From NCBI GenBank assembly GCA_020137815.1, contig CM035355.1, forward strand, positions 7,688,001 through 7,752,000: DNA of 64,000 nt, given 5' to 3'. A program made the translations under genes and the position numbers. Below are positions 1 to 64,000 of the stretch, piece by piece. This DNA comes from Hormiphora californensis. Its lineage: Eukaryota; Animalia; Ctenophora. A model generated the notes under the pieces. The model had not been told where the DNA came from. It did not search any database and saw nothing but the letters and a program-made list of their open reading frames with translations. Position 1 is the stretch's first letter. Each line of letters begins with the position of its first letter.

Positions 1-2100
1 TTTTTTTTGGAAATGGGGGTTCACGAAATTAAATTTGTAGAGTTTCAGAATGGATAGAACCTTCTCACCACCCCCCCGCCCCCCCCTTTCTTTCCTTTTT
101 TTTTTTAAAAATGTTTTTCTCTGTATCATTCTCCCTCTCTCTCTCCCTTTTTCTCTTTTTTCCGTCGAAAACCCGAAGTTCCTTCAATGAAAATCAAAAA
201 AAAAAATTTTTTAGAACACTCCCAATTTTTTTTTCTCAGTGTCTCTCTTTCTTTTCTCTCTCCTCTTTTTTTGTTCCTCCAAAAAAATTTTGAGCAGGAA
301 AAAAAGGGGGTTTTTGTTAAATTCAGGTTTAAAAACCCTCGATTTCAGTTGGGGCTTCAGGGAGCATCTTGGTTTTACTGTGGCCCTAAAAGTGACTCCC
401 CTTTCTGATCACCCAAAAGACGGGGCACCCACCCAAAACCCAAGGTATAGTGTACCCCCTTTTTCCCTTTTCTATCAGTAGCATTTTTTTATCCATCTAG
501 TTTTCTTACAATACTATCGAAAGTCGAAAAAATACATTTTACGAGCTCACATTTTACCCCACATTGCTTGGTAACCGGTTGACTACACCAAAAAAAATTT
601 CAGATTAAATGCAGATCGATCATACTAAAAGGGCCAGCGGTGAAACGACCTGCCGTTTAGTACAGTCCCCGGGTGATCGGAGAGGCGGCTCAAAAAAAAA
701 AGACAGGGTTTTTTTTAAAAATGAAGAAAAAGAGAATTATGAATTAGAATGAGAGGGAGAAGGGGGAAAAAAAAGAAAAGGGGAAGGGGGAGAGAGAAGA
801 GAAAAAGAAAGGGGGGAAAACCCAGGGGGAAAAAGGGGGGGGGGAAAAAGGGGGAAAGGGGGGGGGGGGGGGGGGGGGTTTGGGGGGGAAAGGGGGGGGG
901 AGGGGGGGGGGTTTCCCAAAAACATTTGTTTTTTTTGGGAAAAACAACCAAAAAAAAAAAAAAAAAGGGGTTCCCTTTAGATTTTTTCTTCAGGAGGGCC
1001 GGGGCAAATGGGGAAGTGGCGGGGGGGTGGGTGAATTTAAAACTTGCGGAGGGGGGGGGATTTTGGGAGGGAGCCTTTTAAGGGAAGAATGGGAGAGAGG
1101 AGGGAAGCTGGAAAAGACAATAAAAAGGGGTGAGGAGGGAGAAAAATAAAACAACTTGGGGAAAGGACCAAAGGTACTTAATATTTGTTTTTCTCTACAC
1201 AAAACAACACCTCCTCAATCTCCCTTTCTAGATCTTCCTTTTTAGCTCTAATAAATTGGGATTTTTCCCCCGGTAGAACCCTTATTTTCTTTTGGGTGGG
1301 GGGTTTTTGGAGGGGAGGGGTTTTTCTTGAAGAAAAATTTGGGGAGACTGAAAAAGGGGAACTGTCGTGACAGCATAAATTTTTTTAAACATGGAAAGTT
1401 GGGGGGGGTTTCCCCCATCTGGCCCCCTTTGGGGGAAGGGGGAAAAATTTTCAAAACAAAAGGCACCAAAACCGTTCAAAGTATATGTCTCCCCCTCATT
1501 TTTTTTTTTTTTTTCTATCTCTCGGGGTAGTGGGTTTTCCCCGGTTTCCCCATGCCCAAAGGGAAACCCACCCCTTTCGCAGTAGAACAACCAAAAAATG
1601 GGATTTTGGAAAAGGGGCCCTGGGTTTTTTTAAAAATCTGTTTTTTCCCTATGGCCAACATACCCCCCCCCATTTCCCCTTCTGGGGGGGGGGGGGTTGC
1701 TTTGAATTGGTAGCATAAAAAAGGGTTTCCGGTTTGAAACTCCCTTCCTTCCCCCCATTCCCCACCTGTTTTTTGGGTCTGGGTTCCCTTTGCAAAAAGA
1801 ATTGTCGTCCAACAATGGGGAAAGGTTTGGGGGTTTTTTTAAGTTAAGAACCCGGCCTTTGGGGGGTGGAGGGGAAATTTGAGAGTAAGGGGGGAAAATA
1901 ACTCCCACAAAAAAACAAAATGTTTGTGTTAGGGTAACCAGTAAAGAAGGGGCCCCAAAAGGGGAAAAGTTGGGGTTTTAATTGTTGCTAAAAAAGATAA
2001 AAAAAAACAAGGGCCCTTTTATTTGGGGCCATGGCCCGAAAATTTTGAAATAAAATAAATAAAAAATTGATTTTTGAGAAAAGGAAAAAAGGGGTTTCCC
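1..2100. other. Error-rich, homopolymer-inflated copy of ~6700-9200 (probable assembly artefact)
   Basis: Colinear anchors: 'cagggagcatcttggtt' at ~358 and ~6951; 'atactaaaagggccagcggtgaa' at ~622 and ~7223; 'aattgtcgtccaa' at ~1800 and ~8602. These are separated by expanded G/C/A/T runs. ORFs here are low-complexity noise. Confidence 0.85.
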
Positions 2101-3338
2101 CCTATACAAGAAGAAATATATGTCAAGAGATATTTATAAGCTCCCTACTTAGTATACTCGTCTCGTACATAATATAAATGCTAGGGACGCTAGAGTTCGG
2201 TAAACTGGCATGGACCCAATACGCATGTATCATGAGAGGGAGAGACAGAACTGTAATTTGAAAGGGAGGAAGGATGGTATCCCCCCCATCTAACTCTTAT
2301 TTCTATAGAATTGAACACAGAAATTAGATTGGACTACACTATATATCTGTATCACGTACAAAACTTTGTGAGTGAAATCACGTACTGTAACACGCAACTG
2401 AATCAAGAAGCAGATATGTATCGGAAGAAAAGGGCCGGCTCTTTTATTTGATCTATAGGAATTGGTATAGTCATTGGTTTTCCACAGAATGCCTTGGGGA
2501 ATGCCTTTTGGGCATGTGATTTAAAGAAAGGCAAGATATTAATCGAATCAGGTACAGGTATGGCAATGACACGTGAAAAACAACACACCCTCATTATAGT
2601 CATTATTATGGTTGGTCGTATATTAGCTAACGAGGGCATTGGGCGCTATAATTATACACAGTTGTCAGTTACAGCGTGAGTGAAGAGTAATCATAGAGTT
2701 AGGATATATCGGGATATGTGTGGCAACAAAAACCAATTAAAAGAGAAAGGAGAAAGAATAACAGAGAGAAATATGGGATACCTCACAAGGGGCCTCACAA
2801 GTTATATAATTTATGGGATACTAAACCCCACAAGTTATATTATTTACGCATCACATCTATCATATTGGGCAGCAGCCAACAAAGGAACACTATAACCCGA
2901 CAACAATTACACCGCATAATATCATGTTACACAATATTATCCGGTTTCTAGGTAATATTTATGTATGTAATGGTCCATTATACCGTATACTAATTACTTA
3001 TATACTCATGTACCATTATTCTGTGTGTCACTGGCAAGATCACCATCACATGACACACATGACACATGTATGTTAATGTCGAAGCAAACAACGGTCGACG
3101 AAACTCAAAAGTGAGCCCACGCATTCTGCTTAGAACAATGAATTTATCACACATGCCTTTGTTTTTATTGCTATCCTTCTATTCTGGCTGAGTAGTAATA
3201 AACGGAATGTAACATTAATTAAGTCACGTAAATTTTCCCACAAAAGAAACTAAAAAGCAAATTGGAATTAGTTCACGAAATTTTATGATAATGTTCAATG
3301 ACATGAACTTCTACCCCAACTAACCGATACCATTTCAG

Positions 3339-4603
3339 TGGACCGATCTGAGGATAGCAATGCTTGGAAATGTGGATGCAGGGAAGAGTACGCTGTGTGG
3401 GGTCCTAACCCACGGGGAGCTGGACAATGGGTCGGGAAAGGCACGGTTGAACCTATTCAGGCATCTTCATGAGATTCAAAGTGGGCATACCTCTTGTATT
3501 AGTAGGGAGATACTGGGGTTCAACAAACACGGGACGGTAAGTTGCATTAGCAAAGCAATGAATTGTAGGAGTGAGTTAGAGAGAATTTAAACTGGGCTAT
3601 TTTGCCCAAATATTCATCCTAACAAACTCACTCTTATATATTGATTTATTTAATTATTTATTTTCAGATGTTTAACTATGAAAACCACAGTATTGAGAGT
3701 ATCCTGGACAATTCTTCAAAGATCATTACCTTTATAGATCTGGCGGGTAGCCAGAAATATCTCAAAACGACCCTATTCGGACTAACTGGACACTGTCCCG
3801 ATTATGCTGCCTTAGTTGTTAACTCAAAGCAGGGATTGGGTAAGTAACAGGAACCGACCGAATCAGGAAATACTGGTCCCTGATTGGCTGATAACCAGTC
3901 ACGTGACCTAAATAACGAGCTCTGATTGGTTGTTTACTTGTGTCGGTCGGTTCCTGGTAAGTAATACAATAACACGTACATGATTTCCCTTTACTTGCTC
4001 TATACCGCCAACCTCTCTCTCTCGCCGCACCCCACGAAAAATGAACATAATATAATAACTAAAAGTGTACAGAGGGATGGAAGGGAGGCCGAGGGATTGT
4101 ATGTTGCCCCTAGCAACAACTATGATCATGTACACTATATATGTGTTGCATACATAATAATTTAGATGGAGATAGAGAGTAATTGAAACTTATGAATAGA
4201 ACATTCTTGTCCGAAATACGGCCGTCTTCCTAACAAATACAGAATATGAAATTTGAGTCGAAAGAATATGTGGGACATGGTTGGCATATATATATTCACT
4301 GACCTAACAGGTTCAACCAGTATGGCAGGCTTAACAACTCTCTCTTCACATTAGCACTTGCTATGTGGATCTTAGTCAGAACTTTATGAAATCACGTACT
4401 AAGAGGGAGAGGGAGAGTATTTAAAGATAGAGAGAGTTCAGACATAAAGAGTATTCAGAGATTGTACAAAATATAATATACAGCAAAATGGAATATAATA
4501 GCAAGGAAAGCTTCACTAATGTAGTAGTAGTTTGACCAAAAATCGACCGTTCTAGATGGCTATCAGAAGAAGTGAGAGATGTAAAGAACACGCATAAAAT
4601 ATA

Positions 4604-4672
<69 letters not shown>

Positions 4673-5841
4673 CTCTCCTCCACTCCTCTCTTCTCTCTCC
4701 TCTCTCCTCTCTCTCTTCTCTCCCTCTCTCCTGTCTCTCTCCCCCTCTCCCTCTCTCCCCACTCTCTTCTCTCTTTCCCCCCCTTTTTTACTGCTTCTAA
4801 CCCTTTCCTCCTCCCACTCCGCCCCCTTTTCCTATCTCTTCTCGTTCTTCCGTCTCTCTTTTCCCTTGTCGGTCAAAGTCCGGGTTCCCCTCCAAGATTC
4901 CCCGCGGCCTCCCCTTTAAGTTTCTATCCTTTTTTCTGATCAATCCACTCTTGGGGCATCGTCCAGACTCACCTCTCTAACTCTCTGTTGAATGGGGGCC
5001 TTCTGGGTTGACAAGCTAATTTTATTCCGGCTCAATCTCCCCCCAAAACAGTGCCTTCTTATACACTACAAAGACCTCGCTCGAGAAAGGGGGCTAAAAA
5101 TAAATTAGGGCCCCCCCGGGGAGGGATCCAAGTATCACTTTCGCCAAAACTTGGTCCCAGGAACAACAACAAACCCCCGGGACTTTAAAGTCATCTCACA
5201 ACTGGTCGAGTGTGGGGAAAACCTCGGTCTCTGGAATCGCCCTTTCGAACCTGTAACTCTCAAATTCAAATTTCCCGACAATTAGGCCGATCAACCCGAT
5301 TCTCTTCCACACCCCCTTTGTCACTGGGCCCTTTCTTGGGTTTTTTATCTCCCCTTTCTTCCCCCCCCTGTTTTAAAATAACCTCCCCCATCCATTTTTC
5401 TTTTTTCCTCTCCTCCCCAAGGAAATTCCACCCCACCCCCTTCCTTTTTTCCTCTTGGGGCCCCCTCCCCTTTTAGTTTCCCAATTGAGCCACCTTGGCG
5501 CCTTTTCCCGGCTCGATCTTCCCCTGACATTGGGGGGTTTTTCGCGTTTTTTTCCCAAATCCCTTTAAATTTTTTGGGCCTTTTTCCCTCCCCCCCTTTT
5601 TTTCATTCCACCCCCCAAAAACCCCCCCCCCTTTTTTTTTTTTCCCCCCCCCCTTTTTCGCTTTCTTTTTAAAAAATGCCTCTTTCTTTTGGGGCCCCCC
5701 CCCAACCCCCCCTAAAGGGGGGTCTGTTTTGCCCCCCCCCCCCCCCCGGGGGGGGGCCCCCCTCCCCCCCCCTCGTCCCTTTCATCCGGGGCCCCCCGGG
5801 GGGCCCCCCCCCTTTTGTCCAAGGGGGGGCCCCCCCCCCCC

Positions 5842-5873
<32 letters not shown>

Positions 5874-8800
5874 TTCCCACCTTTTCCCTTTTCTTTCCTC
5901 CACTACCCGTTTTTTTTTCCCCCCCCCCCCCCACCCTAAAACCCCCCCCCTTCCATTCCCCCCTCTTTTTTTCCTTCCCCTTTTCCCCCCTTCCCCCTTT
6001 CCCCCCAATCCCGGGCCCCCCCCCCTTTTCCCCCCCGTCTCCTCTCTTCCCCCAAAAACCCCCCCTTTTTTCCCCTTGACCCAAAGGAAACTTTTTTAAC
6101 GGGAAAAATTTTCCCCCCCCCCCCTTTTTTTTCTAAAAGGGCCCCCCCCCTCCTCTTTTTTCTCTCTTCTCCTCCAATTTTTGCCCCCTTGTTTTTTTAA
6201 GGGTTGTTTTCCCGGGGTTTTCTCTTCCCCCCCCCCCTTTTCCCCCTTTTCCTGAAAAAATTTTTTTCCCAGGTTTTTCCCCCCCCCCCCCTTTGTTAAA
6301 GGGGGGGGGTTTTTTGGGGGGAAAAAAAATTTTTTGAAAAATTTTTTCCCCCCAAAAGTAAAAATTCGGGAGGGGGCCCCCAAAAAAAAGGGAAACGGGT
6401 TTTTTTTAAAAATTTTTTGGCCCAAAAAAAAATTTTTTTTTTCCCGAAATAAAAAAATTCCGAAAAACCGGGGGGAAAAAAAACCCCTCCCCAAAAGAAA
6501 AATGGGCTGAGGGGAAACCCAAAAAAAACCCAAAAGGGTTGGGGAGGGGGGGTTAAAAAAAAAAGTAAAAAAAGTTTGGGGGGGGTGAAAACCCCAAAAA
6601 AAAAGGGGAAAAAAAGGGGGGTTTAAAAAAAAATTGGAAAAAAAGGGGGGGAGGGGGAAAGCCCAAAAGGGTAGGGGGGGGGAAAAAAAAAAAAGGGGGT
6701 GGGCTTCTACTCTCCTCTCTTTCTCTATCTATTTCCCTCCGTCTCTTTTCTGTCGAATCTGAAGCTCGACTTCAATGAAATCTAATAAAGATTTCTAGAA
6801 CACTCCACACTTTTGTTCTCAGTAGTCTCTCTTTCTTTTCTCTCTCCTCTGTATCTGTATCACGTACAAAAAAACTTCTGAGCAGAGAAAGGAGGGGGAC
6901 TGAAAAAGTAAATCCAGGATGTTACACCCTCGTGTTTCAGTTGGGACATTCAGGGAGCATCTTGGTTTGACTGTGGCCCTAAAAGTGATATCCTTTGTGT
7001 GTATCACCAAGACTGACGAAACATCCAGCACCCAAATCCGAAGGTATAGTGCACCCTTCTGCTTATGACTTATCTATCAGATAGCACTTTATCGGATCAC
7101 AGTGAAAGCTTGAAAATACTACTCGAAACAACACATTTGAACGAGCTCACAGTTGACATTGCTATGGTAACCGGCTGACTACACTCAAAATTAATCTCAG
7201 ATGTAAGATGCAGATCGAGTCGATACTAAAAGGGCCAGCGGTGAAGCGACCTGCACTGTTAGTACAGTCCCCGGCTGATGCGGAGAGAGCGGCTCAAAAA
7301 ATCAAGACGAGGTATGTTGTAAAGTGAGAGAAAGAGAGAATTAGGATTAGAGTGAGAGAGTTATAGTCAACCCCCATTGATTAGAATGAGAGAGATAGTA
7401 AGATAGATCTAATACTACAAATTAAAAACAACAGAAGTTAGTTTTGTGACGAAATTCAAATACAAAAACAACATCACATGACAATTCACCCTACACGGAT
7501 CTCCTTCTACGACTTCGTTTCGGCTGTCTATTGGAGGGTCTCTGACTAAACGTGGGTAGTGTCGGTGGCGGGTCGGTAGTAATATGACTAACATCCTGAC
7601 TGGTAGTTGGAGGGTCGTCTGCTGTCCAGGGCGAGTCTCTCTCTGAAGGAGAGAATTGGAGAGTTAGTGAGGGTGCCACAACTACTGTACTGTTTTGATA
7701 TCTATCAGCCACTACTACATTTTGTTGAAAGTTTGTTTTGTCCCTTCTCTGATCTGGCGAGTCTCCATGATCTGTGAGGTCTGATACAACAACAACAACA
7801 AACTCTCTCAAATACACCACATACGGCCATTATTACAGACAAATCTTAACAAGATACGACTTGAATTGAAAAGGCATCACACCCCGGTACAAATATTTGT
7901 AACACGGTTCCCCTACGCGTGCTCCGACTTAGTTACTCAACAACTCCGACTGGGGGTTACTACGTTATCAATTGAACCAATAGGTACGAGCTCTAATAAA
8001 TCACCTGGATTTTCCCCCGCTGTAGTACACCGGTTCATGTGAATCCTTGAGAAGATGGGGGAGTTTAGGAGGGGATGGTTCTCTGGGTTATCCGCTGTAC
8101 ATTGACACCACTCTTGATATGGCAGTATCTGAAGCAGAGTTAGTTGTATATGTTAGTGACATGCAATAGATCATTTTAACTCCCACATGGACACAAATTG
8201 GGGTTTCAAAACCCGATCTGTGCCCCCGTGGAGTAGGGTACAAGAGGGATTTTCAATCTGGATTAGGGCTTACGCTAAACCGATTCACGTAGTATGTCTC
8301 CCTTTCTCACCGTTGGCATATTCTCTATTGTCTCAGGGAGCGGTTGTCCCTTGGTTTCCCGTAGTGCAAAAGAAGCCACCGTCGTCAGTAGAACTACCAA
8401 GATCGTAATGATTAGGAATCCAAGGACAAATGGGGTGTTTTTAAATATCTGCTCCAGTATAGCCAACATACCTCCTGCCGCCATAACTGGAGGGATGATT
8501 ATTGTTTAGTTGGTAAACATCAGTGATTTGGAAACGTTCTACTTGTTCCCACAAACAACAAACTGTTTTGTGAAATCTGGCAATTAACCCCTAGCTAAAA
8601 TAATTGTCGTCCAATCTGGGAAAGGTGTGTGCCGTACTTGAAGTTAAGAATCCAACGGCTTTGGCCCTGATTGGTGTAGCGAACACCTCCAGGGAGTAGA
8701 GTGAGGAGAAATAGAGGAGTCCAGCAGCGAGGATTAGTGTTGAGATGTTCTGGGTTAGGGTCAACCAGTGAACAGACCAGGGGACTAAAAGGAGGAGATG

Positions 8801-11800
8801 GGATATTAGAGGAAAACTAAAATGAACATGAAAAAAAGAGCATCGTTCGATAAAAGTGGTCTGATAATAATATTTATCCGTACAATTCCCCGTACTTGCG
8901 GTAAGAATGGCAACAGTTAGTAGCAGGAGGTTGATACTGCTAACGGTGGGTCGTCTCCCCCAACCATAGCAAGATACAGCTGCTACAGATACACCCACCA
9001 GGAGACATGTTCCAATTATTGCCAGGTTTATCGGCATACTGTTTGGATAGAGAGTTAGATGGGAGATCATACATTTAAAGACAAAACAATGATGCTGCGA
9101 TTTAATTGGGCCGATTGCACGATTATTGGTTTTTGGTTTTCTCGCATACGCTGGGCATACGCTCCAAGAAGAAAATTTAATATCTTGAATTACCTGAAGA
9201 AGTAGATGGTGAGTGTGTCCAGAATGACAATACTGTACTCTACCACCAGGAAGAAACTCACTATTGTGATCAACAACAGAATTGAAATCAGGTTTCCTGC
9301 AGGAAAAATGGGATGAATAAAAGGAATCATAATCGCTAAAATAATCACATTTCAGAACTGTTCCAAATGCTCGTATCGGGCTGTATCTCAATTCTCTGAC
9401 TCATTATATGTATCTCAATAAGATGATACTCACGTGTCTCAGGCATCTTGAAAAGCTCAATAAGATGATATTCATCATCTTGAGGTTTGGGTATTTCCTC
9501 GTATGAAGGGAGATCCACGTTGTTCCTGTAAGATATCTTACCCAGCATGTACTTAGCTTCTTTCTCCTGGGGCGGGATAATGGTGAACTTCACTATGAAG
9601 TCACTTCACTGTGAAGTCGCTTGAGCGATATCCGACATCCGTCTAATTAATTTGAGGCAGTCAGTGGTTATAGCCATGCAAAGTACACGACATTATATAT
9701 CTAGTTTCGGTTTGCCCGTTTCCCGTTTGACCAATTATGACCCACCTTCTGTTTGACCAGCAACCACCGTAGTGATTCCTCGATACCAAAGAGATAGGTA
9801 AACCAGAGAAGAGCAATAATTAGGACCAGTACCGCCAGTCTGTCACTGTAGTGCTTGAAACAATATGACAGGGCGGACAGGAGGTAAAAACCTAGACAGA
9901 GGGTGTAGTTAAGTGGTTAACAAAGTGGTTAACAAAGTGATTTAGAAGAGAGCGGTTAACATGAAAATTATAAACTAAGTGATTGAGAGATGAGGCTGAC
10001 ATGCCCCACACCAGTGTAAGGTGTTCAACTACTTCTTTTTCAACAAGTACCTACCTGTAGCAAAACAGAGCCAGATCGTAGCAGTAAAGGCATGCCGGTA
10101 TTTTATCTTTAACCCTTCAATTATCAGGAGTTTTATGATAACAAAATACCCGAGTGAGAGGCCAGTGAGAAACCTACGGAATAAACGTCAAAACATTCGG
10201 CCATGAGCTGAATCTTTCTTTGGAACAAAAAGAAAACTCAGAATATCAACAATAGATAGCAGCTCCGCCCTCCTAAAATACCTGAACAGCAGCCACAGAT
10301 AATAATTGTTCACAAAGATAAGGACTGCAAGAGATGCTCCTTCACAAAACAGGAATATCATCAGGGAGGGTTTCCTGCCTATTAGGTCTGCCAGGTACCC
10401 AGCTATGAAGGAGCCCAGTAACATGCCCAAGAAACTCAACATCATGGGCATCTCCAACCACCAACTGGGGAGGAGGAGGGTCTACTGCAGACTGAATATA
10501 AAATTGATTGGGAAGATTTGGAAGGTGCTACATATTACTGAAATCAATGAACAGCACAAAATCAGGAAAGAAAAGCAGCTCCCACTGTGCTAAGGTGGTA
10601 GTAACCTGCTGCAACTTACTATGGTTTACATTCTATTTGAAACTTAACAAGTATCGACCCAGCCATATCCACATACTCCCAAACTATATCAGGGTTATCG
10701 TGGCAGACAATTTCAGTGGACAGCCCTCTATACACCTCACATTCATCAGTTTCTGGGTTCACCACACAAATCTAGGAGGAAAGTGTCACTAGTGTAGTTC
10801 TCTTGTTTCCGATATCCTAAGTTTACATCGCTTGGCGCATGCACCCGACCCGGACCCCTCCCTTTCGTATATATACCGCCAGCAACCCCTGCCAATGTAC
10901 CCAGCACCCAGTGCCCACCCTCCAATGCAACTCCCACTCCCCGCCCAACTATGTGCTCGTTACCACTCTCCCTACCGTTGGCATGGTACCCAGTACCCAC
11001 CCAACCACCTCCCTACCGTTGGCATGGTAGCAGTGATGAATTCTAGGAATACAATGGCTGAGGTAGGGACAGCTGCCAGGGACAACTGTGCCAGGATGAA
11101 CGCCTCATTCGTCCCAAATGTGGTTCCAGACCTTCTCAACACATCTTCCATTATCAAACTGGACACAAACGAAAATTGTTAAATTTCTGTTACAAGGATC
11201 CAATTTTGTAACTGGGCAGATTCCAGGACTGATGGCAATTTCCAGTTTGTATCTAGGCTGGGCGTGGGATTGACTCAACAAGTTTCAAGGGTGTATTTCA
11301 AGTGCATGTCGTCTCTGGTCAGTACAAAACTAAATATCCAACAACTCTCACAAAACACACTGTACACTCCCACCGTGCTTACACAATCCTTGCACAGGGA
11401 GGTACTACTCTCTCTCTCGAGCTAAAACCAGGCCTAACCAACATAATATTGGTATTGAGTAGAGCTGTTGTAAACAAAATGTGAAAGCCGCTCATTCGAC
11501 ACACAGTTCGACACATGAAGAGATCAGACTCTGATCTGAACAATACGAGTGTATAGTAAGAGCATGTGAGAGATTCACCCACGCAGCACTCCCTATAGTC
11601 ATGTGACTGATAACATGATATTGTACTCACTGAAGGCCCCAAATGGTCCAAAAACATGCCCTGATGTATCCCAAAATCCCTATTTCTCTGTTTCTAATCA
11701 CCCTTCTCACTCAGGACGCCTGTATTCCAAGTGTCTGCTGTGACAGGAGACAATCTACCCCTTCTCCAACACTTCCTGTCCCATCTACAACCTGCTCTGA

Positions 11801-13323
11801 GCAAGGAGGAACGAACTGCCGCCACCAAAGGTAAGGATACTAGCGGGGGACACCGTACCCAACTAGAGAATTCCATACTAGAGAATTCCATGTACAGTTT
11901 CTACGTCTCTCAAACGTTCTCTTAAATTGGTTTGACTAACTGCCTTCCAATCGTAATTAAACGATGCGATTTAATTTAATTGTAAATCTAATGATTTAAA
12001 TGTAATGATGGGGTCTCTGACTTAACATTTCATTTCAGCGGAGCCCAAGTTTTCAGTGGACGGTGTGCTGAGTGTTACTGGTAATGGACCCATTGTAACG
12101 GGACTTGTAACAAGGTTAGACACCCGTCACTGTCAACTGCCCAAACTCCGTTTCTCCATACTAAAGCACTTTAGACCTCGTGCCCAACTGTAACCTTGTT
12201 ATGTTCTAACCCCCCTCCGGGGCGTCGTGAAACAGGGTCGAGCAAGGCAATTGTATCCCATACCTCCATAACTAATTGTAATACCTTCCAGAGGTACGAT
12301 ACGAGAGGAGAGCGAACTGCTAATGGGACCATTCGAGGACAAAACCTATCGCTCTGTGAGAGTGTCCAGTATCCACTGTAACCGCTTACCAAGGAGACTG
12401 GCGAAATGTGGACAAAGTGTCAGCCTTGCCTTCCATAACCTTGGTAGGTCATTTGTAGGCGCTCTCACACCCCACCCTCAAAATAGCTGTACAACTACCC
12501 CAAACCCACTCAAATTACCGAAGCTCCCCCCGAAACTCCGTCAGAACAACATCCCAGCTCCTCCGCAACATAAACCCGGAACCCCTCCCCCATCTCCTCC
12601 GATTTAATCTTCCCTCCTTTACAGGGTGCAGTATGCCCAGAAAGGGAATGGTATTGATGAGCCCAGAGTATGAGAGTTATTGTGTCCATGAATTTACAGC
12701 TGAGATATACATCCTTCAACATCCCAATAACTCCAAAATAAAGGTTTGTTTTACTGAAATGGTTTCATGTCTTGAGTCTGGGTTTAGTTTGAAATATGCT
12801 AACACATGATCTGTTTTGGAGACTTGTACAGTGATCAAAACTACCCGCTTAACCACATTCAGTTTCACAGAATTACACACACTCACACTTTTTGTACGTG
12901 AAACATTTTCGATCCCTCTCACAGTCACCACTTTCCTCAGATTGGTTTTGAGGCGACAGTGTTTATAGAGAACATCAGACAGAAAGTGTTAATAACTCAC
13001 ATGGATAAGGAGATAACTACCGGTCAGAAGGCCAAGGTAAGAAATAGAGTGGATATTTGAGGACACTGAAAAATAGTATGAAACCCAATTATTATCAGTT
13101 TTAACCCTTTGAGGCCCATTATATTGGGTGAACGAAATTTTCTAATTCTTATAGCCAACATGTGTTTCAGGTGCGACTGAAATTCCTCCAGTATCCCGAC
13201 TTGGTGGGTGAGGGATCCAAGCTATTCCTCCGTAACGGCCGAACTAAAGCCATGGGGACAGTGAGTGAGGTTACCAAGATACCAACACAAATAATTGTTA
13301 CTGAAGATGACATCATAAACTGA
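3339..13323 (+). CDS. GTPBP2: GTP-binding protein 2 (translational GTPase); 5' exons unresolved. Exons 3339-3536, 3668-3839, degraded exon(s) ~4310-4550, 7201-7311, 11715-11830, ~12039-12113, ~12292-12443, ~12624-12743, ~12941-13036, 13171-13323
   Basis: P-loop GNVDAGKST; '[15 protein letters not shown]' (GTPBP2-type rather than GTPBP1 'FRHKHEIESG'); 'TFIDLAG'; '[11 protein letters not shown]'; C-terminal '[12 protein letters not shown]'; GT-AG junctions with compatible phases. Confidence 0.9.
3848..3956. mobile_element. 109-bp MITE with CAGGAACCGACCGA TIRs and 8-bp TSD GTAAGTAA (hAT-like)
   Basis: TIRs caggaaccgaccga / tcggtcggttcctg; GTAAGTAA at 3840-3847 and 3957-3964; related copies at 53119 and 61584. 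Confidence 0.85.
4600..6700. repeat. (CT)n microsatellite followed by homopolymer-rich low-quality sequence
   Basis: (CT)n at ~4609-4760, then long C/T/G/A runs typical of uncorrected reads. Confidence 0.75.
8275..11151 (-). CDS. SLC22/organic cation transporter-like MFS transporter, multi-exon, nested antisense in the GTPBP2 intron 7312-11714
   Basis: MFS motif A '[10 protein letters not shown]'; 'EESLRWL' (PESPRWL-like); 'WGRR'; 'EVFATPIRA'; '[10 protein letters not shown]'; many hydrophobic segments; ATG at 11151 preceded by ccag|tttgata. Confidence 0.85.
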
Positions 13324-13896
13324 GATGACGTCATAAACGGATGACGTCATATATGGTGTTGCTAAGGGATACCCGTGGTAACGATGGAACATTTTATCAG
13401 AGATATTATCACACCCCCGAGAGAGAGAAGCAAAGAAAGATACCCTTTTATTTTCTGTACCTATCATCCTTGTGCACAGAGAGGGAGATTTAGATATTGA
13501 TATTGATTCAGAGTTCTGAGATCAATATCATGAAGTGATGGTTTTCTTTTCCATGATTCCATACCGACTTGTTATGTGATGGATAATTCACCCTGATTTT
13601 AAAATACTAATCCCTACTGAGAATAATCGAGATTCTCGATTCGAGAAAGAGAGAAATGCAGCAGGAGGCCAATTTAATTTATACTCGCCGTTAAATTATT
13701 CTTGGATGCATTTCGTTGTAAATATAGATTCTCTGTGCATTTCCCACCACATATTCTCTCTTTTTCTTTGTTCAATGGGTAATAATTAGGACCCAGTTCT
13801 TTGAGTATGCCGGATAATAATGGAGATGCAGACTCGATGTGCCGGGCCCAGAACCAGCCACATTGTGTCATTCATCCTTCCTGCAGCTGCAGGACA

Positions 13897-14045
13897 GCAG
13901 CACGCGGCATCAATTGCTGAACCACGAGCGCGCGCCCATACTAAGTGCTGACAAGGTGTACTTTCAACGCTGCTGAAGAGTGAAAAGCAGCAAAGTCAAG
14001 GGGTTCGGCATTTGGTGGTCGCGCGCGGACAGGTTGCTATGCTGC
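13897..14045 (+). ncRNA. Candidate long imperfect RNA hairpin, family unknown
   Basis: Nested complementary blocks with several G-U pairs that only work on the + strand (details in findings). Confidence 0.4.
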
Positions 14046-14315
14046 ACACACACAGTAGCGTCAGAATCGGAGGACTGGTCAATTTACGACAATAATGTTT
14101 TGGGTACTGAAAAAATGGAGAAAATAATACATAAACTATGGACAAACATACACTTTCTTGAGACTGGACACTATTTACAGGGTGCATAGAAAAAACGCTT
14201 TAATAAATAAAATCTGGGTGCAACTTATGATTTCTGTACATGTGAAAATATGAATGTTTTTTACTCTCTGACAATCTATCTCTCTTTCGGTGTCTAAATT
14301 ATATCCTCTCGAGGT

Positions 14316-14665
14316 TTAGTGGATCAAAGCCACTGGATCGTCATCTCGCTTCAGACCTAGTTTGACAAGGAAATCTTTCTCCATATTGAGGTAGCTGTTG
14401 AAAGACTTCTTCAACCTCTCTTCCTCCTCCTCATCCGTCTCAAGAGGCATGGGAATGGCGGGTTCAGATGGGCCACCACTCTTAGTAGGTCGGTTAGCCT
14501 CTCTCTCCTGGGGGTGAATATTAGGTTAGAGGTTAGGGAATTAGGTCAGGGGGCAGGGCGTGGTCTTGCATCTGTGATTCTGTGGTTTTGTCGACAAGGA
14601 AGGGGTGCATGAGAGTCAATGCATGTCACTTGTAACCTACAGGCTTACAGAGTAGCAGGAGGGAT

Positions 14666-14725
<60 letters not shown>

Positions 14726-17700
14726 GTGGACATCTGTTTACACTGTGTAAAGCAATAGCATATTATTCAAGCGCTTCTCTATAAAATGTTGTTAGTAACA
14801 CGATATATGAGACATTTGGAATCGGTAGGTCGTTAGTAACAGGTTTATAATTTAACAGAACCCCAACAGAACTATCTGTCATTTGTGGTCTTATTCTGAA
14901 AAATTTTCTCATAATTATGACATTATCAGATGTTTCTGTCAGTCAAAACTCACTACAAAAAAAAACACTAAATCTCTACTCGAAGTTTACCTTATAATAA
15001 TCGATCCTAGAGCACTCCCTCTCGAAGTAAGACGACATGTTTACTATCTCGTTGGCTGACGGCTGTCTAAGACTCCAGGGTAGTTCAAGAATGTGGAGAG
15101 TACCAAAGTCATCACCGACACCCAATAACACCTGATCATGGGGAGGGGTGTTTGGTTTGGTTTGGATCGCTGATTCGTCCGGGAGCAATGCTATCGAGTA
15201 GCAGCTGTACGTGGGAAGGGGTGTGTGTATGTTGGGTTATTGGTTTTAATCTACTTCTAAACCACACACGTCTCACGCAGATTGCAATGAAATATGGGTC
15301 TGTATAGAGATGGTCGATGGATGACCTCTCTACCAGATAAATAAAGGACAGGGAGATGTAGAAAATTACAGTTTCCAACTTTGTAATGATAGTGACATGT
15401 GGGACCTCGCACTCTCTCAGTAACTATGGCAACGACGATGAGGGACAGCCCCGTGGTAAAAGGGTTCATTCACCACAAACACTGTGAGAGAGGGGGATAG
15501 AGAGAGGGAGAGAGAGAGAGAGGGAGAGAGAGAGAGAGAGGGAGAGAGAGAGACAAATTATATGCCGATATGTAGCTGTGTATATGTGACACAGGGTTCA
15601 TGTTTCACACATCGGTCACACTCCACTGGATCCTCCACACGAGACGAAGGTGGGGGTGCACGGGTTTTAATGAACCACGATTGAACAAACAATAATATCT
15701 AAATGCTTTATACCCGACACGGAGTGTACTGTGTATCCCTTTACCTGTTTCCCGGAGACCTCTGTAAGGAACGAGGGATGTGATTGCAGAGCTAGAGATG
15801 TTCTGAGTCATCGAGGGTTCATGAGATCTGTCCATAAGATCCCACACATCGATATTACCATCCTCCCTACCAATGAAGAACACCTGGAATAGGGGGGCTG
15901 GTTTAGGAAAATTATCGTACAGTGAGCAAAACAATTATACTTGATTACTAAATATGGTCACCATACTAAGCGATAACCAAGGGAGTGGCAACTGGTAACC
16001 CAGCTGAGCCGATTTCCATGGTAACCACAATAACTCTTTTGATACCAAGGAGGTAACTGGTAACCCAGCTGAGCTGAGCTGATGGTAACCATGGTTACCA
16101 CAAACACTCACCCCAGGTCTAGTAGGACTCCAGCAGGCAGCAGTAAACTTCACCGGACTCCTGCTAGTCTGTAGTATCTCACTCTCTCCCTCCTTCCAAA
16201 TACTCAGGCTCCACCCTCCCACACTCATGATTATAGTAGTTATAGAAGGGAGATCGAAGCAGACAGTGAATTGGACCAGCATGACTTGAGATGGCGTAGA
16301 CAGGTTTGCTGCTAACCAGCTTCCCGCTCTCGGGATCCTTCTCTGCCTTCCAGTCAGTATAGATGAGGAAGCCATCCTCGGTGCCAGCAAAGAATTTAGT
16401 GTTCACTCCCTCTACCTGACATTAGAAATTAGTTGAAACTATGCTCTCTTATTGAATATTGAACAAAATCTTTAAGCCATTTTAAAGTTCAAGTTAACCA
16501 AAGTTCAAGAAATATCATCCCCAGCCCAGCTATAATCATAATATATAATAATTTCTCCAGGTATCTGTCTAATACCTACCATCTAGTCTCTAGTAACTAT
16601 CTCACCTCTACAGGTCTCTGTCTACTGTCTACTATCTCTCTCTCTCTCTCGCTCTCTCTACTAGTTAAAGTAACTATCTCACCTCTACGGGTCTCTGTCG
16701 TCCAGTTGAGGAGTTGGATCTGTGTATCAGTGGTGGGTTACCCTTTAGTAGAGTCTGCATCTTCCCTTTCACATTCTTCAACTCTTGTCCAATAGATATC
16801 GTCACACCGGGATGGAGACCTGGTCCAGTCAACTTAGACAGTGGCACAACATTGATAGGTTTCCATTGGAGGTCCAAGTGGGAGAAAGTGGATGGGATGG
16901 AGCTGAACTTCTCATGAGCTGCCTCTTTCTCCTTCTTTCCCCCGGGCAGTGCCCCACCGAACCCTGGCGTGGGCCCAGTTGATGTTTTCTGTAGCCTAAT
17001 ATCCCAGAACATCACATTACCATCCACACCGGCTGTAATGAGCTGGCAGGATGTGGCTGTCTTGTTCTCAACCGGAACACCCAATCGGGCAACCTCCAGG
17101 GTGTCTGGGAGCCAGTGTAGGTCCATGATGGCCATCTTGTGGGAGGACTCAATAGAGGATACACCCGCGTAGTGGACAATCTGAATGAGAGGGAGCATGT
17201 ATAATGGATTTAATGGGCATATATTAAACATTCAGAAAACAACGAATCCTTGTGTTTTTAGTACCGGTGATCGTTGGTATTCAACATCGAAGATGTCACT
17301 ACGGGTTTTGTTCGCCCTTGCTCCGTTGCTCTTATGGTTCTTCAGCCGTGCCTCGTGTGCGCTGATGTCCCACATCACCACCTAGTTTGGAGATTTTAGT
17401 TAGTTTATTTGTTGAATTGTAGAATTTGTTGAATCGCTTACTACAGTTAGTTGTTAGTTAGACATGTTTGTTTTTTTGTTAGTCAATGTGGTTTAATTTG
17501 AGGAACAACTTTTAAGTTAACAATTAACGTTAACAATTAACGATTAATTGATTTTCAAACCTGATCTTGTTTCCCAGTTCTACGGGTTTAGCAACTTTTA
17601 CACATACCTGTCCGTTGATACAGCCCGCTGCTACGATATTCGGGTCGGTAGGGTTAAACTTGAAGCAGAGAATATCCTCTGGCGCTTCCAGAACTAGTTG

Positions 17701-20349
17701 TGGGTGAATGGGGTCAGAGAAACCCCAGATCAGGATGAGAGATGGTGTCATCAGGATACGAGAGGAGAGGTCAACCCGGTCATCGTATTTTAGTTTTTCC
17801 GTGTAGGTCACCGCAACGATACCTGTCGGGAATTATACAACAGTTAAGAAGTGATGTTTGGGAATGGGGGATCTTATTTGTCAAATTGAAAGTGTGTATT
17901 GCGTCTCCTTTTATCAATATCATGGTTAAATGAGATGTGAAACACGAAGGGGGAAACGAAACACCTACCCCACCCGGGTTGACCCCCAACCCACCTACCC
18001 TTGATAGAAGGATGCCAATCAATGTGAGCAATAGTCTTATTCTTGCTGAATTCCAGATCAGTAAATGACTGGTACTCTTTCAGGTTATTATCAGACTTGT
18101 TTCCAAATACACCATCAACGTCAACTAGCTCGTTGTAGTCATCTGAGGGAGTGAGGGGAGGGGGTTATTATTTTGGGTGACAAGTCCCATGTTCACAGTA
18201 AACAGTTGTAGTACATGTTAATATAGGGAGGGAGGGGAGGGGAGAGGAAGCCATCTGGGGACTGGGGATGAAAAAGGGTTATTGTCTGAAGGAGGGGATG
18301 GGGTTTTGGCTGAGGATATTGGGTATTGGCGGGGGAGAGAAATTGGGGAGGGAGAGAGGGGTATTGGCTGAAGCTTGCTGCTGGATTTATGAAATGTGTG
18401 GGAGTATTTAGTCTTGTCTAGACGAGGGTGGAGGGGTTTTATTATCTGGGGTAGTCGGAGGGCTGATTTGGTGTGAGAAGGTTCAGAGTTAGGGGGATTT
18501 CAGGAGAGAAAGATGGAGAGACCTACCTGAGAAAACATCCATGATCTCATTTTGTTGTAAAGCCATCTTGAACCTGGGGCATGCCCGTCCCACAAACTCA
18601 GCCAGTTCCTTGCTCTTGTTGATCTTGTCCAACTCAGCCTGAGGTAGGGTCCGGGGCACATACTGACTGAGCGCGGTCCTGGGTTTCTTCCACTCCGTCT
18701 GGCATGCTATCTCATTTGTCTCCGCTACATTCTGAACTGCTGTATCGTGCTCCTTTCGGTGGAGGTCAAATGTGTTGTCCTCGAATGAGGTGCATTCTAT
18801 ATAGGCATCCTTGGCCGCATCAACATGCCGATCCTCAAAATGAGTTGGAGCTCCAAATAGCCTTCGTTTCCTTTGGATCATGAATGAGATAGTGGGACGG
18901 GATGTGGTTAGAATCTCGTCCTCAAGATCGGTTTCTGAACCCATTGGTGCCCATGGAGCCGGGGTACTGGGTAGATCCTTCAATACAATATCCTCCAGTG
19001 CAATGAACTGCTCCTCCTCCTCTTCCACCCCTTCCTCTCCCTCACCACCCTCCCCACCAGCCTCTCCACCCTCACTAACACTCTTCACGCGAGAAGCCAG
19101 GTACTCCTCTTTACCCGCTTCTGTGATACAAACATAAAAGTTTTCTCCGTACTTGAAGTCTGGATCGTAGATCACCAGGACGTCCTCACCAGAATAATTG
19201 GCTATCTGCTTCTTTATAGGATGGAAATCACACACAGCAGCCCTCAGCCTGAAATCCTCCATAATCTTGGCTTTGGGAACGAGAACGTACGGGTTTTCTT
19301 CGGTAACCTGGGGAAGAGATGGAAATGTAAGGTCTGTTGAAAATGAAGGAATTTCAGAAACTTCCTGGAATAATCAGGGATTTCTCAATCGTAATACAGT
19401 CGGACCCCGATTTAGGGACCCCCGATTTAGGGACACCCCGATTTAGGGACAGGATTTTTTTCCCCCAAAAATTTTTGAATTTTTTTGTGAAATTTTTTGT
19501 GAAATTTTTCAAAAAGATTCCAGCCATGTCCGAATCTTATTTCGAATCGGTGCATCTTATCGCATGTCCTTCTGCTAATTAGACGGTTCGGAACGAACCG
19601 ACACGTGATCCCCATGGTGCCCATTGAATCACAAGTTCACCAAGGTCCAAGCGTCAAAATTTCGATTCGATGGGGATCACGTTTCGATTCGTTCCGTCTA
19701 ATTAGCAGCAGGACATGCGATAAGATGCACCGATTCGAAACACGATTCGGGCGTGGCTGGTATACCTTTAAAAAAATTTATAACTTTTTTGCAAAATTTT
19801 ACAGTACGATTGTCAATGCTTTGATCGGTGCTCCCCATAAATTTTGAGAGAAAAAGTTATTTTGAAATTTTTATACTTCCTCACCCGCTTAGGGTGCCCC
19901 GATTCGGTATGGTATCACGTATCGGTTCGTTTTGAACCCGCTAATTAGACAGGATATCCAGTAAGTTGCACCGATTCGAAATACAAACCGGACGGGCTGG
20001 TATAACTTAGAAAATTTTCGACTTTTTTTTGAAAAATAATTATTTTATATTTTCCTTTTTCTAATCAGAAATGATCATGTCATCAATACATGAATATTGC
20101 ATATAACAGTTAGAGGTGTCTTTAGTCTTAATAATATAGCATTTTGGGCAATAAAATAGGTTTTTGGGTCAAATATGGCTAACCCCGATTTAGTGGACAC
20201 CCCGATTTAGTGGACAAGACCCTTTCCCCCGAGGGTGTCCCTAAATCGGGGTCCGACTGTACCTGTTCATCGCAGACGCAGTCGTAGATTTTCTGACCAC
20301 CTCCCGAAATGAAAAGGGGTTTAAAATGTGGCGGCAGCTCGTCACCCAT
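14316..20349 (-). CDS. DNAI3: Dynein axonemal intermediate chain 3 (WDR63/IC140), multi-exon
   Basis: N-terminal 'EDFRLRAAVCDFHPIKK...VIYDPDFKYGENFY'; WD40 segments 'LILIWGFSDPIHPQLVLEAP', 'CWSPTRPGVFFIGREDGNIDVWD', 'GTLHILELPWSL'; ATG 20349; stop 14316-14318. Confidence 0.9.
19397..20259. mobile_element. Non-autonomous Tc1/mariner/pogo-type element in DNAI3 intron 1
   Basis: TIRs cagtcggaccccgatttaggga / tccctaaatcggggtccgactg; TA TSD at 19395-96 and 20260-61; subterminal ccccgatttag repeats; internal ~90-bp inverted repeats (~19520-19610 vs ~19673-19760). Confidence 0.88.
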
Positions 20350-20994
20350 GTTCTATTCCTAAATAGACAGAGTTCATTGGTTAGAGGGGTTTGGACAGGG
20401 AAGAGGAGGGGAATGTTATTAGGGGTAGAGTGAGTCGCGGGGCCATACATTGGCAACAGAGATACCAGGAATAACTTTAGTGGAGAGAAGAAGGAGGAGA
20501 GAAGAAGGAGGCAAGATCAAGGTGCGATAATACTCGTTATTGTGAAATAGGTCAATAGATTGCCAACTAGAGAGGCTGCGAGAGAGAAGAATCGGGAAAA
20601 GTGTTTAAAATGATACTTAGGTTATTAAATGTTCAATGGTATTATTTTGTTAAGGTGATCAGTGCCCTATTTCCTTTGATCTTCATCGAGTTGTTTGATG
20701 CGTGAGGGTTGGTCTAGAATTCAATAACCAGCCTCTTCAAAGACGAGAAATGATGGCTTGATTATTGAAATTCAAATATTAAGATTAAAATACAAATGAG
20801 AAAGAGAGCGAGGGAGAAAGAGAGATAGAGCGAGAGAGAAAGAGAGCGAGGGATGGAGAGTAGAACACGAATGAGTGTGAGGGAAAGAGATGGGACTTAG
20901 AGTGCATCAGAAATATAACAAGTAGCTATAACACCTCACACAATACAGTACATCATATCACACACGAACAAACCGATCCACAGACGAACACACA

Positions 20995-21340
20995 GACAAT
21001 GTCACACACGAACAACCTGATTCACGTACACACGTACACACGAACGAACTGACAATGTCACACACGAACAACCTGATTCACGTACACACGTACACACGAA
21101 CGAACTGACAATGTCACACACGAACAACCTGATTCACGTACACACGTACACACGAACGAACTGACAATGTCACACACGAACAACCTGATTCACGTACACA
21201 CGTACACACGAACGAACTGACAATGTCACACACGAACAACCTGATTCACGTACACACGTACACACGAACGAACTGACAATGTCACACACGAACAACCTGA
21301 TTCACGTACACACGTACACACGAACGAACTGACAATGTCA
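20995..21340. repeat. Tandem repeat, 56-bp unit, ~6 copies
   Basis: Unit gacaatgtcacacacgaacaacctgattcacgtacacacgtacacacgaacgaact starts at 20995, 21051, 21107, 21163, 21219 and 21275. Confidence 0.95.
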
Positions 21341-21409
21341 TGGGTGGTGACCGAGCAGCGTGTGCCGGATGAATGGAAACTAAGGGTGCGATAATATTTC
21401 ACAGTAATG

Positions 21410-21423
21410 GCTGCCATGGTAAC
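21410..21423. promoter_or_regulatory. RFX X-box-like motif upstream of ciliary gene DNAI3
   Basis: GCTGCCATGGTAAC, ~1.06 kb upstream of the DNAI3 ATG; similar motif GTAACTATGGCAAC at 15420-15433 in a DNAI3 intron. Confidence 0.4.
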
Positions 21424-22031
21424 CGTGTTCTCTCTCTCCCTATCAGTATTGATATTAGCAGTGTAACTGCAACATGAGTACAATGGGAGGGGGATTGAAT
21501 ATATTAAAAGTAGAACAACTCGATAAAATAAATCGTAAAGAGAAAGATCATACGATTGTTGGGTCTCGAAATGCGGGGGGATCTGGTTAAATCATCAAAA
21601 CAAAGAAACAAACTTTGCTAAAATTAGGTTGATAATTTCAAACATCAAAAAAACATGTAGAAAAGAGTAATATATTCTTTAAAACTTTTATCAGGGCTCA
21701 ATATATTGATGCGCGAGACTAGAGAGATAGCGAGACACGCAGACTCAAATCAAGCCGTGCATGCATAATTAATTAATTAACGATAGCAAATGATAAAGCC
21801 CAAATAATATTCTCCCCATCTTCATATCAGCTCCTTTAAATGGAGCACTTACAACAACGATGTAGTGATTGAACATCACTTTCTCTCTCTCTCTTCTTAG
21901 TCAAATTGTCCTTCACACCACCCCTCACATATTACAGTAATTATATTGTTGTCAGACACTCATGTGTAATATATTCCCCTCTAGTACTCTACTTGTGGAT
22001 GATCACTTGACACACACGTGTATCTCTCCTC

Positions 22032-24055
22032 TCAAGATGTGTCCTCTTCCTCAAGGGTGTCCATTGCCACCCAACTTTGTTCCACTATTTCATGGACTTT
22101 CTTCTCGTACTCTCTCCTAGTGATGAGGGTGGTGATATTATTTGTACTGTGATAGGCCGGGAATTAGACTCCTTGGAGCATTTGAGGCGATATTATGCTT
22201 TACATAGTCCGACTCGCAGCCCTTACAAAAAAGTACCCCCCCCCCCCCCCGATAAAGTACTAACCTGTTTTCCATGTAAAGCTGTGCGGCCAGGCTGTTT
22301 GCCGGACTGTTTGGGTTAGGCTCATCTAGCAGACTTTGAATAGATGTCAGGATAGCCTGAACATCATACGTTGGGCTCCACCTTAGGGTATAAAGATTTA
22401 GATATTAGAGATGGGGATGGGGAACGTGAGAGTAAGCAGTATTCGGTAAGGGTGGGGGCGAAGAAGAAAGGGGAGAGAGTGAGATAGATGTAGTCCACTA
22501 GAGAGAGAGAAGGGAATTATGGGAGCTAAAAAGAGGGTCACCGATCCGTGCTAAACTGAGAGCCCTTCTCGACCATTCATTCCCTCCATTTAATTTGTCA
22601 CGTAGCTATCACTGAGAGTGCTGATGCATGTTAGTGTGGATATTAGTGCATTTCTAAACTATTATAGTCTCTATAAAATCAATGAGATCTCTTTGACTGA
22701 CTCTCCCTGGGACCATTCTATTCTCCATTCTGTTGTTTGGAGAGAGAGAGAGAGAGAGAAGGGTGTCTCTCTTTTTACTAACAAGACTCGCTAAATATGT
22801 TATCCCGTACTAACTCTACCGTGAATTACCATGCCACCCTTTTAGGAGAAACACGGTGGAGCACCGAACTGAGAAAGAGAGAGAAAGAGGGAGAGAGGAA
22901 AAGATGGAGAGATAGATATTTTTGCCTCATAAAGTAGGGTCAGAAGGCATACATTAAAGGATAAGAGTAGGGATCCATTAGAGTTCATTTTTGCCTAAAT
23001 TGCAACTGATACCAAGGCAACAAAATAAGGCAAAACAAACTTTGATAAGATCATTCACGTCATCGCGAAAATACCGATCATTGCCTTGTTTCATCACAAA
23101 AATTCTGTCAAGCCGATCGGCCGATCCCTTGAATTGATTTTGAGATAACCCCAACTCCTTCTCTCACCTATTTTGCAGGATATCCAAACAGAGACTTCCA
23201 TCATTATAGACGTTGGGGTGGAACATGACACTGACAAACTTCACACTGGGAGGTTTGTTGGGATATTCCTCGGTGAACTCGATCGTTAAACGAAAAGTAC
23301 CATCCTCAAATGGGGTATCTGCATGGGAGAAAAGGTAAGAGGAGGTGAGTGAAGTTTGGACTTCCCAACCCATACCATCACAGTGGAAATGAGTTAGATG
23401 AAGTGGGGAGAAAACGATGTCAGTGAGGTTAAGGGTTGTGAGAGAAGTTTGGACTATGGAAGTTCCAAACCCATCCCAATGGTAATCCTCAATGGTGCAA
23501 ATGATTGTGAGTGAATTCAACTGTCGCATCGGTTCGAGAGTGATACTGATTCATGTGATATCTAAATAGAACATTTAGAGTGTCGGAATAAGTGTCAGAT
23601 ACCCCGTCAGGCGACAGATATCTGACGGGGTATCTGACACTTATTCCGATACTTATTATATCTGCAGATCTACTTGATATGAGTAAGTATCCTAATTTCA
23701 AGAGACAGGATTAAAATCGTGTGTGTAGCGAGTTATAGACCAAGGGCTCATAATATATCAGACCTTTCATCCCCCGCATCATATACTGATCCTATTAGTT
23801 TAGCCACTAGAGTCTGATACACCCGTGTGTAGCAAGCAAGTCAACCCACATGGCATGAGTCTTGTAACCATGGTAACCAATATCATGTAACCATGGTAAC
23901 CAATATGATGTGTTGCCCCTACCTGCAGGACCAAAGATGACCGCGTTCCACAGCATGATATTGTTGTTGGTCGGCACGGCACTGATCCCTGGAGGGGAGT
24001 CTTGTTGGAGACGCTTGAAGTCGCGCATTAGCCGCCGTCGCGCTGGCGTCGTCAT
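22032..24055 (-). CDS. UBE2A: Ubiquitin-conjugating enzyme E2 A/B (RAD6), 4 exons
   Basis: [17 protein letters not shown]; '[27 protein letters not shown]' with catalytic Cys; 'PNPNSPAN'; acidic tail; stop 22032-22034. Confidence 0.95.
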
Positions 24056-24154
24056 CCTACCTACTGATCAGAGGGAGAGTTGTTGTCATCCTACCAATAT
24101 CGGGGAGATAGAGTTGGAGATTTGGTGTTGGGGAAATAGGGAACAAGAGGTTGG

Positions 24155-24365
24155 TATCATTGTTCACACCAATAGTGTTGGAGGGTGCGGTATGACATCG
24201 AAGACGCTCATTTATTAGACGTTTCGGCTGTACGGCCATTATCAATAATGCTATGGGGGAATTTACATTAGCACATTACATAAGACATCAATATGTACAT
24301 AGGGGACAAAATTGTAAAAAGACTGGACCAAACGGCAAACACACACAACATAAACAGAAGCCAAA
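24155..24365 (-). mobile_element. 211-bp retroposed fragment (Penelope-like or retrozyme-like) carrying a hammerhead motif, 13-bp TSD
   Basis: AACAAGAGGTTGG at 24142-24154 and 24366-24378; hammerhead core followed immediately by AATAAA on the minus strand. Confidence 0.65.
24214..24249 (-). ncRNA. Minimal type I hammerhead ribozyme (U3-A8 core variant)
   Basis: Minus strand: AUUA-UUGAUAA-U-GGC-cguaca-GCC-GAAA-C-GUC-UAAU. Stem I AUUA/UAAU, stem II GGC/GCC, loop-less palindromic stem III, GUC cleavage triplet. Confidence 0.6.
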
Positions 24366-24600
24366 AACAAGAGGTTGGGTCATCCTACCAATATCGGGGA
24401 GATTGAGTAGGAGATTTGGTGCTGGGGAAATGGGGAACAAGAGGTTGGATTGATTGGTTTTGCTCGGATTGGGCTACATTGAGTTTAGAATTTAGGGCGT
24501 ACTCGCCGGAGTCGTGGGTTATTATGCAGCCAAATTCAACCTACTAAATTATCCTAATACCCCGATTCTTGACGTGTCCCAAGACCCTGATGTAATAAAG

Positions 24601-24704
<104 letters not shown>

Positions 24705-25976
24705 CTAAGTGAGAGTCTCTCACTCTCTCCCACTGTGAGAGAGAAAGAGAGATAGACTGGTGGGGAGAGTTGATAAAAAATGTAAATGTGTAGGTACCGC
24801 GGGGGCAAGACAGCAAAATATTTCGATAAACACATCCACCTTCTTTCACCCTTCTCTGCTCTGATTTCACCTTCCACTCTCCCTCTCTTTTACATCTATC
24901 TCTCTTTTCTCTCTTTCTCAATTCCTTCCCATAAACGTTGGTTTTCTCTTACGACTTACACTAATAAGTTTTGACAGCTTTTTAGACGTGTTTATTGAGA
25001 CCTGTATATTACGATAAAGAACATATTATCTAAGGCTCGGTGAGGGTTATATTTTTTGAGGAAATTATATATTGAGAAAGCGGTAAGATAAAAAAGAGAT
25101 TGGGAAAAAGATTATGCGATGGTGTTGGATAATTGAAATCAATTGATTTCGCCACCATGGGATGCCCCCTCCATGCTCTACAAACTATCAGTCAACTTCG
25201 GGGGAACCACTAACTGTATAAACTTCATTACAGAAGTCCTCTGACTTGCGGTCACTATCTCTTTCTCCCATCTCTATCTCTCTTTCTCTCATTCTATAAC
25301 ACCTGTCCCTTTCGGGCGTTACATTTCCCCGACAAAAAGGCATCTGTGCGGTACCAAAGCGTCTACGGCACATATTTTATGTCCGAACATCTTCTCTCAG
25401 CGACTACTTACAGAGTCACAGATGTTTTGTCGGGAATATCCTTTGAAATCGGATCTACTCCCACAGCGGGGAGGGTTGAGTATGAACCGGTGGGAAGAGA
25501 GAGAGGAATAACTAGAAATAGAAAAGAGAGGGAAAACCACCGTATGCAGAATATCACAAACAAACCAACATGAAACCTCTCCCTTCCTCTGACACACACA
25601 CTATTGCATTATATGATCGGAGTAGTATAGGTATAGGTATGCGATTAGATTCTGCGGCGGGGTAAGGGGAATTTGATGAATATGGTAAAAGACTAGAGTT
25701 CGGTAAGCTATGGCACACACATTGATTTATTTGGGTATAGCCCTTCTTCTATCTTTATTTGATCGGAGAAGAAGGAAATAAAGGGGAAAAGTTGTACAAA
25801 ATTATAAAATTGTATGTCTTTCAAAAATAAATAACTTCTGAACAATTACATTTAAATATTTACACATTATCACACACGTACTTTGTACATCAGTCAAATT
25901 AAAAAAGATCTGAACTCTCTGGAGAGTCATGTTTCATTCTGTCACACAAACGCAAACCAATCTGAATAATATAATC

Positions 25977-30407
<4,431 letters not shown>

Positions 30408-31307
30408 GAGCCATGTCTCTACATGATAGAGATATTAGGGTAGGTATAAGCCATATTATATCTCTACATGATATAGATATTAGGTATATAACAGAGCAAT
30501 TAGGGAGGAGTGAATTCTATTAGAGGGAAAGGGATGCGTTTGGGTGTTGAGGATACGGGTGTATTTTTCTGGGCATGCCTAAGAAAACATTGTGAGATAT
30601 TGGATCAGATACTTAGCTTAGTTACAGTGTAAAATATCGATCGGATTTTGTGATGGATTGATTGATCTAAAGTGATCTAAGAGTGATATAGAAAGATAGA
30701 CAGATAGAGAGAGGGGAGGAGAGATTGGCTAATTATTAGTGACATGCATGTTACACAGCGAAGTGATACACGCTCTGTCAACTGCATAGTTATTTATCAA
30801 GCAATACGCCTGATTGAGTCTCTATTACGAGAGAGAGAGATCCCATAGAGATCGATTATATACGGGGAGAATAGGAGAGAGAGAAAGAGCGATCAAATGG
30901 TCGAAGCTGAAAGTGGGAGAGAAAGTGATAGAATGTGAACATAGCGACCTGGAGATCTAAGTAAGGTTAGAGGATTTATACTAATAGATTTGTCGATACA
31001 TTTTCTTTGAAAGAGAAAGAATTTCTTTGTGCGAATGAACCCTACTTTGAGGTTTGACGAAGGCAAGGATATACGAGGAAGATAACTTTGATTTCTAGAG
31101 GATCTAGGAGGTGAAAGGAACTTTGATTTTGTAGGATTTAGGGAACCATTATATTTCGTAGGGATAGGATTCGCAAGCGAAGATTAAACACAAATTTTGA
31201 TAATAAAGGAAAATAAATTAGCGACAGAACAGACTCGAGTCAGGATAAAAAATGGAAAATAATCCCCGGAGAAGAAAATATTAAAAAGGTCCCATGCTCA
31301 AACATGA

Positions 31308-32841
31308 TTACTTGGCGGTAGTTTGTTTCTTCGCCCCCTTGCTTGTATCAATCTCCTCTCGTTTCCTCTTCAACTTGTTAACCACCTTGGCCTTCTGTTT
31401 GTTACTGTGAACCATCTTGTTGTATAGGGCCTTCCTCTTCTTAGGCATCGCCATGAGGGCCAATTTCTTATCCTCTGCAGACAACTCCTTCTTATCACTC
31501 TCACCCTTCTTCTCATCGTCCTCATCGTCCTTTCTGTCTCGGGAGAGCAGCTCCACTTGCTCGGGCGGCACGTACGCACCCTCGTGGACAAACGGTGAGA
31601 GATGGGGAGGTAGAATGGCACCTGGCACATACTCGTCGACTGTGAGTAGCTTCCTCTGGTTCACACAATCAAACACCCACTGGGGCTGAATGTAACATCG
31701 TGACAAAAACTGGTGAGACTGGCTGGGACGATCGACAATGTGATGCGTGATACTCTCATCTGATTCATCATAAGTGCTAGCAACACCAGAATCTGAATCC
31801 CAGGATACTTGACCGCCCAATGATCGGATTATAAGAACGATAATCTCCCGGGGAATTTCTCGACCAAGGAAGAACTTGCAATCCTTGAAAAGAGCTTTAA
31901 ACTCTCCCTCCTCCTTCCTCGTTGCAGCAAGGGTCTCCAGAGTCTCATCTCCCATCAGGAGCTCCTCATCAATCTCATCATCATCATCATCCTTGGGAAC
32001 CTCAGCCAGTTTGATGTTCAGGGACTCAAGGCGTTCCCGGTAGATGTCATCACCAAAGTAAACCCTGCTTTTCTCCGTGAAGACCTCTTCGAGCGCTTTA
32101 GGGCGGGTAGATTAGGTTCAGGTTGGAGAACAGTTTGAAGTTTACAAAACCCAGGAGGGTGGTGTAAAGTTCCAGGAAGGATAACATGACCTTGAAGTCA
32201 ATATTGGTGGGAGGTGGTGTAGTAAACTGGTGAGGCATAATCCAGGTGATGTCATTTCCCTCGATCTCCGCCTGAATGTAGAAACCCTTGATTGACACGA
32301 ACACCTTTTTGATGCACCGTGCCGCGACAACGTAGTGCATAAACTCGACAGCCAACACTCGACACTTGTTGATGATGCCCGTCTGGATTCTGCCTTGCCG
32401 GGGCATGGTACTGAAGAGGAAAACTAGTGATAGAGCATCATCAAGATCTTTAACCGCATCAGGGAATGTGGGATACCGTTCCTTGACAATGTGATCCAAT
32501 GTGTATCTAGGTTTCTGATCTCGAACCCTCTGGACCGTATCCAACTCCTCTCTGCCGAGTGCTTTTTTGATTTTCCTCACAAATATTTTAGTTTCTGCAA
32601 ACTTCTCCAGCATGGGCTCGTGGGCGAGATACTGGATGTCCTTAGCGTAGTAGAAGGTCTTGGGCGCACTACTTCCCTTCGCCAGCTTCCTCTTCTTTCT
32701 GGGTTCGTGAGGGTAGATTCCCTTCAAGATGCATATTTTCCGGAAGTCAGGGAGGGTCAACTGCAGTTTTTTCACTGCTTGTGTTCGTGTGATGTAGTTG
32801 TTGGCGGCTCCTCTCTCTCCTTTCTTCTGTATCTTACCCAT
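31308..32841 (-). CDS. PES1: Pescadillo (ribosome biogenesis, BRCT domain), intronless, with a 1-nt frameshift near 32100
   Basis: '[29 protein letters not shown]', '[17 protein letters not shown]', BRCT 'ITHHIVDRP...[12 protein letters not shown]', 'LPPHLSPFV'. Removing one C from CCG CCC TAA restores YPPK and joins ORFs 32098-33009 and 31308-31955. Confidence 0.92.
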
Positions 32842-35800
32842 TTTGACTAGAGGTGGAAGGAGGGGTTGGTTAGTTATATCAACGATTAGGGGAGGTCGGA
32901 GAAGGTCAGTATATGGTTTGGATTTCGGAGACTGGGGAGAAGGTAAATTGATTGAAACACGAAGAGTATTAAAAGGTGTATAATTGTTGTGGCGAACGAA
33001 TAAAAACATTTACTGTACACGATTTTACTAAAACACTAAAAATCACATAAATAAATTATAATAAAAGTTTCGCTGCCTCTCATTCAAGATTTCAGGTTGT
33101 TCTGAAGATAAATCGTCTGAAAAATAAACCCTTCCCATTCTCTCGTAAATGATAAATTCTAAAATATAATGATTCCTCTGTCCCCTGTATAAACATAAGC
33201 TATTCCTCTACCATCGTGTAAAATAATAAGTAATATTACCACACTGCACACTGAACGTCAAACACATAATACCTATTATACTGCTAGTTTTCTAATCACA
33301 CACACACTGTATATTATATCGGTACTGAATACTACACAAACTCCTCTTTGACCGGCCCATCCTCATTTCCCTCGGTGCCCGTCTCAGTTCCCTCTAAGTC
33401 TAGTACATTTCTCAAATTATTGACCTTGGGCCCGCCCCAATCTACCAAATAGTCCAACTGAGAGCTTGTGTCAAAGTGACAGAGGGACTTTAGGGAACCC
33501 GCTAACCCAGAGTCTTTATCCCTTCTGATCTGATCACCCGGCAGGATGTCAACCTGCTCTAACTTCCTAAATATCACCGCCTCCGTACACTGCGATGACC
33601 GGCCGCTGTCCGAGGCTGCGTAGTTGAATGATCGAGGGGTGTAACCTGTTGCTGATCCAGAATGAACGCTGTAGTGAGGGGAGTTGATGTGGTAATCGTG
33701 GTTTGTGTAGGCGTTATACTCCGCATCGTAACCCTTAGTGTCCAGGTCCAGGTTGGAGATATGGATCGGGTTCATCCGGATGTTATCAGTGATCTGGCCA
33801 CCTCGAACTCGCCTTTGGTGGGAATCACCCCTTCCTCCAGTCACTGCTGCATCGAACTCAGTGGTCGCCTCCTTCTTCTCCTGCTTCCGTTTCTTTGCTC
33901 GCAACACACAGATGACCAAGATAACAATGATAATGAGAGCCAGAGCAACCCCACAACACACTGCGATCAATAGCATGGTGCTATCTGAGCCGGGGAGGCA
34001 GTCAGTCCGGAAATAGCCATCTTCACACAAGCATGCCGTGATGGTTGTGTTGTGGAAACAAGTTCCGTGGTTAGAGCACTCTTCATCCCGGCACTCACAG
34101 GTCTTCCCTGCAGTTCCCTGAACACACTGGCAGGTGAAATCGTTCACTTTATCAAGGCAGACACCCCCGTTTTGACAAGGATTCGGCGAACAGATAGACT
34201 GGATGATGGTGAAGGTGACATCAACTGTAGAATAGAAGGAAGCGTCGAGGACAGAGGAGGCTTTCACCTGGGTTGTATGTACCTCGTTTGTACTCGAAAT
34301 AGCACCCTTTTGGACAACAATCCCCGACATGGGAAAGAGTGAGAAATGGGTGTTGGGTTGAACGAATGAGAACTGGGAATCTGATCCTCCGGAGATCACT
34401 GCAACCTGACCGACGGGAGTGTTGGCTGTTGAATCTGCATACACAGAAAACTCGTAGCTACTCTTTTTGAAAACGGGCTTTGTTGCTACTGTCTCGATTG
34501 TAATTAGGACTGTCATGAGATTGGAGACCAATGAAGGGATACCCATATCACGAGCCCTGATACCCAGTCGAATGCTGCTCTCCGTAGTTACCTGCTGCAG
34601 TGAACTGGCAACATAAATCTCACCGCTGGTTGAGTCAACTGTAAAGAAATTACTCGGGGAATCGAGGTAGTACTGAACAGACCCATAGATCCCTGAATCG
34701 GCATCTGTTGCAAGGACACTCCTAACCACAGACCCCTTGCTGATATCACTGGAAACTGTTATGGTAGTGAAAGCAGGGAGGAACAGCGGCGAGTTATCAT
34801 TGACATCAATTATCTGAACAAACACCGATGCAAAGACAGAGACAGAGTTCTTTGTGGCACAGAGGGTGATGTTATAACTGTTCCAGGTCTCATAATCAAG
34901 TGAATTGTTAACGGTAAGATGGCCAGCGGTGTCAATTGCAAAGGAGTTGTTGTAGTTACCACCCTGGATGGAAAGGGAGGAAGGAGGGGATGTAAAGGTG
35001 ACACTATCCACAGTTGAAGAGGAAGACTCAAGGACTTGGAAGTTGTAATGTGTCTGAGAGAAGACATCAGGTGGTGATGTATTGACAACACTGATTGAGA
35101 CACTTTTAGATGAGGATTTAGTGCGGCCGGCAGCAACCACACCCAGGCTTGCTGAAGAACACCCTCCCCCAGGACAGGTTATAACACCAGTTTCCGCATT
35201 GATCACAAAATTCGAGGATCTCTTTTTAGACTGCAAGCTGTAGGATATCTCCCGATCGGAGGGATCAATATCAACAGCACCAACTGCACCGTAGATATCA
35301 CCACCCGTGGAGGGGACTGAAAAGGAGCTGTCCGAGTAGAAAGAGGGAGCTGTCAGATCGCTGTCTAGGATTTTGATCACAAGGACCATCTCTGAGCTCA
35401 ACTCCCCATCACTTGCCTTGACATTTAGATTACAGTAAAGGCTTTGTTTCACCGGGAAACTGTCAAGAGATTTCGCAACTTTTACTCGACCCGTGGACGA
35501 TCCGACAGTGAAGAACTCAGAACAGGAAGTACTGGTCATGGTATAACTCACAGAGCCTCCATCAGGATCAATTGCAGAGACAGTTTCCACGGTATCCCCA
35601 ACTCTGGCTGACTGATCTACCTCTACAAGGATCTCCTCATTGTCAAATACAGGAGCATTGTCATTAACATTACCCACCACAACACCGACCGTAGCCGTGG
35701 TCATTAGCGATGGGGACCCTCCGTCCGCAGCGAGGACAAGCAGTGTAAAGGAGGGTGTCGTCTCATAGTCTAGTGGGGACGCCAGGATGATCTTCCCGTG

Positions 35801-36613
35801 ATCCGAGATGGAGAAAGTATCACGGTAATTACCGTTTAGGAAGGAGTAAGTTAGAGTTCCCCGCTCCCCAAAGTCAAGGTCGTAGCAGGACATGATGTGA
35901 ACGATGGAACCCACCACCAGATCCTCGGGTTTTGGGACATGGACCGTTCCGGGACACACCGGGGCCGTGTTTTCCTCCCTGTACTCAAACTTTACAATCA
36001 TGAATGAAGATAGAACAGGGACACCACAATCCTCCGCCTTCACTGTGACTGATGTTTTGAAACTTGTTATCACTTTGCTGTTTAGAGTTACTTGGCCCGT
36101 ACTCGAGTTAACCGTGAACTCCTTTACAGAGGGGGAGAGAGAGAACCGTACTTTACCGTTATCACCACTGTCGGCATCAGTTGCCGTTACTGTGAACACG
36201 ATAGTTCCTACGGGTACTCCTTCATCAAAATAAACAGCCCTCTGGTCGGATGGATTGGTGAAAACTGGGGTGTTATCATTGTCATCCAGGACCAGAAGTA
36301 AAAACTCCATGCTGGTCGAGAGTGGTGGTACGCCCTTGTCAGATGCTTGCACAGTAAACGAGCATGCTGTTTCATCTGTTTCATAATCCACGGAGGATAC
36401 CAGTTTGAGGGCCCCAGAGGAGGGATGAACGGAGACACATGGAGTGGAGCTAGTTATTGAAAATGTCACGGTTCCATTCACACCCTCATCCGGATCTGTT
36501 GCGTTCACTTTGACAAACTCAATTCCAACTCCGGTACTTTCATGTACGTAAATCGGACTGGTGCTATCATCAAAACTCGGTGCGTTATCGTTTTCATCGC
36601 TCACTTTCACCGT

Positions 36614-36740
36614 GGGATGGGAATGGTTGTGTGATGTGTGTCGTTGTTGGTAACTTCCACCTCTCACATGGCAAGTCCGAACAGTCCACCTCCGCGTGGT
36701 CCATCCTGGGCGGGTCCAGCGTGATCCGGCTAAGAGGCTG
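36614..36740 (+). ncRNA. HDV-like self-cleaving ribozyme at the RTE 5' end
   Basis: P1 GGGAUGG (36614-20) / CCAUCCU (36701-07) with G1-U wobble; P2 CAGUCC / GAGGCUG with bulged A; P3 ACC/GGU; L3 UCCGCGU; P1.1 CC/GG; P4 CGGGUC/GAUCCG; J4/2 G-C(36730)-UAA. Confidence 0.88.
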
Positions 36741-36751
36741 CGGGCGATGCG

Positions 36752-39145
36752 GTGTGTCGTGCTAGCTACTCGTCATGCTTTAAAAATTCAGCTACGAATC
36801 TCTCGGTGTCCTCCTCAAATTTGGCGTCGGTGAAAGCTGGCAAGGACCGGTACTGCGGCAGCGAGGTTAGGGTGACCAGGGGACGGGAGGAGGGTAAAGC
36901 TGATTCGGGGCCCTCCGACCTGATGGGAGCCCCGGTTCCGGTTTCATTCAGTCGCAGAGTTATTTCGGGTCAACACATCCCTGGTGTGGCCCACCCCGGT
37001 ACATTGAATCCGCTTAATTGTGTTCGTGATTATTTTCATCTGGCAACTTGGAATGTTTTATCTCTACAGTCATCATCATCTAAGTTGTATGAATTATCTA
37101 ATGCAGTTTCATCTTTCCGACTCGACGTTTTGCTTCTCACAGAAACGCACTGGCCTGGTACGGAGGTCATCACCCTGGATAACGGGCATCTTTTCATTAA
37201 CTCTGGCAGGGCAGATGGTTTGAGGCGGCAAGGTGTTGGGTTGGTTTTATCAAAATCTGTCAAGAAGTCCTTAATTTCCTACAGTCCCTTCTCTGAACGC
37301 ATCATGGCAGCCCGACTACACACCAAACATGTTAATATCTCCCTTGTTGTTGCATATGCTCCAACCAATGACAAGGATGACGCGGTCAAGGAGGAGTTTT
37401 ACAACCAGTTGTCATCGGTTTTGGATAGGCTCCCCCGGCAGGACGTGGTCTTCCTGGGTGGGGATTTCAACGCGAGGGTTGGTGGTGGGCACTCTCTCCA
37501 TCAAGTTTCAAATGACAATGGTGAGCGGTTGGAGGATTTGTGTGGTGCTTACCAGTTGTCTATTGGTGGAAAGATGTTCCCTCATAGGGATCATCACAAA
37601 GGAACGTGGAAGTCTCCTGACGGTACCACTGTCACACAGATAGATCATCTGTGTGTTGGAAACAAGTGGCGAAGTTCTCTGTTAGATGTTAGGGTCCTAA
37701 GGAGTGCAGACATCGGGTCTGATCACTACCTGGTACGAGGAAAGGTTAGGATCCGGCTGAGTGCAGCTAAGAACTGTAGAAAACCTGTCAAAGAGGTTCC
37801 AGCCATAGAGAATCTCAGGAAGGGGTGCGACGAGACACGCACGGAATACAATGTCTCTCTCCGGAACAGGTTCGAATCTCTGGAGCCTGAGGAAAGTCTG
37901 GAGGGTCAGTGGGGGCAGTTTAAGGAGGTAATCGGTGAGGTGTCACTTGAGGTCCTGGGAGCACGGCCTAAGCAGGTTCGTCAACAGCACCTGTCTCTGG
38001 AAACTCGAGACCTTATCTCTCAACGTGCTGAGCTGAAGAAGAATGATCCCGCTGGTGGATCTGAGTACTCCAGGCTTAACAAGCTGGTCAAGAAGGCCTC
38101 ACGTTTGGATGCAGTGAAACATGGTGGGGAACTCTCCGATTGGTTCAATGTTCTTAGTGGTACTGGTCAGGGCGACATCCAGGGGCCGCCAGTCTTTAAC
38201 ATCGTTATAAACTGGGCAGCTCAGCTTGCTGAGTGTAACAAGACTGTCTCCAGGGGGCTCACTCTTCAGGGTGTTGAGAGTGGGGATGGAGGGGAGTGGC
38301 TTCTGGACCTCGATTACGCGGATGATATGGCTGTAATGGATGATACAGAGGAAGGGCTCCAGGAGTCTACAGATTTACTGACTAAATACGCTGGGTATGC
38401 TGGTTTGAAGATCAATGCGAAAAAGACTAAAGTTATGGCATTTTCTAAGGGTCTTAACCAGCGTCCCTTTTCGGAGGCGGATACGGTCAACATATCTGTG
38501 GAGGGCAATCCGGTTGAGCAGGTGACCAGTTTCACCTATCTTGGATCGGCTATGTCCTCTGATGGTACCATCGACAAGGAGCTGGGTATCAGGATAGGGA
38601 AGGCATACAGTGCATTCAGTATGCTTTGTAGGATCTGGTACAACCGTAACATCAGGACCTGTACCAAGATCAGGATTTACAGGGCTGCTGTTCTGACGGT
38701 GCTTCTCTATGGTTGTGAGGCCTGGACCACCACGCAGGTACAAGATCGCCGGGTGGAGGCATTCCACCAACGGTGCCTGCGGAGAATCCTGAGAATACAG
38801 TGGTTTAGGAGAGTATCTAACAGGGAGGTACTGGAAAGGGCGGGGATAGAACCAATCTCGAAGTTCATAGGCAATGGGAGACTCCGCTGGTTTGGACACC
38901 TGGTTAGAATGCCTGAGGATAGGGTGCCCAACAAACTCTATCACTGGGTGCCTAGTCATGGGAAACGTTCCAGAGGAAAACCGCGTAAAACCTGGTCCTC
39001 CTGTGTTCTGAATGACTATCGAGACGCTACGGGTCAATCCCAGTCTCTCCGTGCTATTACTAACACTGCAGAGAACAGAAATGAATGGAGACAGCTCACG
39101 TCGCTGCGAGCGAGGATACTTGGAGCCGGCCACTCGAATGATTGA
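36752..39145 (+). CDS. RTE ORF: APE endonuclease plus truncated reverse transcriptase
   Basis: Endonuclease motifs 'ATWNV', 'LTETH', 'YAPT', 'GDFNA', 'IDH', 'SDH'; RT 'GTGQGD', 'DYADD', 'YLGS'; C-terminal 'RLRWFGHLVRM'. The RT N-terminal subdomains are missing at ~38110. Confidence 0.9.
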   Translation: MCRASYSSCFKNSATNLSVSSSNLASVKAGKDRYCGSEVRVTRGREEGKADSGPSDLMGAPVPVSFSRRVISGQHIPGVAHPGTLNPLNCVRDYFHLATWNVLSLQSSSSKLYELSNAVSSFRLDVLLLTETHWPGTEVITLDNGHLFINSGRADGLRRQGVGLVLSKSVKKSLISYSPFSERIMAARLHTKHVNISLVVAYAPTNDKDDAVKEEFYNQLSSVLDRLPRQDVVFLGGDFNARVGGGHSLHQVSNDNGERLEDLCGAYQLSIGGKMFPHRDHHKGTWKSPDGTTVTQIDHLCVGNKWRSSLLDVRVLRSADIGSDHYLVRGKVRIRLSAAKNCRKPVKEVPAIENLRKGCDETRTEYNVSLRNRFESLEPEESLEGQWGQFKEVIGEVSLEVLGARPKQVRQQHLSLETRDLISQRAELKKNDPAGGSEYSRLNKLVKKASRLDAVKHGGELSDWFNVLSGTGQGDIQGPPVFNIVINWAAQLAECNKTVSRGLTLQGVESGDGGEWLLDLDYADDMAVMDDTEEGLQESTDLLTKYAGYAGLKINAKKTKVMAFSKGLNQRPFSEADTVNISVEGNPVEQVTSFTYLGSAMSSDGTIDKELGIRIGKAYSAFSMLCRIWYNRNIRTCTKIRIYRAAVLTVLLYGCEAWTTTQVQDRRVEAFHQRCLRRILRIQWFRRVSNREVLERAGIEPISKFIGNGRLRWFGHLVRMPEDRVPNKLYHWVPSHGKRSRGKPRKTWSSCVLNDYRDATGQSQSLRAITNTAENRNEWRQLTSLRARILGAGHSND

Positions 39146-41317
39146 GGAGACCGAACCAAGTATCAAGTAAGTAAGTATCTTTCACCGTCACAACTTTACA
39201 TGACCCCAGCTGCTGGGAGACAGGTGAGGCTTGATCAGTGGCACATATTTTCACACTGATCCGGCTCTGAGTCTCTCTATCGATCTCTGCTCGAGTCCTT
39301 ACAGCGCCACTAGTCCTGTCTACCGCCAGAAGATCACTGGTTAGGTTATAGTGAACCGACCCCCGCAGGTCCTGAGTCCGCATCTGTCGCCAAGGACGGT
39401 GAAGAGTTTAGTTCCTATGTCAACGTTTTCAGCCACCCAAACGGTCGATATACCGTCTACAAATATTGGTACGTTGTTGTTCACTTCAATGACGGTGATC
39501 TTGATTGTCTGTTCGGCCGATTTGGAAGGAGTACCCAGTGATCTGATGCCGTTACTTTTACCGTGTAGACCGTGGAAGAGGAGGAGAGTTTCTGAAGAAG
39601 AACGAGATTCCCGGTGGCACTTTCAACTGAGAACAGGCCATTTGGATTTGATGAAAGGGTATAACTAACCTTCCATTGAGACCACTATCAGCATCATGTT
39701 GCCTCGACCTTCAGTATGAACTGTCATGGGAGACGTCGACTCGACCACCCCGATTTCTATCGTATCAGAGACGAACACCGGTGCGTTATCGTTCACATCA
39801 GATAGCTCAACAATCACAGTAGCACGACCACTTAGAGAAGGAGTTCCGTTGTCCGTAGCAACCACAGAGACGTTGAATCTTGGCTGGGTTTCAAAATCTA
39901 ATGCTCGTCGAGTGGTGATAACCCCAGATTGCCCGTTCAACTGAAAGACCTGCTGGTTCTTCAGGAAGGAAAATGTGATCTGATTGTTCAACGGTCCATC
40001 CTTGTCTGAAGCCCGGACAGTCACCACTGGGCTTCCCACGGCAGTGTTCTCAGGGACCACAACAGTGTAGGGATCCTGACTAAAAACTGGAGCATTAAAA
40101 AGGGCATACGTAGGGGTACGTCCATCTGACCCGAGGATGTAGCCTTTACCCCCTGCCTAGTTCTCGTAATCGACTTCACGGATTAATGAGAGTACACCTG
40201 TAGTTGAATGTATGGAAAAGTATTGAACGTTAGTGCTCTGTGATACAAAGTACCTCACTAAACCATTGTCTCCCTCATCTGCATCAGTGGCGAGTATTGT
40301 TTCAATTATGTAAGGGATCGCAACGCTCTCTGGAATGGTAAAGGAGTAGGGAGCGTCCGTGAAAATAGGACTATTATCATTCACATCTTGAACTATTATT
40401 GTTAGTGCCAGAGTCCCAGACAGAGACGGATGCCCCTTATCCTCGATCTCCACAGTAAGTTCGTACCGAGATCGCTCCTCACGATCGAGTGAGGCCGTAA
40501 TTCTTAGCATGACCTTCTGGAAGGTGGCCGTGGTCTGAAGGATCGGCTGAAATGGCCAGTTCTGATCTGCCATGTCGACTAACTGAACTCGCTTCAATAG
40601 CCCATTGTCCCCCGTGTCACCGTCACTCCAGGGCGGCAAGTCGAATGTCTGCTCCCCCATACCCTCAGCAACTTCGATTGAAAAACTGTCAACGGAAAAA
40701 TGGGGAGCCTGGTCGTTGATGTCAATAATTGTCACGTCAATCACGACCAACACCTTTTGATGGGAACTGTCTGTGCCGGAGAATTTCAGGGTAATATCAT
40801 CAGAAGAGAGAGATTCACGGTCAATGACATCAGTTGTTTTAAGTGTCTCTGAGGTCGTCTCGTAAACGAAATAGTGGGCACAATTGCAGTCTGATGTTAT
40901 GGTGTATGTTCCATCTGGATCAATGCCAGACAGTTGACCGACGAATGCCCCTGCCGGTTGCTCCTCCTTGACACTGAAACTGAACATGGTATTAGAATTA
41001 GATTAGTGAATATATTTGTTTATTAACTAGGTATGAAGTTGCGCTTGCCACCGAAAGTGCTCAACCTTGTCACGGGAGCTGTATTAGTAGAAATGAAACA
41101 CGGAGATTTACGCAAACACATGTTTATTGGAACAAGATAGATAGTATCTTCACTCGCTGCATTCTCACGTTTCTCTCTTTTCTCACACAACACGCCCTAC
41201 TGTACAACAGTGAAGGGGAAACATACAGCGGGCAGATCTCAGGGTGGAAGGGTCATTTGTTAATTATTATAATGAGATCTGATCAGGATTGAATAGGGAG
41301 GAAACTAGAAAAATATC

Positions 41318-41391
41318 TGGCGAGGGCCGGGCTCGAACCGACAACCTCTGCATTACATGTACATTGCTCTAACCTATTGAGCTACCTCGCC
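41318..41391 (-). tRNA. tRNA-Thr(TGT)-like sequence, probably a pseudo-tRNA or SINE head
   Basis: Acceptor stem GGCGAGG/CCTCGCC; D arm GCTC/GAGC; T loop TTCGAGC; anticodon loop CA-TGT-AA (A at position 33); T5 run a few nt downstream. Confidence 0.6.
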
Positions 41392-41652
41392 TACAATTTA
41401 TCTACATTTCCTCTCTCTATATCACTGATCATGCCCTTAGATATTGCAGCTGTAACTCATATAGGAACAAGATAGATAGTATCTTCACTCGCTGCATTCT
41501 CACGTTTCTCTCTTTTCTCACACAACACGCCCTACTGTACAACAGTGAAGGGGAAACATACAGCGGGCAGATCTCAGGGTGGAAGGGTCATTTGTTAATT
41601 ATTATAATGAGATCTGATCAGGATTAAATAGGGAGGAAACTAGAAAAATATC

Positions 41653-41726
41653 TGGCGAGGGCCGGGCTCGAACCGACAACCTCTGCATTACATTTACATT
41701 GCTCTAACCTATTGAGCTACCTCGCC
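41653..41726 (-). tRNA. Second tRNA-Thr(TGT)-like copy
   Basis: Same as 41318-41391 except anticodon loop AA-TGT-AA. Confidence 0.55.
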
Positions 41727-43020
41727 TACAATTTATCTACATTTCCTCTCTCTATATCACTGATCATGCCCTTAGATATTGCAGCTGTAACTCATATAGG
41801 AACAAGATATATAGTATCTTCACTCGCTGCATTCTCACGTTTCTCTCTTTTCTCACACAACACGCCCTACTGTACAACAGTGATTTAATCCTGATCAGAT
41901 CTCATTATAATCATATGTTTATTGATTTCAGTACCTGAAAGTTGCATTTCCAACAGCAATAAACGTCAAGTATAGAGTTACTAGGAGGTAGAAACGCATG
42001 GAATATCAGATCTTTCTTTCAGTGACATCTAACTTTCATTGCTGTGATGAAAAGGATTGTTAGCAACCATTCGTTACAGTTTACACGCAATATTTTCACA
42101 TCAAAAGTTCCGTATTGCAATTGCAAGTTGGGGCATGATACTATTTTGAAGACCATAGACCAGCAGTGCCTAGTACAAACAATAAAGAAAGAAGGGCGAT
42201 AAAAATGAGGTTGAAGCCATTGGAAAATGGTGCTCCGCCTGCCGCCATATTGGCCTCCCACGATATCAAGGACACACGAAAAACGGTTAATGTTATTGGA
42301 CGGCGTCTTAGACGTCTACGAATTGTAGACCGCTTCGTAGGCAACACTTTATGCGGGCGGGCAATATGACGGGCACCTAAGTTACAAAATATTTTTGGTC
42401 AATACCCCATTTGTTCCATCCAATTACCCCCTGATGGCTGATTCTTCAGAGTGACGATAATTTTAAAATGGCATGAACAAGTCAAAAGACCACCGCTGAC
42501 CGCAACCATTAAAAAGGGTACATGCTCGATTTTTTTTCGATCGCTCCGACGGCCGACCGACGGGCACTGCTAAGTAAGTAAGTAAGTAAGTAAGATTATA
42601 CATTTATATCCCACTCAACAGTGACAAAATTTAACATAGAAAAATGTGCCAACGCACTAGCTATGCTTAAGCACTTCCTCAAGTGGATACAGTCCTTGTA
42701 TCAACAGTCATTAAATATATTGCTCGCAACGACTGGAGCAACTTCTTAACATTTCACCAAAAGACATTAAAAAACGAAATACAAAAATTGTTAATAAATT
42801 AGTCCAGAGCATTTGGTTCGGTTAATCTCAGCATGTCTGAGTTTTTCTTACTCGTCAACAACTGGTATCTCGTATCTCGTTGCGTTCGATTTTGTTATCC
42901 CGAAGAGTATCTTGTTACGTCACGTTCACTCCCCCATAACCCGTACCACTCCCAATCATACAGATGGTTTGGTAGCTTTTCCAGGAAGGGGGATTCTCCA
43001 GAGGTGTGTAATATAGGAGA

Positions 43021-43451
43021 AGGACCCAGGAGGGAAGGGTGCATGTAGAAGAAGGACCCAGGAGGGAAAGGGTGAATAGGCAGGACCCAGGAGGGAGGGG
43101 TGTAGAAGCAGGACCAAGGAGGGAGGGGTGTAGAAGCAGGACCCAGGAGGGAGGGGTGTAGAAGCAGGACCCAGGAGGGAGGGAGATAGAAGCAGGACCC
43201 AGGAAGGAGGGGTGTAGAAGCAGGACCCAGGAAGGAGGGGTGTAGAAGCAGGACACTGGAGGGAAGGGTATAGAAACAGGACCCAGGAGGGAGGGGTGTA
43301 GAAGCAGGACCCAGGAGGGAGGGGTGTAGAAGCAGGACCTAGGAAGGAGGGGTGTAGAAGCAGGACACTGGAGGGAAGGGTATAGAAACAGGACCCAGGA
43401 GGGAGGGGTGTAGAAGCAGGACCCAGGAGGGAGGGGTGTAGAAGCAGGACC
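43021..43451. repeat. G-rich minisatellite, ~28-bp unit, ~15 copies
   Basis: Unit aggacccaggagggaggggtgtagaagc with variants. Confidence 0.92.
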
Positions 43452-43726
43452 TGCTAGCAGACAAGCTGAGAAAACCCACGATCAGATTATCAAATAACGC
43501 ATAATCTCACTGTTCCCCGTCATTCTCACGGCCCAAGGGGCAGCAGTCTTTCCCTTCAGTCTTCATTCAGAAGAGAGAACTCATAATTCGCGGATCGATT
43601 TTCGAAAAATAAAAATTCGTAAAAAAATTTTTTTCTAAAAGGGGGTTAAAATGGGATTAGATAACAATATCAATATGAAAATACCGGTCTCCCATGGGGG
43701 AGAAGATTAATAAATTACTGCATTGA

Positions 43727-46700
43727 TTAAAATTGATTAAATTTGGTAGAATTAAAAGTGTTATATAATAAGTTAATGTCATTGAGTTCGCTCTTATACT
43801 GCCTCGTTTTAGTGAACTTATTGCCTCTATGCCCTCTCAAACTAATGACAGTTGTTCTGAGCAGGGTGAAAGACAACCGCTGCCTAATGTAACGGATGGT
43901 GTCAGAGTAAGCCTGGTGTGTTTTGTCAGCAAGCAGCTTGGCAAGGCGCCTGTAGAATTTTTCTGCCTCGTTGCCCAGGGCACCAGTTACTGAAAACACG
44001 AGTGGGCAAAAACAACTCTGTTCAACCTCAAGGACACGTTCGTTATAGCAGCGTTTTTTCTCGTCCTCGTGTCGTTTCAGAGCTGTATCAAGAGGAATGG
44101 CACTGTTTGTGGGAGCCAATGGATTGAAGATGCGCACATCTGTGTAAATTTTGTCCATGGGAAGCCAAAAATCCCTGGCAGCAACATCAAGGCGAGCATC
44201 ATTTGCAGTGTTTGCTGATTTTAGCCGGAAGGTTTCGCCAGTGATTGGGAGAAGATGGGGTTCTCTTGAAACATCACGGCATCCCGCCTCTTTCAGCAGG
44301 TTTGCAGTAAGGTCCCGGATCTCATTATGCCGCAGCTGCACGTAACCACCAAGATGACAAGAGAGGCTGTGTTCAGTGGTGTTAGGTTTTCCACACGGAC
44401 AATTTGGTGGTCTACCCTCAAGTTCCAAGCAGTAGCGGAGGGACATGGAGTCCCAGAACTCCTGTTTGTTCAGATTGAACCTATGTTCCTTGAGGGGGAG
44501 AGATGTTACCCATATGGACGATCCTCGCCGTGTTCTCTCTTGGTGAAAACGCTGTTCGGTGGGTGGCAGTGCCTCTCTCACAAGCTCTTCAGCCTTGGTC
44601 TGGCTCAGCCGTTTGGTGGTCAACATCTCGGATTTCGCAGACACCAGATCCCGCTTCAGCAAATGCAAACTCTCTGAATCAAATTGTGTTTTCTGTCCGT
44701 TAATGATTTTGGAGAGTGGTGCAGTAGCTGCAGCAGAACTGGTGTATTCGAAATCCGCGATCTCGACGGGATTAAAGATTCCAAGGCCCCCGTGGCGGGC
44801 AGGGAGTGACAATAGCTTCCGATTGTTCGGTGTCAGTTGGTTGCTGATTGTTTTTGGGATGAAAGTGGATGATATGATGTCTTCCAGTGGCTGGAAGAGA
44901 CCAGAGATGTCCTTGGTAGTTCTCATAATAAACAACCACCGTTTGGAGAGTCCCATGATGTAAGCAGAGAATGATGGATGGGGCTCAGATGTTGAAAAAT
45001 CCGATAAGTCTGTAAGCTCCTGGGCCCACGTCTCAACCTGTTGACTGACGTACTGTTTCTTAAACTCGTCGGTACCTAGGGGAGCTCCGAGATATCTCTG
45101 TCCCTCTGATGTAATATGCACACCTGTGTCCTTGAAAATAGAGCTGGCAGTGTTCTCAAGCCCAGGTTTGACGATCAGCACAGACTTCTTTCCATTGGGG
45201 AAATAGCCTAATCCTGGGCCAACTTCGCACAGAATGTCCCACCACTTCCGCATAGCCAAGAGTTTCCCAACAGATGCACCGTCATCGGCACAGCGGGGGG
45301 AACTCAGGTTCTTCGTGCCAGCTGAGTTCTTCGAGCTCAGTCCCGTTGCCGTGGACCTGGTTGGCTGATGGTCCAGTGATTACGGTCAAATCACGCCGGC
45401 GCTCTCCCCAATCTTGGGGAGTAAACTTTGCCAGAGACCTTGCCGAACTCAACTATGGCACCGAGCTCTTGCAGTGCGGCTGGTCCCTGCTGGGATTTGG
45501 TTCGGCGGTCGATTGATGAGCGGTTGGTTGACGATTGATATCAGTCGTTGATCGATCGTTTGTCGGTCGGTCGTCGGACTGAGTTTTGGCGGGGATCCCG
45601 GTTGAACTGATAATCTCACCCCAGCCAGTAACCTTGTTACACATGGCAACCCCGCTATATACAGCAACCCCTGAGGGCTCTGCCCGTCGACCCGGCTGCT
45701 GTCGCCTGCAAAACAGCTCTCTTGCCCATGGCTGTCTTTAAGACAGGGCAGAGATAAACCCAGTAATAACCAAGTAGGGGCTGGTCGCCCCTGGGGAACC
45801 CCTGCCCAAATTTGCACCTAAAAACCTCTGCCTATTTAACCCCCACACCCTATTTGTTCCAAAAAACAGATCTAGACAAAACAGATCTAGACACTATCTT
45901 ACCCTACCACTACTCAAACGTAACGCGCGAAAACGCCATGGTGAACAAAGTCCGACCCAGGCCGAACAAACTGCGCGCACAGTTCCAAGCCCAAGTTCTA
46001 GACTCCTCAGACACACCCTACCCCCCCCCCCCTAATCCCAAGCTCCGCACATGCGTGATCTCCACACCTACAGCAAATCACCGAGCCTCAGACACGCACA
46101 CCCCAAAACAAGGCAAGTGACAAACCTACAAATCTGAAAGACCCTGTAGTAGTCAGGGAAAAGCCCATTACAGTTTGGGATACTTAAACAATGGTACCCT
46201 TATTCAAATAGCAGACACGCTTACACTGAGACCCCTCGCATTAATTACGCGAAGCCTTGAGTGAACTGATACTGGTCAAATGCACTCAGGGACAACCATA
46301 GACGTTGTTTTACAGCAACTAATCTATAACCTGGCCACCCGGCGATGGCAACATCGCCTGACCGGACCCTTGGGTCGTACTTGTGAATACATTACTAGCT
46401 AGCTTAGACTACAAGACCCTTGGTGTAAAGATAAGCATTTAATCCCTTGATAGGTAATCAATGATATCCGGCAAATCACCTACTTCCACAGTTGTCGTGA
46501 CAGTGGTAACCAAAGACCAACCAATTGGACGGTAAGTCCCATCACATGTCTGCGGGGAAGATTTCTCCGTGCCAAATCCGACACAGACTCGCATGCTCCT
46601 TTTGCGGTACCATAAAGAGACTGCTGGGAAACCAGTGGAATCTAAGTGGAATTATACCGACAGTGACCCTGCGTGTGGGGGTCATCTGGCAAGGAGTGAG

Positions 46701-48466
46701 GTCAGTAACGGGCCGGCTGAGGGGTCATCAATAACCTCAGCATGGGGTGGAACGACGGGAGGTACTGAACACACACACACACACACACCGTCATCGGCAA
46801 AGAAGATCTGTGCACAGTCTGCCTCGGAAAGGGCTGAGATGAGAGGATTCAGGCTGATGCAGTACCAGGGAGATGCAAGGTTGCAACCCTGAGTGGTGCC
46901 TTCACTACTCAGAATGAAAGTGCCATTCTGTAGGAAAAGTTTGGCAGGGGATCGGTAGATGTTGATCGTGAAGGTGGCGAGTGGGGGGCAGAGGTATCGG
47001 AGATTGACGAGAGCGGTTGCCCGATTAAGCACATTAAAGGCGTTGGTTGCATCCGCTAAGAGCACTCCCTCAGAGCCATCGTCATCAAACATGCTAGACA
47101 TGCTGTGGACGGCAGCCTCAATTCCACCCTGAAGACCAGAGGCAAGCTGCAGTGGCCCGGCTGCTTCAATGATGTCATTGTGTAGATGGCAGACAACAGT
47201 ACGCCCAATGATACGCCGGAGTATTTCCCCGATGCCGATGGGGCGGATACCCGGATTCTTGTTGAGGGCGATCAATCGACATGAGACCAAGGCAGAGATG
47301 GTGTGTGGGTTGATGAAAGAAGTGCAGAGGCGACGAGTCATTCTTGCCAAAGCATGGGCCAGGGCATCAGATTCGAGGTGGAAAGTTCTACTACACAACA
47401 TTCTCGCCCACAGTGCATCGGTCATTCCACTGGGACCTGCCCCTCCCTTGGTTGTGGCAGCTGATCTCCTGATTGATTCAGTGTCAATACTGTCAAACAG
47501 TGCTGGTTCAACACTGGGAGCTGGCAGGCGGGAGACTAAAAGGTCTCGGTTGAGTGGCTGGGCAGGGGGGTGTTTGGCACGGAGCCCCTCAATCACTTCA
47601 GGGGAGGGTGGGAGTGGTGCAGACGGAGAGGTGTTCAGCACACGGAGGGCCGCTGCAACTTTACCGTTCAACATGAGTCGAGAGAAGCTCTTCCGGGAGT
47701 TCTGATGGTTGCTACTCATAGGGATTTTGGATTGAATAGCTTTGCACTCCCTGACTAGGCTATCGAAGTCTCCCTCTCTCCACAGTTGTAGCCTTCTCCT
47801 GAGGGCCTCACATTCTTCAGAGGGCTTGGATCGTTTGCCTGGTTTCTGAAGGAGCAGGGCTCCCATCAGGTGGAGCGCTGTGATGGCAAATGGCTCCAGG
47901 GGTGAAGAGTTTGTCCAACCGTTAATCAGACGGGTTGCCTCGCTAATGAAGGCCTTTCCGGCTGCACCTGCTGGTAGTTTTTTAAAGAGATTTGGTTTCC
48001 AACTTGCAACAGTACAATGAATTTCATACAGAGTCTGGGGGAGGGTTAATTCTGAGTGTTCACCCCAGGAGTAGGGCCGGTGGGGCATAGGGGGGAAGTC
48101 TGGAATTTCTGAACAGTTGTGGCAGTGCCATGGGGCATCCTCATCTGAGGTAACCTTGTGGTACTCGTCTGGGGACAGTCCTGCACATCTGTGGTGGTAC
48201 CACCTATCACAATTAGTACATTGAATCCAATGAACCACTCCATTGAGTGAGCGCTTGGGTTCGTTGGAGTCATTGTAATTACTGCATGAAACACAAAGTT
48301 CAGAGGATTCATCAGAATTCACCGATATGGAGTGGGTTGAAGAAGAAGGGCAGGAGGATGGAAGGTTGGCGGAAGAACGGGATGGGGGAGGAGGAGCGAT
48401 GGACTGGTTGGATGGCGCTGGAGTCTTCTTGCGCTTGGACGTTTGCCGCTTCGTGCGTCCTGTCAT
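43727..48466 (-). CDS. CRE-like ORF, 1076 aa after removing the insertion and one TSD copy (48466-46786 joined to 45276-43727)
   Basis: PHD 'WIQCTNCDRWYHHRCAGL...WHCHNC'; RT 'IRPIGIGEILRR', 'DATNAFN', 'GTTQG', 'FADD', 'YLGAPLG'; CCHC knuckle 'CPCG...HSLSC'; 'RHN'; RLE 'RLDV...DVRI...EDEKKRCY'. The joined length is 3231 nt, in frame. Confidence 0.9.
45291..46785 (+). mobile_element. 1.5-kb non-coding retroposon with a (CA)n tail, nested in the CRE RT
   Basis: 14-bp TSD CACCGTCATCGGCA at 45277-45290 and 46786-46799; (AC)n tail ~46769-46785; no ORF with recognisable domains. Confidence 0.85.
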
Positions 48467-48520
48467 ACCAACGTGCCCGGACTGCCCCTCCTGGGCTGGC
48501 TCTACATCCTGAGGCGAAAT

Positions 48521-48566
48521 CTCAAATTAATTTGTTTAAAGTAGTGTTGAAAAGTTTGAAAAGCTC
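48521..48566 (-). other. Genomic copy of a ctenophore-type spliced-leader exon: GAGCTTTTCAAACTTTTCAACACTACTTTAAACAAATTAATTTGAG
   Basis: Matches the ctenophore SL as I recall it (...CAACACTACTTTAAACAAATTAATTTGAG). Followed by ATTTCG, not a GT donor, so it is not an SL RNA gene. Confidence 0.85.
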
Positions 48567-48962
48567 ATATGAAGAAAAGAGGAACACGACTGTGCGGGTG
48601 TACCATAGGTATATTGTGTTAGGACACGGAGAAAAGAGGTAGGGACACAAATCACAATAAAGAATGGCTGCATAATTCACCACTCCTGGTACACCACGCA
48701 CGTCCCTAGCGATTTATAAAAGTAAACACAGAAGTTTGAAAAGTAAAAAAATTCGTAAAAAAAATAAGTAAAAAAATTCGTGCTGAGCTTTTTACTCCGA
48801 GCGGCGCCGCGCGGTGCGATCCGAACACGCGCGGCTTGGAACGGCATCGCAAAATACATTTATTAAGCGCCCCGCAAAAATAATCGTTCGCGCGGCTTGA
48901 TCAAGCTCAGTGCTTTTTTTAGTTTTCGAAATTTTAAGCCCACAGTTTCGGTTTCCCGTTTC

Positions 48963-49495
48963 CAGGGCCCACGACACCGGGGGGGCCAGGGGGGGCCGGC
49001 CCCCTCTGGGATTTACCAAACATGGAAATTTTATTGAAATATTTCGTAGAGAATGTAAAAAATGCATGAAAATTAGTTGAAATTCTAAATTTTTCGGGGG
49101 GTTCGCCCCCTTTAAGGCATATATACAGGTTCTACGTGCCTCAAATCGGTTAAAAAGTCTAAATTTTTACCCCTTGACCATATTAGGAGCCTGTGGCCTC
49201 CAAACCCCCTACCGCTGCTCCTCCGGCGCCCCCTTCAAGGCATACAGGTTCTACGTAAACAGAAAGAAGGTGGAGATGGACTTCTAAATGCCTAAAATGT
49301 GTGAAAATCGGGTAAAAAGTCTAAAATTTTTCCGGGGGCTTCGCCCCCTAGACCCCATTGGGGGACTGCGGCCCCCAAACCCCCTGCCGCTGCTCCTCCG
49401 GCGCCGCTTCGCGGCACCGTCGTCGCGTGTGCATTTCAAAAATTACGGTGCTCCGCACCGGCCCCCCCTGGAAAAATTCCGTGTCGTGGGCCCTG
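48963..49495. mobile_element. MITE with 15-bp TIRs CAGGGCCCACGACAC
   Basis: cagggcccacgacac at 48963 and gtgtcgtgggccctg ending at 49495; GTTTC on both flanks (TSD length uncertain); internal subrepeats. Confidence 0.75.
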
Positions 49496-49805
49496 GTTTC
49501 GGTTTTTGAATGTTTCCGGTTTCGGTCTATCATTTGTCATTTGAGGCGCTGCGTTGTAACGCTACGCAGCCTCAAGTTTGTCTCTTCGTCGAGTTAAGTG
49601 CCTCGGCGAGCTTACGATTCGTATAAGCTCACACCGGGCCTTCGGCCCAGCGTGAGAGCCGACAGACTGGAAGCAATAAAGTATAAACATATATTGTAGC
49701 CATTACACAGTTTCTGGTGTTAAATTATATAGAAGCATGGGACAATAAGTGTAAAAATTTCAAACATCAGCAAAAATAAAAAGATAAACAACGGGAAGGA
49801 AATTA

Positions 49806-50917
49806 TCAAGCCTCAGTACTCTCTCTTCTAGATTCTAAGTTATTAGCCTGGCTGCCAAGTCTTCTCCGATTCGATAACTCTCGTTCCAACTTCTCGTAAT
49901 CTTTTGTAACCTTCAGAGTCTTTAAGACAAGCAAATCAAACACTAGACACGCTACCTGGACGGGTAGTAATATGAAACAGAGATATCGTATATAGTCTAA
50001 TCTTGCATTTATGTACTCCTTGTAACTATAGGAACATTCATCGTATTGGAGATTGTTCAACTTGTGATAGAGTGAGAAGTAGCAGCTGTCCACGGTGATC
50101 GAATCTCTAAAAGAGCAGCACGCCATTTGTTCGTGAACTAAATCCACTTGGTGCTTGTAACCAGAATCCTCGCTATACATCGCCAACCGAATCTTCTCAA
50201 TCTCAGTATCATTCAGCGCCACTGCACTCTCATTTAAACTGTTCATCCGGAATTTCTCGACTGCTGTATCGATTGCACCCTCAATGTCTACTCGTCTCAC
50301 CAGCGTTAGGGTACCCAGGAAAACCTCAAGGATAAGAGCTACAAATACCACCACAGCGTAGATCTTGAGTCCGGTGTCCTGGACCCGGTAACAGCCGTGT
50401 ATACCAAGCATTCCCTGGAGGGAGAGAGTGGGGTGTTACCGATATATGGAGCGGGGTTTATCACAATTCGAAACATAATAAGCTTCGACGGATATGGATC
50501 ATGTCCAGCCCTATAATCTAGCAATTATAATTGCTAGGTACTTTTTTAGTTTCCTTCCTATTCAATCACATCTTATCCAATTGATAGTACAAGTATTAGC
50601 TTACCATAAGTATGACTACAATTGCAGTTAAAAGCAAGACTCCGTACACCAATGATATCTGAAATAATGATAGTGTTATTATTGGGAGTGGAATCATAGA
50701 ATGTGTTACCATGACAACTCAGATACACCTGAACAACTCTAAATGCTGTTAGAATTACCTGTTCAGAGATGTCTAGTGGTAACGGTGAGGCGATTAAAGA
50801 CACACCCACCCCACACATAATTAGTCCCAGTGTGAGGTTGAGGATGTTGAAAAAGTGGAAAAATAATCGTAGTGTATCCGCCACCTTTATCCTCTTCTCC
50901 GCGGGCACGTGAGGCAT
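49806..50917 (-). CDS. Tetraspanin-like protein, 3 exons
   Basis: Four hydrophobic segments; 'FFNILNL' in TM1; 'LGIHGC' after TM2; large loop with 'QMACCS' (CCG-motif variant); GT-AG exons 50917-~50759, ~50658-50603, ~50414-49806. Confidence 0.8.
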
Positions 50918-52694
50918 CCTACTGCAAACACTAGATTGGACCTAAAAGTGGAGATAAAGTTTATAGATTTCAGCATAATACTTAGTTTAACATTCAACAA
51001 TTTGACCAATCAACGAACTGAACATCGTCACAATTGGTTAAAAAGAAAAGAAACACTTTGACAATTGACAGCAGTTTTATCGGCAATACATAAAATGACA
51101 AATTCTCCTGACTCCTCCCATTTCAGAGAAATAGCTTCGATAATGACATTATGACAAATTGGCCCCCTATAGAAATAAAAAAAGAAGAATTCAATCAAAA
51201 TGAAACATAACACTATTGCTGAGCACAGGAGTTGAGGACAGGATCATCTGGTGGATTCTTAGTACAGAATGATGATGATAATTATAATAGCTGACCCTCA
51301 ACAATATATATACCCTGGTTTGACAAATCATTGGGGGAGCTCGAATTGGGGGTGTAGTGAGCAAACTCATTATCATGATTAGCCGTGAGTAGAGAGCAAC
51401 GTGCTGTCAATGTAGCACAAAAGGGGGCAACTATACAGCCTATTCTATTGAACCAGCAGCAATCCTGTTAGTAGAGCTGCAGTGGTAGGGCTTTAGCTCC
51501 CAATCATATAGCAATTACGATTTTAGGGCCAGATCATCGCATGCCATTATACTCCTTCGAAGGATTACGAAGCGCAATCGAATGGTAAAATCACGTTTGC
51601 TTCACGATAAAGATTACAGAACCATAGATGCAAGAAATTCATAAACTCTGTCAACTGTCAAGATCCAGGGTATCTAAATGCAATATCAGGCGTGATATAT
51701 TAGTCTCTAGAGCGCTATAGCGAGTGGCGAACTCCGGCGCTGCATGCGGGAGAGGAGAGGGGAGAAGAGCTGTAGCTAGCCACCAAACGTGACTGATATA
51801 GAATACTGCATACCGATATTTCACAATGCTGAGAGCTCTAGTTCCTGACTCCTGACAGCTGCAGCGGGTGAACGAGCAGAAAGGGATTTGTCATGTTTTG
51901 CTACGAATCAAGGGACTATTTGCCCACCATTTAGAAAAATTGGGCCCCTGCCATGAACGTCCCCCTTGATTCTACAACCCTTCCGTGCACTGGAAGGAAC
52001 GCTGTTTCTGTATATGTGAAATAGTGCTTCATTTAAAGAACTGTTTACGGCAAACAATAATCTATACTAGCCACTAGGCTATTCCAAAAGCTCCACAACT
52101 CAAAAGCGCCCCAAAAATTTGAACAAACGAAACAGGAAGGAGAAGAGGGACTGATATAAAAAGACCAAGGAGGGGAGGGGAGGAGGAGGGAGGGAGGACA
52201 AATATAGTCAGCCTTAAGGCAGACTGAGGGGGAAGGAAACAAAACAAGCCCACAGGAAGGCTGCAGGGGACAGGAAAGGGAAAGGGGAGAGGGAGAGAGA
52301 GAAGAGAGAGAGGAGGTAGGAGGGAGAGGGGAAAAAGAGAGAGGATGAGTGAGAGAGAGGAGAGAGCGTGGGGAGAGAAGAGAGAGACGAGGAGAAGAGA
52401 GAAGAGAGAGGAGAGAGAGAGAAAAGAGAAGAGAGAGAGAGAAAAGGAGAGGGGCCCAGAGAGAGCAGAGAGAGAGGAGAGAGAGAGAGGAGAGAGGAAG
52501 GAGAGAGAGGAGAGAGAGCACTTGAAAGAAGGGGAAACCTCGGTGGGTCTTAACCGTAATCAGATTGGAAGAAATAGAAAGAGATCGGAAGAATTCTCTC
52601 TTCTCTTATTCTCTATTATCACTTCCTCTCTTTTTCTCTAGTAGTCTTGTCTGGTCTTGTATAGTTCATATATCTCTTCCTCTTTTCTCTCTCT

Positions 52695-52736
<42 letters not shown>

Positions 52737-53118
52737 CTCGGCCCTATCTCTCTATCTTATAGGTCAGGCTCGACTTTTGGGAAACTTTTGGGAGGATAAA
52801 TGATTAGAATTAAAAAAACAGACAATTAGTCTCCAATGCAACACTTTCCCCGAAGTTCCTAATGCAACAACTCTCCCCGAAGTTCCTAAAGAGGCACAAT
52901 GGGAGAAAAGTCAAAAGCAAAGTCCTTGACTCATGCACCACCTTCCTCTCTCTCTCTCTCTAGGCCAGGGAGGCTATTCACCTCGGTCATGTACTCATTC
53001 TTCACTGCATAATGCAAAGGGCACTGGATCGTGTGTATATTATGAGCGATAGAGAGGGAGAGATCCGTGTGCCCAAACAAAGACGTGTCAAGTCCCGGGA
53101 CTGACACTGTATAATTAC

Positions 53119-53211
53119 CAGGAACCGACCGAAACAAGTAAACCACCAATCAGAACTCGTTATTTAGGTCACGTGACTGGTTATTAGCCAATCAGGGGCC
53201 AGTATTTCCTG
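53119..53211. mobile_element. Copy of the CAGGAACCGACCGA MITE lacking the second TIR, with a 15-bp flanking duplication
   Basis: Same core as 3848-3956 in opposite orientation; ACACTGTATAATTAC at 53104-53118 and 53212-53226. Confidence 0.8.
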
Positions 53212-54110
53212 ACACTGTATAATTACGATCCCCCTGGGTGTAATAATCAAGTATCTTTATGAAATAACCATTACATCAGGGACATGGGTCGGGTCTACCG
53301 TCTGCCTTGTCTCACAAAAGACTACCCTCTCCAAACCGGGCCGAAAATCATGTCATGTAGTAGCTAGGACAACTGTGACCAAAGGTTCTATATCGCACTA
53401 CACGAGATCGATATAGAGGGAGCTAGTTATCAGCTACCAACCACCACATCATTACAACAGCTGCATTAATTTCTATCTTCTGATTACTGACCAACCCACC
53501 GTACCAACCCCCTCATCACCACCCTCTCATAATAATACACTCCTCATTTTGCAACAGATGTTCTTGATTTACTGCAGGTCACGGTGCAATGATTGTCAAA
53601 CAAACCGACACATTTAATATATCAAAAGTATCTTCTTACATAAAATTATTTCTTTTTATTTTACATCAATCAGTGCAATTATTGACAACAGTATTTACTA
53701 AAAAGGAAAATATGGGACCCGGATACTGTACTTATAGAGTGCAGATCATATACCTTCTATTCTGACCCTCTCCCCTTCCCTCTCGCTCTCTCTTGAGTCA
53801 AAGAGTCTTGACCCCCTCCACAAAACAAAGGCAAATGAGCACCAACAATGAACAGAGTTATACCCATAGTACCCGGCCATAAGCAGGGGAGAGCCGGATA
53901 CTAAGCAAGGCCGGGAGTAAAGACTTGTCTAAGTAAAAAGATATCTCAATCCTGGAGCGATGAATATAAATACACTCTGGCGTGTTTCACCAGGAGAATT
54001 CGGTACCCATGGAACATTTGGTGACAATGACACCTACACGTGATCGAGAGAGAAAGAGGGAATAGGGATCTATGGCACCAACTGGAACATAATAATGCTA
54101 TCTTGTATAA

Positions 54111-55049
54111 TAGTAGAGGCAATAATTACACTCACCTCCTCTGATTTCTATGAAACTTCTCCCATGCTAAGAGGTGGCAATAGAGGTTCAAATACCGCAG
54201 AGTTTAAGTCTGAACAATGTTCGGTTCGTTAATTATCGCTAATTGAAAAACGCCAAAATGGCCTAAAATCGCCCTAAGTTCCGAATTGAAATTTTGGAGT
54301 TGAGACTCAAGACTTCGTGGAGATGTCCGCTAGGATGACAATATGCACCAAAATCGGACGGAAGCCTAAATTCGTCCGAATTCGGTACGAAAAGCCGGGT
54401 AGACTGAATTTTGGTCACGTGACATGGGTCCAAAATCAGTTTTTTGCCATTTACGCCTTTCCTGTACGTCGGAGACAAAAAATATTGCCAATACTTGTCA
54501 TTTCCATCGCTTTCTGCATCTTTTAAGCCCCCTATAAATATTCCTTACTTCAACGGTTCAGTAGTTAGAGTTTTTCAGCAGACTAAATGACGTCACTTCT
54601 GAACCGTCGAAGTAAGGGATATTTATAGGGGGCTTAAAAGATGCAGAAAGCGATGGAAATGAAAAGTATTGACCATATTTTTTGTCTCCGACGTACAGGA
54701 AAGGCGTAAATGGCAAAAAACTGATTTTGGACCCATGTCACGTGACCAAAATTCAGTCTACCCGGCTTTTCGTACCGAATTCGGACGAATTTAGGCTTCC
54801 GTCCGATTTTGGTGCATATTGTCATCCTAGCGGACATCTCCACGAAGTCTTGAGTCTCAACTCCAAAATTTCAATTCGGAACTTAGGGCGATTTTAGGCC
54901 ATTTTGGCGTTTTTCAATTAGCGATAATTAACGAACCGAACATTGTTCAGACTTAAACTCTGCGGTATTTGAACCTCTATTGCCACCCCTTAGCATGGGA
55001 GAAGTTTCATAGAAATCAGAGGAGGTGAGTGTAATTATTGCCTCTACTA
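54111..55049. mobile_element. 939-bp foldback element (~450-bp inverted arms, ~30-bp spacer) with TAA TSD (PIF/Harbinger-like)
   Basis: TAGTAGAGGCAATAATTAC...GTAATTATTGCCTCTACTA; TAA at 54108-10 and 55050-52; mirror-image ORF pairs in the ORF track. Confidence 0.9.
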
Positions 55050-56213
55050 TAACATCTTACAGAGTTGCAGATCCATGTTGAGTACCTAGGTACTCCCGGC
55101 CTTGGGTTCTCTCCTGCTTATGAGTATACCCTTTACCGAGCAAACAGATCCGGGTAACACTGGTCGCATATTAGACTAGACAGAGGATGAATCCTCGGTA
55201 CAACTATATCATCTAGGATAACTCTGGCTGGCATAACGAGGCAAAAGCGAGAGAGCGCTATAGGACTCTAGGAGAGTGATATATGTAATTCATAATATAT
55301 GCTGCCGCGGGTACTTATCGGAGCCGAATTTGTAAGAAATGGTAAATCCTTACAAGTTGCTGTCACAATGTGACTCAATATCAAGCTGTCTCTTTTATCA
55401 ATCTCTCTCTAGATCAGTTATCTCAAAAGCGAAAGCTTTTAGGGGCGCTCCTCCGCCCCTAACTTGTTGAGTAAGGGGTGAGAGGGGTGCTCCTCCGCCC
55501 TTACTGAACAATTCCTAACTCTAGAATAGTCAGTAGTGCAATACAGACGCAGAACTGGGGGGCTGTAACTATTCATCCAGCTATTATATCCATCCTGCTC
55601 TAAACAAATACAACACGTTTATAATCTTGTTACGGAGCTGTTACAGGATGGGTGATGGAAAGGAAATGTTATAGCAAAATATTTAGCACTCGGATCTACT
55701 GCATCTCTATTTGTTCATTCGGCCCGGTCCACAAATACACAAACCCTTTTTTCCTGAAACTTGAAGTTGGGATGCGGGGAAGTGACTTGGTCGCACGCGA
55801 ACATGAGGGGCGCGACGTGCCCAAGGAAGTGACGAAGAAAAAGAAAAAAGTTGGGTACCAACTGGACTGGTAAAATGGTTAAGATGAAATTAAGAAAAAG
55901 CTAGATTGTCTACAACATGGTGAGGGGTAAAAAGCGGGCAGGTGTCGGTGATCACGTAGTACACACACACAGTAGAGCTCGAGCTTGTGATCGATTTTCT
56001 CTGATTTCGGCCAGCCCTTGATTTCGCTTTCTCTCTCTATCTCTCTATCTCTCTCTATCTTTCCTTCTCTATCACACTCACTCTTCGTCCGGCAGCACCT
56101 GGCGGCCGGGGATCGAGAGAGATACCGCTAGGTTAACACAACACGTGCTGTGCAAGTGCCGGCCCAATTCCGTGTACGAGACAAGAGACAAATGATCGTA
56201 TAAGAGAGAGAAA

Positions 56214-56295
<82 letters not shown>

Positions 56296-57811
56296 TAGAC
56301 GTTACACGTGCTCTATAATACATCCTTAGCGTACCAAAGGCTTCCTTGATTCCCCGATAACCGATTCTGTATCATTATCAAGATACCCGCCCTAATAATC
56401 TAAAAGTGGGCATCATCTACTAAACACCCCCCTATATATGTGTTCTAAGTCTGCCAATATTTAACTTTTCATCGAAGAGTCTTCATCGAAGAGTTTGTAT
56501 ATAATTGGGACATAAGACATAGACAGTCACAGAAGACACTGAGACACACTTAACACCTGAGAATCACGTGGTGACTGTCACGCGCGATCAAGGTTTTGGT
56601 GAAACTTCCGCGCGCAAATTGTACATTCGTGTATAACAATTGTACACACACAATACAAGGTGCTCCTGCCTGCTATGTTCTGTCTGGCGCCGCGACCCAT
56701 CTGAGAATCAAATGGGGTCTGGCGCCGCCAGACAGGCTATGTTCAAATCTATCACACGGTCCATTCAGTGTGACCGTGTACTGTGGGTACTCAAATATGC
56801 TGGTCAACACACAACACATGTACTCAATGTACTCAGTGTACTCAGTGTACTCAATGTATTCAGTGAACCTAATTGTGTAGGTCAACACACAACACATTAG
56901 TTGTACACATTACGTGAACATTTCAACATTCAAATCGGGTGGCAGACACACGGTTACAATTTACATGTTAGACTTATATTGAGTGATGAGAAAGAGGACG
57001 GACTCGCTATATTTGCTACACGAAAAGTAAACGTAATACTCTGGCAGAATTTAAGGCACACGGTACATTATTCATGCAACACATAGGCTCACCAAATAGT
57101 ACCTGCAGGGGCTAAGGTATATTATTGATGCCTCACCAAATATCTGTCCAGTGAAATAAGCAACCAGTGCTCACTAGTGGCCTATTACAATTACGAGACA
57201 CGGCCACTTCAAACACGCGAGAGGTAAAGGGCTGATTAATAACAATAGAGAGCACCCTGAATTGTTTGTTGAACCGCTGTCTCCATCTCTATCTAGACCT
57301 TGCAGTTGACCCTGTTCAATTGTTTAACCATTCACCATGCACTTGGTACCAACATACCCCAGCTTGGGACAATTACCAAACGCGAGGGTTGGTGGGGTAC
57401 AAAAAGGCTCATTTAAATGGTTTAAAAACAGGCATAATTACACATCAATATCCACTCGAAAACAATATAAATTATTTTGATTAAAGTTCCTCGAAGTTCC
57501 CACATGCGAAGTCAAAAGCAAAGTCCTTCAGGTACCACCTTCATCTCTCTCTGAACTCTCTCTCGCTTCGATCACTCAATTGACAGGTCTTGCATCTATA
57601 ATAGCTGACCACTTTCGTCAAAGAATCTATCTTAAATTCAACTGAATCTGCCATGTACGATTCAGATCATCTACAAATTATATCACAAGTCTCTTCATTA
57701 CAAATCATACATCATCATTGCACACAATTAGAGTCCAACAGAAACGTCCGAAAAGTGGAGTCCTGCTCCTGTCATTTCCGAGGTCTTTCTTCTCTTCAGT
57801 TGTATATCTCA

Positions 57812-60800
57812 TCAGGCTATTTTCCACATGATGACACCGACGATTGCCACAAATAGGAGTAGTATTGTAATCCAGTAACCTGCGAAAAGAGAGAGGGTTA
57901 AATATGGGAAAACAGAGACGGTGAGGGGAGGGGGAAGGGGGAACAGAGTGGATAGTTTGTTGAACATGAAATTAAAGTGAATAAGGTAGGGGAACTTTAG
58001 TTGGCGGAGGAAAAGAAACAGACACAAAAACAATGTAGAACGTCACCACGTTGTTAAAACTTTGTAAAAAATTAAGAACAAGTGTACTATCACCACTTCT
58101 ACCCAAAGTCCAGTCTCTCCCTCACACATTTAGTGACAGGAAGATGCTGTCCAATAGCCCACTCATCAAACAACAGCACATTCCCAAGACCCTCAACCTC
58201 ACTATACCCCGCCTCCCTGACAGTGACCTCCCTAATCGCATAATCCCAGTCTCTCTCGGCGTATATTCGAGTCTCCTGGACCCGATACATGACTTTATCA
58301 ACCCTGAGATACTGTCGGAGTAGAATGAGTAGAAAAGAGGGCATAACCCGACACTTTACAACAAGTTTACTGCAGCCATTATCAGCTAACTCATCCTCAA
58401 ATAGTACCACCTCAGTGTGATATAATATCTGATCACGGCGGAGGAGTTTCTCTTTGTCTGGTTGCTCCTCTGTCTCCCTCACCACCACACCATCCCCAAT
58501 ACTGCCCGTGTAGGCGGTAGTGAAGGTCCAATCAAATGGTTTAACAGTGTTATTAATGTGCTCACTATTCTGTCGAGTTTCCAGCCACTCATTGGCATAA
58601 CTCACTTTCACCCTATCATTGTGGGCATCTACCATCTTTAGCGCATCTAGAGTGTTCAACTTTATCTCCCTCCCGCTCACAGAGTGCCGGAGAATTAACC
58701 AGTTTCTATCAAAGGTCATCTCAGGCAAATCGGGCAGTTCAAGAGATTCTGAATATGTGCAGTGGTTACACTTGATAGTAGCCCCGGTGCATCTGCAAGT
58801 GGTTCGAAGAATGTGGCACTGTTGAGAGGATATCTCCCAGGGACCTAGTTTGGTGGATGTTAAGGTTGGGGGTCTATCTTCTCGACCCGGGAAAACTGTT
58901 CTGGTCATCATGTTTGCACTGTCGGGATCATGGTGTTATAGAGATGGGAAATATATATATATAGAGATCTAGATACACAATACCAACAATGAAGGAGTTC
59001 TGTCAGTCAGTCATTACGTAAACATTGAAACTCAAAACATTTTAGAAGGAATGTATGGTGTTGTGTTATAAATTACAGCCACAATTAAAATACAACTCCT
59101 CATAACACTGGCTCTCTAATTTAGATTGCAGCTAAGTCTTGACATCAACCAGCAGTCTGTGAATGTGCCATTGCACTGCAGTTTGGGAACACAGAGCACA
59201 AACACACACGGTTGAAAATGGAAGCTCAATGTCTCAAAATGAACGCGCGCTGTCACTGCGCGCTAATCTGCGCTCAGTTCCCCAATTCCACCTCCCCGCG
59301 CCCTCCAGTCAGTCCCCCATACCGCTGGTGAGATGTTTGCGGTAGTGTAAAAGTAACCGTTTGTTGGTTGAAAATGAGTCCCCGCACTCCTCACACGTCC
59401 ACACCCGCGACTCAGGGTGATAGCTCTGACAGTGCTGCGACAGGCGGCTCTGCGAGGGGAACATCTTGGTACAATACTGACAAGAAAATTGGGCCTGACT
59501 CTTTTCATGGGTCCGAGAGTGAAGGGTTAGGCTCCACTTGTCTGCCATCGTTTTATCACATTTATCACATTTAAGGGAGCGGGTGTGTTTTAGTTTGTGT
59601 TTGGTTAGCCACCGAGGGGTTGACGTTGAGTAATCGCAGCCCTGTTCAGGACATCTGTATAGCATGTGATTTAGATGAGGCTGGATAGCTGCAGAAGATG
59701 TAGAGGCAGTTTCGGTTAGTTTACCTGACTTCTTTTTGGACGATCGAGCTCTTGGGGTTGAAGAGGGGGCCGTTTCTGTTAATTCACCTACTTTCTTTTT
59801 AGACGATCGAGCTCTAGTGGCTCTTCTTTTAGTGCAAACTGTAGTCACGGTAGTGACTTCAGTAACCATATCTTCAGTAACCATAGTAACCGTATCTCCA
59901 GTAACCGTGGTAGCTGAATCTCCAGTAACTGATGTAACCGCATCTCTAGTAACCGTGGTAACCCCATCGTTAGTAACCGTAGTAACCGCATCCCCAGTAA
60001 CCGTGCTAACCGCATCCCCAGTAACCGTGGTAACCACATCTTCAGTAACCGTAGCAACTGCATCTTTGGTAACCGTGGTAACCGGAACTCCAGTAATCGT
60101 GGTAACCGCATCTCCAGTAACCGTGGTAACCACATCTCCAGTAACCGTGGTAACCGCATCTTCAGTACCCACATCTTCAGTAACCACATCTTCAGTAACC
60201 GTGGTAACCACATCTCCAGTAACCGTGGTAACCACATCTCCAGTAACCGTGGTAACCGCATCTTTAGTAACCGCATCTCCAGTAACCGTGGTATCCACAA
60301 TTTCAGTAACTGATGTAACCACATCTTCAGTAACCGTGGTAGGATCTCCACTCTCATCTACAAACGGATCTTCCCCAAAATCTAACTCTCCCTCCTGGCT
60401 GCAGCTGGAGAAGAGCGCCTTTAACCAACCCCTCACATCGACATCATTCACACACTCGGGCGGTGATGTAAAGACCTCAGTTTTATGATCACCCTTCAGA
60501 TGTCCCTCTAGTGACTCCTGTAACACATATACATGACTGCACAGTGGACACTTGAATCCTCCCTTGTGCTGCGCTAGATGAGATCTGAAGTGCTCCACTG
60601 CTAGGTGATCATAACAATCCTTGTAGATACATTTCAGGTACACGCAATGGCTCTGCCGGTGTTTCTGGATGTCAGAAGCTGTTAGGAAGGTCTCACCACA
60701 CACCGAACACATGAGAAGCAGGCGACACTTCCGCTGGTGAGTCCGGAGGTTTGTGGCGGTGCTGTAACTGTTGTAACACAACTCACACCGGTGAGTTCTT

Positions 60801-61549
60801 GGTCCGTGGGTTCTGAGATGACGTTTCATTTGGGATGGATGATAAAATGAGCGGTTACAGTTCTTGTAGATGCACGTGAACCACTTTAGATTGAGATGCA
60901 CTGTATCAATGTGGTAGGACAACTGGGACGGTTTCAGGTAGGATTTACCACACCCCGGTGCACTGCATTCATACCTAACAGGCCCCTTCTTTCTCCTTCT
61001 CTTCCCCTTCCGATCCTCTCCACCTAACAATGTAGGGGATAACGGAGTGGTATCTACGTCTATAATAGAGGCGGCAGGACTACATAACTCCCAAATATCG
61101 GGAGGTTCCTCACTGCTAGGTACCGTGGAAGTGGTTTGCAGTGGTTGGCAAGGAGCGGAGAGGGTGGTGATGTGCTGAGGAATCACCTCCACTGCAACAC
61201 TATCAGTCATCCTAGAGCTAGAAGGATGGGAGTCGTGTTAGTATAATTAGGGAGGGGATTGTGTAGCTTGTTTGAGGGTGTGTGTCTGGGGAACTGGTGT
61301 CAGGGGATCTGAAAAGATGACCCCTAACATACAAGGGCATTAAAGTGTACTGTCATATCTGTCGGTTGGAACGTAACACATTATTATAAGTACAAGGTAA
61401 TACCCCCGGTAATACAATGTAATTTACAATATAACGGTACATACCACAGAGGTTACCCTCCCGACTGGATACGTGTCCAATGGCTCGATTTTGTCGCTGT
61501 ATTCGGGAATTTGTCGCGTCCGTTTTCTCTTGGATCTCATCTAGCAGCT
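57812..61549 (-). CDS. STX8: Syntaxin-8-like Qc-SNARE, last two exons (61549-61445 and 57879-57812); upstream exons not identified in the window
   Basis: SNARE end 'ELLDEIQEKTDATNSRIQRQNRAIGHVS' and tail anchor 'CGYWITILLLFVAIVGVIMW'; phase-1 junction TGT G|GT TAC matches across a 3.56-kb GT-AG intron. Confidence 0.75.
58099..58911 (-). CDS. TIPRL: TIP41-like protein (PP2A/TOR regulator), intronless, nested in the STX8 intron
   Basis: 'LPEMTF', 'PFDWTFTTAYTG', 'LFEDELADNG', 'RVMP', 'LRVD', 'ETRIY'. Confidence 0.93.
   Translation of the reverse strand: MMTRTVFPGREDRPPTLTSTKLGPWEISSQQCHILRTTCRCTGATIKCNHCTYSESLELPDLPEMTFDRNWLILRHSVSGREIKLNTLDALKMVDAHNDRVKVSYANEWLETRQNSEHINNTVKPFDWTFTTAYTGSIGDGVVVRETEEQPDKEKLLRRDQILYHTEVVLFEDELADNGCSKLVVKCRVMPSFLLILLRQYLRVDKVMYRVQETRIYAERDWDYAIREVTVREAGYSEVEGLGNVLLFDEWAIGQHLPVTKCVRERLDFG
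59309..61210 (-). CDS. C2H2 zinc-finger protein with a central Thr/Val-rich 8-aa repeat, intronless, nested in the STX8 intron
   Basis: About 10 C2H2 fingers in two clusters separated by (TTVTGDAV)n-like repeats. Confidence 0.9.
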   Translation of the reverse strand: MTDSVAVEVIPQHITTLSAPCQPLQTTSTVPSSEEPPDIWELCSPAASIIDVDTTPLSPTLLGGEDRKGKRRRKKGPVRYECSAPGCGKSYLKPSQLSYHIDTVHLNLKWFTCIYKNCNRSFYHPSQMKRHLRTHGPRTHRCELCYNSYSTATNLRTHQRKCRLLLMCSVCGETFLTASDIQKHRQSHCVYLKCIYKDCYDHLAVEHFRSHLAQHKGGFKCPLCSHVYVLQESLEGHLKGDHKTEVFTSPPECVNDVDVRGWLKALFSSCSQEGELDFGEDPFVDESGDPTTVTEDVVTSVTEIVDTTVTGDAVTKDAVTTVTGDVVTTVTGDVVTTVTEDVVTEDVGTEDAVTTVTGDVVTTVTGDAVTTITGVPVTTVTKDAVATVTEDVVTTVTGDAVSTVTGDAVTTVTNDGVTTVTRDAVTSVTGDSATTVTGDTVTMVTEDMVTEVTTVTTVCTKRRATRARSSKKKVGELTETAPSSTPRARSSKKKSGKLTETASTSSAAIQPHLNHMLYRCPEQGCDYSTSTPRWLTKHKLKHTRSLKCDKCDKTMADKWSLTLHSRTHEKSQAQFSCQYCTKMFPSQSRLSQHCQSYHPESRVWTCEECGDSFSTNKRLLLHYRKHLTSGMGD

Positions 61550-61583
61550 CTGAAACAGGGTAGAGTTGTTGGTTACGACGTAG

Positions 61584-61692
61584 CAGGAACCGACCGAAAC
61601 AAGTAAACAACGAATCAGAACTCGTTATTTAGGTCACGTGACTGGTTATCAGCCAATCAGCGACCAGTATTTCCTGATTTGGTCGGTTCCTG
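61584..61692. mobile_element. Third copy of the CAGGAACCGACCGA MITE
   Basis: Both TIRs present; no obvious TSD. Confidence 0.8.
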
Positions 61693-62664
61693 TCGCCCCT
61701 ACTATTGCTTGCGTGAGCGGAGGGGTAATTTCATTACCGAGGAGGGTTGGAAGGTTGGACAAGGAAGAATAATAAACTAAGAAGGGTGATGTACCAGCGT
61801 GACGCGACATTTCCGGTCTAGTGAAAAAAGAAAACAAGCAAATAAGAAGCTAAATACGATGACCACAACTACAACTTACACCGAATCTACCCCCATCCTT
61901 GCAGGTAACAATATTACCCCTCGTAGTAAGGCACGTTTTAGCGTGCCCGCAAGGTAGGGGTAATTACCAACCCCCTGCATTAGGGGGTGCTATTTGGGGG
62001 AAATTTTTTTTGCAACAGATATCCCAAAAGTTAAGACGGATTCTGGTAGAGTAGGCCCTAATTAGCAAGTGTACGAAAGGGGAAGGTCTAGATCTTTGTG
62101 ATCTCTGTGTTCAGGGGGTTTTTGTAGATAAGAAAAAGTTTAGAACTTATCCCCTAAAAACGACTGTTCCCGATATCTTAGAGCTCTAAAACTTTGCAGA
62201 TCGGCTTTATATGATAAAATACAAAGTTGGTAAAAATTTCAGACCTTTAGCTCAAAATTCATTTTCATGACCGGAATGAACTTTGTTCATTCTCTCAATC
62301 AGGAGTCCATTTGACTTCAGAATTTTATTAGAAATGTTTGGCAATCGATTATCTGCAAAATGCGACCAACGAGAGCCAAAACGGACCACCACAAGACACG
62401 CGGTGATCTGATCTCCAAAGTCGGTCAGGAAATTCATAATCCTTGCCAAATATGACCTAGTTTTGCACGGTTGCCGACATCGGATAGGTCTAAAATTTAG
62501 CACAGTGGCTCTAAACAATGTGTAGATGAGATTAGCAAAGTTTCAGGCTTAAAGCTCAAAATTCATTTTTATGACTGGAATGAACTTCGTTCATTCTCTC
62601 AATCAGGAGGTCATTTGACTCCAGAATTTCAATAAATGTGTTTGGCAATCAATAAACTGCCAAA

Positions 62665-64000
62665 TGGGATCGGATCACATTGGAGAATCTGACCCAGCAC
62701 CCGATGGATCAGATCACATTATAGAAATCTGGTCCACCAGCCCATGGATCAGATCACATTATAAGGATCTGGTCCACCACCCATGGATCAGATCACATTT
62801 TAGGGATCTGGTCCACCAAACCATGGATCAGTTCACATAACAGGGATCTTATCCACCAACCCATGGATCAGATCAAATTAAAGGGATCTGATCTACCACC
62901 CATGGATCAGATCACATTATAGATATCTGATCCACCACCCCATGGATCAGATCATATTATAGGGATCTGGTCCACCAACCCATGGATCAGATCACATAAC
63001 AGGGATCTTATCCATCACCCCATGGATCAGATCACATTTTAGGGATCTGGTCCGCCAACCCATGGATCAGATCACATTATAAGGATCTGGTCCACCACCC
63101 ATGGATCAGATCACATTTTAGGGATCTGGTAGATGAGATTAGCAAAGTTTCAGGCTTAAAGCTCAAAATTCATTTTTATGACTGGAATGAACTTTGTTAA
63201 TTCTCTCAATCAGGAGGTCATTTGACTTCAGAATTTCAATAAATGTGTTTGGCAATCAATAAACTGCCAAATGGGATCGGATCACATTGGAGAATCTGAT
63301 CCGGCACCCGATGGATCAGATCACATTATAGAAATCTGGTCCACCACCCATGGATCAGATCACATTTTAGGGATCTGGTCCACCAATCCATGGATCAGAT
63401 CACATAACAGGGTTCTTATCCACCAACCCATGGATCAGATCACATAACAGGTATCTTATCCATCACCCCATGGATCAGATCAAATTAAAGGGAGCTGATC
63501 CACCACCCCATGGATCAGATTTCATTTTAGGGATCTGATCTACCACCCATGGATCAGATCACATAATAGGGATCTTATCCATCACCCCATGGATCAGATC
63601 ACATTTTAGGGATCTAGTCCGCTAACCCATGGATCAGATCACATTATAAGGATCTGGTCCACCACCCATGGATCAGATCACATTATAGGGATCTGATCCA
63701 CTACCCCATGGATCAGATCACATTTTAGCGATCTGGTCCACCAACCCATGGATCAGATCACATAATAAGGATCTTATCCATCACCCCATGGATCAGATCA
63801 CATTTTAGGGATCTGGTCCGCCAACCCATGGATCAGATCACATTATAAGGATCTGGTCCACCACCCATGGATCAGATCACATTATAGGGATCTGATCCAC
63901 TACCCCATGGATCAGATCACATTTTAGGGATCTGGTCCGCCAACCCATGGATCAGATCACATTATAAGGATCTGGTCCACCACCCATGGATCAGATCACA
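62665..64000. repeat. 38-39-bp satellite with higher-order duplication, running off the window end
   Basis: Unit ccatggatcagatcacattttagggatctggtccaccaac; non-satellite block ~62522-62690 repeated at ~63129-63297. Confidence 0.93.

Follow-up and report, generated by a model that had tools for sequence, protein, structure and literature searches.

A retrotransposon copy on the minus strand of Hormiphora californensis DNA begins with an apparent host spliced leader (SL), which raises the question of how the leader came to be there. Non-LTR retrotransposons have to rebuild a translatable 5' end in every cycle, which they are known to do by means of internal promoters, ribozymes or fixed host targets. 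The copy lies in a window of 64,000 nucleotides (contig CM035355.1, positions 7,688,001 to 7,752,000), which is the whole stretch analysed here. Its features are collected in Table 1.

Architecture and boundaries of the element

The element has the domain order PHD-RT-RLE. A sequence-only reading of the window had described it as one ORF of 1076 codons once a nested insert is removed, and this was confirmed. The two halves sum to that length, and the interruption of 1509 bp consists of the 1495-bp insert and one copy of its 14-bp target-site duplication (TSD). In a domain search the N half matched PHD (E 0.0016) and RVT_1 (E 7e-7), and in a relative (P0001) that is 93% identical over the N half the ORF is uninterrupted. 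In the C half, C293, H303, C307, H317, E339, D364 and D380 are invariant across the 60 aligned sequences. The structure model of the C half reached a pLDDT of 89.7, and all six Foldseek matches at E <= 0.001 were R2 proteins; the predicted fold is of the R2 RT-RLE type. A sequence search of the PDB returned PHD matches, and R2 reached only E 0.26. The single ORF with RT, then CCHC, then a PD-(D/E)xK endonuclease is the arrangement of the R2 group, and short 3'-end copies, varied 3' flanks, an A run and a 17-bp repeat are marks of TPRT. The sequence is a ctenophore copy of a multi-copy, dispersed non-LTR retrotransposon of the R2 group. The label "CRE-like" given to it before is provisional and goes by motifs; nearly all protein matches were unnamed, and no named CRE reference was among them. 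Its protein relatives were absent from viral_contigs.

The unit from SL to tail measures 3425 bp. Full-length relatives were mostly found on contigs of 3.3-3.6 kb, near this length (one is 5199 nt), which may hint that little space is left for a common upstream promoter. The co-orientation with the minus-strand genes pointed out earlier is real, but it has a chance of 1 in 2. The element body was without cover in run X15, which is guessed to be RNA; this has no bearing on expression.

Table 1. Positions of the element and of associated features in the window
Feature	Position	Strand	Basis or remark
ORF C half: RT end, thumb, CCHC knuckle, restriction-like endonuclease	43727..45277	-	516 codons plus stop, none internal
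ORF N half: PHD finger, RT as far as FADD motif	46787..48466	-	560 codons, no stops
Nested insert, 1495 bp, antisense to element, (CA)n tail, without long ORF	45291..46785	+	sequence
14-bp TSD of nested insert	46786-46799 and 45277-45290		sequence
3' UTR with small hairpin, short A run at end	43628..43726	-	includes the 3' 7-mer 43673-43679 proposed earlier
Likely TSD, 3' copy, 17 bp	43611..43627	-	17-mer twice in window; A-tail-adjacent repeats in relatives
Likely TSD, 5' copy, 17 bp	48747..48763	-	17-mer twice in window
5' UTR, 54 nt	48467..48520	-	sequence
GCCC-loop-GGGC-AG hairpin directly 3' of uORF stop	48482..48496	-	motif common to unrelated SL-headed L020, L037, L040
Start-stop uORF, ATG-TAG	48502..48507	-	sequence
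SL relic, 41 nt, no splice donor behind	48521..48561	-	41/41 vs SL-gene exon of L027; equals 3' 41 nt of leader in PMC8527503
First 5 nt of the 46-mer proposed earlier	48562..48566	-	probably 3 nt from 168-bp piece, 2 nt from original junction
168-bp piece with multi-copy hairpin repeat	48564..48731		12-bp direct repeats 48732-48743 and 48552-48563; depth of repeat

The sequence-only reading had taken ATATGAA (48573-48567 and 43679-43673) as the TSD. Both 7-mers are present, but they are not a TSD, as family sequence bridges the 3' copy in 4/4 runs: in each run, under two organism labels, a listed contig extends at least 31 letters to either side. Chance alone gave a recurring 7-mer 274 times in 20000 trials. 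The 3' loose ends of the family lie at 43622-43638 with dissimilar flanks among the contigs listed for the four runs, and the element ends near 43628 rather than 43673. A 17-bp repeat adjoins this end; a 17-mer repeat arose by chance in 3 of 20000 trials, and it is likely the TSD of the element, although it stands in T-rich, locally repeated sequence. The relatives L048, L063 and L050 carry repeats of 11-13 bp beside the A tail; the search in relatives covered 16 of 32 loci, and clear tail-adjacent repeats were seen in these three, of which L048 and L063 are near-duplicates. No TSD was found for L020, L037 and L040. An empty site was not found, with the flank 43590-43612 without cover in 4/4 runs, and a hairpin model of that site scored 35 joined versus 33 unjoined, which is barely different.

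The 5' copy of the 17-mer is located 180 nt upstream of the start proposed earlier, and SL and TSD do not abut today. This distance can be explained by a later insertion because of the 12-bp direct repeats around the 168-bp piece, which include the 5' part of the SL and occur at these two places only. Judged from this arrangement, the piece is likely an insertion into an already existing SL relic. The copy would then have been disabled afterwards by two insertions, one in the RT and one probably in the relic.

The spliced leader and the 5' UTR

By its sequence, the 41-nt stretch at the 5' end of the element is the ctenophore SL. Of the 46-nt SL exon first proposed to start at 48566, the identity stands and the length does not: the relic, read from 48561 to 48521, is identical, when compared by eye, to the last 41 nt at the 3' side of the Hormiphora leader printed in PMC8527503 and agrees with the SL gene L027, while the remaining 5 nt resemble neither the SL gene nor the flank commonly seen in three DNA runs and are probably not part of the SL. 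The leader is fused to ATTTCG without GT, as had been stated; it ends at 48521 and the junction reads AT. It is the only SL copy in the window, and very many further copies with dissimilar flanks were present in the DNA runs. Leader DNA is joined exactly at the trans-splice junction and outside SL genes, as in an SL-relic retrocopy. The exact SL-UTR junction gave 0 matches in metagenome_contigs, and a second copy of the family with an SL junction was seen neither there nor among the DNA-run contigs, which did not resolve this junction.

The locus L027 served as the reference SL gene; it may come from another ctenophore species, and the host's own SL gene was not seen. SL RNA genes have a GT donor and a structured intron and often stand in a 5S array. 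L027 has a GTAAG donor and its own upstream sequence and is in tandem with 5S, whereas no such donor, intron or array was found at the window junction. The window flanks and the family's listed 3' loose ends are unlike the upstream sequence, donor, intron and 5S of L027. Insertion in an SL RNA gene was rejected, since gene upstream sequence, intron and Sm region are all missing from the flanks in comparison with L027, and the earlier claim of an insertion away from SL genes holds.

The 54 nt between SL and ORF and the ATG TAG uORF (48507-48502) were also as described before. A short uORF is the first ATG in 5/12 element loci versus 1/30 host mRNAs. The hairpin motif listed in Table 1 was found at most 80 nt from the SL in 4/12 versus 0/30, its definition having been drawn up with these loci in view. 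Read-through of the uORF stop codon was rejected as a general rule, being in frame in 2/5 only. Neither a ribozyme nor another relevant Rfam family was detected at the 5' end, with weak miRNA/snoRNA matches elsewhere in 43400-49700, and Rfam gave nothing relevant on 12 further loci, of which 6 are SL-headed and 6 are relatives.

Spliced leaders on other ctenophore elements

The SL scan gave 42 loci, namely 30 host mRNAs, the SL gene L027 and 11 SL-headed elements. It detects a copy only where a 27-mer is matched perfectly, and its sources are low-coverage metagenomes that favour multi-copy DNA and may represent other ctenophore species. The SL pattern had 0 matches in viral_contigs and genome_contigs. 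A host Pfam family was found in 26/30 of the host-type mRNAs and RT/APE in 0/30. Seven of the elements have APE and/or RT and three are ORF1-only; the last, L039, was classed as a LINE by its ORF1, which is 85% identical to that of L012, so that eight are firm LINEs. In this biased sample, the non-gene genomic SL loci besides the window were element heads in 11/11 and host retrogenes in 0/11. The SL-first design is common to several unrelated families (RLE in the window, APE-type LINEs and ORF1-only).

Over the 12 element loci together, the 150 SL bases not covered by the search pattern showed no internal substitution against the SL gene. Seven related elements differ by 53-97% in the UTR beside the SL and by 31-85% in ORF1. 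The relics are clipped at the 5' side only (28-43 nt, median 41), so that the "exact" 5' end in each cycle claimed earlier was overstated, and tandem relics were seen in 0/12. Relics clipped in every cycle would erode if inherited, and the leader would have to be refilled. In the SL exon, AG occurs at its two ends only, so that reuse of the terminal AG would be traceless. The SL was thus likely re-added by trans-splicing rather than inherited. GT directly follows the SL in 2/11 element loci (L019, L026), yet it is not the donor of the SL gene. Three of the 11 have a flank of only 1-6 nt, and L024, whose assembly otherwise yielded capped mRNAs, has 351 nt upstream of its SL.

A probable trans-spliced template and its alternatives

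The best reading, as first proposed from the sequence, is that the element RNA was trans-spliced before reverse transcription, to which we give a probability of roughly 0.85; the SL identity, the site away from SL genes and the 11 other SL-headed elements argue for it. Whether the cycle closes into a complete promoter-less loop, with the integrated leader as acceptor of the next round, appears evenly balanced. In such a loop, a read-through transcript from the host would cross an element copy, and the A/U-rich relic ending in AG would be treated as the end of an outron, where the spliceosome swaps in a fresh capped SL. The uORF-stop-hairpin module would damp translation of the ORF. The element protein would then prime reverse transcription on the short A tail, using a T-rich target, and would halt 0-15 nt short of the cap; a usable relic would again be present in the new copy. 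Re-splicing onto the AG of a relic is described for dinoflagellate retrogenes in the accessible text of PMC3229502. Against the loop, the relic ends in GAG, and animal splice acceptors with G at -3 are poor, although the ctenophore preference may differ. In four UTRs a YAG is kept 6-12 nt past the junction and would compete. The 180 nt between TSD and SL of the window copy leave room for a 5' transduction, in which the element is read through with no new splicing.

A possibility that we regard as unlikely is that a few hidden master copies keep a promoter and an outron, their spliced RNAs giving SL-headed dead ends and their rare unspliced RNAs renewing the masters. It explains the unmutated, non-tandem leaders equally well, the weakness of GAG as acceptor fits it, and a scan based on the SL is blind to SL-less masters. 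As far as the available text goes, C. elegans Cer1 gives rise to an SL1-spliced RNA as well as to one of 8 kb that is left unspliced (PMC3315495), and in Hydra an SL is present on about 30% of the long reads from TEs, the majority being without (PMC12220107). Against it, the contigs of full-length relatives mostly stay near the SL-to-tail unit, the one of 5199 nt excepted, and loose ends at the SL-UTR junction are missing from the 24 best-supported rows, with 414 more beyond, which may count slightly.

It is improbable that the relic was captured once and is now a fixed part of the element, transcribed either by read-through with no new splicing or from a promoter within the element, with the upstream 180 nt as a 5' transduction. 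Trypanosome L1Tc RNA is unspliced and made from an internal promoter (PMC1874656, from the portion available), L024 keeps its upstream sequence, and one run X6 contig possibly links the repeat upstream of the window copy to an SL (27-nt side). However, the SL bases stay free of substitutions while the family has diverged deeply, and the relics are clipped yet do not erode, both of which are at odds with a fixed relic, and the 12-bp direct repeat can explain the 180 nt by a later insertion. A one-off chimera, formed by a template switch to SL RNA or mRNA or by chance insertion beside a stray SL copy, is more doubtful still. The great number of genomic SL copies and the missing second junction in metagenome_contigs would suit it, but the junction lies exactly at the last base of the exon, the uORF-hairpin recurs at the same SL distance in other elements, and the 11 other SL-headed elements make it unlikely. 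Least probable is targeting of SL genes, either by insertion at the exon end as for CRE1/SLACS/CZAR or NeSL or by origin there with SL-gene sequence at both ends. The R2-group architecture speaks for it, as do 11 nt that the hairpin of the 3' UTR has in common with the L027 intron (a likeness spotted post hoc, and equalled in 25 out of 20000 random windows). Against it, the flanks lack the upstream sequence, donor, intron and 5S of an SL gene, the listed 3' flanks of other copies resemble neither one another nor the intron, and APE-type LINEs have the same SL head.

A trans-spliced template, if true, would be another way to obtain 5' ends, used in ctenophores by several element clades at once. 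Tentatively, several unrelated non-LTR clades (RLE elements, APE elements of two or more groups and those with ORF1 only) may have given 5'-end formation to the spliceosome, with the leader as a traceless, self-renewing acceptor replacing promoter and ribozyme and the uORF-stop-hairpin setting translation; most of the 491-718 leader loci would then be element heads, and the true SL genes would be in the 5S array. Leader copies number 718 in Hormiphora and 491 in Mnemiopsis, their nature not being stated in the available part of PMC8527503, and SL-headed elements may account for hundreds of them. Gene models that use such copies as shared first exons would then be artefacts, SL relics would mark full-length elements, and L027 would show the place of the real SL genes. 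LINE abundance would also be tied to the upkeep of trans-splicing.

SL-headed retrotransposons as such are not new, having been suggested for flatworms. The available texts report 597 SL-bearing retrotransposon loci in parasitic flatworms (PMC12582326) and 6 in Schistosoma mansoni (PMC5832876). These partial genomic leaders at LTR/LINE loci were likewise read by the authors as integrated trans-spliced retrotransposon RNA, although in another phylum and, in those texts, as side remarks without TSD, family analysis or cycle. In dinoflagellates, too, SL is copied into DNA and a later SL is spliced at the AG of the integrated leader (PMC3229502, PMC12014239); according to the accessible parts, host genes are recycled there and relics are in tandem, whereas here only elements were found (11 loci, biased sample) and no relic was tandem. 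Hydra (PMC12220107) and Cer1 (PMC3315495) show that TE RNAs are SL trans-splicing substrates in animals, but at the RNA level, SL-headed genomic copies not being described in the text available.

CRE1/CRE2, SLACS and CZAR of the CRE clade and NeSL-1 are RLE retrotransposons whose insertion sites lie in SL RNA genes (available text of PMC3636483 and PMC4640811). They share with the window element the SL at the 5' junction and a single ORF in which CCHC and the PD-(D/E)xK endonuclease come after the RT. CRE forms a TSD on insertion, to which the 17-bp repeat would probably correspond here. Unlike them, the window element is dispersed, has flanks without an SL gene, carries the SL inside the insertion and has an N-terminal PHD. 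R2 is rDNA-specific and its 5' end is freed by an HDV-like ribozyme, whereas the window element is dispersed and without a ribozyme match in Rfam. R2 is promoter-less and co-transcribed with host sequence, according to the part of PMC3636483 available. The likeness between the window element and R2 from Bombyx, zebra finch and turtle (PDB 8gh6, 9nl3, 9nl2) lies in the RT-RLE fold.

The spliced leader on an R2-group element

The retroelement on the minus strand of the window begins with a copy of the ctenophore spliced leader (SL): 48561-48521 (41 nt) is identical to the 3' 41 nt of the leader printed in the available passage of PMC8527503. Of the 46-nt SL-like exon proposed in the sequence-only reading, these 41 nt stand, while the first 5 nt are odd. 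The leader is fused to a 54-nt UTR without a GT donor, as proposed, and the ATG-TAG uORF lies where it had been placed. Only one leader copy occurs in the window. In three DNA runs the leader has very high depth with low agreement, and 24-31 contigs are loose on either side of it; the leader is present in many copies in unlike surroundings. For Hormiphora the same passage counts 718 copies in the genome, and for Mnemiopsis 491, with no account of what they are (PMC8527503).

After removal of the nested insert, two stop-free halves of 560 and 516 codons give the 1076-aa ORF that had been described. The N half matches PHD (E 0.0016) and RVT_1 (E 7e-7) in the profile search. The C half, modelled at pLDDT 89.7, has six PDB matches at E <= 0.001, every one an R2 retrotransposon protein, and the CCHC and acidic residues of this half are invariant across 60 aligned sequences. 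P0001, an uninterrupted protein relative, is 93% identical to the element. These results indicate that it is an R2-group element. The label 'CRE-like' rests on motifs, and no named CRE reference for an RT tree was found among relatives from sequence searches. CRE/NeSL elements, described as targeting SL genes in the parts available of PMC3636483 and PMC4640811, share its protein plan but differ in insertion site. Within the nested insert, 45487-45591 forms a long hairpin with a weak Rfam miRNA match.

Leaders at other loci

An exact 27-nt leader scan of metagenome_contigs returned 42 loci. One, L027, contains at 709-1513 an SL exon, a GTAAG donor and a folded intron, within a 778-bp tandem unit that also carries a 5S rRNA gene. 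It is a ctenophore SL RNA gene, maybe from a ctenophore species other than that of the window. At 30 loci the leader stands at the contig start and is followed by host-type ORFs, with a host Pfam family match in 26 and RT or APE in none.

In the remaining 11 loci the leader is fused to an element, which makes a one-off chimera unlikely for the window element. The lack of host retrogenes among these loci means little, because the scan favours multi-copy DNA and perfect leaders. APE and/or RT was detected in 7/11 (in L006 only at E 0.0015), and L039 was assigned through an ORF1 85% identical to that of L012. L020, L037 and L040 encode only a protein which, by its motifs, we take to be LINE ORF1-like, with no relevant Pfam match; L037 has a PHD-type lead, and L040 ends in (TAA)n, with homologues mostly on contigs of 1.0-1.3 kb. 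The flank upstream of the leader is 17-461 nt in eight loci and 1-6 nt in three. GT directly follows the leader in two, and then a LINE UTR. Seven loci (L006, L011, L012, L019, L026, L039 and L042) are two-ORF APE LINEs of one broad clade, with ORF1 31-85% identical and a 5' UTR of 145-215 nt without upstream ATG. Neither the DNA runs nor metagenome_contigs showed a further copy of the family to which the window element belongs at an SL junction. Another 32 loci (L043-L074), filed under bacterial or archaeal MAGs, encode eukaryote-type RT-RLE relatives and probably represent DNA of animal hosts that ended up in the MAG bins; a 15-mer of the ctenophore SL was absent from all 16 checked.

In 5/12 element loci (window 48482-48507, L020, L024, L037 and L040) the leader is followed by a first ATG that starts a uORF of 1-4 codons, versus 1/30 host mRNAs (p 0.005 in a post hoc Fisher test). 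A hairpin lies 2-5 nt past the uORF stop; in four of these five it has the GCCC-loop-GGGC-AG motif, which none of the 30 host mRNAs carries. The proteins of these families are unrelated. Because the pattern was defined on the same loci it is a lead only; our guess is a brake on translation of capped, scanned mRNA.

Probable renewal of the leader

Across the 12 element loci, 150 leader bases beyond the search pattern show no internal substitution against the SL gene, and the copies vary solely in 5' clipping (28-43 nt, median 41). Copying from trans-spliced RNA is well supported. In the seven related LINEs, with ORF1 as divergent as stated, the 60 nt after the leader are 53-97% identical. Because a relic inherited through such divergence and clipped each cycle would decay, the leader is most likely re-added by trans-splicing, to judge from these comparisons; selection on the relic could contribute.

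In animals GAG makes a weak acceptor, and a YAG lies close by in four UTRs; both count against re-use of the relic's own terminal AG as acceptor. AG occurs in the SL exon at its two ends only, so such re-use would be traceless; tandem relics were found in 0/12 element loci. Full-length relatives mostly lie on 3.3-3.6 kb contigs, compared with a 3425-bp unit, which counts in its favour. For dinoflagellates, the splicing of a new leader onto the AG of a relic has been described (PMC3229502). We give this promoter-less cycle, plausible and unproven, a probability of about 0.5. It is rather unlikely, by comparison, that SL-less master copies supply the RNA for SL-headed ones, although unmutated and non-tandem leaders fit this equally and Cer1 makes both spliced and unspliced RNA from one element (PMC3315495, in part).

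Copying from trans-spliced RNA has already been suggested for other phyla. Leader-bearing flatworm LTR and LINE loci have been interpreted as trans-spliced RNAs that became integrated (PMC12582326, PMC5832876), and in Hydra about 30% of the long reads from TEs bear SL (PMC12220107). Tandem relics are described in retrogenes of dinoflagellates (PMC12014239, PMC3229502). The available passages of PMC7986045 have nothing on the ctenophore leader. Neither ctenophore SL-headed retrotransposons nor an element cycle with a self-renewing acceptor appeared in titles and abstract openings of the literature searched, mostly outside subscription papers. The SL-headed element is a real feature. New are the range of element clades in ctenophores that show it, the location of the SL gene within a 5S array, the uORF-hairpin that several families share and an interpretation of the 491-718 leader loci that can be tested.

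Element boundaries and neighbourhood

The likely TSD is a 17-mer that directly follows the short A run and whose only other occurrence is 48763-48747 (by chance, 3/20000); repeats of 11-13 bp adjoin the A tail in 3/16 relative loci examined. Just inside the upstream 17-mer is a 12-mer whose one other copy, at 48563-48552, shares 10 bases with the 5' part of the leader. In the simplest reading, no more than 5 nt originally separated the leader from the TSD, until a 168-bp repeat inserted into the leader and duplicated 12 bp; this would also explain the odd first 5 nt. The alternative is a 5' transduction of 180 nt. One X6 (DNA run) contig joins the repeat to a leader, with a short, weak side. 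No empty site for the window element was seen.

The 7-mer at 43679-43673 and 48573-48567, earlier taken as TSD, is ruled out. Its 3' copy is bridged by a listed contig with at least 31 letters on both sides in 4/4 runs, under two organism labels, and in run X10 this contig covers everything between the final codons and 43629; the 7-mer is therefore within the 3' UTR. Such a match arose in 274/20000 random trials. Among the rows listed, 3' loose ends fall at 43622-43638 with mutually unlike flanks. In three of four runs the last 85 bp (43630-43714) are much deeper than the rest of the element and show 5' loose ends at 43709 and 43714, which may reflect either numerous short copies of the 3' end or a SINE derived from it.

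Insertion into an SL RNA gene was rejected: the window flanks are unlike L027 except for the exon, and the L027 intron is absent among the family 3' flanks listed, in agreement with the proposed insertion away from SL genes. An earlier EST study had no genomes to locate the leader's origin (PMC8527503, available passage). An 11-nt match between a 3' UTR hairpin (43681-43691) and the L027 intron hairpin, seen after the fact, occurs in 25/20000 random windows.

Features of the window element and its surroundings
Feature	Position	Strand	Details
Window element ORF	48466-43727	minus	split at RT FADD motif by nested insert
Nested insert in RT		antisense	1495 bp; (CA)n tail; 14-bp TSD
168-bp repeat	48731-48564		multi-copy in DNA runs
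Tetraspanin	upstream of window element	minus
Cadherin	downstream of window element	minus
APE-RT retroelement	36614-39178	plus	10-bp TSD (36604, 39179); (AAGT)n tail
tRNA-like sequences	Tyr 41318-41391, Thr 41653-41726		ARAGORN
28-bp tandem array	43009-43534		at least 13 registers
MITE-like repeat	48962-49496		14-16 nt inverted ends; internal duplications; multi-copy in DNA runs

The APE-RT retroelement has no SL and lies antisense within a cadherin coding stretch. At 39096-39684 (minus), the frame of cadherin-like coding sequence changes several times from one short ORF to the next, which may be due to introns, gene decay or errors in the assembly. A 335-bp tandem duplication at 41002-41938, with one tRNA-like sequence per unit, is perhaps a tRNA-derived repeat.
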